DNA from: Podospora anserina
Lineage: Eukaryota
Reading direction: 5' to 3'
Length of the DNA stretch: 64,000 bases
NCBI GenBank assembly: GCA_017654855.1
Contig: CM030333.1
Span: forward strand, 5,084,001-5,148,000
Numbering within the stretch: position 1 is the first letter of the stretch; the number at the start of each line of letters is the position of its first letter. A program made the position numbers and the translations under genes. The notes below the pieces were generated by a model that saw nothing but the letters and a program-made list of their open reading frames with translations, ran no database searches and was not told the DNA's origin. Shown here piece after piece: positions 1 to 64,000 of this stretch.

Positions 1-694
1 CTCACGGCGGATTGCGAGATGCCCGTGTAGGTGACCTGCTCGCCTTCCTTGTCCGGCTTGAACTTCTTGATGGCGAACTCGCCTGGTTGGCCATGGCGAC
101 CATGAGCCTTGTAGACACGGCCATAGGTGCCACTGGAAATGAAACCAATGACTTTGTATTTGTCTGTTACTCGCACTTTGCTCTGATACTGGATGGGTCC
201 TCCCCGGTCACCTGGGTCTATTGTGAAGTGTTAGTCTTGTGTTTTGTCACAGGTCCGATGAAAACTGACAGGATGATGTCCTTTGCTGCTGCTGCTGTTG
301 CTGGTAGCTGACTTCAGCTCTCAAATTTCGGGCCGGATTCATGGCGTTGACAAAATTGTTTGATCTGATATCACCAGCAGCGCTGGCAACGGCAAAAGAA
401 GGGTTGGGGTGGTTCGGAACAGCAGGGGCATAATGGTGGGGGTGCGGGTGCATAAAGGCGGCGGTTGACGACGACGTTGAAGAAGATGAGGATGAGGCTG
501 ACAGCGATGTGAGACCAGGCCTGGGGAGATCAACGCCGCCATTGGTGGTCTTGGCGACTACCACGCGCCGCGCTGCAACAGCAGCAGCAGCAGCACTTCC
601 CGCCCTCGCAAGACTAAAACCGCCCCCGCCCACAGCGCTTTGTTGTTGGCCATAGGGAGTGTACTGTGAGTGTTGAAACTGCCGCTGTTGGTGG

Positions 695-746
<52 letters not shown>

Positions 747-837
747 GCTGCTGCTGGTTATTCTGCCGTTGCTGATGTTGATGCTGCTGCTGCTGATGTA
801 CTGGGGCCCTCTGTAGTGGGGTATATCGATTGTCCAT
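1..837 (-). CDS. SSN3: Cyclin-dependent kinase 8 (Mediator kinase Ssn3/Srb10), 5' part; gene continues beyond window start
   Basis: Exon 1 837..270 is Q/H/S-rich; intron 269..218 (GTCAGT...CTAAC...TAG); exon 2 217..1 translates to YKVIGFISSGTYGRVYKA...EFAIKKFKPDKEGEQVTYTGISQSAVR, the CDK8 N-lobe signature. Confidence 0.93.
697..756 (-). repeat. (CAG)3(CAA)17 trinucleotide repeat encoding a Q20 tract in SSN3 exon 1
   Basis: Run of TTG then CTG triplets on the plus strand. Confidence 0.95.
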
Positions 838-1825
838 GGCGAGCAATGCCACCTTTCTGCTCTGGACTGCCTTAAGATATCTGGCCCATGGATGGAGAAC
901 AGTGAAGTGGACACAACCAAATTAATGTCAAAAATACTGTTTTTGACGCAGTGACCAACTGAAAAGACACCTATCTGGAATTTGACAAGCAACAGGGAAG
1001 GAAGCTGGAGAGAAGGGGAGCTTGGGCTTCACAGGTCGGATAGCCACCGAATAGGTATCAGAGAGGAGACCCAGCTTCAACTTCCCATTTTCGTTCAAGA
1101 TATCGTCTACGGAAGGGAGGCGAAATATGATGGTGCTAATAATGCTAAAGGAAAGAGACACTACCTACCTTCAAAGCCGGCCTGCACGCTCCTTTTCAAG
1201 GAGGAGCCCATGATGGAATCCTGTGACCGACGAGACGAGTCAGCAACTTCCCGGTGATCTCCCCGCGATCCTGCAGTGGGAATTTCCACCTGAATTTCAG
1301 GGGCCACTGGGGGTGTTAGTGGTCAGAAAACACACCTACATACAACCCGACACAGCCTGCCGTTTGCGCTCCACCGTGTGATGCAGAATGCACCCAATTG
1401 GCGATCTGGCCGGGAAAAGGACCTTGGTTGGAGGCGTCCAAGTTTCGTAGCGAGATTTGCCTGCTCTGCTGCTCCCGTCACCGGTGCCAACAGAAATGGC
1501 CGGGGGCACCATGCGAGAATCAATGCGACGGGTGGTAATTTGGAGATGTTGGGGGAATTCCTGCTCGAGTTCGGGTGATGACATGAGGTTGATTTTCCAA
1601 CAGATGCGTCGATAGAGTCGGGGAGGGGGGGAGATTGATAAGCTTTCTTTTTCTGCAATCATCATACCTACCTCCTGTCCGTCTTGCGTCACTCCGTCAC
1701 CAATGACAAGGCTAGCCGTGGAGAGAAATGCATCCTTTTCATTCACCATGACCTTATAGAAAAAGCAAAATACGCTCGCTACTCCATACACAACAAAACC
1801 ATGCCGTCGGGCCCTCCCACACCCC

Positions 1826-3202
1826 TTATCTCGGCCCGAGCTTCTCCAGGATTCTCGTGCCTTGCTCCTCCCACTCCTGCTTGGAAATCCACATGCTGTC
1901 CTTGTCGGCCATAATGTTGGCCAACACAGCACCACCCAAGAAAACCATGTGCCTTCTCCGCGGCGGGTCTTCTATTCTGACCTTGAACTTGTTCAACCGT
2001 TCCGGGTTCCCTTGCAACACTCTTGTGAGCCAAAGCTGCTTCAACTCCTTCTCAAGGCGTGAAGGAAGACCAGGGTACATGCTGCTGCCACCCGACAATA
2101 CAATAGCCTTGAAGAGGGAGGATCGGACATCCACATCGGCGGCTTGGATGGTGTTGAACAGGAATTCGGCGATACCCGGCTGGTCGCAGTCGACGAGATG
2201 GGGCTGGAACAGACACTCAGGGGCCTCGAATCTCTCGGATCCAACACGGATCACACGGCCGTCAGGGAGTGTGTAGCTTTCAACCAACACCGTTGTGTCT
2301 TCGCTCAATCGCTTATCCAGCTCGAGGTCATAAGAGACATAGCAGAGCTTCTCCTTCATCTGGCGGACCGTTTCGAAATCGGCGGTACGGTTGAGGGCAT
2401 AGCCTCGGCGCGTCAGCAGCGCAATCAGGTTGCGGGTAACGTCGCGACCTGCAACATCGAGGCGGCGCGTGAGATGGTTGAGGACGACGGACTCGTAGAC
2501 GGGAACAATATGCGTAACGCCATCGCCGGAATCAACAACAACACCGGAGCTGAGACCTATTTCCCCCCTCCCATGTTAGCTAACCCCTTGCATGGTGCGT
2601 AAGCCGTAGTCAGGGGTAAACATAAACATACCCTGAGCATAAAGCGCCAGAACAGCTTGAATAGCCACATACACCCCCCCAAACTCGTAGCGCTCAAACA
2701 TGACCTGGCACATCTGCTCCCTGTTCCTCAGCGGGTTGAGCGGTGGTTCGGTGAGCAGGATCTTGCGGCCCCGGGTATCAACCTTCATTTTTTCGTAAAA
2801 GGTGTAATCCCAGAGATGCTGCATGTCGTCCCACTTCTTCACGATACCGTTCTCCATTGGGTACGAAACTTGCAGCATGGTGCGGGCGGCAGCAGCCTCG
2901 TCACCACACATGATATCCTTGATAACCATATCGCTGCCTCCTTGCTCCTCGGTACGCAGGATGGGCCGGCCGACGATGGATGGGTATTGGAACTCGGGGA
3001 AATTCTGGGCGGCATAGCCGACTTTGAGAAAGCCTGTGCCGCCATCGAGAACTGTGAAAATAAAGGCGAATGGTGGTCAGTCGAGGGATCATGGTTGATA
3101 GCTATGTCGAGCTGCCTAGCTTGGGCGTCGAGCAACTGGCAGTGCCAACCAGGCTACGCGGTTTCTGGAATTGAACTTACCTATTGGAGCTTCGTTCGCC
3201 AT
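1826..3202 (-). CDS. ARP2: Actin-related protein 2 (Arp2/3 complex)
   Basis: Exons 3202..3181, 3051..2632, 2556..1826. Motifs [74 protein letters not shown]. Confidence 0.97.
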
Positions 3203-3761
3203 CTTGACTCTCCTGCACTTCGTGTATGAGCCGAGAAATCGAATTTGATGGTGGTGTGTGTGCTCAAAAAAGCTGGAAGGGGTGCGCAACGGAGCTGTCG
3301 GTCAAGTCGGTGTTGATGATGCTTGGTTGCTTGCGCGGCGGAGACGTTGATGGTGGGGTTGGCTGCCAGGAGGTCCACGGGTGTCTGGCTGCGGTGAGGC
3401 TGGCACTGGCCGCCAGCAAGGAAGGGGGTGCCCCACAGCATCCAACTGTGGCTTGGCCCATGACAGGACAGACAAGGGTCGCTTCATCAGGAGGCACACG
3501 TGATACCCCGCATTGGCACCACTCGCCCCTCTCCATCGATTGGAGGGACCGATTGTCGGCGGCTTCCGTCGTTGGCTAGTAGATATACCGTTTCGTCTGC
3601 AGGTGATGTATTTGACTTGACCCTCCCATTCTCTCTGGATCCAAATGGGAAATTTTACTCAACACGAATCTCTAGATCTCGCCGGGGCTGTCATTCTGCG
3701 AATTCATCTAGACTTTGGTAACCATCTCGATATATCTAGAGACTACGATACCACAGCCACC

Positions 3762-4601
3762 ATGTCAACCGCTTTTGTTAGACGCACCACCAAGATTTTG
3801 ATCTTGAACCCCAACTCCTCTGCATCCATGACCCATGGGGTTGAGGAGGCCATTCGGGGTATAAATCTACCTTTGGTATGTGCATGCCACTTGACCTATG
3901 TTCATGGAGTATACCGCGTGCCCAAATCTCTAACAGTGCAGAACCAGTCGACCGAGATTTACACCTACACAGCACCACCAGCATCTCCAGCATCCATCAA
4001 CGACGGTGATGACGTGCAGCAGAGCGCAGACGTTGTTCTGCGCAACCTCCAAGAGACGGGCATCCTCAAGGAATATGATGCCGTACTGGTTGCTTGCTAT
4101 TCCGTGCACCCTCTGGTCCATCTCATCCAGGAAAACTGGCCCCATCTTGCTGTGACGGGCATTTTTGAAGCGAGCATCGTAACGTCGCTGTCACTGCTGC
4201 CCTACCAAGACAATTGGGGCATCGTCACGACCGGGAAGTTCTGGCAGAAGCACCTGTCTGACGGCGTGCACCACTTCGTTGGAAGTGAAAACAGCAACAG
4301 CAGATTTGCCGGTGTCGAGACCACTGGTCTGAATGCTGGGGATTTCCACGGTGGCGTTGACCCTGTCGTGGTTCGACAAAAGCTATGCGAAGCTACGAAG
4401 AGACTGCTGGACCGTGGCGTGCAGGCTGTAATCATGGGTTGCGCGGGAATGGCTGGTCTGGAGGACATCATCAGGTCAGTTGCCACTGAAGGGCGTGGTG
4501 AAGAGGCTGGAAAGAAGTTGCTTGTCATCGATGGTGTCAAGGCTGGGGTTGGCTTGCTTGAACAAATGGTCCGCAACAAGCGCATGTTCCAAAGATCGTA
4601 A
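3762..4601 (+). CDS. DCG1: Asp/Glu/hydantoin racemase family protein (Dcg1-like)
   Basis: ILILNPNSSASMT, VACYSVHPLV, VTGIFEAS, IMGCAGMAG with both catalytic Cys; one intron starting at 3876 (GTATGT) and ending at 3941 or 3947. Confidence 0.88.
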   Translation: MSTAFVRRTTKILILNPNSSASMTHGVEEAIRGINLPLVCACHLTYVHGVYRVPKSLTVQNQSTEIYTYTAPPASPASINDGDDVQQSADVVLRNLQETGILKEYDAVLVACYSVHPLVHLIQENWPHLAVTGIFEASIVTSLSLLPYQDNWGIVTTGKFWQKHLSDGVHHFVGSENSNSRFAGVETTGLNAGDFHGGVDPVVVRQKLCEATKRLLDRGVQAVIMGCAGMAGLEDIIRSVATEGRGEEAGKKLLVIDGVKAGVGLLEQMVRNKRMFQRS

Positions 4602-4737
4602 CAAAGTTGTTCAAATGTTAGTCTAGGTAGCGGGGGGAAAAAAGGAAAATTGCAGATATAAAGCAAACTAAATGCCCAGACTCCAAACTCCCAACTTGCT
4701 TGCCATACCTATACCTATGGTCCATTGCAACATCCAA

Positions 4738-6342
4738 TCAGTCGACCCTTCTCGTACGGCCCCAGACCTCGTCTGCATCCTTCCGCCCGCGAGTTTCGGG
4801 AACACGGCCGCTCACAAATGCGGCCCATAGAAGGGCAAATCCTGCAAAGATAAAGTACACCCAACCGGCACCACCGAACGCATCGTTCAACGCGGCGTTG
4901 ACAATGGGGAACAAGTACGCCACGAGGAAGGTAGCCACGTAGCTTGCACCCAGAGCCCAGCTTTGCGTCGCCCCCACAGCCTCCGGGCCCACGAGCTCAG
5001 AGGCCATGATGAACGGGACTGGGCCTAGGCCGACAGCGAAGAAGGCCACAAAAAATAAGACGGCAATGGCAGACAAGATCTTGACGTCGAAATGGATCGC
5101 AAGAGCCAGGGCTAAAGAGCTAGTACCTTGTCCCATAATGGAAGTCAGCAGGCAGGTCTTGCGTCCAAAACGATCGGGAAGAGGGGATGCAGCCATAGTA
5201 ACGCCGAGGTTGATGATGGAGATGACGATGGTGAGCAAAGCTGAGCTGATGGGGAGAAGGTCCTTGAGCAGCGAAACGGAGTACATGATGATGGAGTTGA
5301 TGCCGCACAGTTGCTGGGCGAACATGATGCCTACAACCGCAATGATGGCGGGCCTGGTGAAGGGATCACGAAGGACTTGTAGAAACCCAAGATGTACCCG
5401 AGGGGAGTGCTGGGCACCAGCTGATGGCGTCAAGAGTCCAGAGGCGTCTGCCGAGGTGCTTTCATTGCTGACAAGCAGCGCTTCCTCCTCACTAGTTGGC
5501 TTGCTGGCCCCTTGGCCCCAACTTTCCACTTCCTCGTCAATGTTGCTAACCCTGCCGCGAATGCGCTGCAGAACACGCCGAGCGTGGGTGACGTCGCCCT
5601 TGGCACTAGCAGTCCAAGCTGGGCTTTCGGGGAGAAGAGCCAAACCAAGACCTTGAGCAAGAGCAATGATAACGCCGGTGCCCATAATCCATCGCCAAGC
5701 ACTTCCATAACTCAGGAAGAAGCCCAGAGTTTGAGTGAACAGAATACCGACGTTGATGCTGATTTGGGTGAAGGCGCCAAAGAAACCTCTCTGTGTTGGT
5801 GGTGCCACTTCACTGATGTACAAGGGAACGATGACAGTGCTGGCGCCGGCCCCAACACCCGTGAGAAAACGGCCAATGATCATGGTGGGAACAGAGCCTG
5901 CAGAGGTTTCGACTATGGATCCAAGCAAGTAAAAGGCGGCCGTCAATTGCATTGGGAGCTTGCGCCCGCGTGCCGACGTAAAAGGGCCGGATGTGAGGGC
6001 GCCGAGAAGGCCGCCGACGGTGAAGACGGCCGAGATGGCGGCAAAGTCGGAACGGCTCATGGGAATACAGTCCACAACATCGTCGGATGAGCTACTCTTG
6101 GTAATAACAAGGGAGGCCAGCTGCTGAAGCGCCGAAATGCTTTTCTTTTGGCAGGTGATAACATCTTCAGGTGCGTTGAGCTCAGCCTATGGAGATGATG
6201 AGAATGGTCAGTAACTCGGTTTGATGTAGCTTACAACGTCAAAAGAGCTTACCAAGTGAAAGCCAAACTGGAGGGGCCCAAGGGTAGCAGTCAGTATCAG
6301 TATCACCAAGAACGGCGTGACTTCGTGGAGAGCGGACGCCAT
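4738..6342 (-). CDS. MFS sugar-porter family transporter (Vps73/Ybr241c-like)
   Basis: Exons 6342..6253 and 6186..4738; motifs LGPLQFGFHLAELN, GRFLTGVGAG, PLYISE, PESP, QQLCGIN, DRFGRK, PETRG; many hydrophobic helices. Confidence 0.9.
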
Positions 6343-7387
6343 GGTGCCACAAGAATACGGGCGTGGGTATCCAAGAGGTTTGGTGTGCTCTCTGATTGTA
6401 ATATAGGAGGATTCTTCTGCTAGCTGGGGCACATGGTGCGACGAGGATAGTGATGGCGTTCAAGCAACCTGGCTGCGATGGTTGTTTGGGTTGGGATGTC
6501 GTGGTCCAGACCGCTGCTGACAGCTAGAGCTCTAGAAGCAAGGGACGGGAAGCTGGGGAAGTGGGGCGAAGACCCAGGGCTGTCCCGGCTGAATGGTGTA
6601 GGAACAGGGGCTTCGATACTGGTTTAATTGCATACAGTGTCTAAATGCATATCCCGCGCATCCATCACCACTCCATCCTTCGAAGTGTCGAAATTGAGGT
6701 ACTATGTATGCCCAGGAGGTAAAATTCCAATCTCCAGATGATCCATATAAGCCTGTCTCCAGAATCACACAGCGAGGTCTACTGGGGATATCTACACCTA
6801 CGAACTTTCCGCCAACATCGCGACCTGTTTGCTGTAAATTTGCCAGTCTCCTTCGGCAATTGACGGCTTAGATGATTGTTAATGCTCCGATATAAAGCAA
6901 GGCTCGACTCCATTCCGTCGCGCTGCGAGCTTCCGCCTAAAAGCCGACGTTGCTCAGCTCAGCAGCTTGCATGCTCGACGTCATTTCTCACATGGAAAAG
7001 AGTCTGCCTCGTATGCTGCTGCAAGGCCCGTATCTGGAGAGGCAGCACTGCTTCATACGGAAAGTGAAACCGAGGAAGAGGAAGGGATAATAACACAATG
7101 CTCATCATCGTTTGCTGTGTCCTCCGATGGCACCGGGAGCCTGGTGGATCATGAGTCGGCAGGAGTCGCCGAGGCCGGTTCTTCACGGGAAGGCGGGGCA
7201 TCCGGTAGGTAGTAGCTTTGCTGCATCTCGAAACGAACGAAATGAGGGGCCCGATTGACGTGCGCCTTTCACGATTCACATATAAAGCTGTAAAAAGCCG
7301 CACCCTCTTCGAAAAGGCATCTCCAGAAACATAATATCAACCATAGCCTTGAGATATACATTGTAGGACACAAAGTAATCCTCCATC

Positions 7388-8409
7388 ATGACCTTCACAC
7401 CAACCCGAATTTTGATCTTTGGCGGGACCGGCACCATCGGCTCCTACATCACGACGTCCCTGCTCCGTGCCCAGCCCCCGTTCCCTCAAATCACGCTCTT
7501 CACCTCCCCCGGGACCGCCGAAAAGAAGGCATCTCAGATCGCGAAATGGAAGTCGGATGGTCTCTCGGTCATTGTTGGTGACCTAACTTCATCCGCCGAC
7601 GTCAAGTCCGCATATCAGTCTTCCCAAGCAGACACAGTCATCTCAGCAGTTGGGCGCGGAGGTCTTCAGCACCAGATCGAACTGCTGCGTCTGGCTGAGG
7701 AGTCCAACACTGTCCAGTGGTTCTTGCCGAGCGAGTATGGCACTGATATTGAGCACAACGACAAGAGCCCTGATGAGAAGCCCCACCAGTTGAAGCTCAA
7801 GGTGCGGAAATACATTAGAGACGAGCTAAGGAGGGTCAAGGTGACATATGTGGTCACTGGGCCGTATTTCGATATGTGGGTTGACACGGCTCCTGGTCTG
7901 GAGTCTGCTGGCGGCTTCAAGCCTGAGGAGAAGAAGGCGTGGATTATTGAGGATGGAGAGGGCAAAATTGGCTTTTGCACCATGTGGGAGTAAGTCTTTT
8001 TCAATCTTTCACGCTATCAATTGAGAATATCCAACTAACAAGGTGAATCAGTGTGGGCAAGTTCGTTGTTGGAACTCTCCGTCATCCCGAGGAGTCTTTT
8101 GGGAAGGCCCTCAAGGTCCAAAGCTTCATTGTTTCGCCCAACGAAGTTCTGGCCGAGTATGAGAAGCAGACTGGCGCCAAGTGGGAGGTCACCAAGACGC
8201 CCCTGGATGACCTCAAATCTTTGGAAACTGACTTGTGGGCAAAAGGCAATCCTAGGGCGACCAGTGCCACACTCCGACGGATCTGGGCTGAAGGGGGGAC
8301 TTTGTATGAAAAGAACGACAATGATGTGTTGAATGTGGAAGGTTTGGATTCCTTGGCAGATGCTGTGAAGCACGCGCTCGCAGGAGGGTACAAGGCCGAT
8401 ACCTTTTAG
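7388..8409 (+). CDS. NmrA/isoflavone-reductase-like NAD(P)-binding protein
   Basis: IFGGTGTIG Rossmann motif, [13 protein letters not shown]; intron 7990..8051 joins ORFs 7388 and 8053 in frame (TMWD-VGKFV). Confidence 0.9.
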
Positions 8410-8688
8410 GTTACCAGTACCAATATCCTATGAAATGAGAGGAAGTCTAATGAGCATTCTTGTTCTAAGTGGTGGGAGAGTATGGAAGCTTAATTGATTA
8501 GATAGCGGGGTCTCTTATGGCCCCACTACCAATGCACGTTTCTTATTGGTCATCGAGTCCAGCAGTCGCTCCCGGCAGGCACTGTCAATAATTTTCTTCC
8601 ACGCAGGAAACTTTTGAATGAATTGATAACGAAGAGCTGTAGACTCGCGACATCCTCGTCGCAAACAACCCACACCGCAGCATTCACC

Positions 8689-10158
8689 ATGTCTGCCACT
8701 CTTGATGAGGGCGCCCAGCCCGTAACAATCCCAGACAGCCAAAAAGTCGAAAAGAAGCACAAAAGGTCCAAGTCGGAAAAGAAACGCTCGAGAGACGAGG
8801 ACGACGCCGCCGTTGTGGAAGAAACCCCCCGCAAACCCAAAAAGACCAAAAATGGAGATCTCGAGTTGCCCGTGAGGCTAGGGTCGCAAGTTGCGGCCGA
8901 TGAACCCTCGAAAAAGAAGAAGAAGAAGAAGGATCAACTTGGAAATGGCGAGGCGCAAACTGACGAGGTAGTGGTCGACGAGGAAAAGTCGTCCCGCAAG
9001 AAGTCGAGCAAGTCCAAGAAGGAGCCCAAGGAAGAGCCTGAAGATGCCATGCAGATCGACACTCCAGAGAAGTCCAAATCGGAAAAGAAGCGCAAGGAGA
9101 AGAAATCGAAAAAGGACAACCTAGAAACAGAAGCAAACGTTGACGGGCAGGAAAAGAAGAAGAAGAAAAAGAGCAAGGACAAGACCGGGATCGAGACTGA
9201 GACACCGACCCAGGCTTCACACGAGGTTGCCACCGAACTCCCAAGCAGCGACTCTGAATATCCATTCTTCACCCAAACCGTTTCCCTCTACGTGCCCTTC
9301 TACCCTATTGGCTTCGACAAGCCCCTCACCAACGTTGCTGCGCAGCATCTCGACCCCCTCTTGAATCACTACTCACCACTTTTGCGCGGCGTCCTCCTCA
9401 GCTACTCTAATCTCAACCTCTCCGAGCGCCCCGCCAAGGCGAGTATCACCAACCCACCCACCGACGAGACTCCCGCCTGGCTGCACTCAGTCGACGAGTA
9501 TGCCGTAGGCTTCGGCTGGCTCACTTTTGACGCCCAGCTGTTCGTGCCATCGCGAGGCAAGTGGATGGAGGGTGTGGTGCAGCTCCAGAGCGAAGGCCAC
9601 ATTGGCGTGGTGTGCTGGAACAAGTTCAACGCAAGCATCGAAGCAAAGCGTCTCCCGCAAGGCTGGAAATGGGTTGACATCTCCAAGGACGATCCGTTTG
9701 CCAGGTCGAACAGCAGCCAACCAGAGACGGACGAGAATGGCGAGGAGAAAGAAGGTCAACAGCAAGAGGAGGAGGATATCCTAGATGGGGAGGAGCTGCA
9801 GGTGGTTGAGCAGATGCACACAACAGGTTACTGGGTCAATGAGAAGGGCCGCAAAGTCGGAGGCAAGCTCCGGTTCCGCATCATGAACTTTGACGTCGGC
9901 CAGGCGGGAGACTATGGATATCTCAGCATTGAGGGTACATGTCTGGAACTGAACGAGGAGCTCGCTTTGGCAAAGGAGGAGCGCGAGTACGAGAAGAGGC
10001 GGCGGAACAAGCAAAACCCGAGCGGGCTCCTCAAGCCGCTATCAAGGCGGGTGCCCGAGTTCAGCATGACCAAGTTTGGCAAGGACGACGAGGAGGAAGA
10101 TGGCACCAAAAAGACTGTCTTGTACAAGGCCAGTCGCCCAGGAACGCCCGATGATTAG
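8689..10158 (+). CDS. RPA43: RNA polymerase I subunit RPA43
   Basis: Lys-rich N-terminus followed by the RPA43 core (QHLDPLLNHYSP..RGVLLSY, QSEGHIGVVCWNKFNASI, LSIEGT); single exon. Confidence 0.85.
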   Translation: MSATLDEGAQPVTIPDSQKVEKKHKRSKSEKKRSRDEDDAAVVEETPRKPKKTKNGDLELPVRLGSQVAADEPSKKKKKKKDQLGNGEAQTDEVVVDEEKSSRKKSSKSKKEPKEEPEDAMQIDTPEKSKSEKKRKEKKSKKDNLETEANVDGQEKKKKKKSKDKTGIETETPTQASHEVATELPSSDSEYPFFTQTVSLYVPFYPIGFDKPLTNVAAQHLDPLLNHYSPLLRGVLLSYSNLNLSERPAKASITNPPTDETPAWLHSVDEYAVGFGWLTFDAQLFVPSRGKWMEGVVQLQSEGHIGVVCWNKFNASIEAKRLPQGWKWVDISKDDPFARSNSSQPETDENGEEKEGQQQEEEDILDGEELQVVEQMHTTGYWVNEKGRKVGGKLRFRIMNFDVGQAGDYGYLSIEGTCLELNEELALAKEEREYEKRRRNKQNPSGLLKPLSRRVPEFSMTKFGKDDEEEDGTKKTVLYKASRPGTPDD

Positions 10159-11300
10159 GTATGGTCTGGCCTGACAATATCGGGTTCGGTGCAGTTGACT
10201 TCTTCGCCATTATCTGCCCGCAACTCGAGGTCGGCTAGGAGTCCAGGATTCTGCTGAGGCATGCATGTTCAACATGTCATCTAGAGTTTATGTTTGAGTT
10301 TTGTTGGCGCTGGAAGATACAGGGTTTGCATGGCAGGGCTCTCAAAACGGGTGTCGCATATAGTAATTCTTTTTGTGGTTATTCAGCTTTTGAAACTTTT
10401 GATATTTGAGTCCGGCTGCGTGACGCGTGGCCGAGGTATTGGCACAACCCGCATGCTCTAGGTCATTACTGTTTGGAATGGGCACACAACCATTGAGTGG
10501 CGGTGGCAGAGTGGCTGTCTACAGTTCCCCTTTATCCGGCCACCCGGATGCAATACATATCAAGACTTTATCCACATACCTCCTGCAGAACTACTCCATC
10601 GGTTGTTTACACCCCACGGCTCGGGCTTGATGAAAACGGCTTAAAATAGCGACGGCTTGAGATTGCTGGGTTGTGCTGTTTCCCTATAGTTGTTCGTGTG
10701 TGAAGATGCCCCGGATCTTGGGCCTAGTGTCCTGGCATTAGGTGCTTGTTTGGTTGTGTAGATATGCTGGTAAACTGACCCTGCACCAGCTGGGCTGAGG
10801 TCCCCCAGTATGACAACAGGCAGTGATTCACTGGACAGTTGGAATAACTAATAACTGTAGCATTCAATGTAGGTATTGTGAATTGAGAATTCGGTGACCG
10901 GGGTAAACCGGTGACATCAGTTGATGAGAGGGCACTGGGTGGGCTTCATGCTTGCTGGACTCTGGTTACCTTATCAGGTGGCCTTTACCTTTTTCATGTC
11001 CCAGGCGGAGGGGTCCGGCACATCTGTCGGTGAACACATTGCAGAACAATTGGCTTTTGTCCCGACTAACAATAGCACAAGACGCCCCATGCTGCCAGAC
11101 CTCGCTTACGGTCCACCCTCTCAGGGTAATATGGGAGAGATAGCAAAACCTGGGTCCTGGATATTGGGTATGATCTCGGCGGTCATTGGGGAGGAGCCCG
11201 GGATATGTAGATGAAGAGTAGGTAAGTATATAGCTGAAGCATGTAATCCAGGATTCCGTCAGAGTTGTCTCCTCGGGATTCTACTATCACGCAAACCAAC

Positions 11301-11797
11301 ATGCATACATCGTTCCTTCTCTCATTTCTTGCCCTCTCAGGGGCAACGTTGGCGCAACGAGGTCGGCCAACGACATTCTTCACAGCTCCCTCTCCTTCAA
11401 GTACTCCGCGTCCGGGTGCAACACAGTCCTTGTACGGACAGTGCGGCGGACAAAACTGGACTGGTCCAAGAATCTGTCCATCGGGGGCTTACTGCAAGAA
11501 CGATGGAAAGTAAGTGCATGAGAAAGAATTCACCTAAACAGAACGGAGGATGCTGACAGCTACTACAGCATGTGGTACGAGCAGTGTGTGGCCATTGAAA
11601 CCTCTACCAGGCCTTCAGGCAACCCTGCGGTCACTACTAAAACTATAACGACGGTGATCACCATTGGTGGTCCTACCCCAACGGTTGTGTCGACTCGGGT
11701 CACATACTTGACTCCAAGACCGTCGTCTACTACGCCTTCGGTGGTGACGATAACCTTGGTACCGGATGATCCATGTGATCACGAGATTTGGTGCTGA
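11301..11797 (+). CDS. Small secreted CBM1-containing protein without a catalytic domain (~145 aa)
   Basis: Signal peptide MHTSFLLSFLALSGATLA; intron 11510..11568; CBM1 [35 protein letters not shown]; Thr/Pro-rich tail. Confidence 0.88.
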
Positions 11798-12103
11798 TAG
11801 GGGCTTAGTGGAGGAAAGGGGGTCCTGTGTCTTGGGTATCTTGAAGTTGATATTGACATCTCTGAAATGATACCAGAAGAATATCACACTTGTTACTAAC
11901 ATTGTTTTGTTTGTTTCCATGGATGGTAAAATGGGACAAAAGTGAATGTCTGCAGGCGCGGTTGGTGTATTGTGTCTACCCTCTGCTACATGACCTACCC
12001 CAATACAATCCCACATGTGCCCTAAAGTAACCGAGACGAAATCCCCAGTGAAAACCAAGCCAAAGTTGAGAAACGCCAGATATGAAGACCCATACATGAT
12101 CAC

Positions 12104-12898
12104 CTATTCAGCAGGATCCACCATATCCAGCCTCGTAAAGAAGGTCTCAACCCTGCCCTCGGGGATATACGCCTTGTACTCCCTCATCCACCAGTCAGCT
12201 ACACTCCCCCTCCTCGCCTTCTCCCCCAGCACAATCTTGTCCGAAGTCAACATCTTGACCTCCCCCACCGCCCTCTTCTCATCCACCTCCTCCACCATCC
12301 CCTCCAAGTCCTTGTCCTTCACCTCCCCAAACCCCAACAACTCCAACACCCAAGCGCCCTGCATCTCAGCCAGAACTCCAACCGAGACAATCGCAATAAA
12401 CCCGTCCACGCTCTCCGGGTGCCGTCTCGGAAACGCAAACTCCTCATCCGCAACGTCCGTCACCTTGTCCAGCGCCTCGGTCATGGCATCCCCCATGTTC
12501 TGCCTCCCCTGCTCGACCAACTCGACAACATTGTCCAGACACTCCTCGATCAGCTTGCGGTTCCACCTCCTCTCGCCGACGACATCTGTGATGGCGATCT
12601 GAAGGGAGTCGTCGTTGAACTCGGCTATGTGCATCAAGTTTACGATCTTTTTGGCAATGGCCACGAGCTGCTCCTCGTCGTCGTCGGCAGATGAAGTGCA
12701 GGCCATCAATGGGGCGGATCGGTACTGCCCTTCTTCATGGTTATTGCCGGGTGGGGAGTCGGAGTAGAGGCCGAACTTTTCGTTGTCAATCTGACCGTGA
12801 GAGTCGAGGGAGTCGTAGAGGAGCTCGGTGTAGCCGGCCCGGTTGGCGCGGTTGCGGCGGAAGGAGAGGCAGGCGAGGATGGAGCGGAGGGTTGCCAT
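12104..12898 (-). CDS. Hypothetical protein (264 aa, acidic, probably helical)
   Basis: Long ATG-initiated ORF with protein-like composition; no family recognised. Confidence 0.7.
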   Translation of the reverse strand: MATLRSILACLSFRRNRANRAGYTELLYDSLDSHGQIDNEKFGLYSDSPPGNNHEEGQYRSAPLMACTSSADDDEEQLVAIAKKIVNLMHIAEFNDDSLQIAITDVVGERRWNRKLIEECLDNVVELVEQGRQNMGDAMTEALDKVTDVADEEFAFPRRHPESVDGFIAIVSVGVLAEMQGAWVLELLGFGEVKDKDLEGMVEEVDEKRAVGEVKMLTSDKIVLGEKARRGSVADWWMREYKAYIPEGRVETFFTRLDMVDPAE

Positions 12899-14212
12899 TG
12901 TGTTGTCGTTGTGTGTAAGTGACTTGCCAAAGTGTCAAACAAGCAACAAAGCAAGCAACAAAGCCCGAGAAGCTATAAGAGAAAGCAAAGAAAGTAGAAA
13001 AGCGCTATTTGTCTAGCAAAGCCGAAGGTGACTGGTGGCTGCCGTGGGTGAGGAGAGAAAGAGAAAAGGCAAGACACAAAAAGTGTCAGCCAGCCATGTT
13101 ATTTATGATCACACATGCCCCCGTCTTCTCTCGATGGCAGACACACAAAGGCTTCTTTCCTGTGTGGCCGCTTGGCAGACAGGAGACTAAGGTAGGCAGA
13201 TGTCAACGTCCCTCGGTGGCGGACCCGGAGGGCTGTGCCACATCCGGGGTTCGAGGCCAGGGGAGACCGGCCCGGCCCCACACGTGAGTTGGATGCCGGC
13301 ATCCGGGATTGTCGTCCGGAGGTTGCCAGTGAACAGCAATCGACTTGCAATCTTCACGACAAGCAAACAATTACGTTGGCGGTGTTTGTTTCGAGATGGG
13401 CACATTCCTTTGTTGCAAGTTTGTCAATTGAAATTGTGCAGAAAAGTCGAGGCTTTGGAGGAGGGAACAGGCTATGCTCAGGGCGGCCAGCGATAGGCCA
13501 CTGCCGTGATTGCCCCATGTGTAACGGTCGTCCTACGCATTGTGAAGTTGTGAGCATATATGTATCAAGGCATTGTGATCGGATGGTCTTGGGCTTGCAA
13601 AACGTGGCAAAGTAGGCCAGGGGAATTGGCGAGCAGTGGCTAACGTTCCACCACTTGCTGCTCATTGCTGATCTCGTATCGATGGATTGTATGCTCTCCA
13701 GTGGTGCATGGCCCCGGGCTGGCTGCAAGGCAAACGGCCAGGAAAACTTGGGGCATATTGGCCAAGTCGGACATCCGAGACTCGACAAGAAACTGGGTGC
13801 CTCGACATGACAAACACAACTCACGGGAATTAGTGGACGGAATCTGTATGCATTACATCTCTTGTTGAGAGGGCCGACTCCCAATCCGTGATATCACCAC
13901 GCGGCCGCAAGCATGTTGCTATTGGGAACCACGCGCTCCTCCTTTGTCCATCACACAGTTTTTGTCTCTTCCGGACTTTTGGCTCGACCAACGTCCTCCT
14001 GTATTGGATGCTATGGTTCTGCCCGAAATCAATGAACCCCAACCATCACGCCTTCATGAAGTTCCCGTTTTGTATGGCCCGGCGATCCCATGAGTTGGCC
14101 GATAATATCCACCAGCCTGCCAGAGTAGAGTAATGCACAGAACCAAAGCCGTCGTCCATGCCTGAAAAAGACCCGGTGTGAAAGACGACGCCGAAATAGA
14201 AACGCTCGCCGC

Positions 14213-14885
14213 TTATTTCTCCTTCTTGGGCTTGGGGCCCTTGACCTTCGCAGTACCGCGGAGGGTCTTCTGGCGGTTCTTGCGCTGCTTGCCTATTGGT
14301 GAGGAAGAGAAAATGTCAGCCGGTACCACTCCCAAAATGAAATTCTCATGTCCACCACCGCGGGAAACATACGCTGCTGTCTGGAAGCACGCTCAATCTT
14401 GGTGGCAAGGCCAACACGGACGAGTCTGTAGCGGGGCTCGAACTTCTTCATGGCCTCGGGGGAGTCATAGATGAGGGCAAAGCCAGTGGTCTTGCCACCA
14501 CCGAACTGGGTGCGGAGACCGAAGACGGAAACTTGATCCTTCTGGGCCTTGTAGAGGGCAGCGAGCTTCTCGCGGAGGTCCTCCTTGGAGATGTTGGCGC
14601 GACCGGGGTGGAGGATGTCCCTGAACAGCAGAGTCAGCGACAATTTCCCATCAAACAGCCCAACATTCTCAAATCGCCCGCGATTTTGCCATGTTCCAAT
14701 CGGGCATTATGTTTCTGGATTGATGTTCTCGTCCACTGTGGGCGACTTGGCAATCGGGGCGATTCGCGAAGAGGGCATTCGGAGATGGATGGCAGCACTC
14801 ACACGACCATCTGCTTGCGGCCGAGCAGAGGGTTGCGGATGAACTTCCGCGTGCGCAGGGTTACGGGGGCATCAGAGTCGGCCAT
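14213..14885 (-). CDS. RPS24: 40S ribosomal protein S24 (eS24)
   Basis: Exons 14885..14803, 14620..14373, 14292..14213; [30 protein letters not shown]...[15 protein letters not shown]. Confidence 0.97.
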
Positions 14886-15233
14886 GGTGATGTCGTCGGT
14901 CGTTGGTTGTCGTACCTCGATCGATCTCAGGTTCCGGCAGGAGGAGGGCGAGTTTCTGCTGGTGTTTTTTGCAGGCCAGGACGCACTGGGTAGCGGGTGG
15001 ATCTCGCAAAATTCCGGCAGCGAATCGCTAATTTGGGTGTGAGCCCTAATTTGTGTGTGGCCTGAATTCCGAGGCAATCAGTCAGCAGCGGCGGGGCAGC
15101 TTGGTGGAAATGCACGGACCAATGTGCGGCAGCCTTGTCCAGCTCCCCACTTGTCGACAACTGCCCCACACCTTCTGAGAAGACATTCAAAACAACAACA
15201 CAGCACCACAATCTCAAAGTGACTTTTTTGTTC

Positions 15234-16299
15234 TCATGCAACCGTCAATTGGCAAATGTGTATAGGGGTGGCGTCATTATAAAATGGCCCTCTCTGCTCC
15301 GGCCTAGGCAGCACTGGAAACAGTTCATAATGGACATGGAACCCGCGCTTCTGACAGACCTCCAAGAAGCTCTCGAATGTCGCTCTGTTCCGCTCTGTTG
15401 CCGCAATCAGAATGACCACGCCAGGCGATATAGCAACGAGGTTCTGCAGCGTTGCCACCAGCGCGGGAATTACACTCGCGTCGTACGTGATGTCAGCTCC
15501 AAGCACGACGTCGACCTCTCTTCCACCGTTCCATTCCTCCTCTTCGGTCCCCAGCAAAGCATGGCCCCATCTGAGCTCAGAGACAGACACCCTGTCTGTG
15601 CCCTGAAGACCGTTGATGAAAAGGTTGTCTGGGAGGTTATTCACCACATCTTCAGAACCGTCCGAGGCAATGACATGTTCTGCGCCGAGATATTTGGCAC
15701 ACAAGATGGCAACGTATCCTGTTCCAGTCCCGAGCTCTAGCAGACGCTTCCCCTTGACAAGTGTTGGGTTGGCGCAGAGATACTGGCCCATGTGCAATGC
15801 TGCCTCCCATGTTCGTAGGCCTGTTGTCCCTGAACCCGAGATAATGGAACGAGATTCCAGCAAGACCACAGCTGCATCACTGGGTTCCTGGAGCAGGGAA
15901 AGGTGGTATGCCACATGGCACTTTTGCTGGGCAGCCACCACCTCTGAAGGCAATGGAACAGATAACAACTCAGACATGGTGGTCATGAGATTATCTGATA
16001 TTCCCTGTTCCTGTCAGTTCCTGGCGTCTCCGTCTCCTTTTCAGCAAGGTATGAGTTATCCTTACATGCTCCTCCCAGTCCACGATAGAGCGTTCGATTC
16101 TCGACGTCAACTCCTTGAGCACTTTTAGCCCATAGCGGGGAGGAAGCGGGAATGCGATATCATGGCCAAACAGCTTCTTGTAGATTTCCTCTTGGACCGC
16201 ATCGAGGCAAAGGACCTCACCGTCTGGATATTCTGGTGCGGCATCCAACTGCAGGCACTGCCAACAGAATCGGGTCACTTGTGGGTTTTGGCTGCTCAT
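15234..16299 (-). CDS. EFM3: Protein-lysine N-methyltransferase, FAM86/EFM3 (eEF2 methyltransferase)-like
   Basis: Exons 16299..16066 and 16004..15234; GTTGLRTWEAAL, LLELGTGTG SAM motif, VLGADITYD; FAM86-like N-terminus (PPRYGLKVLKEL). Confidence 0.85.
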
Positions 16300-16771
16300 G
16301 TTGAAGGGTGAGTACGGTCTTGTTCGAGTCCAGCTCGACATCTGTCGTTGTTTCATGTAAATGTTGGCCGCCTTGTCCAAAAGACCGGCAGAAAGGAAGG
16401 CGGTGAAGGGCCAAGGATAGACTGCTGGGCACACAACTTTCCAGCCTCAGAGCGTCAGAAGGGGTCCCAGGTAGGTAATGAGTCAATGCCATTTCTCCCT
16501 GTTTTGAATCGAGCCTGACCTTTTTGTTCCGTTATGGATTTTAAACACACCTGCAATCGGATTTCATCTTAAAAGGCCAAGTCTGTATCCAGCGAGCAGT
16601 TCAGCCAAAAGTGGGCCCTTGACGTAGGAGCTGCCAAGCCATTGAACAGTCGAGTGCGCGCCTGGCATCGCGTTTCCATCTCGGAACTGGAAGACTTCAG
16701 TTGTTGGCCAGAAAAACACACAATCCCATCTCAACACCCTTTCGCCGCGCCCAGGGAAGACTGTCGCCAAG

Positions 16772-18525
16772 ATGTCGGTCATTCTCGAGACAACGGCAGG
16801 TGACATTGTCATTGACCTGCTGGTCGATTTCGCCCCCAAGCTGTGCGAAAAGTACGTCCCCATGTTCTTGCTTTCTTGTTCAATTGCCAGACCACAATTA
16901 ACCCAATGTTCTTCAGCTTTCTCAAGCTATGCAAGATCAGATACTACAACTTTTCTCCGATCCACTCTATTCAAAAGTCCTTTTCCTGTCAAACCGGCGA
17001 CCCTCTCGGGCCTCTGTCCCCCAATTCCGACGGCGGAAGTTCCATCTGGGGCTTACTCAAAGGCAGGGACAAGACATTTCCTGCCTTGTTCCATCCCAAA
17101 TTGAAACACCGCGAACGAGGCACTGTCAGCATGGCTACTGCCCCCCACCCGTCTGACCCAGAGACACGACTGGCTGGCTCTCAATTTCTGATCACACTGG
17201 GAGAGGACGGGATAGACTTCCTAGACGACAAAGCCGCCGTATTTGGGAAAGTCGCCGAGGGCTTTGACGTTCTGGAGAAGATCAACGAGGCAATTGTGGA
17301 TGAACGAGGGAACCCGCTGGTGGACATCAGAATCAAGCATACCATTGTGTTGGAGGATCCCTACCCTGACCCCGCTGGCCTGCGGGAGCCAAGTGCTTCA
17401 CCTCCACCGACCAAGGCACAGCTCGCTACCGTCAGGATTGCGGAAGGAGAAGAGCTGGTTGATGTCGAAAAGGACGAAGAAGCCGCCGCTGAGGCGGAAA
17501 CGAGAAAGAGAGAGAGGGAAGCAGCCGCCCAGGCGTTGACGTTGGAGATGCTAGGCGATCTCCCATTTGCCGAAGTCAAGCCACCAGAAAATGTCCTGTT
17601 TGTTTGCAAGCTCAACCCAGTCACAACTGACGAGGACTTGGAGTTGATATTCAGTCGGTTTGGCAAGATTCTGAGTTGCGAGGTGATCAGAGATCAGAAA
17701 ACCGGCGACAGCTTGCAGTATGCTTTCATTGAGTTTGAAGATAAGAAGAGCTGCGAGGAAGCGTACTACAAGATGGATTCCGTTCTGATTGACGACAGGA
17801 GAATTCACGTAGACTTCAGTCAGAGCGTCAGTCGCCTGAGCGAGGTTTGGAGAAACGATACCAACACGAAACGCAAAACTGCTGCTGCAAGAAAATGGAA
17901 AGGTGGCTGGGGTGGTGTGCAAGAGCTGGAGAAATGGCGCAAGTACAGGAATGAGGACGTGGAACGTGACGACGAGGACGATCATTATCGGATGGTCCAT
18001 GGGGTGGAGGATATGCAGCATGGCCGGCACGATACCGGCGTCTCCCACAGCAGCAGCAGCAATAACAACAATGAGAACAATAACAACCGCAAGCCTTACG
18101 ACAGGAGAGCCGGCGAGAGCCGGTCGAGCGGCCCGAGTGGAAGTGGTGGCCATGAAGATAGCCGAAGAGAAGCTGCGGCACACCGGCGGGGAAGAGAGTC
18201 CCCGGACCGGCTGACGGACACGCACAGCAGTAGCGGCAATAACAACAGGCCAGAGCAGAGGCGAGGTCACACGGAGCGACGGAGCCGGAGCCCCAGACAA
18301 GACCACGGTTATCACCGTCACAGCTACCGCGACAACAACCGCCATGACAGGCCAGGCGATCCCGGACAATCATCATCAAGGGGCCGAGAAGATCGGGATT
18401 GGGCTCGCAGAGATCGTCGGGACCAAGATCGCGATAGAAGGGATAGGAGCAGATACAGGGACAGGGACAGGGGCCAGGACAGATACCGGGGAAGAGGCGG
18501 AGGAGACGAGTACAGTGGCCGTTGA
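16772..18525 (+). CDS. Cyclophilin-RRM protein (PPIL4/Rct1 family peptidyl-prolyl isomerase)
   Basis: [16 protein letters not shown]; intron 16852..16916; [27 protein letters not shown]...YAFIEF...[13 protein letters not shown]-rich tail. Confidence 0.95.
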
Positions 18526-21500
18526 ACGGTTGTCGTCGGTCGTGTGTAGCGGTGCTGTCGGCTGCCGGCCTCGTGTGCGTGGGATATCACAGTAACGATG
18601 CAAGCTAATTAGAGCCCTAGACGATGAGTGGTTCGTCTTTCACGTTCGACAGCAACTCGTTTTCTTGTGGCCCGGCTCTTCTTGCTCTTTTCTGTCTTCC
18701 TCAGCTGCCAGCTCCCTGTCTAGCATAGTGTCTTCCACCCTCGGCCAGTCGCCCCAGTTACTCAACACTACGCCCAACGACGGATGACATCCTGTTGGCC
18801 GGGCACTGGGAACACGACTTGAGCAAGGTGTCATCTCGTCGTTCTGATCACCGAGTCGGTCTGGAACTCCTGGTCGAACGTGTACACGCGCTCCTGTGTA
18901 GTAGGCGTCAAGGAGAAGTCTAAACCGCATGGTGCCCTGTCAATGGATGGCGCATCGTCCCGACGGGCTGCGTGGGCAAGGACCCTGTGCCCGAAGGCCA
19001 GACCCAATGGATGTGGCTCGCCTCCTGTTGCTTCGACTCTTTTATACGAGCTTTCTTTTCGTTCTGCCATGGATATCTATCTACGTGGCGGGCTGAGGTG
19101 GGTGCGTGTTGGTCAGGGCATTCTGGCTACAGCCGTGGATGGATCGCATTTGCGGGCCGGGTGGTCGAGGCGCATTGCATTGTTTCTCGATGGCTTCCAT
19201 TGATGCTTCCTGCCCCCTTTCCTGCCCCTTTCCTTCCTCCCAGCCGCGGGTTCTTTTCAGCACCCTGGTTTACCCCCTGCCCTGTGGTTCGTGGAAGGAT
19301 TGTGGGAAGGTAACCCAAGGCTGCCCTTTTCCGTTGCACATCTCATCAGCATCGTCATCGCCAGTGATCTATCCCCCTTTTGTCGTGACTACAGCACAGG
19401 AGCAAGTGGGCATGCACGCCGGGTAATTCTTTCTCTCTCGGTCCAGCACATATTCCCCCACTCTCGCGCGTACCGCACCCCTCTCACCACAGTCGCTTCG
19501 TCACAGTCGAAAGACGGTCGGGTGGCTTTTTATACAGGCCACACGTGCGGGCCGCTTCTTTCTTCAAGCCTCCCTTGACGTGATTATCGGGCCCAGCTGG
19601 AGCATGCAGAGCTGCCAACCGCCGTATCGTGCTTCCTCCCTACTCAACATAGGGCGTATATGTATGCAGACCTCGGAGTTTCGTACCCGGATGAGGTAGC
19701 TTCTACTGGTTCCACGAGGAGGTTGTTCATGCGGTCTCTGTATGACGCAGGCAAATAGAATGAGGGGCCTTTCACGAAGCCCCGTCCTGCGCAGATAGCT
19801 GGCTAGCCTCCTGTTCTCGCCCCCCGGCTTGGGTTGGGTTGTCATTGGGCTGAAAGATTATACTACTTTTATATATGCCTATGTTTGACGACGAAGATGC
19901 TCGGAATCGGGCTGTGGTGGTGTGCGGATAAGCAGGGCGGCCAATGAGTGCTACAGGTGCCTATTCGTACTGCATAAAAATTGGTTTTGCGGGTAGTTGG
20001 GGGTTGGGGGTTCGGGGTTGGGGGCTGCTGGCCAAGGGGTGATGGAGGGGCGGGTATTCGGGTTGTGTATGTGTGTGTATGGGTGTGTCTGAGGTATCGT
20101 TCGGATCATGCCCGTCATCCACCACCCTTCTTTCTTCTTTCTCTTCCTCAACACCCTCCGGGCCTACCAACCCAGCCGCCGCTGCCGCTGCCGATCCGCA
20201 TCGCGCGACCCGTCACCGCCGGCAGGCAAGAAAAAGAAAAAAAGTTCTCATTTTGCCTCGGAGGCGTTCGGGCAACGTGTCTCGACAGACGCCCATGGCG
20301 GTTTTTTTCTACCGGTTTACCGTTTGGGCGACGGATCGAGCTGTAAGGTCCCTCCCTCTCCGAATGTCCACGACTCGGGGAAAAAATGGCGTTTTTTATG
20401 CATCTCTCAAAACCCTGGATATCCCAACGCCATTTGCTGGCAACGTCGAGGAAGCATGGTAGTGATTCTCGTGGACGCGTGTGCACATTACATTGATGCT
20501 TCCAGAAATATCAGGAAGGGCGCATTTGTCCAGGCGCATCGGAAGCTGATTTGTTCTACCTTTTCGTAGACTTCACGTACGTGGATAAGGGGAAGCCTTC
20601 CATTCAGCCCTGATCAGGCCACAGTACAGAGGAAATCTGACTTGCTCGGACCTCCTGGGATCTTGCTTGTATCAAGAGCTCAGATGTGTTTTGAAGGGTG
20701 ATACCAGATGGTCCGATGATGACGGCGGGGGGCGGCCCATGCGGTAGGCTTTAGACTCCGTCCGGAGGTTTCGACGGGGGGTGGTTCAAAGTTGATAAAG
20801 GCATCTGATTGAACGCCGCTTCTCTTGCAGTTGAATGCTGTGTCACTTGGAAATTTCATCATCTTCACGAATTCGTATCCAGGCAGTCCGAGCTGTTTAC
20901 CATCACACATGGTATGATATCTCTGCGAAGTCAAACTCAGTTACGCGGTCAACGTTGTTACCAAGAGGAATTGTATCCCAATCTACGAGCGCTACCAAGT
21001 CAAAGGCATTGTTGGGAAGCTTGTAGGGAGTCAAGGTCAGAGATATCCACCGAGATATGAAGTCCTGCCTGGTGGTCAGCCACTGAGACACATTCCTATT
21101 CAGAATATAATCACACTGAGACAGGATGGCGCGGGCTCTTCATTGGCCAAACTCATCGATTTGTTCTATTTCTATCGTTATGCCTTCCATCAGCACTCCA
21201 TTTCATCGACAATGCCTCGTATCCGCAAGTGATGCCTCCTCGGCACAACCTCTACATGGTCTTGAGTTGAGTCCACATGTGAGCTACTGATAACGTGCAA
21301 GCACTGTTCCTCTCACGGCCTCCACAGGGGAAAAGTTGGAGAAGTGAGAGGGGACCGACTGCGCGAATGGCACAGCATCTTCGGGTGCCGACTTCTGAAG
21401 CACGCCCCAGGGACCTCACAAAATTCTTGTTGACGCCGTAGCACCTGACTAGGGAATGGTGGCCAGAGAGCTAGAGACATCGACATGCACGCAGCCGCAT

Positions 21501-24500
21501 CGCGACTTTCCATGAACGAGCCAGCCGAGGCGAGACCTGGCGTGAGCTGGTCACAGGTCAGATAAGCTGAAGTAGCTGAGCCGGAGCGTTGGGGGGGGCC
21601 AGACAACAGCCCAACCCGCTTCCTGAGCATTGGGGATTCGGATGGGTCAACCCGATCGGGGAGAGAGAAAGTTTACGTTGGCATCATTTTTGGTGGTGAG
21701 TTCTGGTGGCGACCCACCTAGACAGGTCAATAGCTGCTCAACTCAGCTCAACATCGAGCGTACTGAATTGAAGGTTTGATGTCACAGAACAAAGTGATTC
21801 CCTTTGGGTCTCAAAATTCATCAAGGGGAGCAAAGCTGGCATGTCAGGCAGGTATCTTCTGGCTCATAACGCATGGCAAGGTACAAGTCCACCCAGAACC
21901 GACCATCCGATCAGCTTCCCCAGATAGTCGGACCGAGATCTGAAAGACGGGTGTAGCCGTGTCGAGAAAGAAATTAGCACTTTCCTCCTCGTCTCATCTA
22001 TCCGACGCAGCTTGCGGACTGCGGTCCAACGACGTCTGCAGAAGGGCCGGGGACTCCAGGACCAGCAGTGTCGGGCACCTGTATCGTGTGTTTGCAACAT
22101 GCATGATTGTTCACCGCACAGCCCACGCTTCCCCAGTCCCCGTGACTGTTGCGGCGAATATGTAAAGCATAACTGACAGTGTGGAGATCTTCGGGCTCCC
22201 GTTTTCAACGGGGTGGCCGACAAATCGGATTCCCTGCCTTGTATGCCAGCTTCCAGGGGGAAAAGTAGATCGGTCATATTTTCGCTTGCGGGAGAAGCAG
22301 ACGATGGGAGCATGCCAGGAGGTCTCAGTGACAGAATGTGATAGAATTTTTGGGGATACCCAGGGGCTCCCGGTCTTGACTGCACCATGCTCACTGCTGC
22401 AGACGCCAATATGTGCCGCGGATGCAGACGACGATAAACACAGATCTCTGGATGGTCGAGGTGGGACGTAGGTATGTGGTCTAGCTGCTCCAGCTTCCGC
22501 AGACAGTTGCACTGTGCAAACTTGGCGCGGGTACATCAAAGCTACTTTTAGTTGAAAATGCAGAGTCTTCGATCATCTTCGTACCTGCCTTGACATTTAG
22601 AGCGAGCTGTCATTGGCACTCGGTGGTTATCCGATCCGATCGATTACCAATTACCACCCACACAATCCCACCTTCCAAGTCTCAGGGTAACACTATTTTC
22701 TCTCTGGGCCAGCAAGCATCAAATGTGCAGTTTTTTCTCTCTTGATATCGGAACGGTCAATCTCTCTGTTCAACACCTTTCCTACCTGGCCATCCGTTTT
22801 GAGATGGGGGGATGGCGACTTCAATCTGCAGCCGGGGGCTCATGTTTGCACAGTGGACAAGAAAAGGAATTAATACGGAGTCTAGCGTCTGATGTATACG
22901 ATAGGTATTCAAGAAAAAATCAAACAGACTTGTTCGTTTGTACCAGGTAACTATTCAGGTCAGATATCATCATTCTACAAGACCCAATGGTGCAATTGCA
23001 CAACCTGCCGCTGACACCAGCACTGGCCAGCAGCACAAACACCGGCCTCTTCCATATCCATAAGTTGTACAAGGGACAAGAATGCTCACCATTTATGCGT
23101 TGTCCCCAGCCCACTTCTCCTCTTTGAGATGGCTGCATCACGTTGTGCGAAAACTCGATTGCTTCGCTAAATCCAAGTACACAATGACACATTTTGAGCC
23201 AAGAATCAAGCAAACCACCTTGTCAGAGGCGATTGCGCATCGAGACGCAAAGATTTTCGACTCTGCTTTTGATTCGTTTGCCCTCAGACAGTGAGTGAGG
23301 GTGGGGGAGAGAGACTTTTTGACTTTTCGAGTGAGGTGTCACTTTACCCCTGGACATCTTGATTTTACTCTCCTTTCACTCTCCACAGTCAATCTCAGTC
23401 GAAAGCTATAGGTTAGTAGCACAAATGGTCCACTCGTCGGCAGGCAAGTCGACACTTGCCAAATGCAGCATCAAAAAACAGAGGTACTCAACGAGATACT
23501 TTCCCGGTACTTGTGTCGGACTAGGCAGTTTTCTTGGAGGTGGCCGTCTCCATGTTGGACCAGCCTCGACGTTGAAAAGCTGGTACAGCATCTTATCACA
23601 GTGCCATGTACTCATGATTGATGTGGCCCGTGGCCGTTGCCCCTTTGGCCTGCCATCTGATGCCAAATGGGTACATGTAGCTACGAAAAGATGCCCATCC
23701 CTACATCAGGTGGCTTTTTCCGATGCATGTACCCGACATGTCCATCATTAGCCTCGCGCTAAATCAAAGGCAACTCGAATCTTTCTGGAGGTACTTCATG
23801 CTCCGCTGTCAAAAACTAGACGTGTAGGACCAGAGAGAGAACCACAAGACAGGGCGACGGGCCAAGGTCAAGACCGTGGTAGCACATCATGTCAAGGGAA
23901 ATATCCCTGGGGGAACCAGGCCTGTCCATGTCGTGTGTGCCCACCCTTCAGCGTTTCTGGCGCCGCCGTCATCGCAAAGGACTGCCAGCGACCCATCATA
24001 CAGCTGACAGAAATGGATGCAAACAGATGGCCCAATACACACAGGGTACGTGGGGGAACTAACCGACCTTATACCTATCGAACGAGAAACGGACAGCACG
24101 AGGTGATACACAAGTCTTTATAACATCATGACACTTGCATGTCCACCCCTTCTCTCCCCCCCTTTTTTCCTCTCCTCGCCTGACTTTCTTCCTCTTCACC
24201 CGTCTAGTGTCTTATCTTGTCTCGCTCGATTTCTTTCTTTGCTCCTGATAGTGAAACTGGACCTTGTGCCAAGCTCAACATTTCACAGATCATATCATAC
24301 ATCCCTATTCTGCCCCTTGTGTCTTTTGGGTCTCTTCTGTTTCATCATCTCCGCTCATCGAGAGGGAGACAAAGGCCATACAACCAAGCCAGCTTTCCGC
24401 TCACTCTGCACGTCCAAGACAGTCTGACGAAATCAACCTGAGGACACCAATCGATTGTCAACCACTGGATCGGACGTAGATTACGCTGGGGGAAGGTTTT

Positions 24501-25213
24501 GTTTTTGATTCAGACCAATTCCAGAAGTTGGGACCGGAAAGGTTTGTGTACCATGTCTCACTCCTATCCTACCTCTGATCATTCATCTCCCCACTATTCC
24601 ACTTCTCGGCCGAGGGGACATGTGCTTTTCGTTGTCCTGTGCTTCCACGGCGAGCGCTTTGATCGGTCCAGCGTTGCTCATGTGCGTCAATTCCAGGTCT
24701 TTGGCGTCCGCCCCCCGCTCCCCCATCTATCAAACCAGTACAGCAGGGGAGACCAATCCTGGGAGACTTCAGCTTTGGGCCCGGGTTTTGCTGTCTTGGT
24801 TCCTGCCCATAACTCAGCCCCGACTCTCGACTCCAGGGGGACTGTTTTTTTGTTTTCCATTCTCGGTGAGAGGTGTTCGAGGCGAGTCGCAGCCTATCAG
24901 GGCATCCACGGCGGCCGATTTGTATCCTAGGGCCAGGTTCCAGTCAGCTTCATTCTGGATCGATCGGGATTTCGAGTTGCGGTGTTAAGTGACCGGACAA
25001 TTTACACCCTCTGCACACAACGCTGCTGTACCCCCTCCCCCACCCACCATCACCAGACACACGCTCAACCTGTCAGCTATTCTACGTCTCGATAATAATA
25101 ACCACACTCGCAAGCCACAGCAGACGACAGAGACAGACAAGTCTAAACAACAGCCAGACTTTGAGACTCACTCTCTAAAACCAAGGACGAAGGCGAGAAA
25201 CCGGAAAATTCAA

Positions 25214-26915
25214 ATGGTGTCCCAGACCCAGTCCCAGTGTTATACCCCTTCCTCTTCGTCGTCTTCATCGTCGTCTTCGTCGTCCTCGGGTTCTACGACA
25301 TCCGACACTCACACCACACTCATCGGCGGCGGCGGACTCGTCCCAGGACTCGGTGGACTCGGCCTACCTCCACGACTCGGCAGCCGATCGAGTTACAACA
25401 ACACTAGCCGACCGTATCCAGCTGTATATTATTCATCTCCCACTAGTTTGCCGTCTCTGGACTCTGATAGACACCACCACCGTCACCCCGGGCACGGCTA
25501 CCAGCTTCCTTCACACCCTCTTCACGACGGCCACTCGCGTGGACACCTGAGTATGTCTGATCAAGGAGGGCACGGAGGTATGGATGGGTCAGACTCCACA
25601 CCACAAAGAAAAAGGATCGCTGTTGCTGTACGTCCATACCTTACCTATTCTTTTCATGAGTCTACCCACCAACCAGCTCGGTTACCTTATGCTGACACTG
25701 AATTCCTACCTGGCTTAGTGTGGAAGGTGTAGAAAGCGAAAGATCAGATGCAGTGGTGACCCGGGGCAAGGGCAGCCATGCTCGAACTGCAAGAATGCCA
25801 ATGCCGAGCCGTGTCAATTTCTAAGGGTGAGCTTCACTACTTTTGTCATCACTTTCAGGTTGTCTAACAAGCGCCAGGTTCAATCAAGAGAAGCCCCTTT
25901 CATCCGAAGTGAGCCGGTTGGCGATAGCCCTTTTGGCTACAATGTTGGTGATGCCAGACTATACCACGCTTCCCGCGCGCCCACGTATCATGCCTCTCCC
26001 AGTCCGCACGCAACAGCCTACGCTTCCGACCTTTTATCCACCACTGGGCATCATATGGGACATGGCAGCACTACCGACATTACAGGTATCTCATCGTACA
26101 GAGGCAGCACTCATGGCGGCGGCTACTCATACGTCCCGGTCAAACCAGCGTATTACACGGCCGCATACAGCTCCTCGCCACACGGCCTAACGTACGGGGT
26201 CCACTCTGATGTGGACAACTTTGGGGGTTATGGTTTGCCGGTCCCCACCGGAGAAGCCCATCACGATGCCCCCAGCGGCATCCCGGTCATGTCCATGCCT
26301 GGGGCCCCAGCTTGGCCATCTAGCAGGAGCATGAAATCCCCGAGCGGGTACGGCAGCATGTATCTGGATCCAGAAGTAACCGCATCCCCAACCACCTACA
26401 CAACCCCCCCACCATCGGCCTACTCAGCAGTCCGGGGCCACTCAGCCGCCGGGGACGGGCCGAATTTCTCCTTCACAAACATGTCAGCTTCGTTGCCGTC
26501 GTCTCAGTCGGATCGTGTGCTTCCTGTTCCTTCTTCCACCGCCGCCACCACCACCACGACCAGTCACCGCTCCTCCACCTACCCACCTCTCTCAGGGGCC
26601 AACAAACCCCCAACGGCCACAGACTCGAGCTACGACAGCTACGGCTCCTCTCGCACCGAGTCCAGCGGCCCAGAAAGTATCTTTAGCGACTCGGAACGCG
26701 CTGCAGCGTTCTCGAACAGCCAGGGGCCAGCAGCCTTTGACATGAGCCCGTACGGCACCAGCTCCGGGTCGACCGACGCTTCTGGCCGAAGGGACTCTGC
26801 ATACGCCGCGGCGGGGGCTGGACACGAGACTGGCGGTGGGCATGACGGGCCGTCGCTGCCTTCCCTGTCGTCTGCGTATGAGAGGCATCATGCTGCTGTT
26901 GCCACCCGGCACTAG
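25214..26915 (+). CDS. Zn(II)2Cys6 binuclear cluster transcription factor (~519 aa)
   Basis: Exons 25214..25627, 25719..25826, 25878..26915; RKRIAVA-CGRCRKRKIRCSGDPGQGQPCSNCKNANAEPC; rest is S/T/G/P/Y low complexity. Start could alternatively be the ATG at ~25553. Confidence 0.9.
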
Positions 26916-28935
26916 TCTCGGGCTTTGTGTAGAGTGATGTTTGGTTGGTTGGAGGCACCTACCTACCTGGTAATCAATCCCAGGTGGCAACACACACACA
27001 AGACGTGCGTGTGGGTCAAGGCCCAAATATGGGGGTGGCTGGCTGGCTGAGCATGGAAAATAGAACAGTGCGTTGAGGTGTGGATGGGCACTGGCCGAAG
27101 TCGACAACACCAACAATTGTGCGAGTCGAGGTTGGGGGTTACACAGCTGAAGAGGAGGGAAGGTCTATCTTGAGCGCCCTCCTACTCCGCACCCACCCAC
27201 CTATCTACATGGAACAGAGAGAGACAGCAGCACCAACAAACCTGACAACTCGATGCGAAGCAGCCACCCGTCGTCGTTCTTGCTTTCCTTTTTTTCTCTC
27301 TTCCCTCTCTAATCAAAAATGTCACGATCTTGCTGTCAAAGCAACAGGCAAAGATCCCAGTGAGCGATTGATTTTTTAGTTGTATTTCTTTTCCCTCGTT
27401 TTTGCATGGTTGTCTCTGTTTTCGTTTTTCACTTTTGATTTTTTTGCTCCTTCTGGTCTAGGTATCTCAATGTTGACCGCTCAAAACCTTGAAAGAAAAA
27501 GCATTGGCACTCTTTTTTCCTTCTCTTTCTTTGGTTGTGTACCGCTATCAACATCAAAAGATTCCCCCAAAGTCGCAATTTACTGTCACAAGAAATACAG
27601 AGAAGGAGAGATGCAAGAGGAAAAGCCGGAGAGGCTGGGACGGAGAGACAGACAGAGACAGTCTGTGAAGGAGAAACCAAAATACATGTACATGTCTGAA
27701 AACCCATCACTTCTCTCTTTTGTTTCTTTTCTCGTGTTGCCGCTGCCGCTGCTGTTGTTGTCGTTGTTATTGTCACACGCTCTCGAGCTCGGTTGCAGAA
27801 GCGCATGCTGCTTTGCTCTTTTGGTCATTTATCGCGGGCATTTGGCGAGTGCGGAGGTTTTAATCTATCTTGTACTCCCTCATCCCTCGACAGCTCGACC
27901 GATGGCCAACCAAGGCTGGGTGGGGGCAGAGAGAAATGGGCCTAGGCTCGGAACACGACAGCTCACCTACATGGTTCCCAATAGTGTCATGTATCTTTTC
28001 AACATGGGTAGGGGAATGGTGCATTCTGTCCGCGGACCATATAGGTTGAAGAGTTTCTGAGATTGTCGTGGGAGGTAGAGTGGAAGGGGGGATACAAGGA
28101 GGTACATGGCACAGAGACAACGCACACAAGTCAAAGAGAGAGAAAAGATGAAGTCTAATCTAATAGTCACTCACAACAAGTGATAAGAACAGAAAAATAA
28201 ATGAAGTAAACACCATGCCTCGTCGTGTTGGCCTTGTGAGCTGAAACCCCCACACACCAAGGCATATCATTGATGTTGAATGTTGTGTTGTGGCTTGCGC
28301 TCCTTTCCAGTCCAGCACATCACCAGCCTCAGGGACAGATGTGGCGCAATATGCATGGAAGAACCAACCTCTCCGAAACATGCAGGGAAAAGCGAGACAC
28401 GAAGAATTCCATCCCTTGCATTGAACACACCACTTAAAAGAATAAATATCCTTTAAATCCCCGTTGCCAAAAAAGTTCCTTCCATTTTTATATCCTGCCA
28501 TGATGTTGCCCTTTACCGAAACCCAGTCCAAAAACCCAGAGACAGAGAAGAGCAATGCCTCAAAGTTGACTCCCCGATACCAAAAAAGAGTTCAAAACGG
28601 ATGGGTCGTGATTCTTACAGGTAGCTGTATGACAATGTATGTGTGCCTGCTTGTTTTGCTTGCTGATGAACCAAGAGACAAAAAAGACAGAAAAGTCGAC
28701 TCCCAACACCTAGCTGAATGCAAACAGTGACAAAGCAAAGAAAAAGAAAAGAAATCCCAAATATGCTTCGACCTAGACTGCATCTCATCCCTCCTTCGCA
28801 TTACTCTGGTTCGATGTCGGTGGCATGTCAGGAGTGGAGGGCGTGGCGTCAGACCGACCAACCTTGTCCTGGAGCCCTACTGCAGGAACCCTCGTGAAAG
28901 GGGAATTGAGTTTGGGTCGTCGCCCGCGTCGCCAT

Positions 28936-29469
28936 TTAAGCGTCGGGCGCGCTCCGTCTTCTCCTTCCACTCCGGAGTTCCCGCTCGGTATCCATGAGTC
29001 GGCTCTGGACCCACGTCCGAAACGCGCGATCGCCTCTCACCGCCTCACAGTTGAGCAGCTCCGTCAGCACCCTCTTGATGCCCTCGTTGACGTCACACAG
29101 TTTGGCCTCCTCCTGGGCGACTTCCCCCAGGCAGCCCGACGACCCAGATCTCTTCATCATAATGGTCGGGATGGACGAGCTGCGGAACTGGTGACGCGAG
29201 GACGACACGGCCGGGGCGGGAATGATGCCGGTAGGCGAGAGTGATGACGTAGTGGTGGAGGGCGAGGAGAAAAAGGAAGCCGACTGGGGCGATCGGAGCT
29301 CATCGAGGTGCTGACGGAGTGACTCGTGCTGCTCGTGCAGGAGATAGTACTTTTGCAGCGCCAGGTCGCGGTCGTGGTGGTGCATCATGGTCGGCACTGG
29401 AGAGGAGCGCAGATCAAACATGGTGGCACGGGCGGTGCTGTAGGAAGACGAGTTGGCGGTGGCGTTCAT
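28936..29469 (-). CDS. Conserved-looking fungal hypothetical protein (177 aa)
   Basis: ATG ORF with two helical segments (LQKYYLLHEQHESLRQHLDEL; EEAKLCDVNEGIKRVLTELLNCEAVRGDRAFRTWVQSRLMDTEREL) separated by a Ser-rich linker. Confidence 0.75.
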   Translation of the reverse strand: MNATANSSSYSTARATMFDLRSSPVPTMMHHHDRDLALQKYYLLHEQHESLRQHLDELRSPQSASFFSSPSTTTSSLSPTGIIPAPAVSSSRHQFRSSSIPTIMMKRSGSSGCLGEVAQEEAKLCDVNEGIKRVLTELLNCEAVRGDRAFRTWVQSRLMDTERELRSGRRRRSAPDA

Positions 29470-30966
29470 GATGATGATACGGATATTGGAGAGGCTGAGA
29501 TGTGTTGGGAAAACAACACGGCTGAAGATGGAGATGGAGATTCGATCAATGCGTAGCGTGCTGCATTCGAAGGGGGTGCTGGTGCAAACGGCGGGACCAT
29601 TGGAGGAGTTCTCGGACGTGCTATGTGTGTGTCGTTATTTGATGGCGAAGGACGGGATGGAGGAGAGCAACAGAAAGAGTCGGCGGCGGTGGTGTATAAC
29701 AGTTGTATATGGCGTGCGTGTGATTCAGGAATGAAATTGCGGTCGGCGAGACGCTGCTCCGCGCGAGAGTGCCTTATCTCTGGGTGGCTTCTCGTGCCCC
29801 TGGTCCCCTGCTCGGACGCTGTGCCCTGGCTCTCGGAAGAGCTGAAAAAGGTGGAAATGGGAGGGCGCTTCCTCTTATGACGATGACGACTGATAGAAAA
29901 CAAGTGTCGACAAGGTAAGGTATCAGATTATTTGACAGGTCCTGTTAAGTGGTTGAGGCGTGCGGCTCTGTTCGTGGCGGGCGTGCGTGTCGGGGTGCTG
30001 CTGGGTGGTGCCCTGAGATGTGGGCAAGCTCCGTTATTTGAGTTTGTGGTGATCGTCGAGCTTGTCGTCACTACTGCTTCCGACACAAAGGAAGATCCCT
30101 GCGTCAACTGTCTGTGGAACGGGCCTAGACACAGTGTGCTGTGGGTTGTGTGGGCGGGGTGGAGCTGTCAGAGCTCCCCTCTCACCTCACCCCTTTCCGG
30201 CCCCGCAGGTAAAATGCCTGCTGTTTTAATTTGGAGACTGAGATGACGGTACGACTTGCAAAAGATTACGAACATAAAAAAAAGAGAATGAATGGCAAAC
30301 AGATCCTGCCTGCTCACGGCATTTGCAATATCATATCAGAAAACCCAACATCGGGCAGCTGCAGAAGAATGAAAGGTGGAGAAGATAAGGGCCACCCGCA
30401 GGCGAGACAATTAAGGTAGAGATATCTGAAGACAGCATCCGCTGGGACGGACAGTGCGAGTGTGTTGTCGACCCCTCTATTGTGTCGTGTCAGTCCGTCC
30501 CATCGAGGGCTTCTTTTTATTTTATTTCACCGCTCCGGGCCATTGTTCCTTGCTTCGCGCCGATAGACTTTTTGGTCTGCAGCTCAGCCCCATCACCAAT
30601 GAGCCAAGCTGATTCGAAAACATGGTCTTGTGCCAAGCTTGCAAAGGAGCCCAAAGCTTCAAAACAGACCGCTGGCTAGGCCTCGAATTGCATCTGCAGT
30701 GGGGTAACGAATACTACCGTGGTACATTCTCAAAGTACCCGTGGCCCGATCCTCATCGCGCAACTTACGTACAACCCTCGGAAGCTAACGCCACATGATA
30801 TCGGCATCTGCAACGAAACATCCCGACACTGCGGGTGAGACAGCAACAGAAGACAGTCAGTGCCTGTTGATCATTACCATAATGCAGCCATACGTGCCAT
30901 ACCTATTATACATGATAGTATCTACACTACATGTGTATCCCAATATCCCATTATCCCATCATCTCA

Positions 30967-33900
30967 TCACTTGTGAAAGAGGCCATCTGCTATCCGCTTC
31001 CTTGCCCTGGCCAAACCCTGAGTGCTGGCGCTATCCAGCTGCTGCGAGCTCGCAATTCTCTGCGGAATCGACGCCTTCTCCCGCAGAAGGCCGAGAGAAG
31101 AAGCCGGTACACTCATACCTCGCTTGCTCAAGCCAACCCGCCTTGCTGCTGACGTCGGCCTCCTCTTCTTGACCCAGCCGTCACCATCGGGCCAGTCAGA
31201 GTCCTGCGAATCCTTATATGTCTCGTCAATGTCGTCCTCTGCGTAGTTTTCTTCCAACGCAGGCTCGGGACTGCTAAGTAGTGATATCACCTGTGACCCC
31301 TTCGGGACTTGAAACTGAGCCGAAGTGCGCGCGCTTCTACGTCGGCAGGTCTCGGTATGGGACGACACAGGTTCCATCTTGATCTTTGCCATGGAGCTTT
31401 GCTTGAGGTGCTGTGACTTCCTAGGCGACGGCTTCTCAATGGGCTTCACCATGAGCCTCCGTGCAAGTGTGGATGGGCCTCTGCGGACGTTGGGAATATC
31501 CGAGTCTGAGCTCGAATCCCCATCATCAGAATCTGATTTGCCAGAGTCGTTAGAGTCTTCAGACTCGTCCTCCATGTCATCCAGCCGCCGCATGGCTTCC
31601 TCATATTCAGCATCTGCCGTTGTCTTTGACATGCGCGACTTCCCTGGTGGAATGACGTCAACCTGGACCGGGTCCCGGGCCGGCACACCCGAACTGTTAT
31701 TGGTCGAAGGCTGAGTGCAGAGCTCGCTCACCGATGGCAGGGATTCGTCTGATGACGAAGACTCGGAAACTGCCCATGCAAGGCGAGAAGGACGAGGCGT
31801 TGGAACATTGTCCTCCTCTTCTGCCTGCTCATCCTCTGATTGCTCATCCTCCTCATGGCTTTCGACCTCGCTGGGTTCATCTTCCATGGCATAACGAGGC
31901 GAGCTGCGGAGTGCATCTCGGTTGGCAGAGTCATCCTCGAGTGCATTAAGCGAAGAGTCGGCCAGATCGATGCTCAAGTCCGGGTCAACTTGCCTCTCGC
32001 TCTGGATGCTGCCAATCTCCGAGGGCGGTAGGGCTAGTTTGGGGGACTCAACCCGATGCTCAGACGGCGGCAGCGAGATGGCATCCGAGAACCCATTAAA
32101 AGGCTCCAGCAAAATCGGCCGCGAATCAACGCCGTTGGTTGTACCGCGTGAAGCACGGCGAGATCCCAAGTCGCTTTGAGGCTGCGAGGATTCAAATGGT
32201 CTCGGCAACGCATCATGCGACATACCCGTCAGCTGTCGTGAGGGCGAGTGGCTACTGCGGTTCGAGAGTGCGTCATTGGCAATGGATGGATCAACCTCCT
32301 TGCGGAAGCCAGCTTCGCTGATCAGCTGACTGATTTTGTGTGGCCTGTCTTCCGTCATGGATATATCTTCGACAGACATCACCTGAGCGGCCTGGGCCTC
32401 CTGATCTTCACTGGAGCCATTGGGGTCACAAGATTCGGGGATGACGCTTTCCTCAAGAGTCTGAGTGTTGATATCCATCTGTGATGTCTCGTCAGTAGAT
32501 TGTTCCGGTGCTTCATGCCCGAGGGTTGCCGATGTTTGAGCGCTCGTGGTCTTTTCGAGGTTGTTGGCGGTATGGGACGGTGATGGCTCCTCCACCAAAG
32601 GCGTACCTGGAACTATTTGAGAGGGATACTGCAGGACGCGGGGCTCCATCATTTCAGATAAATCCAGGGTCCGGTAACCCTCCTCCTCCTCCTCCTCATC
32701 TTCCTCATCCATGCCCGGAAGTTCAAACTTGTCGTAGACACGCTTGCCCTCGTCATCGTAAACCTTTTCGTTTCGGTCCAAGTACTGATCTCTTTTGGCA
32801 AGCCGGACCCGAAGAACACCATGATCCTCCAGATTGATAATGATTCCCGTCAGGCGTGACACTTGGGGCGCCCAACTCGTCGCCTTGGACATCAAAAGTT
32901 GCTGCCAAGTAAGAATCATACCAGGCGCAGCACTTCCAGGCTGCAACAAGGGGAGAGTCGAAGGGTCTGCGGGAAGCGGTGGAAGGTCATCCTCTTCCTC
33001 CTCCTCACGAACCTCTGATACACTGCGCTCGGGTTGTTCCTGCGGCTCGTCATCGTAGTTCAGGGTAGTCTCGCCATATTCCGTGCTTGCCTTGTAGTAA
33101 TATGACCCTCTGTCATCATAGCTATAGTCCCCAATGCCACCCACGTCTGACCTTCTCTTTTTCGTTTTCGACGTCTCTTCATCTTGAAGCTGATACTCGT
33201 CTTGACTACGCTGCTTCCTCTTCTTGCGGCCACCGTGTTGGTATTTCTGCTGGGGATCCCAACGTTGGACAAACGGGAATGGAGGCTCACTGAGCTCCAC
33301 GCCCTCCTGGCAGCACTCGACAGCCCTATAATTGATCTTGGCTCGCCAGGCATCTGGATCCTCGTCCGCATCGCAGGCAGCGTCCTTATGGGGTGCCACA
33401 GGTGTTTCAGACAGCCGAGATGTTGCTTGAGCCGCTGGAGCCGCATCGTGAGCCGAAGCTGGCTGGCTGGGGGCATCGCCTTGAAACTCCTCCACAATCA
33501 TTCCAGTCAAAGCTCCAATGCGCTCCAGCATCTGTGCCTTCTTCGCAGCGATAGTCTCAGTTACACTGGCAAGCTCGGTAGAGTCTGCCTCGGTCATGCC
33601 AGTACTCGGAGCCGTAGGAGCTAGCGCCGCTAATGCCTCAGCGCGAGCAGCAGCCTTTTTTGCCTGCGCCAGAGCCCTTCGTCGAGTGTTTCTTTTCCGA
33701 GTGGATGGCTTGCCTTCCCCAGGGCGAGGTGGACCCGCATCTTCACTTTGAACGGCCGGTGCTTCGGTGACTTGCAGGGTCCTAATGGGACTGGGCGCGA
33801 TCTTTTTGGGTTCTGGGACAGCACGCTCTTGGTCAACAGAAGTGTCATCACCGCTTGAGGATTCGCCATCGCTGGAGGAATCATCATCGCTGGAGGAATC

Positions 33901-35655
33901 GATGTCGCTCGAGGAATCTTCACCGCTGGAAGCCGCCTCTTGGCTGGAACTTTCACAAGCCGAGCTGTCGTCGTCACTTGATTCACCGTTCGAATCATCG
34001 ATTGAAGAGCCGTCAGAGTCCTCGTCGCTGGAGTCAGCTTCATCGGAATCACTTTTACCGCTTGAATCCTGGTCAGAATCAGGTGCACTGCTGTTTTGAT
34101 CATCATCAGACTTGGGATCACCGGCAAGATCCACACCCTCATCACTACCGTCACTGGCGCCATCGCTGTCGGTATCATCGTGGTCCTCATTGTCGCTCTC
34201 ACTATTGCTGCTGCCGTCGTCGTCATCGTCACTGTCGCTATGGCCATCACTGTCGTCGCCCCCAGATGGCTTGGTGTCGGCAGTGGTTTGGGCCTCCTCG
34301 TTATTCTCATCCTCGTCACTGCTCAGGTCGTCGTCGCCATCCGGGTTCGAGTCAGTGAGATCATGTTCTGAGGAGCCTGGTACAGGTGGGCAGACTTTCG
34401 AGGACGCCACTTCGGGTCCACTGTCACTTTCGCTGTCGCTAGTGCCTGATTCTTCAGAAGACGAGTGATGGCTAGCTTCATTGGCATCCTCTTCCAGGGC
34501 ATCATTCTGGCCTTCATCATCATCATCCTCGAACTTGGTGTGCACAGGAAGGTTGACAGGTTCTCCTTTCTTGCGCATCTCCTCGACCATGTATCTAGAA
34601 GCAGTGCCATTAAGGATGGAACCGCTCGGGAATCCATGCTGATCGTAATGCTTGATCACGGACGCAACCGATTCAGCGTCGCTGTCGTCTTCCTCATTAC
34701 TGTCCCTTGGTCGCTTGGTACCACGCTTTCGACCGTCGATGGGAGCCTCGACTTCCTTCGCCTTCCTTCGTGCATTGACGCCGCGCTCCTCACCGTATGT
34801 TATGCTGTTCCCGCCTTTCTCGGGTTCCATATCATTCTCCAGGTCCCTTAGTTCAGCCTCGAGATCGGACTCATCATCTTGAACATCTTCCTCGAGGTCT
34901 GCATCCTCGTCTGAATCTGAGTCCAACCCTTGTTCTTCCATGTCATCCTCATCGATGGGCTCCATATCCGACTCGTCCTCGTTCACATTCTGACCACCAA
35001 AATCGTTGTCTTCTACATCTTCGTCCGAGTCGGCGTCATATGGCGCACTGAACCTGACACTTCCGGCCCTGTGGGCTTTCTTCCGTCCCCGTTCGCCAGA
35101 CTCGGTAATCATAAGCTGTTGAGCATCGTCGTCTTCTTCCTCGCCATGTGGATGGTAGGTAAGTCGTGGGCGTTTCAAGGGCGGTATATCCACTGCAGGT
35201 CTGCTGTAGGCAGCTCTTAGGCGAGGGCGGCCGAAAGGGATACCGTCGAGAAGATGACGGCCGTCATTGGTGATCTGATCGCGGCCGCTCAAGCGACGCT
35301 TCCTTCGATCATTTGTAACAAGTGGGCGAATGCTAAGAAAAAGTGGCACATGTTAGTTTGGATCGCTTCGTCGAGGACAAAGGCACGAGACGGAACAAAC
35401 GTACTAAATCTCTTCATCATCTTTCAGTACATCGGCCACTTGCTGGAAGTGGAAGAAGTCAAAGGCGGTGCCCGTGTCCTTCTGTCTCAACTCGATGGTG
35501 TAGTCCTCCAAACCCCATTCGTTGCTCTCTAGGGGGATAATCTCGTTGACTTGTTCCAGTAAGTTTGCAATGGTCGGGTCATTCTCCGTCTTGCAGCTGA
35601 AGACGACTCGTACGTCAGGGAGGGCATGGCGGCGGACCACCAGTCGCAAACGCAT
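30967..35655 (-). CDS. Large acidic nuclear protein, coilin-like architecture (1538 aa)
   Basis: Exon 35655..35405, intron 35404..35333, exon 35332..30967. N-terminal globular domain MRLRLVVRR...VLKDDEEIYIRPL, D/E/S tracts, basic NLS-like motifs, Tudor-like segment at ~32630..32975. Confidence 0.85.
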
Positions 35656-36179
35656 GTTTCAGTTGAGTTGACTGGTATTGAACAGGTGGGATCTGGATGG
35701 TTGATGATGCGTAGAAAAGAAAATTCCGGGAAAAACTTCGTCGCGAGAAAAATAGACTGGAGCACGCAGAGAAGAACAGAAAGTAAAAATGAGCGACGGA
35801 TTGACGGGATTGACGGATTGACGCGTGCGAAACTTTGGGACCAAAGCTGTCGCCAGGCTGTCGTGGGTGAACTGTGGAAAGTTGCCGCGTCTTGCAGCTT
35901 GCATCTTATCTTATCGATAGTGGGGTGGGTTTTTGCGCGGACTGCGATAACCCTGGTGCTAAGAACCATCAACTACGACATGGGCATCGTAACCCTGAGG
36001 GTGGCAGACCGAGTACCCCTGAGGGTGTCGAGCTTCAACATTCACGATGCCAATGCCAAAAGTCTACCCATTTTCTGCGGTCGCTAATCCAGGTATCTAC
36101 TTTGCGAATATACAGATATACACGTGCTTCTTCTCCGAGCTTGCCACAATCCAATCGTCAACCATTTCCTCGAGTAGGA

Positions 36180-37476
36180 TTACCTCGGCAACGCGCCTGG
36201 GTCTAACAGATGCCCCATCTTTTCGATCTGCGGGTGCCTCGCGGTTAGCATTTGCCATGGCGCAGCGTAGAAGCACAGAATATCTCACCTTTGTCTTCAG
36301 ATATCCTTCCACCTCGGGCGCCCTGAAGCCGCCCTTGCCCTTCCACGACAGAGGCACCATGGCCACACGCTCCTTCACCACCACCTCCCTGTTTGGCCCC
36401 TCCACGGCGCGAATCTTGTCTGGGTTGTTGGTCAAGAGACGCACTTCTTTCTGACCGAGGTCAAGCAGCATGGCTGTTGCAAGGCCGTAGCTCCGCGCAT
36501 CAGCGGGATGTCTCAAGAGCAGGTTTGCCTCGACTGTGTCCGACCCCAAATCCTGCAGATTGTAAGCCTTGAGCTTCTCACCCAGCCCGATGCCGCGACC
36601 CTCCTGCCGCAGATAGATGATGATGCCTCCTGCTTTGTTTGAAGGCAGAGACATGAGCCGCGCAGCCTCGTCGAGCTGCTCGCCACAGTCACAGCGCGCA
36701 GACCAAACGGTTTCGCCTGTGTAACACTCGCTGTGTATCCTGACCAGAGGTGGTTGGCTCTTGTCAGCCTCTTCTGGTTCTTGTCTCTCTGTTGCCGAGC
36801 CATCAGCCTTTTCCAGGCTTGTCGTTCTCCCTGGGTACAGTCTGCCCGTGTAGGCGCCCCGCACAAGGCGATCCATCTCGGTCTCGCCCTCGCGTACGGC
36901 ATCGAGTGACTTGCTGCGGATCGTGTTTCCAAACACGATGGCCAAATGTTCCTTGTTGTCCACATTGTTGGTGTAGAGGTGGAGAAACATCTCGGCGCCT
37001 GTGGTGGTCGGGATACGCGCGCGGACGATGCATTCTACCTGAGGGAGTTGCTCGAGGAGTCGTGGGTGTTTGGATCCACAACCGCCGGAGGGAACCGAAC
37101 TGTCGACTGGGACGCCGCGCGGTTCTGAGAGCAATAGGCTGGACGGAGTAGCGGTCCCTGGGGTGGCGGGAGGTGTGAAGGCTGGCGACAGCAGCGAACT
37201 GGGCGGCGGCGCATTTGATGGTGTCCCTGCGCCATCATTGCGGTCGCCGTTGCTGTCATTATCATTACTGCTGCTGTCTCCGTCCTTGGGCGTGGGCGGT
37301 GATGTGGCAGAAGTGCCGACTGCGGGGTCGGAAGAAAAGGAGAAGTCGGGGTGCGACACATCGGCATCACCTTGCGACGAATGCTGGGCGTCTGTTGGGG
37401 GAGAGTAGAAGGAGGGCAACTGGCTGGTCGTCCTCTCGGCGTGGTGTTGCCATTCGTCTGGCTGCTGGCCGGGCAT
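36180..37476 (-). CDS. RIB1: GTP cyclohydrolase II (riboflavin biosynthesis)
   Basis: [67 protein letters not shown]; last intron ~36288..36229 gives a C-terminus [18 protein letters not shown]. Start codon uncertain. Confidence 0.95.
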
Positions 37477-38687
37477 TGCGACGGGACTGGAATGGGATGG
37501 AGGGGCTGGCACGCGCGTGTGGCTGTCGGTGGCCGGTGACGGGTGGTGCAAGGCAACGCAAGGCAACACAAGGCTATCCGCAATCACAGGCTCGGGCCGT
37601 CGGTTCCAGGGCACGTCTGGGTCGGTCTGTAGGTAGGGTAAAGAAGGTTGCAAGGGGGTCAATGGCGGTCAATGGCGCAATGAATGGAGAGAATCAATCA
37701 GTCAACACAAGACTCGAGCCCTTTTTGCTAGTTTCAAAAGATGACAGCTTCAACCGGGCCGGCGGGCGATTCCAAAGCGATTCACGGCCATTGGGGAAGC
37801 ATTAGTCATGTGCTGCCCGCATCGCCTCGGTGCTTTGGAGTTCGGCAGGCGGCGAGACAACTTCCCAATACTTTGCGGGGTTCGGCCCCACTCCTCTCCA
37901 TCTCTCTTCAAACTTGACAGTTGACACTGCCACTGGATTTTTGGCGACAGCGACAATTCATTGTTGTCTATTTCGTACCTGGGTAACCTGGATATGGTGA
38001 GCTTGCAGAAAGACCCCTTTCAAAATACAATATCACCGATTATTAAACATTGCATTTGTACAGATGGCATATTCATCATCAACTTACAACCGAGCATCTC
38101 CGATGGGTGATTGATTGATAAGCTTTGTCTTATCACGATCCTGTTCATCATCTTCCATCCAGTCACACAAGTCAACTCAGGCCAACAGGATGCAGGAACA
38201 CATCTTGGCTTCCCCGGCTGGGGCCAACTGTTCTCCAAAATTAGCATGCTAAAGGCTGATGCAAAACGACCATTTCGATGCCAGCACTCACACGCAGCGG
38301 AGGCCGACATGTATTCTTCCGAGATGTCGTCAGTTCGGTTCAAGTGCGGCTCTTCAGTGCCCAGACAAGGCACTATATTGCGCCAGGCACCACGAGGTAG
38401 CGCGTGGCATGTCGAGAGCTCGAGAAAGGTCCAGCGAGGCCCTCATCAACCCTCTCGAGCATCTCGTCCGGGCTGGGCTCCCGATCCAATATATCTGCGT
38501 GTCCTTGGAAAGAGGTTCCCTTGACCGCTGGGAAATTGGCCAATGCAGCTTGAGGTCTTGTCGCTACCGTGAGCCCACATGGGCAACACCGTCTCCCATC
38601 ACGCAATGTTTCTGTGTTTCCTCTTTGGGAAGTGGAGGAAACGGATCTTCGGGAGGGCAACCGGGAGCCGCACCCCAGGCCAAGACC

Positions 38688-38888
38688 TTAGCCTACCAGC
38701 GCGATGTGTCGTTCCGAGTGGGCCATCGCCCACTCTGTCCATGGTGCCGGCACGACGTCTCCTTCGACGCCGGGACACCCGTCGACATCCTGGCCGTTGC
38801 AACTTGGCTAACGGAGGCAGTGGGCTGTCATGGCGAACCGATTCGGAAGGGAAACCTGGGGGAGCGAGCCAGGTGAACTGGTATAAGA
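38688..38888 (+). promoter_or_regulatory. GH6 promoter: GGCTAA (XlnR/Xlr1-type) sites at 38688 (reverse) and 38806, CTGGGG CreA-type site near 38856, TATA-like element near 38882
   Basis: Short consensus matches upstream of a cellulase; chance matches are possible. Confidence 0.4.
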
Positions 38889-38997
38889 GGCATCCGACGA
38901 CGACCTCGAGATGGGAGAGTCTTTCTTGCTTCTTCAGCCAGCCTCTCCAGCTCTGTCTCCCACTCCATCCAGCCTTCTTCTTGGACCTACCATCACC

Positions 38998-40229
38998 ATG
39001 CGTGCCGACGTCTTGATTGCCGCTCTGGCCACCGGCGCCCTCGTGGCTGCCGTCCCTACCTCCCCCAAGAAGCCCACCCCTCCCAAGGGCGACGTCTCCA
39101 ACCCCTTCGTTGGCAAGACCCAGTTCGTCAACCCCGAGTGGTCCAACAAGCTCACTCAGACCTACAAGAGCTTCCTCAAGAAGGGCGATGTCAAGAACGC
39201 TTTCCGCACCCTTCAGGCCCAGAAGGTCAGCACCTTCGTCTGGGTCTCCCGTCTCTCTGAGCTCTCCCGAATCGACGAGGCCATCGCCACCGCCCGCCGT
39301 GTCCAGAAGACGACCGGCAAGAAGCAGATCGTCGGTCTCGTCCTTTACAACCTCCCCGACAGAGATTGCTCCGCTGGCGAGTCCGCCGGTGAGCTCCTGA
39401 GCGGCGAGAACGGCTTTGAGCGCTACAAGGAGGAGTTCGTCAAGCCCTACGCCCAAAAGGTCGCCGCCGCCAAGGACCTCGAGTTCGCCATTGTCCTCGA
39501 GCCCGATTCGCTCGGAAACCTGGTCACCAACCTCAACATCCCCCTCTGCGCCGGTGCCGTTGACACCTACCGTGATGGCATCGCCCATGCCATCACCCAG
39601 CTCCAGCAGGACCACGTCCACCTCTACATTGACGCTGCCCACGGTGGCTGGCTCGGGTGGAACGACAACCTTCCCCTCGCTGCCGATGAGTTCGCCGAGG
39701 TCTTGAAGAGAGCCGACGAGGCTTCCGGCAAGAAGAACAAGATTCGTGGTTTCGCCACCAACGTCTCCAACTACAACCCCCTTCACGCCGTCGTCCGTGA
39801 GAACTACACCGAGTGGAGCAACAGCTGGGATGAGAGCCACTATGCCTCCAGCCTGGCCCCCCATCTCGAGGAGCGCGGCCTTCCTGCTCACTTCATTGTT
39901 GACCAGGGCCGTGTCGCCAACCCCGGTGCCCGCAAGGAGTGGTATGTTTCCCCTGGCATTTCTTTCGATGGACCTCAAGCTAACATTTTACGTGTAATAG
40001 GGGTGAGTGGTGCAACGTTGCCCCCTCCGGATTCGGACCCGCTCCCTCCACCAACACCAACAACACCGTCGTTGACGCCATTGTCTGGATCAAGCCCGGC
40101 GGTGAGTCTGATGGCGAGTGCGGCTACTTCAACGCTCCCCGCGCCGGCCATTGGCACGACGAGTTTGCCCAGCAGCTCGTCCAGAACGCCCATCCTTCCG
40201 TTTATGAGAACTGGTGGAAGTTCTGGTAA
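38998..40229 (+). CDS. Secreted glycoside hydrolase family 6 cellulase, no CBM
   Basis: Signal peptide; YNLPDRDCSA, LEPDSLGN, YIDAAHGGWLGW, ATNVSNYN, FIVDQGR; intron 39942..40000; then WCNV...WIKPGGESDG. Confidence 0.95.
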
Positions 40230-40982
40230 ATACAAAAAGTATTTATCAACTAGGTGGATGGAGCAGGGTGTTTTAGAATTCTTGTACATACTTAATTATT
40301 TGCCTTGTCTATACAAACCATGGTTAATCACAAGACCTTTTGTCAATTACTTCGGCTCCCTTTTGCTTTTTGTTTCATGGTGATCTAGTCTCTGGACATC
40401 CGAAGCGTGGTTATGGCTTGCTTTCAGCGTCTTGGCAGGGGTAGGTTCCCAAGCAAAGACATTGGATGTTTTCTCCATTCTGATTGTAGTTGTTGAAATG
40501 TCCTCCTCTTCAGCCTCATGCCCAATGCTTTACCCGCAATTGGTATAGTGTGGATTTCATGACACTGTTGACATACCCAGAACAGAAACAGTTCAAGTTT
40601 CTGTCCTTGCGGTCAACAACTCCAGTCCTAATTCCCGGGGAATTACGCAGACCTCAAACTTCGAAACGGACTGGAAACTTTGATGGCGTTTTAAGGTTGA
40701 GCGCCTTGTGGAATTCTCTCGCTGGTGGCTGCAGTCAGGGCGTCATCCTCTCCAGCTTCGGAACCGGTGGGCAAGCCCCCCTATATACACAAACCCGCCA
40801 GCCTTGCGCTGTGCTCCTTGTTTTCCCCCCCTTTGCGCTCGCCAACCATTCAGTCGCACCCATGTCTCTCATTTAAACCACTTTGTCCTGGGTGACCCGA
40901 CACTCTTTTGTCAAATCCAAAACACAGCGGCCACCACCATTCTGCATCGTTCTTTGTCTGCAGACCACACGAACATAAGGCG

Positions 40983-42663
40983 ATGAAGCGAAGTATTGCC
41001 TGCCAGTGTCTGTTGGCAACAGGTCTGGTCATTGGAGAGGAAGTCTACCCGGGCCCACATAACCACCCACGTCGATGACCTCCCGGAGCATCTCAAGCCC
41101 GGGGTCGCCCAGCCCAAACCCAAACTTGGCTGCAGCGACGTGTTGACAATCTACCATTTCAACGATGTGTACCACTCGCTAAACCGGGAGCATGTCGCTC
41201 GCTTTGCCACCATGCTCGAGTCGGCCAAAAACGGGGGGAACCCCTTGAAGGTTGAACTCCGGGGCAATCCTAAAAACTCCTCCACCCCGATTGTGGTTCT
41301 CAGCAGTGGCGTCTTTGCCCCAGCTACCCCGAACGGGCAAGCCACTACAAATGCGGAGGGGATCATAACTGTTTTATCACAGCTGCCCATTGATGTAGTG
41401 TGCTGCATCTCTGGCATGTTCCCAACTCCCGTTGTCATTTCTGTGTGCCGTGTACTGACTGATATTAGATACCCCCAGCAGCTCCCCCAGAGAGCCTACC
41501 TTTCCCTCGTTCGGGCTGGCTTCTGCCTCTCCCAAACATCGCTCCTCAGAAGCACAGTCCTCCGCATTTTGCTTTCAAGACGCCGGTGTCTCCGCCCCCA
41601 AGACCAATCTCGTCGTGTCCCCCGCCGCCGCGCTGGTACCTCCTTCAGCCCAGCGCGTTTTTGATATCCGGCAGCAGGGAAAGTACAAGATTGGCTTCTT
41701 TGGCATGGTTAGCATGGACTGGGATGTCCACTCCACCAATGTGTTGGATGATCTACCTAAGGAGCACAAGGAGTTTCTTGTGAGTGAAGCGAAATCCAGC
41801 GCAAAGGTGCTGAGGACAGAGTACAGGGTTGATCTTGTGGTTGCCGTGACGAATATGAGACTGGCGGAGGACCTCCTTCTCAGTGGTGCGACGCAGGAAA
41901 AGGGGCTCGAGAGGGTGGATTTTATCTTTGGAGGTTATGACCGTGAGGCCGTGGGGACTTTTTACCCTGAGCTTGTGATGCAGTCCCAGCACAGCGAGGG
42001 GGAAAGCAAGGGTAAGGTGGGCAGTGGTCGATACGAGGTCACCAGTCCAGAGATCAGGGTCGTCAAAAGCGGCGCGGCGTGGGAAGGGTTGAGTGTGGTG
42101 GAGATGTGCGTCAAAAAGGAGGGCGAGGACTTGCCGGAGCTGGACAGTGTCAAAGGTAGGCCGCTTTCTTCAGATAGGAGGCTTGAGGGTGAATGCCTCA
42201 CTGGCGAGGCCCGAAGGGGACAGAATTGTCTCTGCGAAATGGGTTCTCCCAAGAGCAGGTCAATGGCACGCGGATTGAAGAGCATATTCGTGATGAGAAA
42301 AATTACACCGTTGCCATGACTGAGTGGTTGGCCAGCGGCTGGGGAGGTTTCTCTATGCTCCGCAAGGGACAATTGTTGCGAGAGGGTGAAGCGCAAGGCA
42401 TGACCGACACCGACCTCTTTTTCAAGGCTTTTGGGGAGTGGTCAGACATCGACAACGCGTTTATTTCCATGGCCACCGGGAACAGAAAGAAGAAGCAGGC
42501 CCCGGTGGCTGTGAAAAAGTACCTGAACAATCCGTATCTGAGCAGTCGGAACTCCGGTCTTTGGGCCGTCAGGTATAAGATGGTGCTTGGCAAAGACGAT
42601 GAAAAGGGGGTCCCCATTGTCTCACCAAAGTTGATGGAAGAATCCATTTCCACAAAGACCTGA
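40983..42663 (+). pseudogene. Degenerate 5'-nucleotidase/metallophosphoesterase-like gene (pseudoenzyme or pseudogene)
   Basis: LTIYHFNDVYH, KIGFFGMVSMDW, VDLVVAVTNMR, VDFIFGGYD, VVKSG, YTVAMTEWLASGWGGF; GC-AG intron 41414..41468 and an intron ~42156..42223 restore the frame; the signal-peptide-like start at 40983 is out of frame with the rest. Confidence 0.6.
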
Positions 42664-43033
42664 AAATCTCGAGAAATTCGCACAGAGAGGGGGTCCTAGA
42701 TAGATAGGCGGGTCGGCACAACCCTAGAGCTTTATAGACTGAATATAAGCGAACCAGATTGCCTAGCTCGTAGCTTGATGATGGACAAGCCCGAGCAATG
42801 TTGTTGTACTGAACAGACACTGTCCTGTCCCTGCGCCTCAGCTATGCCCGGATTGTCAGCTTCCTGGTCCTCGAGATTCCCAGGCAGGTATTTGCTCGTG
42901 TGTGATGCAATTGCCGTCTATGATTTCCCAGCCTAGACCACCATGCTTCACCTTCTTATTCTGTATGTACACTGCAAGCCCGTCTTGTGATTCCTGTGCT
43001 CGCCAGTTCGTTTCCCCGCCGTCTTCCACCGCT

Positions 43034-43453
43034 CTAGTTACTCCGCGCACCTCCCTTGGCCTCTCTGAGCTCGTCCATCTTGGCCACCCGCTTCTTGAAC
43101 TCGACGTACTGGCACTTTTCGTAGCTGTGTCTCTCGTCCTGTGGTGTGGTCAGTATTGTCAGCTACCCCGCGATGAGAGCGGTTCGGGGGCCAGTCGGTT
43201 GACAGGGACGCTGGGGTGGAATCCGTACGTTGCACTTCCAGGGAAGGTAGTATGTGTCCTGACGACAGCGGTTGAGGGGGATCAAGAGGTGGCCGCAGCT
43301 GTCGCGGTACGCCATGGGGAGTTTGGCATCACGCATCTCCTCGCGGGTCGCCTCTGTGTGCTCGTGACGTTAGCCAATATGACGGAGATAATAGGTTGCG
43401 AATGGGGGAAGCAACATACGCCGCGGGATCTCGGAAGCCGTGCCTGTCGCCAT
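43034..43453 (-). CDS. NDUFB7: NADH:ubiquinone oxidoreductase B18 subunit (NDUFB7)
   Basis: Three exons: MATGTASEIPR-RATREEMRDAKLPMAYRDSCGHLLIPLNRCRQDTYYLPWKC-NDERHSYEKCQYVEFKKRVAKMDELREAKGGARSN*; twin CX9C pattern. Confidence 0.95.
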
Positions 43454-44265
43454 TTTTGCTGCAATTGAGGCGGGCTAGCGTCGACAATTGCGAGGGGGGT
43501 TCGAGGTGGTGATGCTTGCGATTCTGTTCTCGGAGCTCTGGCTACTGTCGCTGAGAAGCCAGTGGAGCTCCCACCTTGAGCTGGTCAGTGCTGACTGCCA
43601 CTGTAAGTCTGAGCAACGGTCAAGGCACGTGTGGAATCACGTGAAGCCTATGGGTCGTTTTTTGTGCACGGGCTATTTCCCAGCTGTTGTTCCAACCACC
43701 AAGTAACACTAGCCGACCAAGTCTTGTCTCCGGCTCGTCATCTACAAGACGAGGCCATCCAGCTCGGACATGGGCGGGTGCAACACAACTCGCCGAGCTC
43801 ACTTAGCCGGAACTCACTCACGGTCACCATCCCTTATTTCCAACCATACTGTTTGGTTTGAGTCGCTACCATGATTTCAACTCTGCACACAACGCCCATG
43901 GCTATGCTCTTTCGGTTATTTTTGCATTTTCCAGAAAACCAAGATGCTCTCGGCCCTGACTACAAATGATCTGCTGATCAGCCTCACTTTATCTCGCATG
44001 CTGAGGCACCTCTGGGCTACCTCTCAGTTCCTGAACCGACCCTGTGAGTCTGCCTGTATTGACGGGTTGCTTGAAGCCGGTGGTGTAACTCCAGATAGAT
44101 AGACTGCAGCATGGAGGTATGGGTGTGTTTCGTTGCAATGCTACCTACCTACATGCTGTTCTGTCAAGTGGCTCAAATATACACATCAGCAATGCCCCGA
44201 ATCTTTTGACTCTCTCTCTCTCTCTTCATGTCCAGTCTTTTCACCTTTTGCACTTGGGCTTCAAA

Positions 44266-46230
44266 ATGAAGCCGTCTGTCCTTATTTTGACCTTCCTAGG
44301 GCGTGTCGGTGCGTTACTGCCCTTGCCTCCAGCCCCCCAGCCCAACATCGCAACACTCAGCCTAGACACCTTGATGGGCAGTGAAAGCAGGTTCAGCCAA
44401 TTGATTGACCACTCTAACCCATCTTTGGGGACGTTCAGTCAGAGATACTGGTGGGATACCACCTACTGGGATGGCCCGGGCTCTCCTGTATTTCCTACGC
44501 CTTTCTTGTCGCCCGAGGTCAATCACTAAAGTCACGTACAGGTGGTGGTATTTTCTCCAGGAGAGGCCAGCGCCGAATATTACAGCGGTTTCTTGACAAA
44601 CCAGACCATAGTTGGTCTCTATGCCCAGGCCATTGGAGCTGCAATCCTCCTGATTGAACGTAAATTTTCAACCCTCCCCTCAGGCACGAGATGGGTCGCC
44701 GGCTAAAATGACACAAAAGACCGCTACTGGGGCGATTCCTCTCCCTTCTCCCACCTCTCCACGGTCAACCTGACGTACCTGACCCTCAACGATTCTGTCG
44801 CTGATTTTGCTCATTTTGCCCGCCAAGTTCAACTTCCGTTTGATGAATCCGGTCGGTCCAACGCCCCCAAGGCTCCATGGATTTTTGTAGGAGGCTCCTA
44901 CTCTGGCAATCTCGCCGCCTGGCTCGACCACCTGTCTCCCGGGACCTTTTGGGCCTACCATGCGAGCTCGGCACCCGTTCAAGCCATCCGACACTTCTGG
45001 GAATACTTCACACCTATCTGGGAGGGCATGCCGCGGAACTGTAGCAAAGATTTTGAGAAGATCACGGCTCATATCGACCAGGTTTTGGAACATGGCAGTG
45101 AGGAAGAGGTGAAAAGTCTGAAAGAAGGCTTTGGACTGGGGGACATCAAGGAGAAAGGGGATTTTGCGTCGTACGTCTCAGCTCATGGAGAAATCAGGAG
45201 ACCTTGTGGCGCCTAACAAAGACAACCAGAGCGGTTGGGTTTGCGTTGGCAGAGTGGCAGTACATTTGTAGGTGTTCCGCCATTGCGCTTGCTTGTGCCT
45301 ACCTCACCTGGCCTCACTGACAATGGAACCCTAACAAAGCCATCACCTCCAGCTACCACCGTTTCTACCAAATGTGCGACACCATTCAGGGGGTTCGTCC
45401 CGTAGATCTTGACGGATGGGGCACTGAGCTGTGGTTCCCAAGCGGAGTTCCTACCTCCTCGCCGGCAAGCAACGGTGTTGGGCTGCAAAAAGCTCTGATC
45501 AACTACTCTGCCTGGTTCAAGCACGAATTCCTACCCGATGCCTGCAGCAACTATGGCTATGAAGATTGGGCCCAGGTCAACTCGACTGGCTGCTACGACA
45601 GCTACAACGTGACCAGTCCGTTCTACACCGACTACTCGGTCAGCAACACCTTCAACAGGCAGTGGTTCTGGATGCTTTGCAATGAGCCCTTCTTTTACTG
45701 GCAGACAGGCGCACCAGCAGGGCAACCATCCATCATGTCCCGCCACGTTAGTCCCGAGTACTTTGAGCGTCAGTGCCGCCTGATGTTTCCAGACCAGGGG
45801 GACGCCAGGTCGGGTCTCTCACTGGGCAAGACAGAGGCCGACGTCAACCAACTGACCAGCGGCTGGTTCGTGAAAACAACTCGGTTAATATGGACGAACG
45901 GGTACGTCTTCCACAGAGTCAACTTCTTTCTCCTTGTTTTGCTAACGCAGCGACAGAGAATTCGACCCCTGGCGTTCTGGATCTGTCTCGAGCAAATCCC
46001 GCCCTGGACGACCTCTGGAAAGTACGCCTGACGCGCCAGTGCATCTCATCCCCGGAGGCAGGCACTGCAACGATCTAGACACCAGAAGTGGAGAGCGTAA
46101 CCAAGGGTTGCAGCGGGTGCAGCTAGAGTCAATCGCCAGGATGGTTGACTGGGTGAACGAGTTCTATGACGGGAAGGAGGGGAGAACCAGGGGCAACGGA
46201 GCCACACACATCCTCGGACGTGCTGTGTGA
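44266..46230 (+). CDS. Secreted serine peptidase family S28
   Basis: Signal peptide; FSQLIDH..GTFSQRYW, EHRYWGDS, nucleophile GGSYSG, WMLCNE, NGEFDPW, HCNDL; about five introns. Confidence 0.92.
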
Positions 46231-49200
46231 AAGACCGAGAGGCTCCGTGATTCCCGGCTCGATCAACCATGACGTTTGCGAACTGTTAGCAAGTGACTTC
46301 GAGTTGCCCTTCCAGACAGCCGAACCAGCGATGTCTAGAAAATAGCCATCCATCCGGTCACACTCCGTCCTTGTGCATCGTGAGTGCCTCATCTACATTG
46401 ATGAAGAGGGGTGACAGCCCAAAAATAAAGGGCGCCATGTCCCTGCTCTCCAAGGAACCCAAACGGAACCGATGAAGAGATATAAAATAGACATCATGTC
46501 CCAATCATGCTCGACTTTGGAAAGGATTGTGATCAGTGTTATTCTGGGCCAGAGACGGATGAAGGCAGCACAGAGCCCTGGCGCCAACAGCTAACGTCTG
46601 ACCCCATCCAAAACTCCATCACAATTCATTGACGGTAGGATTGCGAACGAAACATTCGTCGAGGATGATGCACAGTTGTGGTTCAGCCTGAGCCGCGGTG
46701 CCACGAGTCCGAGCTGTAGAAGATGTTGGTTACCTCCCCGTAGGTACTCCACGGGCCCCGAACGGACGGGATTTAAGGGGCCGATTCCGGTGCTGCGAGT
46801 TTTGAGCTGCCGTACTAAGGACGGTCTTTCTGAGCTGCTGGAATCTTGTTGAGAAAGAGACAAACAACCAGTTTCGAGCTTGCCTTGCCCAAAGCCTGTG
46901 ATCGCCGCGCTGGGAGCCATTTTTGGTGGTCCGGCAAGGGAATCGATGATAACCACTGACGTACGAAGTAGAGGAAAAATTCCAAATAATTATGTTCGCT
47001 TCAGGGTTATTGTAGATATGATGCAGGGCAAGATAGCGATTGTGGAGAGCCGTGGCCGATGCTGCAGCCAGGATGCTCAAGCTCGCCGGGTTGCAGCCCA
47101 AATGAGCGCTCGGTGAGAAATCGTTGTTATCTGTGTGTGTGTTCGTGGTTGTTTTCTGGTATCAGTCGGTCGGAGGGAAAACAGATCAGTCCCAGAGATG
47201 CAAGGCTTCCAATTGCTCCGAGGCCCCCCCACGGCGGTGTTTTTTTTTGGTGACGTGACACTGCTACCATTCGCTTGGTGCGTTGTTGAGCCTTATCGCC
47301 CGCGGCGTCAGACGGAACAGTTTGGCCGACAGGACGGGAGCTGGATCTCGCAGGAAGGAAGCGGCGAGAGTTGTGAGAGTCGCGATAATGCGGGTCGTGG
47401 ATTCACAATCGCTTCATTTTTTGGTTCATGATACTGGAAGGGGTTACAGACACTTTCCTAATTGAGCAAGATGCACCTTGCTGGCCAACCGGGCTTCTGT
47501 GCAGCTTCCAAGCCTTCCAGTGGCCGGATGCCCGTCCGAGGCCCATCACCGCTACATCTGCGACAGTGACGAGGTAAGTACCCCCCCCCCCCCTTCTGCC
47601 GGGCAGCCCCCGCGCATACCACAGGTCCTCCCGCAAGCCACCATGTTGCAAGCCGAGTGTTGAAGCTTTCACGGCTTGTGCCTGGGTTGCCGTTGTTGTC
47701 GTTGCCGCTCGAAAGATGATCACGGCAAGCATCGGAGCTAAACACATTTAGCGCACGATCTTTGCGGAAAAATAAACCCTGGCCTCTTGGCACCTAGTGG
47801 AGTCGCCTATCCTCACCACAGCTCTCCCTACCTTATCTCGAGATCCCAGAACCTCCTGTGCTCCTTCAACCAATGTTTTGCAAAGCGAACGGTTTTATCA
47901 CATGCCACCGATGTCGTCATATCGCCATGGTTTGGCGACCTCAGACCTGTCAGACTGTCTCCTCTTTGATGGCAACATCGAAATCTATGGCTCCCCGAAT
48001 CGGCAGGTTACCACGGACTCCACACAGACTTCGATGCTGTCTGTAGCAGTTGCAACCCGTCCCGTCAACATCAACCTCTCCGACTCCAAGTACCGTTGCC
48101 AGTCATTGGCATATCGCCGTAGTAAAAAATGTCAGCTCGCAGACGCCATTAAACCCACGTCGACGCTTCTACCTCTCATGGGACCCCGGCCCCTTGCGCT
48201 GATCACAGACGTTGCGTTAAACTGCTTACATTACTGACTACCACATCTCTGACCGCCTGCGATCCATGGAACACTTGCATAACGTCCCGAATTACACATG
48301 AATGCACTCTGCGCGTAACCCCTGTTATCCTGAGGCTGAGTTGGCTCACCACTAGACGGATTTTCTCCCGTTGCCGACTGGTACTACACGATAAAAAACA
48401 CCAACATTTTCATCATAACGCCCAAAACTAGGATAACAAGCAGGTGCCATCGAGAAGACTACAACAAATGACCAGACAAGGGAATTCATCCGAACGGAAC
48501 GATCTACAGCGCGTCGGCGTCCTCTACTACCGGTAGGGCACCAATATTCCCACGGCCTGTAAGTTTTCTCTGCATGGTGACATGCTACCACATGAGCACG
48601 CAAAGAAGCACGTCATGAACAACGATTGCTATCATCCTCGAAACTTAGTCACGGCCGTCTCCATCCGTCCGAACATGAGCCCCCCACATCGTTAAGCAAA
48701 ACGGGCAGGTTGCGAGGCAGGTTGCGATACAAGGATTGCAGGTCACTGATCAAATCCTGCGTGGTGTTTGGGGAGGATCAGAGAAGCAGTTGTGTGTGCA
48801 GCAGCGGAAAGCAGCTTTAAATGTCAAAGGAGCAAAGCTGATACATGCTCAATCCCCAAACTATCTGCCTGCCGAGGTACCTAGGTAGTCTTGTTGGTCC
48901 ATGAGACCGTGTACCCTCTTTGCCGGCTGTCACCCACACTTCGAACTTTTCCCCTTCTTTTTACTTTTTACAAATAACCCCCGTTTTGCCGGGGTGCTGG
49001 ATACTTCGACACGTTCTTCTAGAACGCCACATGCAAAGAGCGAACAATGCGTCAGCCTCGTCCCGGAATATCTCACCAGGTACCTTACCTCACACATGAA
49101 CCTTTCCAACAGGATGTGCTCTCGCACTACCCCTGCATTCCCTTCCATCGTCCATGCAGCAGAGCCGACCACAATAGGCGAAGACACATCCCACCTTTCC

Positions 49201-49991
49201 CGTTATGGATCTCGGGAGCCCCGAAGGTTGGTACAACGGGTTACACGCAGGCTCTATTTGAGGCGATCGCATACAGATAGTGCCCGGACCCAGTCCAGTT
49301 GTACCTATGTTTGTTTTGCAGACACCAGAGAAGTAGTCTACCTACGTCCAGAATACCGCAAGCCAAGCTAGGAGATAGTTATCACTGGACGACCTGACTA
49401 CTTTGGGCAAAATTCCGACCTCCCGCCCCCCTATGCATCCCACAGCCGACAAGACCACAACCTAGGCTCCCTCGATAATGCCCAGATTCTCTGCCCCCAA
49501 GGGGGGAACGGGGAAACGCCAGGATCATGGCATGGTCCGGCAAGTAGCCTGCTATTGGATCTCGGGGAAGAGGAAGTCTGAAGATGCCATTCTGGGCGCT
49601 ATGCGTCTTTGAAAGTACAAGATCCCCAGGTATAATAAGACAGAGTAGTTGCCTCCTTGCTTCTGCCTTTCTCTGAATCTCCACTTCAGATTACATGGGC
49701 AGTCATATAGGACACCGAGGTGCCTTACCCTGACCATCTCATTCTTGAAACTTCGCGGATCTGTTCGGCTCCAAGTTTCAAATACCCCGTCAACAAAGAG
49801 CAGTTTTCGGTATCAGCCCCAGGCAATCTGTTACATAGGGAGTGTAAAGCTGTATCAAGGTTCGCAAAGCATTCCAGTGTTTATTCATCTTGTCACCATC
49901 TTGAGACGCTAACTACCTTACCGTGTTGTCTGTTAGACTCTGACACGTACACACACACACACCCAACATCCACACACAAGCAACGTACAAG

Positions 49992-51872
49992 ATGACGATG
50001 TCTTCGCTATCAACAACACAACGGCACGGACTTATCAGTGACCTCTCTCAAAACCATGCTCACCCCGGAACCCCTATTCAGACTCTCCCACAAGATATGG
50101 ATATCTACGAGCCCTCGGACTGTGAATCTGACCACTCGGATGACGAGGAAGTTGATCTTCCCCGACAGCCTCCGGCCACAGCAATAGCTACTACGCCCCG
50201 CCAATTGGAGGATGGGCTCGCTAAGCTTGATTCTACTCCGTCTCCTAGAGTCACCATCATCTCCACCCCACTTTCTCTCACTGACAGAGAGGACGAACCT
50301 GATTGTCCTGTCACACTTGCTGGGCTGGATCCGGGCCCGTTGCCCCCGAAGAAAGGGTCCCGAACCTATCGTTACTTTCGTTACAATTTTGGTTCTGTCT
50401 ACCGCCGAATCTTCTGCCTGGCCTTCTTGGGCAACCTCTCGGCCCTCGTCGTCCTCGCTTCCAAACACGGGCTGTCAAGTCAGGCTGAGAGGTTCACCTA
50501 TCAACAGGCCAGTATAGCGGTCACGGCCAACGTTTTGGCCGCGCTGCTGGTCAGAAATGAGCATGTGGTCAATGCTTTCTTTTGGGTCTTTGCCGACAAG
50601 GCTGTCACCAAGTACCTCCCTCTGAGAGCCAGGAGGTTGGGGGCCAAGATCTACTCCTACGGCGGTGTCCATTCCGGGTGTGCCATGGCTGCTACGGCGT
50701 GGTACATTGCGTTTCTTGTGCTTCTGACGCTGGAGTGGACTGGTTCCGACATCGCCGAGGAGCAAGGGATGGTGAAGGGATACATCTACCTCGTCAGCTA
50801 CACCATCCTCGCACTCTTGGTCAGCATGCTCGCGACCGCATGGCCCGAGTTCCGAAGAAGGTGCCACAACTGGTTTGAAGGCGTCCACAGGTTCATGGGA
50901 TGGACGGCGGTGTTTTTGTTTTGGGTGCAGGTCTTGCTTCTCACTTATGAGAACTCCTCCCACGATTTCGGCACGGGGCTCGTGCAGTCACCCAACTTTT
51001 GGATGTTGGTGGTCATCACGGGCTTGGTCGTCTACCCTTGGACAAGGCTAAAACTCAGAAAGGTCGAGGCCGAGGTACTATCGAGCCATTGCGTCAAGCT
51101 CAATTTTGAGTACAGGGATGTGCACTATGGGCAGGCAGTCAAATTGACCGACAGCCCTCTGAGAGAGACGCACGGGTTTGGGGTCATCCCTCATCCCTAT
51201 GCTCCAAAGATTGAAGATGCCACCCACCAGACAAGCAGTAGCGGCAGCTCCATGGTGTCGGTCGAGAGAGAGAAGACGCAAAAACAAAACAAAGGGTTGT
51301 CGCATGCCGGTGAAAAGGGATACTCGGTCATTGTGTCCAAGGCGGGAGACTGGACGTCCAAGATCATCGCCAATCCGCCCACGCACATCTACACGAGGGG
51401 CACGCCGCAGTTTGGCGTCATGAGAGTCGCTGGCATGTTTGAACCGTGCGTCATTGTTGCGACGGGATCTGGAATCGCGCCGTGCCTGAGTCTGTTTGTG
51501 CAAAAGCCAGACCACCCTGTGAGAATCATTTGGTCCACCAAGTCACCCTTGCAGACGTATGGGCAGGACATCATTGATCTGCTCTACGCCACCGACCCGC
51601 GTGCCATCATCATTGATACCTCCAAGGGCGGCCCCAAATTCAAAAGGCCAGATTTGGTCAAATTGGTCTATCGAGTTTGGGAGGAGAGCCAAGGAGAGGG
51701 ACCTGAGCAGTACGCGAGACTGGAGGGGAGAACCAACTCAACTGGACGGAAAAAGATTGTCGGCAAGTGCGAGGCCGTGGTGATTATCAGTAACCAGAAG
51801 CTGACCGAGAAGGTGGTATATGGGCTGGAGAGCAGGGGCGTTCCTGCATTCGGAGCCTTGTTTGATTCCTGA
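49992..51872 (+). CDS. Ferric-reductase-like transmembrane protein with FNR-like NAD(P)-binding C-terminus (626 aa)
   Basis: About six TM helices with conserved His (GGVHSGC, HNWFEGVHRFMGW); AGDWT, VATGSGIAP, IWS, ISN, FGALFDS C-terminus. Confidence 0.8.
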   Translation: MTMSSLSTTQRHGLISDLSQNHAHPGTPIQTLPQDMDIYEPSDCESDHSDDEEVDLPRQPPATAIATTPRQLEDGLAKLDSTPSPRVTIISTPLSLTDREDEPDCPVTLAGLDPGPLPPKKGSRTYRYFRYNFGSVYRRIFCLAFLGNLSALVVLASKHGLSSQAERFTYQQASIAVTANVLAALLVRNEHVVNAFFWVFADKAVTKYLPLRARRLGAKIYSYGGVHSGCAMAATAWYIAFLVLLTLEWTGSDIAEEQGMVKGYIYLVSYTILALLVSMLATAWPEFRRRCHNWFEGVHRFMGWTAVFLFWVQVLLLTYENSSHDFGTGLVQSPNFWMLVVITGLVVYPWTRLKLRKVEAEVLSSHCVKLNFEYRDVHYGQAVKLTDSPLRETHGFGVIPHPYAPKIEDATHQTSSSGSSMVSVEREKTQKQNKGLSHAGEKGYSVIVSKAGDWTSKIIANPPTHIYTRGTPQFGVMRVAGMFEPCVIVATGSGIAPCLSLFVQKPDHPVRIIWSTKSPLQTYGQDIIDLLYATDPRAIIIDTSKGGPKFKRPDLVKLVYRVWEESQGEGPEQYARLEGRTNSTGRKKIVGKCEAVVIISNQKLTEKVVYGLESRGVPAFGALFDS

Positions 51873-52068
51873 ACCTTGTCTTTTAGAAGCTGGGTACGGT
51901 ACCCTTTATTTGTTTAGTCACGCTGATGCGTTGCAAGTTGAAGGATTCACTTTATGACTGGACATGAGAAATGTGGACATTTAGAATTGCGTAGGGGATT
52001 TGATGGCTTAGAGGGGGTAAATAGATGTGTCGGGGTCATGGGCATGCATCTCTTTGTCCTGATGGGTA

Positions 52069-52115
52069 ACGTATTTGATAAGCGAGCGGATCGGACAAGC
52101 GAGTGGATCGATTTC
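52069..52115 (+). repeat. Left terminal inverted repeat containing two internal direct copies of AAGCGAG(C/T)GGATCG
   Basis: ACGTATTTGATAAGCGAGCGGATCGGACAAGCGAGTGGATCGATTTC. Confidence 0.95.
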
Positions 52116-52160
52116 CACTACCCTATTACAACCATCCTCAATTACAAAACAACAACACTA

Positions 52161-53831
52161 TTAACCTACTACAATTACATCAGAAACAGTTGAATCAGAC
52201 TCTTCTGTAATCTCCTGGCACGTACGGATATTATGGCCAGGCTTGCCGCACACACTACAGCACTGAACCTTCGTACGCCCTCCCCCTACACTACCACCAC
52301 CCTGCTCCTTTCCTTGCGCCACCTCTCCACCCACAGCCTTCTGGTCCAGTAGATCCTGTGTATCTTATATAGTAAGTGATCCTCTAAGCTATATATATGT
52401 TTTTTTTACTTTCTGGCGCTTACTTAGTACCTTGTTCGCTTTACGGAACGAAGATACCTTTAATTAAAGGAAAGTTATTTAATATATTATAATTATTATA
52501 CTTTTAATAAGTTAGTTTATTATAATTAATATTAAAGTCGGAGAATTATTTTAATAGTTAATAATATAAATTTTAATAAATATTAATTATAAATTAGTTT
52601 TTTAGGAGTTTTATAGTATTTAGAATACTTAGGATAGTACCGTACCCGGCTTTAAAGATAAGGGTATAAGCGTATAAAACTTTATATTTAACTTAAAAAA
52701 TACCTTCTTTAAATCCTATAGTATAAAACTAATACCTATAAAATTATTTTATATATTTTTCTTTATTATAAAAGTAAAAAAAGCCTTACGGAAAATATAA
52801 AGAAACTTAAATTTATTTATATAATTAATATATATATATATTAAACCTTCGATTTAACAACCGTATATTTATTTTAATGGCCTAAAGTAATTAATATTAA
52901 GTAATTAAAAAAAGTAAGAGAAATATAAAAATATATAAAATATAATAATATTATTTTATTAATAATAATATTTAAATTTAATTAAGTAATAATTTTTATA
53001 GTTATTAAAGATTAATAATCGATATTTATTTTTCGTACGGAACGCTATATAATAATTAAAATACTTAATTTAATTTAAATTTATTAAATTAATAATTTAA
53101 TTATTATTAATAATTATAATATATTAAATAAATAATAAAATATATTTAATATATTAATTAATAAAATAATATTATATAATTAAAATAATAAAAGGTAGAA
53201 TAATTTAATTAAAAATATTAATTTTTTAAATTACTATTATTTATTTACGATTATTAAATTAAATTAATTTTACTTTATTAAAACCGTTCGAAATTATAAT
53301 TATTATATTTATAAAAATAATATTTATTATAAATCTAATTTCATCGAAATTATAAATATTATTATTTATAATACTATATTTAATTTTAATATTCTATATA
53401 AACATAAACTATTCGGTAATAACTTTTAGATTTTTATATTTAGTCCTTTAATAATTATATTTATATATAAAATATATATAAAATTATAATTAATATTTAA
53501 CGAAATTATATATTTAACGTTAATTAATAAGAAGCGTATCGTATACGCGTAATAATTAATTAACTATATTTTCCACGCTACTTAATTTAGGTAGGAATGC
53601 GTATATAGATAGCTTAAGAACGTATTAAACTATTATCTTTTCCTTTAAATCCGTTAAATTACGTGAGTTGGCTAGAATATCGCGTCGTGTAGGCTTACTA
53701 GTGCGCCGGTAATAGAGGGTAGTATAAGGTATAGAATAGAGCTTCGCTATAGCTTTAAGGCTTAGTTTAGGGTTATTTTTAAGGGCTTCGAGTGCAAGAA
53801 TAACTTTTGCTTTAACTAGAATCGAAGATAT
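52161..53831 (-). pseudogene. RIP-degraded Fot1-like transposase
   Basis: N-terminal HTH-like remnant VILALEALKNNPKLSLKAIAKLYSIPYTTL..R..RRDILANSRNLTDL with likely ATG>ATA start; C-terminal CSVCGKPGHNIRTC zinc knuckle, stop at 52161..52163; middle full of TAA stops. Confidence 0.9.
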
Positions 53832-53883
53832 CTTGGTATAGTGGAGGAAATCGATGTTGCAGGTAGAGAGCTATATCGCGTAC

Positions 53884-53930
53884 GAAATCGATCCACTCGC
53901 TTGTCCGATCCGCTCGCTTATTAAATACGT
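53884..53930 (-). repeat. Right terminal inverted repeat
   Basis: Reverse complement ACGTATTTAATAAGCGAGCGGATCGGACAAGCGAGTGGATCGATTTC; differs from the left TIR by one G>A change. Confidence 0.95.
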
Positions 53931-54020
53931 TAGGTACGATTTGGGTAACTGTTCATTGCGCTGATCTTGAATAAAAGTTGAATATTGTTGGTCTCCTACC
54001 TAGCACACAAGCATGCTACA

Positions 54021-55882
54021 TCAAATTTCCCCTGAATCCCAAACCACCACTCCTCCAACTACCGTCAACACACTTCTCAACTGTTTGATCCTTTCCTCCG
54101 GAATTGTGAAGTAGTCCTCACTAAGCACTGCTACATCACCCAGCCTTCCTGTCTCGAGAATACCCAAGCTATGCTCGTCAGGCCCGCCTAAGAACCAAGT
54201 GTTGTGTTTCGTGAAGAGCTCCAGTACTTCTTGTCTGCTGATTGACTGGCCGGGGTTGATGACCTCCCCTTTGGCATTTTTTCCAGTAATTGCATAATAC
54301 GCATGAGGCCACGGGCTCAAGGGAGCAATGTTCGCCCCATCAGGACCGAACCCTCCACGGATTCCGCTGTCCAGGATTCTTCGAAAAGGAGGTCCGGCGG
54401 GGTTTGTTGTGTTACCTGTCCCTGAAAGGTAGAGCCAGCCAGAAACATTCACACCCGCCCCTAATGCCTTTAATCTTCTGAGAGAATCTGTCGAGATCCT
54501 TGGCACATGGGCGACAACCCAGCGTAGGTTTTTGATGGAGACTTCGGCGTCGACCTTTTCAAAGCCCTCTAGTTGTGTTTTGAGATCATTTTCTCCAAGA
54601 GCGTGTACCTCCAGCCGCCACCCTGCCTTGGCTATTTTAAGGGCGGCAGCTTCAAAGACGGGCCCGCCGGCGTAGTCTGCGATCCCGACGGCGAACTCGC
54701 CGATGGCACCGGTACGCATCATGTCATTGCCAAAAAAGGGGAACGTGTTGCGCAGGCGCTCTACAAGAGTAGGGTTTTCTGTCGTTGTGTCATCGTGAAG
54801 GAAGTTTATGCGAAGCCGGATGATGCCGTCGAGGTCATTGTACACCGAGAGCCAGGGAAGATGAAAGGTATACAGATCTTCTGAGGCAGCACCGTCCGAG
54901 GATGTGTTGGTCGCACTGAAGGCCCCTTGATCCAGCTTTGGTGGCCTGGGTTAGTAAGAGCTCCAATAATGTTCACCAACATCTGTGGCAGGGTGTGCAG
55001 GCGGGGCATGAAGGTGAGGGGACATATATCGCAAGAAGAACCTACGTGTGTTGTCACTCCGACGCTGGCTGCATACTCCATTGCACTCCTCACGCTCCTC
55101 TTCCTCTCCTCAAACCCCAACAAGCTCTGCCTCAGCCACAACAGCGCTTTTCCATTTTCCAGTCCAGATGCAATACTTCCATTCGTCGCTATCACCACGC
55201 TAGCCTCTCTTTCCAAGATCTCTCTGCCTTTTGTATTTGTGGTAGCCGGACCAGAAAAGGATGTGGAGATGAAGATTGGGTTGTCGTTCACTGCGCTATC
55301 CAGCTCCTCCAACGTAGGGAGTCTCTGTTCCTTGAGCTGATTGGGAGAAAAGCCACCGATGGTTGTGATCCACCCATCCTTTGGCACCCCTTTTGCACGC
55401 TGCTGATATGTTGCTTTCACATCAGCAACCGACAAGGACAGCTCCAGAGGGGTATGGTAACCGGGTCTGTTTCCGAGGAGAACAATGTGATTATGGCAGT
55501 CTATTAACCCCGGTACCGCAACTCGACGTCGGAGGTTGATTTTCCTGAATGGAGAGGACGACTGTGACAAAGTGCGTTCGGCCTCGGGTAAATCGTCACC
55601 AGTATATGCAATGTATCCATCTCTGACGGCCAAAATGGAGACTACCCGGTTGCTGGGGCCGATTGTGTGAATTTTGCCGTTATAAAGAAGCACAGACCCG
55701 CGTAGAGAGCCCGAAGTATGGGACTGGGTGATGAAACGAGGGGGCAAAACTGGAGTGAAGGAAGATTCAATCGACAGCGTGGAATTAGTATTGCTGGACA
55801 CTTGGACGTCGAGTGGGGAGGCAAATAGGACCCAGAATTGGAATACGAGTAAGAAGGGTAGGATGGTGATAATGGCGAACAT
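54021..55882 (-). CDS. Amidohydrolase_3 (YtcJ-like) metal-dependent hydrolase with N-terminal signal/anchor
   Basis: Hydrophobic N-terminus; NGKIHT, PGLIDCHNH, VHALGE, RWVVAH, G.LE.GRLGDVAVLS.D, TVVGG; intron 55045..54936 joins the two ORFs (TTH-LDQG). Confidence 0.88.
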
Positions 55883-56474
55883 GACTCTCAGGGTGTCCAC
55901 GATTAATGGATTTATGTTTCAAGTAGAATGCGGAGCAGACAATTGTGCTGTCAATGCTTCGGAGTATGTCCCGTCATATACTACCTAGGGTAGTAAACCC
56001 TAGCCACATTATATACCTGAAAGGTAGGGAAGGTACCTTGCCCTCCTTCACTTGAGGGAGGGTACCGTCGCGATGATCACATACCCACGAAGGAGGGGGA
56101 GTGTGGACAGAGGTACCTTGGGTAACGAGCCAGTGACTAGGTATCTAGATATGCAATACAATGGAAATACCCGGCGGACAAAAATATCAGCCGAAGCATG
56201 CTCCTAGGCCGGTGGTTCACTAGTCTGAGATGCATACATATATTGGTAGTATTGCATGAGGGGTTGCTCTGGCAGCCTGAGCACACTGGTGATGGGTGGT
56301 TTTGTGTCATCGTTCGGAAGTTTGGAGAGCTTGGCTTGCCCTGCACCCTCTTTTGGAACTGAGACCAATTGAATAGCAATGCTGAAAAGACAGTCACAAG
56401 AAAAGGAAAAAGACGTCATTTCTGTCGCATGATATCAATTTTGAGTTTTGGTGGTAAAGCATCCAATCATAAAA

Positions 56475-56546
56475 GCCTGCTTGGCCAAGTGGTAAGGCGT
56501 CGCACTTGTAATGCGAAGAGCACAGGTTCGATTCCTGTAGTAGGCA
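56475..56546 (+). tRNA. tRNA-Thr (anticodon UGU), intronless
   Basis: GCCTGCT/AGTAGGC acceptor stem, TGGCCAAGTGG A-box, anticodon arm TCGCA-CTTGTAA-TGCGA, GGTTCGATTCC B-box, T-run downstream. Confidence 0.95.
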
Positions 56547-56678
56547 TTCATTTTACCACACCCAGTTACGTTGATCCTGATCACACAAATGGAACATTTT
56601 TGTAATTGCAAATTCTTCATGAAAACCTGGAACAGTAGACAGAAATGGCAAACAGACAACAACAAGCCAACACCCAGA

Positions 56679-59600
56679 TCACACTACCCTGCGTCTTTTT
56701 GCACTTGACCGAAACCTTGGAGAACGCCGTCCTCGCTTCGACCCACGAGCCCCATCATCCCAAGCTCCATTTTGTAATTCCTCCTCCACCCGTATCGCGT
56801 GCTGTATGGCCTTTTCCATTCCATTCCTCACATACTCCTCTGGTGTGATGTCGCCCTCTAGCCTCAGATGCCATGTTCGTATATACCGCTTGGGATCAAA
56901 AGTTTGTACTGGCAATGAACCGAAAAGACGAGATTCCATTCCACTGCGCATAAAGTCATCCAGTGAAGTCCATGGTCTAGGACCTTGACGGAATTTCTCA
57001 GGAGCTGGGCCCAGTGCTGAATCAACGCTGTGGATGATGGTCCTGGTTTGAGACGTCTTTGGTCTTTGGCTCGGTACCGTGGTGCCCTGATACCTTCCAG
57101 GCAGAGTTTGTGCCATCAACCTCCCCTGACTTGTGGGAATATTCAGATTTCTAGACAGTGTATCGGTACCGCCATCTTCATCCTCGCTCAGGACCTGGAG
57201 AGTCATGACGCTCGACATCTTCGCCATCGTAGGAGCGTCATCGCCATCGCCAGCGTCTTCCTCTCCAGCCCAAGGGTTTTCACCGGCATAGAGCTTGCAG
57301 TAGTACTCGGCCAGCGGAATTCCCTTCGCTGTGGAAGTGGAGCGCCTCACACTGGAATCAATGTATGACGAGTTCCCCTCAGCAGCATCTATATTGTCTT
57401 GAATAGTCTGGTCCATTCTCCCGTCGTTCAGGTCGCCCGGCGCATTAAACAAGTTTCTAAGAGTTGTGACAAATTCCTCGTCAGCCGGCATCGATAACCC
57501 ATCAACAAAGGAGTTTTCTGCAGCTTGTTCTGCCTCGAGTAGTATCGTATCATCAGCTGCCCAAAATGCCGGCAGGTTTGTGACATCTTTGAGGGTCATG
57601 TCTGGGTTTTCGAAGAACCCTGTTCTCAAAACATATTCGCAGTATTTTTCCAGGCGGTCAAGTGCCCTATTTTTGTATGAGGGGTCATTCGGGTCTGGCA
57701 GGATCGTGGATTTCCCATCAGGATCGGCAGAGCTTGACTGCTCGTGCTCGGCCTCTAACATCCACTCATCGTAAAGATCGGGCTTGCTCTTGGAATCACG
57801 GTGCACAGGCACAGTGCCACCCTCTGTGAATTGTTGATTGTTGATGAACGATATCTGGTCCTTCCACCATTCCATGAGGCTTTCCAAGAATCGAACTTCG
57901 TTGTCAATCCTACGGATGGTGTCGTTATGCTTGCGGTCGAACTCGTGATGCATGCTGATTTGGGTGTTTATGTTTCTCTCCTTGTAAACATGAGCCAAGC
58001 TATAATCAGCCTTCCTGCCCTCAAAAGTGGAATTTTCATGATGCTTTTCCTCCTGTAGGTGCTTGACCTTTCTGCGCTCCACCTCGGCCCAAAAAGAGCT
58101 TCTCGCCGCCAAAATATCCTTCACCTGTTTGTCCACAATGGCAAGTGTCCTCTTATCAATGTCGGAAAGATTCCCACGTGTGGCAATGTCGATCTGGCGG
58201 GATCTCCGGATGTCGAGAGTACTAAGCTCCCTGGCCATCAAGGGATATAGTTCCCAGACTGGCTTGTTCACTCGGTCCACGATGGCAGCATCTTCAAGCG
58301 GGGAGTTGGTGCACACAGTTGGGATTGACGACTGGTGCGAGCTCGAGGACTGCTGTGACCTTCCAGACTGCTGTGGGCTTGAAGACTGATGTGCATGCGA
58401 AGGGGTGGACGTCCCGGCCTGGGGGGCGGTGATCAGCGGCTTCACATAAAAGTTGTTTATGAACGGATACATGTAATTCTTCTCGGCTATTTTGAGCAGT
58501 TTTCGTCGGTCATTCAATATTTTGTTGTGCCGGTGAATTGTTCGGACGAGGTCTTTGTGCTTCCCACCGCGGGCTTCCATAACCATGATGACAGCCGACC
58601 GGGAAGGCCAAAAAGGAAATGTGTGTACCCTAATCGCGGCGAGAGCCATGTGAGCTTGCTGAAAGTCCTGGGTAGCAGTGAAAGGCCATCGCTGCGGGTC
58701 ATAAGCCCGATAAGGCATCCCGCCCCTGATGCCCATGGTCCACATGACCGGGCGATCCCTTTTGTCCTTCGCCCTTCTATGCTGATCCAGTTTATAGTCG
58801 GCCAACGCAATGACATGTCCGTAAAGCCAGTCGTTGCTGGGCCATTCCTCCCAGCGTCTTTCCCTTTGTACCTTCTTGGTTTGAGTAAATTCGGTCCACC
58901 ATGCACATGTTGCTTCCTTCATGTCCGCCGTGTTGTCGTATTCTTCGGCTGCGAAATCAAACATATCCTCAAACTTCCCCACGAGATCAAGCAGTTCTCC
59001 GCTGTATTTTGCTCGCAACTTCTTGGAGGTTGCGAGTTTGGTAAAGGGAAATTTGATCTCATCGCCGGCTTGTTCCCGTTCGGCAACGTGAAAGGCTAGC
59101 TCTCTGCCCAGACCCCACGCTTTGATGCGTTTTTCAGAGATAGTCAACAGTGTCTTCAGCATCACACAGAAATACATCTTGTCAAACCACGTCCCCGGCT
59201 CTGGAAGCTTTTTCAACCTTGCCTTGTATTCACCGTGAACGTCATGTTTCACGTCGCACGCCAGGCCAAAGTCTGCAAGGTGAATCTGTGGGAAACAGGC
59301 GTTAAAGTTCTCAAGTCGTGGGTCTTTTTGTTTTTCTTCAGCAGAAGGGTAGTGCAGCCAAATATTGTGTAAGTGGCCGTCATTGTGGCCAATCGAGACC
59401 CAATCTTTCAACGTTGGATGCTTCAAGTCGGGCTTCAAGTGGTTGTTATTCCGGAGGTTCTCCTCTGGAGATTTCACATGGCCTGTGTGCAAGTAGGCAT
59501 AAGCCCGCCCGACTTGGGCGATGAAATGCCAGATGAATTCCTCGGGGACATCCTCAGCTCCTGTACGCTCCGAATTTTTAGACAAGCGCCCTTTCTTGTA

Positions 59601-60263
59601 ATTCTCCAAGAGTTCCCAGAGCGAGCCGCCATTGTAGTATTTCATGAACATGGTTGACTGTGAGTCTCCGTGCCAGTTCTTTATGTCGTTGTCGGGTCTG
59701 GTTCCGTAATCATGTATCTGAACTGCATACATCTGCGAGATTGGATACAGAATAGCTACGTAGTACACATTTTATTAGCAGCTGCGTCTGGACGATGATG
59801 GACAACACATACGGTCATATTCTAGCGATCTGTACGCTGCAGGGTCGTCCAAAGTCATGTACTCAATCTCTGGTATGATTCCGTTGACATTGCTCGACAA
59901 TCGCCACGAGATATTGCCCAGCACCTGTTTGATGACCACCTGCTCCTCCGGTTTGTCCATAGAGTGGAACAGCCCTACCATCACACCATTTTTGGTCACG
60001 TACTTCGGGAGAGTAAACCAACGGATCAAAACAAAGCCTTTGGGACGAGCCTGTAGCCAGATGAGGGATTTGTTGGTAACAGGCGATTCGTTTTTGTAAG
60101 CTTCTCTTTCGGCCACCTCGGGCCGCTTGAGTGGAAAGGCTACCAGTGTCATGTTTTTCCACCCTCGCTCTTCGATCTTCTCACCAAAAGGTGTATCTGT
60201 AGAGCGTTGGACGCCCACAAAGTCGGAATCATCGCGAATTGTGCTGTCGTTCGGAGATGCCAT
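56679..60263 (-). CDS. Atypical protein-kinase-like protein with long C-terminal extension (1175 aa)
   Basis: Exons 60263..59813 and 59755..56679 (57-nt intron GTATGT...CTAAT...TAG); VVIKQ, MKYYNGGSL, VPEEFIWH, HNDGHLHNIWL, LADFG. Confidence 0.82.
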
Positions 60264-62559
60264 TATGGTGGTTTAGAGAAAACCTCGGTACTCCGGTTTG
60301 AGGGGCAGTTTTGACCAATGTCTGGATTATTATGAGCTCGTGTAGGCAAGTTAAGTAGGTAAGGTAGCTACCCGACTGATGATGAGGTGCATATTTTAGG
60401 TCTTGGACAACAAAGCCCTATCATCTCCAGATCCATCATGCCCTTCTTTGTCCGGGTAACTAGGATCAGTTCAAGTAGCTGTTTCACAGGGCAGCCTTCA
60501 CTCAGAGACAAAGGATAGGTATCTCATCGAACCACTATCCAGCTAACCACTTTTTCCGGATCGGGCTAGGAACTGCCAGTCATCAAACATAGAGACTTTG
60601 AAAGTGGCACTTGACTATGCCCTTGGTACCCACACCTACCTCCCTCTGTGCAACTGGTTTCATACACACCATCCCATTATCTGGGCGGCATCATCAATTC
60701 GCCTTGTCTACCACACACACTCAGTCTCTCCCAGCATTGTACCTGCACCTACACTCCACACAAATTATCGAGATGGAGTTGGATTCTGCGTTGCTGCTTC
60801 GACGTCTTGTTAGTGATGATGTTTCCCATCAGTCTTTTTCAAGCCACGCTGGATCGAATCGCATCCTAATTGGACACTTGGTGAAAAATAGCCAGAGGCA
60901 ATTTCTGACAGTTACGTGCAGTGCTAGAGCGTTGCGTGTGCACTATGCCTGCCCAAGAAAGCGGGATTAGGACTCCGTTCACACATGGTTGAGGTGGGAC
61001 TACAAGATTTAGGCTGTTAATTCTGAGCTGCAGGTAGCCGTAGGAATGCAACTCTGTGACCCCAGATTAACAAACAGCCTAAAGGTGGAGTACACTAGAG
61101 AAGTCTCTAGACAGGTTCAAGTGCATTGTTTGTCAGTCAGCTAGGTAGAGATGTCCTATCTGGTTTGAATCATTGTTTTAGCGGATAGACTGTGGTAAAA
61201 TACCTACCTACCATATCAAATCCTTGGGAGCCGTAGCAAGACTTGACGTTGATGCATAAGGTCTGGAACAAACATACTACCTGCCAGTCCTGCCTACTTA
61301 CACAAGCTTCCCGACCTACTTCGCACTCTGGCAGGCTGCATCACCTACATTCTTGACTCGCGGCTTGATCAAGGGAGATGTTCTTTCAGGTTCGCAGAAA
61401 TCCTTTCGGCCGCCACTGCCCATGTTGAGCCTTCAGCTTGGCAGTACCAGTTCTCGGCCTCCATATCCCGTGGTTGCCCATTGAAGCAATTGAAGCAGGC
61501 CCCATGTCATGAGGCTCTTTGGACGCCATCCGTTGACATACAACTGCACATGTTTAGCTTAAGGTCTTGGGTCGTAGTCTCATTGATTTACCCGTCGGTT
61601 AAATCGGTAGTTCGCTCCCTGAAGGCCCCGCTCCCTTTTTTGCCGAACTGGGTTGCATCTTTCGGCAAGGCTGTCTACGTACCAACCCATATTACTCGAT
61701 GCAGACAGGCCGGTGGCTGAGAACCAGAAACCCGGTTTGAGAGTCGAACTGACTGGGAGACTAGCACAGGGAAACACCATGTCATGAGGTCCTCAGTATA
61801 TTGAATTTTGACCTCCTATACGCGCGGCTAACCTTGGTGTACAGTCCTGTCACGCTTCTGGTTGCATTGCACAGATCGGTTGCGTGTGAATTCCAAGTTG
61901 TTCAACTTGGCACTCTGGAATTGCAAGGGCTTTTGATCCCATGCCTTTCTCCTTGACATTTGCGGTGTTATGGCGGTCTAGAATCCGTTCTCGTCTCTTG
62001 TTTCACCACCTGTGCTGTTTTGCATGAACTACGCTTGGACGAATTCGGCATTGATCAAGATGTTAGTGCCAATTTCGACAGATCACCCACATGTAGGTAC
62101 CTTAGGTACCTTGTGTCAAGAGCACAGCTACCTGCTGGTAATAAAGAAGTCGGTTGTTCAGTCTTCGACGAGTTTCTTGTTGGTTATGTCCACTGCACTG
62201 GGCCGTTGTGCCAATTTGTGGGGAAGTGCTTCAAGGAGTGGGTAGAATCGACGTTAGATGACAGGTGCTAGAATCCGGGGCATGACCAGCAAACAGAACA
62301 GAATCCACCCAGAAAGGAATCCACAACCAAGGGGTTGCATTACAACCAGGTCCTCATGTAACGCAGGGACCTCCATTGTCTCGCAAAGGACTGGAGTTGA
62401 ATGCCTGGGCCAAGGATAAGGGGCAAATTCCGCTCCCTCCGAAGACCCAATACCACCTAGCTGGCAATGAACGGATTGGCATGTGGAAATCTATATAAGC
62501 ACCTTTGTCGCCCAACGGAGGAAATTGATCCCAACCCTCTTGTTTGACCAGGCCTGTAA

Positions 62560-63589
<1,030 letters not shown>

Positions 63590-64000
63590 GTTGTTGGATT
63601 TGACCTTGGACGTTCTGGGGTGGGTTCTCACCATGCGGTCTCAAACTTCGATGGACAGTAAGGGAAAGTCTGTAAGGTAGATAGGATAAGGGGACGCCTC
63701 ATGCTTCATGTACATAATTGCACCCTGGCATGCCATCACGGTATGTGGTACAAATACTCGTTTTCATCATCAAAAGCTTCGATCGATGTGTGTGTCTGTG
63801 TGTGTGCAGAATCCTGATGTTTTGGACGGGATGCCCTGGTGGGCTGAGATGTCGAGAGATTGAAAAGGCTGTCTGTGGTGTGTGTAGCTGGGGTGTCTGC
63901 GGTGTCAACGAATAGGATGAGTGGTAAGAACCTTGCATCTTTGCCCTACAGTCACACCACCGTCGCCTGCTTTCTCCTCAGGTCCAACCAAAATGCCGAC

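Follow-up and report, generated by a model that had tools for sequence, protein, structure and literature searches.

Coilin, which scaffolds the Cajal bodies of the nucleus, was for a long time believed not to occur in fungi. S. pombe Mug174 was the earliest orthologue to be described from this group; it was proposed in 2022 and characterized in 2024 (PMC9666668, PMC11347179). By the published description, this ascomycete protein carries N- and C-terminal domains with a weak likeness to coilin around a disordered region (PMC11347179, PMC9666668), and its N-terminus is reported to bind Tgs1 in connection with snRNA cap trimethylation and nuclear foci (PMC11347179). Filamentous fungi are not mentioned in the consulted parts of the two Mug174 papers. 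A second S. pombe protein, Eas1 (SPAC18G6.13), is reported to have homology to the Mug174 N-terminus and a predicted structure that can be superimposed on it (PMC13473130). With respect to filamentous species, a 2025 paper describes Aspergillus nidulans as being without canonical Cajal bodies (PMC11964246), and the consulted text of a 2026 multi-omics paper refers to a Talaromyces marneffei protein as "Coilin (A0A093VAG7)", using the name without analysis (PMC13689312).

Here we discuss a gene from Podospora anserina that is located in a 64,000-nt stretch of genomic DNA (the window, to which all coordinates refer). A preliminary description had put it forward as a probable coilin orthologue, and the sequence features quoted there are all present on the minus strand, i.e., MRLRLVV in exon 1, KPSTRKRNTRRR from 33711, and LPLLQPG at 32955. 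The parts of the encoded protein follow the order seen in coilin and Mug174: an N-terminal domain predicted to be ubiquitin-like, a disordered acidic stretch that contains basic clusters, and a Tudor-like domain. Mug174, set beside the Podospora protein by description only, is the expected functional model, while the Talaromyces "Coilin", which also belongs to the Pezizomycotina, is likened to it by name only.

The gene is transcribed and spliced

The gene lies on the minus strand and extends from the ATG at 35655 to the stop codon at 30967-30969, with one intron and a product of 1538 amino acids. Coding exon 1 (35405..35655, minus strand; translation MRLRLVV...DDEEI) supplies residues 1-83 and two bases of codon 84, and coding exon 2 in its long form (30967..35332, minus strand, stop codon included) completes a spliced coding sequence of 1538 codons plus stop. 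Intron 1 (35333..35404, minus strand; 72 nt, GTACGT...CTAAC...TAG) is placed by the sequence itself, by contig junctions, and by the reading of the annotated 1537-residue protein of Podospora pseudoanserina (P0003); its removal generates ...EEIYIRPL..., which is identical in P0003. In contigs from three sequencing runs belonging to three studies (X1, X2, and X4), 35332 is connected directly to 35405, so that exactly the 72 nt are left out, with GT..AG borders on the minus strand; the contigs cover the gene from about 30850-30900 to beyond 35830. The RNA nature of the runs is a guess; their contigs nonetheless have the spliced junction. Since the spliced form is found in three runs and studies, transcription of the gene and the splicing described above are established, as is the gene model. 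The adjoining genes encode GTP cyclohydrolase II, a GH6 glycoside hydrolase, and a Zn2Cys6 factor, and they provide no functional context.

The protein family and its N-terminal domain

Residues 655-905 of exon 2 are matched by 906 proteins of 799-2545 amino acids (E ≤ 0.001), and the Tudor-containing region is matched, at the same threshold, by 693 clusters at 50% identity in a library of 1.84 billion proteins (278 of these at E ≤ 1e-30). Because of these matches, the gene is not a chance open reading frame. The named relatives among the matches listed are filamentous ascomycetes. P0003 (QC764_213820) is a direct orthologue, 96% identical across the queried region and with the same exon junction. 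The Neurospora crassa protein GE21DRAFT_8495 (P0073), a DUF7357 protein of the Pezizomycotina, is also a direct orthologue and shows no difference in kind. The source labels of the DUF7357 orthologues read hypothetical, DUF7357, or, for Botrytis in UniRef, "CUE domain-containing protein". As to the last label, Pfam CUE was not found in the Botrytis orthologues P0212 and P0359 or in P0073. Cluster look-ups returned names from Botrytis, Mollisia, and Cytospora only, with "coilin" among none of them.

The sole Pfam match of the exon products is DUF7357 (PF24054) at the N-terminus. Both parts of the domain exceed the gathering score, which is 27 bits: exon 1 aligns to profile positions 1-78 of 131 (103.7 bits, E 9.7e-30), and positions 80-130 fall in the beginning of exon 2 (64.3 bits, E 1.4e-17). 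Residues 1-141 of P0003, equivalent to the spliced domain, score 190.3 bits. The second part of the domain (residues about 84-140; 35164..35332, minus strand) is delimited by the DUF7357 match, by invariant columns in an alignment of the family (A2), and by an AF2 model. Within the family, conservation is strongest in the N-terminal domain. A profile search with this domain yielded 481 hits (proteins of 74-254 amino acids; E ≤ 10), and the best 120 of the 481, mostly fragments of ~87-90 residues whose match is confined to the beginning of the domain, all have PF24054.

The AF2 model of the N-terminal domain (pLDDT 82.2) gave eight matches at E ≤ 0.001 in a structure search of the PDB, comprising ubiquitin variants, Hub1, and the FERM domains of talin and radixin. 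The domain thus models as a ubiquitin-like fold, and a fold of this kind has also been predicted for the N-terminus of coilin (PMC9556525). In contrast to human and vertebrate coilin (PF15862 plus PF23086), the Podospora protein has no match to Coilin_N (PF15862) and carries an extra conserved extension of ~50 residues (90-140) past the ubiquitin-like core of the DUF7357 domain. Coilin_N was matched by none of 40 N-terminal domains of the family (0 of 30 and 0 of 10 further) and by neither exon product of the gene, and a search of the A2 profile against PDB chain sequences returned nothing useful and no coilin chain. Language-model comparison, with the DUF7357 clusters set aside, places Coilin_N clusters at ranks 2 and 3 (0.78 and 0.76), which we take as a weak lead only. 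DUF7539, another family of unknown function, is weakly matched by three of ten N-terminal fragments (E 3.8e-4 to 0.063).

The Tudor-like domain and the regions around it

The Tudor-like β-barrel domain comprises residues 864-985 (32629..32994, minus strand), as judged from an alignment (A1), from the presence of PF23086 in the family, and from an AF2 model (pLDDT 84.4). LPLLQPG begins at 32955 and MMEPRVL at 32652, both on the minus strand, and the segment 32630..32975, earlier described as Tudor-like, falls inside the domain. The resemblance of its motifs to the Tudor domain of coilin, as noted at that stage, is now backed by the family: Pfam Tudor_Coilin (PF23086; the atypical C-terminal Tudor domain of coilin) was matched over nearly the whole profile by 25 of 50 members, with a best E of 1.3e-10. 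Three whole proteins exceed the PF23086 gathering score of 27 bits (P0201 with 34.3 bits, P0212 and P0359 with 31.7 bits each), and their alignments start at profile position 5 or 6 and end at 103 or 104 (profile length 105). DUF7357 is also present (E about 7e-59) in P0212 and P0359, which come from Botrytis. P0173, P0197, and P0235 score slightly below the cut-off (26.6, 25.1, and 24.4 bits), and in two of ten Sordariomycete segments the profile is matched along its full length but below threshold (E 0.0066 and 0.015). The Tudor segment of the Podospora protein itself matches no Pfam profile at E ≤ 10, and its closest orthologue, P0003, likewise has no Tudor_Coilin match at this threshold. 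The link to the coilin Tudor domain is therefore transitive, via the family only. A segment of the Podospora protein aligns with residues 817-1056 of P0212, i.e., the domain region, at E 8.5e-44. By these sequence comparisons, it is the family that ties the Tudor-like domain to Pfam Tudor_Coilin as a homologue, and it is likewise through family members that the protein shares with human and vertebrate coilin a Tudor-type domain of a coilin-specific Pfam family.

What the family matches is the coilin-specific profile, rather than those of general Tudor, SMN, or Agenet domains. Second among the Pfam families comes SH3_15, with eight of 50 members and a best E of 0.0025. Moreover, the nearest language-model atlas cluster for the Tudor part is an Ascomycota cluster (score 0.84) in which 31% of the members have PF23086. 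Foldseek comparison of the Tudor-like model with the PDB gave no match at E ≤ 0.001 and no coilin entry. Its best hits are LSm (2vxf, E 0.064), SH3 domains, and ribosomal barrels, so by structure the fold is a generic SH3-like barrel. Nothing useful emerged when the Tudor segment was compared with PDB chain sequences, and the A1 profile retrieved from the same chains only a light-harvesting protein (E 2.2) and no coilin chain.

Between the two folded domains lies an acidic, serine-rich, low-complexity region (residues 143-743; 33355..35157, minus strand) with 17% D, 12% E, 15% S, a net charge of -123, and basic clusters at residues 164, 271, 285, and 629. One basic motif, KPSTRKRNTRRR (33676..33711, minus strand), lies in a conserved island (residues 624-640) and is a candidate nuclear localization signal. 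The Podospora protein and human and vertebrate coilin share a charged middle part that is of low conservation and contains basic clusters; in composition, the region agrees with the low-complexity part of coilin that separates the two domains and bears nuclear localization signals. Directly after it comes the best-conserved island of the protein (residues 744-786, WRAKINY...FPFVQRWDPQQ; 33226..33354, minus strand), with a mean identity of 0.77 among 52 full-length relatives. This highly conserved 43-residue island before the Tudor domain distinguishes the protein from human and vertebrate coilin.

To our knowledge, the RG box, a dimethylarginine-bearing element bound by SMN, is typical of coilins from animals and is not shared by the whole coilin family. 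The Podospora protein has no RG box, in keeping with the earlier remark that none is obvious: its 1538 residues contain one RGR and seven RG dipeptides, which are scattered and form no repeat. Human coilin is 576 amino acids long and the Podospora protein is two to three times as long. In its long form, the C-terminal extension (residues 993-1538; 30970..32607, minus strand) amounts to 546 residues with 17% S and a net charge of -40, close to the ~550 extra acidic residues first estimated, so that, unlike in human and vertebrate coilin, the Tudor domain is not C-terminal. Family conservation reveals two islands in this tail (31579-31614 and 31222-31296, minus strand); like the island at residues 744-786, these motifs are without a Pfam match.

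The tail may not be present in every product of the gene. A candidate alternative intron of 128 nt (32479..32606, minus strand; GTACGC...CTGAC...CAG) is indicated by a junction of 32478 to 32607 in 57-nt contigs of two runs from two studies (X2 and X10), weak evidence in that only 27 + 30 letters flank the junction, and other contigs keep the 32479-32606 stretch. Removal of this intron would shift the frame and end the protein eight codons later, giving 1000 amino acids. A second, spliced isoform without the tail is thus possible, ending just after the Tudor domain like canonical coilin; 18 of 237 family proteins end fewer than 60 residues past this domain. As a tentative extension, which we regard as doubtful, the Pezizomycotina might make two coilin isoforms from one gene, one with the canonical layout (intron removed, 1000 residues) and one of 1538 residues (intron kept). 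The C-terminal motifs and the 43-residue island would then bind partners not known in animals, and the isoform ratio would tune Cajal-body-like condensates. If true, this reading concerns condensates that filamentous fungi were thought to be without.

Relationship to coilin and proposed role

In its two folded domains and their arrangement, the protein resembles coilin, and filamentous ascomycetes therefore probably have a coilin relative. We consider it probable that the gene represents the coilin family in the Pezizomycotina and that its product, akin in type to S. pombe Mug174, is most likely a nuclear scaffold protein. The original assignment as a coilin orthologue is supported by PF23086 in the family and by the domain order, within the limits set by Coilin_N (0 of 40) and by the Tudor segment of the Podospora protein, which itself has no Pfam match.

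In a different reading, an ancient Tudor/SH3-like module is all that this acidic nuclear protein has in common with coilin; it would be specific to fungi and act in another pathway, e.g., a nucleolar, chromatin, or ubiquitin-linked one, without being a functional counterpart of coilin or Mug174. The separate Pfam family of the N-terminal domain, in which Coilin_N was never matched, would fit this reading, as would the conserved island and C-terminal motifs that Pfam does not cover, the UniRef name of the Botrytis orthologues, the weak DUF7539 matches, and the length of the protein relative to human coilin. However, the Tudor match is to a coilin-specific profile ahead of SH3_15, the domains are arranged as in coilin, Coilin_N clusters are the non-self language-model neighbors of the N-terminal domain, and Pfam CUE was not found in the three orthologues considered above. 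On balance, we regard a purely fungus-specific protein as unlikely.

Given that conservation in the present family peaks in the N-terminal domain and that Eas1 resembles the Mug174 N-terminus (PMC13473130), the gene might instead be the counterpart of Eas1. The reported likeness of Eas1 is limited to the amino terminus of Mug174 (PMC13473130), whereas the Podospora protein has a Tudor_Coilin-type domain too, which makes this assignment very improbable. That the resemblance to coilin reflects chance or composition in an unrelated protein is hardly credible either: the missing Pfam match of its own Tudor segment, the generic barrels in the structure search, and an acidic loop in the Tudor-like domain that could inflate scores would be in line with it, but the matches of many members span positions 4-6 to 103-104 of the 105-position profile, which argues against a low-complexity artefact, as this would be local, and E-values reach 1.3e-10 with three whole proteins above the curated cut-off.

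For a coilin family member of the Mug174 type, a role can be outlined by analogy with human coilin and Mug174. The N-terminal domain would mediate self-association and recruit partners (the Tgs1 cap trimethylase in fission yeast, Nopp140 in mammals), the charged disordered region would promote condensate formation and nuclear import, and the Tudor-like domain would bind Sm-core snRNPs. With these proposed roles combined, the protein would concentrate snRNA maturation in Cajal-body-like foci.

Databases mostly list the family as a domain of unknown function. Part of the relationship is already recorded there, in that Tudor_Coilin is assigned to Leotiomycete orthologues and a Talaromyces entry is named Coilin. 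The present data suggest that, in fungi, Coilin_N has its counterpart in Pfam DUF7357. The finding extends the recent discovery of a fungal coilin, Mug174, and introduces no new principle. What it adds is a conserved family that joins a predicted ubiquitin-like N-terminus to a coilin-type Tudor domain and, for model fungi such as Neurospora, Podospora, and Botrytis, a defined gene for deletion and tagging.

A spliced gene and its conserved islands

The minus-strand gene at window 30967-35655 starts with an ATG at 35655 (-), which opens an 83-codon frame (MRLRLVV...DDEEI) that is broken by the donor GTACGT at 35404 (-). Intron 1 has its branch site (CTAAC) ahead of a TAG acceptor whose last base is 35333 (-). 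The frame continues from 35332 (-), with ...EEIYIRPL... spanning the junction, and stays open until the stop at 30967-30969. The spliced coding frame generates a 1538-aa product. The exon junction and the C-terminus are the same as in the annotated Podospora pseudoanserina protein P0003 (1537 aa; 96% identity over the queried part). Moreover, contigs from three public runs of three studies (X1, X2, and X4; not recorded as RNA runs) span the gene from about 30850-30900 to past 35830 and join 35332 to 35405, leaving out 72 nt. Since these contigs carry the joint, a spliced transcript exists. The sequence features given in the preliminary description are confirmed, with the gene lying on the minus strand. 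Neighboring frames match GTP cyclohydrolase II (36100-37668 (-); E 9.5e-49), a glycoside hydrolase family 6 enzyme (38887-40380 (+); E 2.5e-87), and a Zn2Cys6 transcription factor (25719-26912 (+); E 3e-6), without evident tie to the coilin-like gene.

An alignment of 52 full-length relatives defines conserved islands separated by extensive low-complexity sequence: the N-terminal domain (residues 1-142), a short motif (310-327), the basic motif (624-640), a 43-residue island (WRAKINY...FPFVQRWDPQQ; 744-786, window 33226-33354 (-)), the Tudor-like domain (864-984), and two short C-terminal motifs (1324-1335 and 1430-1454). Conservation in the whole protein peaks at residues 744-786 (mean identity 0.77), an island without match in the Pfam scan. 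Residues 143-743 contain 17% Asp, 12% Glu, and 15% Ser and have a net charge of -123, with several basic clusters. The tail (residues 993-1538; net charge -40) corresponds to the roughly 550 extra acidic residues noted earlier; the lack of an obvious RG box is likewise borne out over all 1538 residues.

The Botrytis orthologues P0212 (B. deweyae) and P0359 (B. elliptica) are labeled "CUE domain-containing protein" in UniRef. In Neurospora crassa P0073, a CUE-like stretch is discernible by eye at residues about 255-300, upstream of an IKHYDQHGFP island, and by eye it seems to be missing from the Podospora protein; Pfam CUE matches none of P0212, P0359, and P0073. One family member (P0231, residues 623-698) has a BRCT domain in its middle region (E 7.5e-10), which may reflect a gene-model fusion or a lineage-specific insertion.

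The Tudor-like domain and coilin

DUF7357 (PF24054) is the sole Pfam match on the Podospora protein, and its Tudor-like segment gives none. Relatives were gathered as 906 matches in one search and 693 clusters in another (278 of the latter at E<=1e-30). When this segment and 49 diverse family segments were aligned and then scanned separately against Pfam, PF23086 ("Coilin, C-terminal Tudor domain") was found in 25 of the 50 (best E 1.3e-10), while the runner-up, SH3_15, was found in eight (best E 0.0025). Scanned in full, P0201 reaches 34.3 bits and P0212 and P0359 reach 31.7 bits each (cut-off 27 bits); of the 105 profile positions, their matches start at 5 or 6 and run to 103 or 104. P0173, P0197, and P0235 lie at 24-27 bits. 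P0212 and P0359 also match DUF7357 (E about 7e-59), and both domains are therefore combined in one protein. The modest scores suggest that the PF23086 profile was not derived from these fungal sequences.

Among ten Sordariomycete segments, two have full-length, sub-threshold PF23086 matches (E 0.0066 and 0.015). Whole-protein scans of the Podospora, Neurospora, Coniochaeta, and Colletotrichum orthologues give no PF23086 match, and hence the coilin link is unannotated in Sordariomycetes. The Podospora region matches residues 817-1056 of P0212 with an E of 8.5e-44, which puts homology within the family beyond doubt. In the atlas, the Tudor-like part lies nearest to an Ascomycota cluster (score 0.84) with PF23086 on 31% of its members.

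AF2 models the segment (pLDDT 84.4) as a small beta-barrel that has an acidic loop. Against the PDB, Foldseek gave nothing at E<=0.001; its top sub-threshold matches, to LSm, SH3, and ribosomal SH3-like barrels as well as an Agenet protein, fit a Tudor/SH3-like fold, though non-specifically. The resemblance to the coilin Tudor domain proposed earlier holds through the relatives, but not through a Pfam or Foldseek match of the Podospora segment itself. Judged from these sequence comparisons, the curated profile ties the domain to coilin via close relatives.

The N-terminal domain

DUF7357 is present in all of 30 diverse N-terminal domains aligned, and Coilin_N (PF15862) in none; ten further N-terminal-only database entries behave likewise. 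Inside the DUF7357 domain of three of the ten (P0244, P0246, and P0250), DUF7539 is weakly matched (E 3.8e-4, 0.063, and 9.3e-4) and could constitute a sister family, with N-terminal domains of other fungi. In two entries, P0245 (Morchella snyderi, 145 aa) and P0241 (Escovopsis weberi, 128 aa), the DUF7357 domain is the whole protein; both could represent truncated gene models or else N-terminal-domain-only paralogues resembling S. pombe Eas1.

The AF2 model (pLDDT 82.2) consists of a beta-grasp core (residues 1 to about 88) and a conserved extension after it. Its eight Foldseek PDB matches at E<=0.001 are ubiquitin variants, Hub1, and the talin and radixin FERM domains. The arginine at position 2, within an RLRL strand, is invariant in the aligned family, and this strand may resemble the N-terminal motif of coilin. 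With DUF7357 clusters left out, Coilin_N clusters rank second and third among language-model neighbors (chordates and plants; 0.78 and 0.76), scores that by the tool's own calibration are leads only. The coilin N-terminus is predicted to adopt a ubiquitin-like fold, with R8 and D79 mediating self-association (excerpts of PMC9556525). What connects this domain to coilin is therefore its position, its fold, and one weak lead rather than a test on sequence.

A candidate isoform and the relation to Mug174

A candidate alternative intron of 128 nt lies at window 32479-32606 (-), beginning eight codons past the Tudor domain and reading GT...CTGAC...AG on the minus strand. In each of two runs from two studies (X2 and X10), a 57-nt contig joins 32478 to 32607, the joint being flanked by 27 and 30 letters, under the 31-letter rule for joints, and a 185-nt contig retains the stretch (joined versus retained depth, 22.1 versus 41.8 in X2 and 6.3 versus 10.6 in X10). 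Its removal is computed to shift the frame, with a stop eight codons on, giving a 1000-aa protein. Such a possible isoform would carry the Tudor domain at its C-terminus, where canonical coilin has it. Conservation of motifs in the tail speaks for the long form being real as well. Most family proteins run 400-600 residues beyond the domain, and 18 of 237 stop within 60 residues of it, some of which may be truncated gene models.

Mug174 of S. pombe was put forward in 2022 as a structural homologue of coilin (excerpts of PMC9666668). In 2024, it was demonstrated to form nuclear foci, to bind Tgs1 through its N-terminal segment, to associate with U2 and U5 snRNAs, and to be required for snRNA cap trimethylation; the excerpted text takes up S. 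cerevisiae and Caenorhabditis but says nothing of filamentous fungi (PMC11347179). Excerpts of a 2026 study (PMC13473130) describe Eas1, which has its N-terminus in common with Mug174, and an assembly of Tgs1, Eas1, and Mug174. The name "DUF7357" is absent from the literature searched for it, none of the listed papers that mention coilin together with Neurospora or Aspergillus has, by its title and abstract opening, a fungal coilin orthologue as topic, and no published analysis of this DUF7357/Tudor-like family was found in the literature searched. The coilin name is already given in a database to at least one Pezizomycotina protein, the Talaromyces marneffei "Coilin (A0A093VAG7)", used as a proteomic marker (excerpts of PMC13689312).

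These data support the earlier interpretation of the Podospora protein as coilin-type, of the same kind as Mug174; by analogy it would act as a Cajal-body-like scaffold. Three features are its own: the conserved island that precedes the Tudor domain, an extended tail bearing conserved motifs, and a possible isoform switch.
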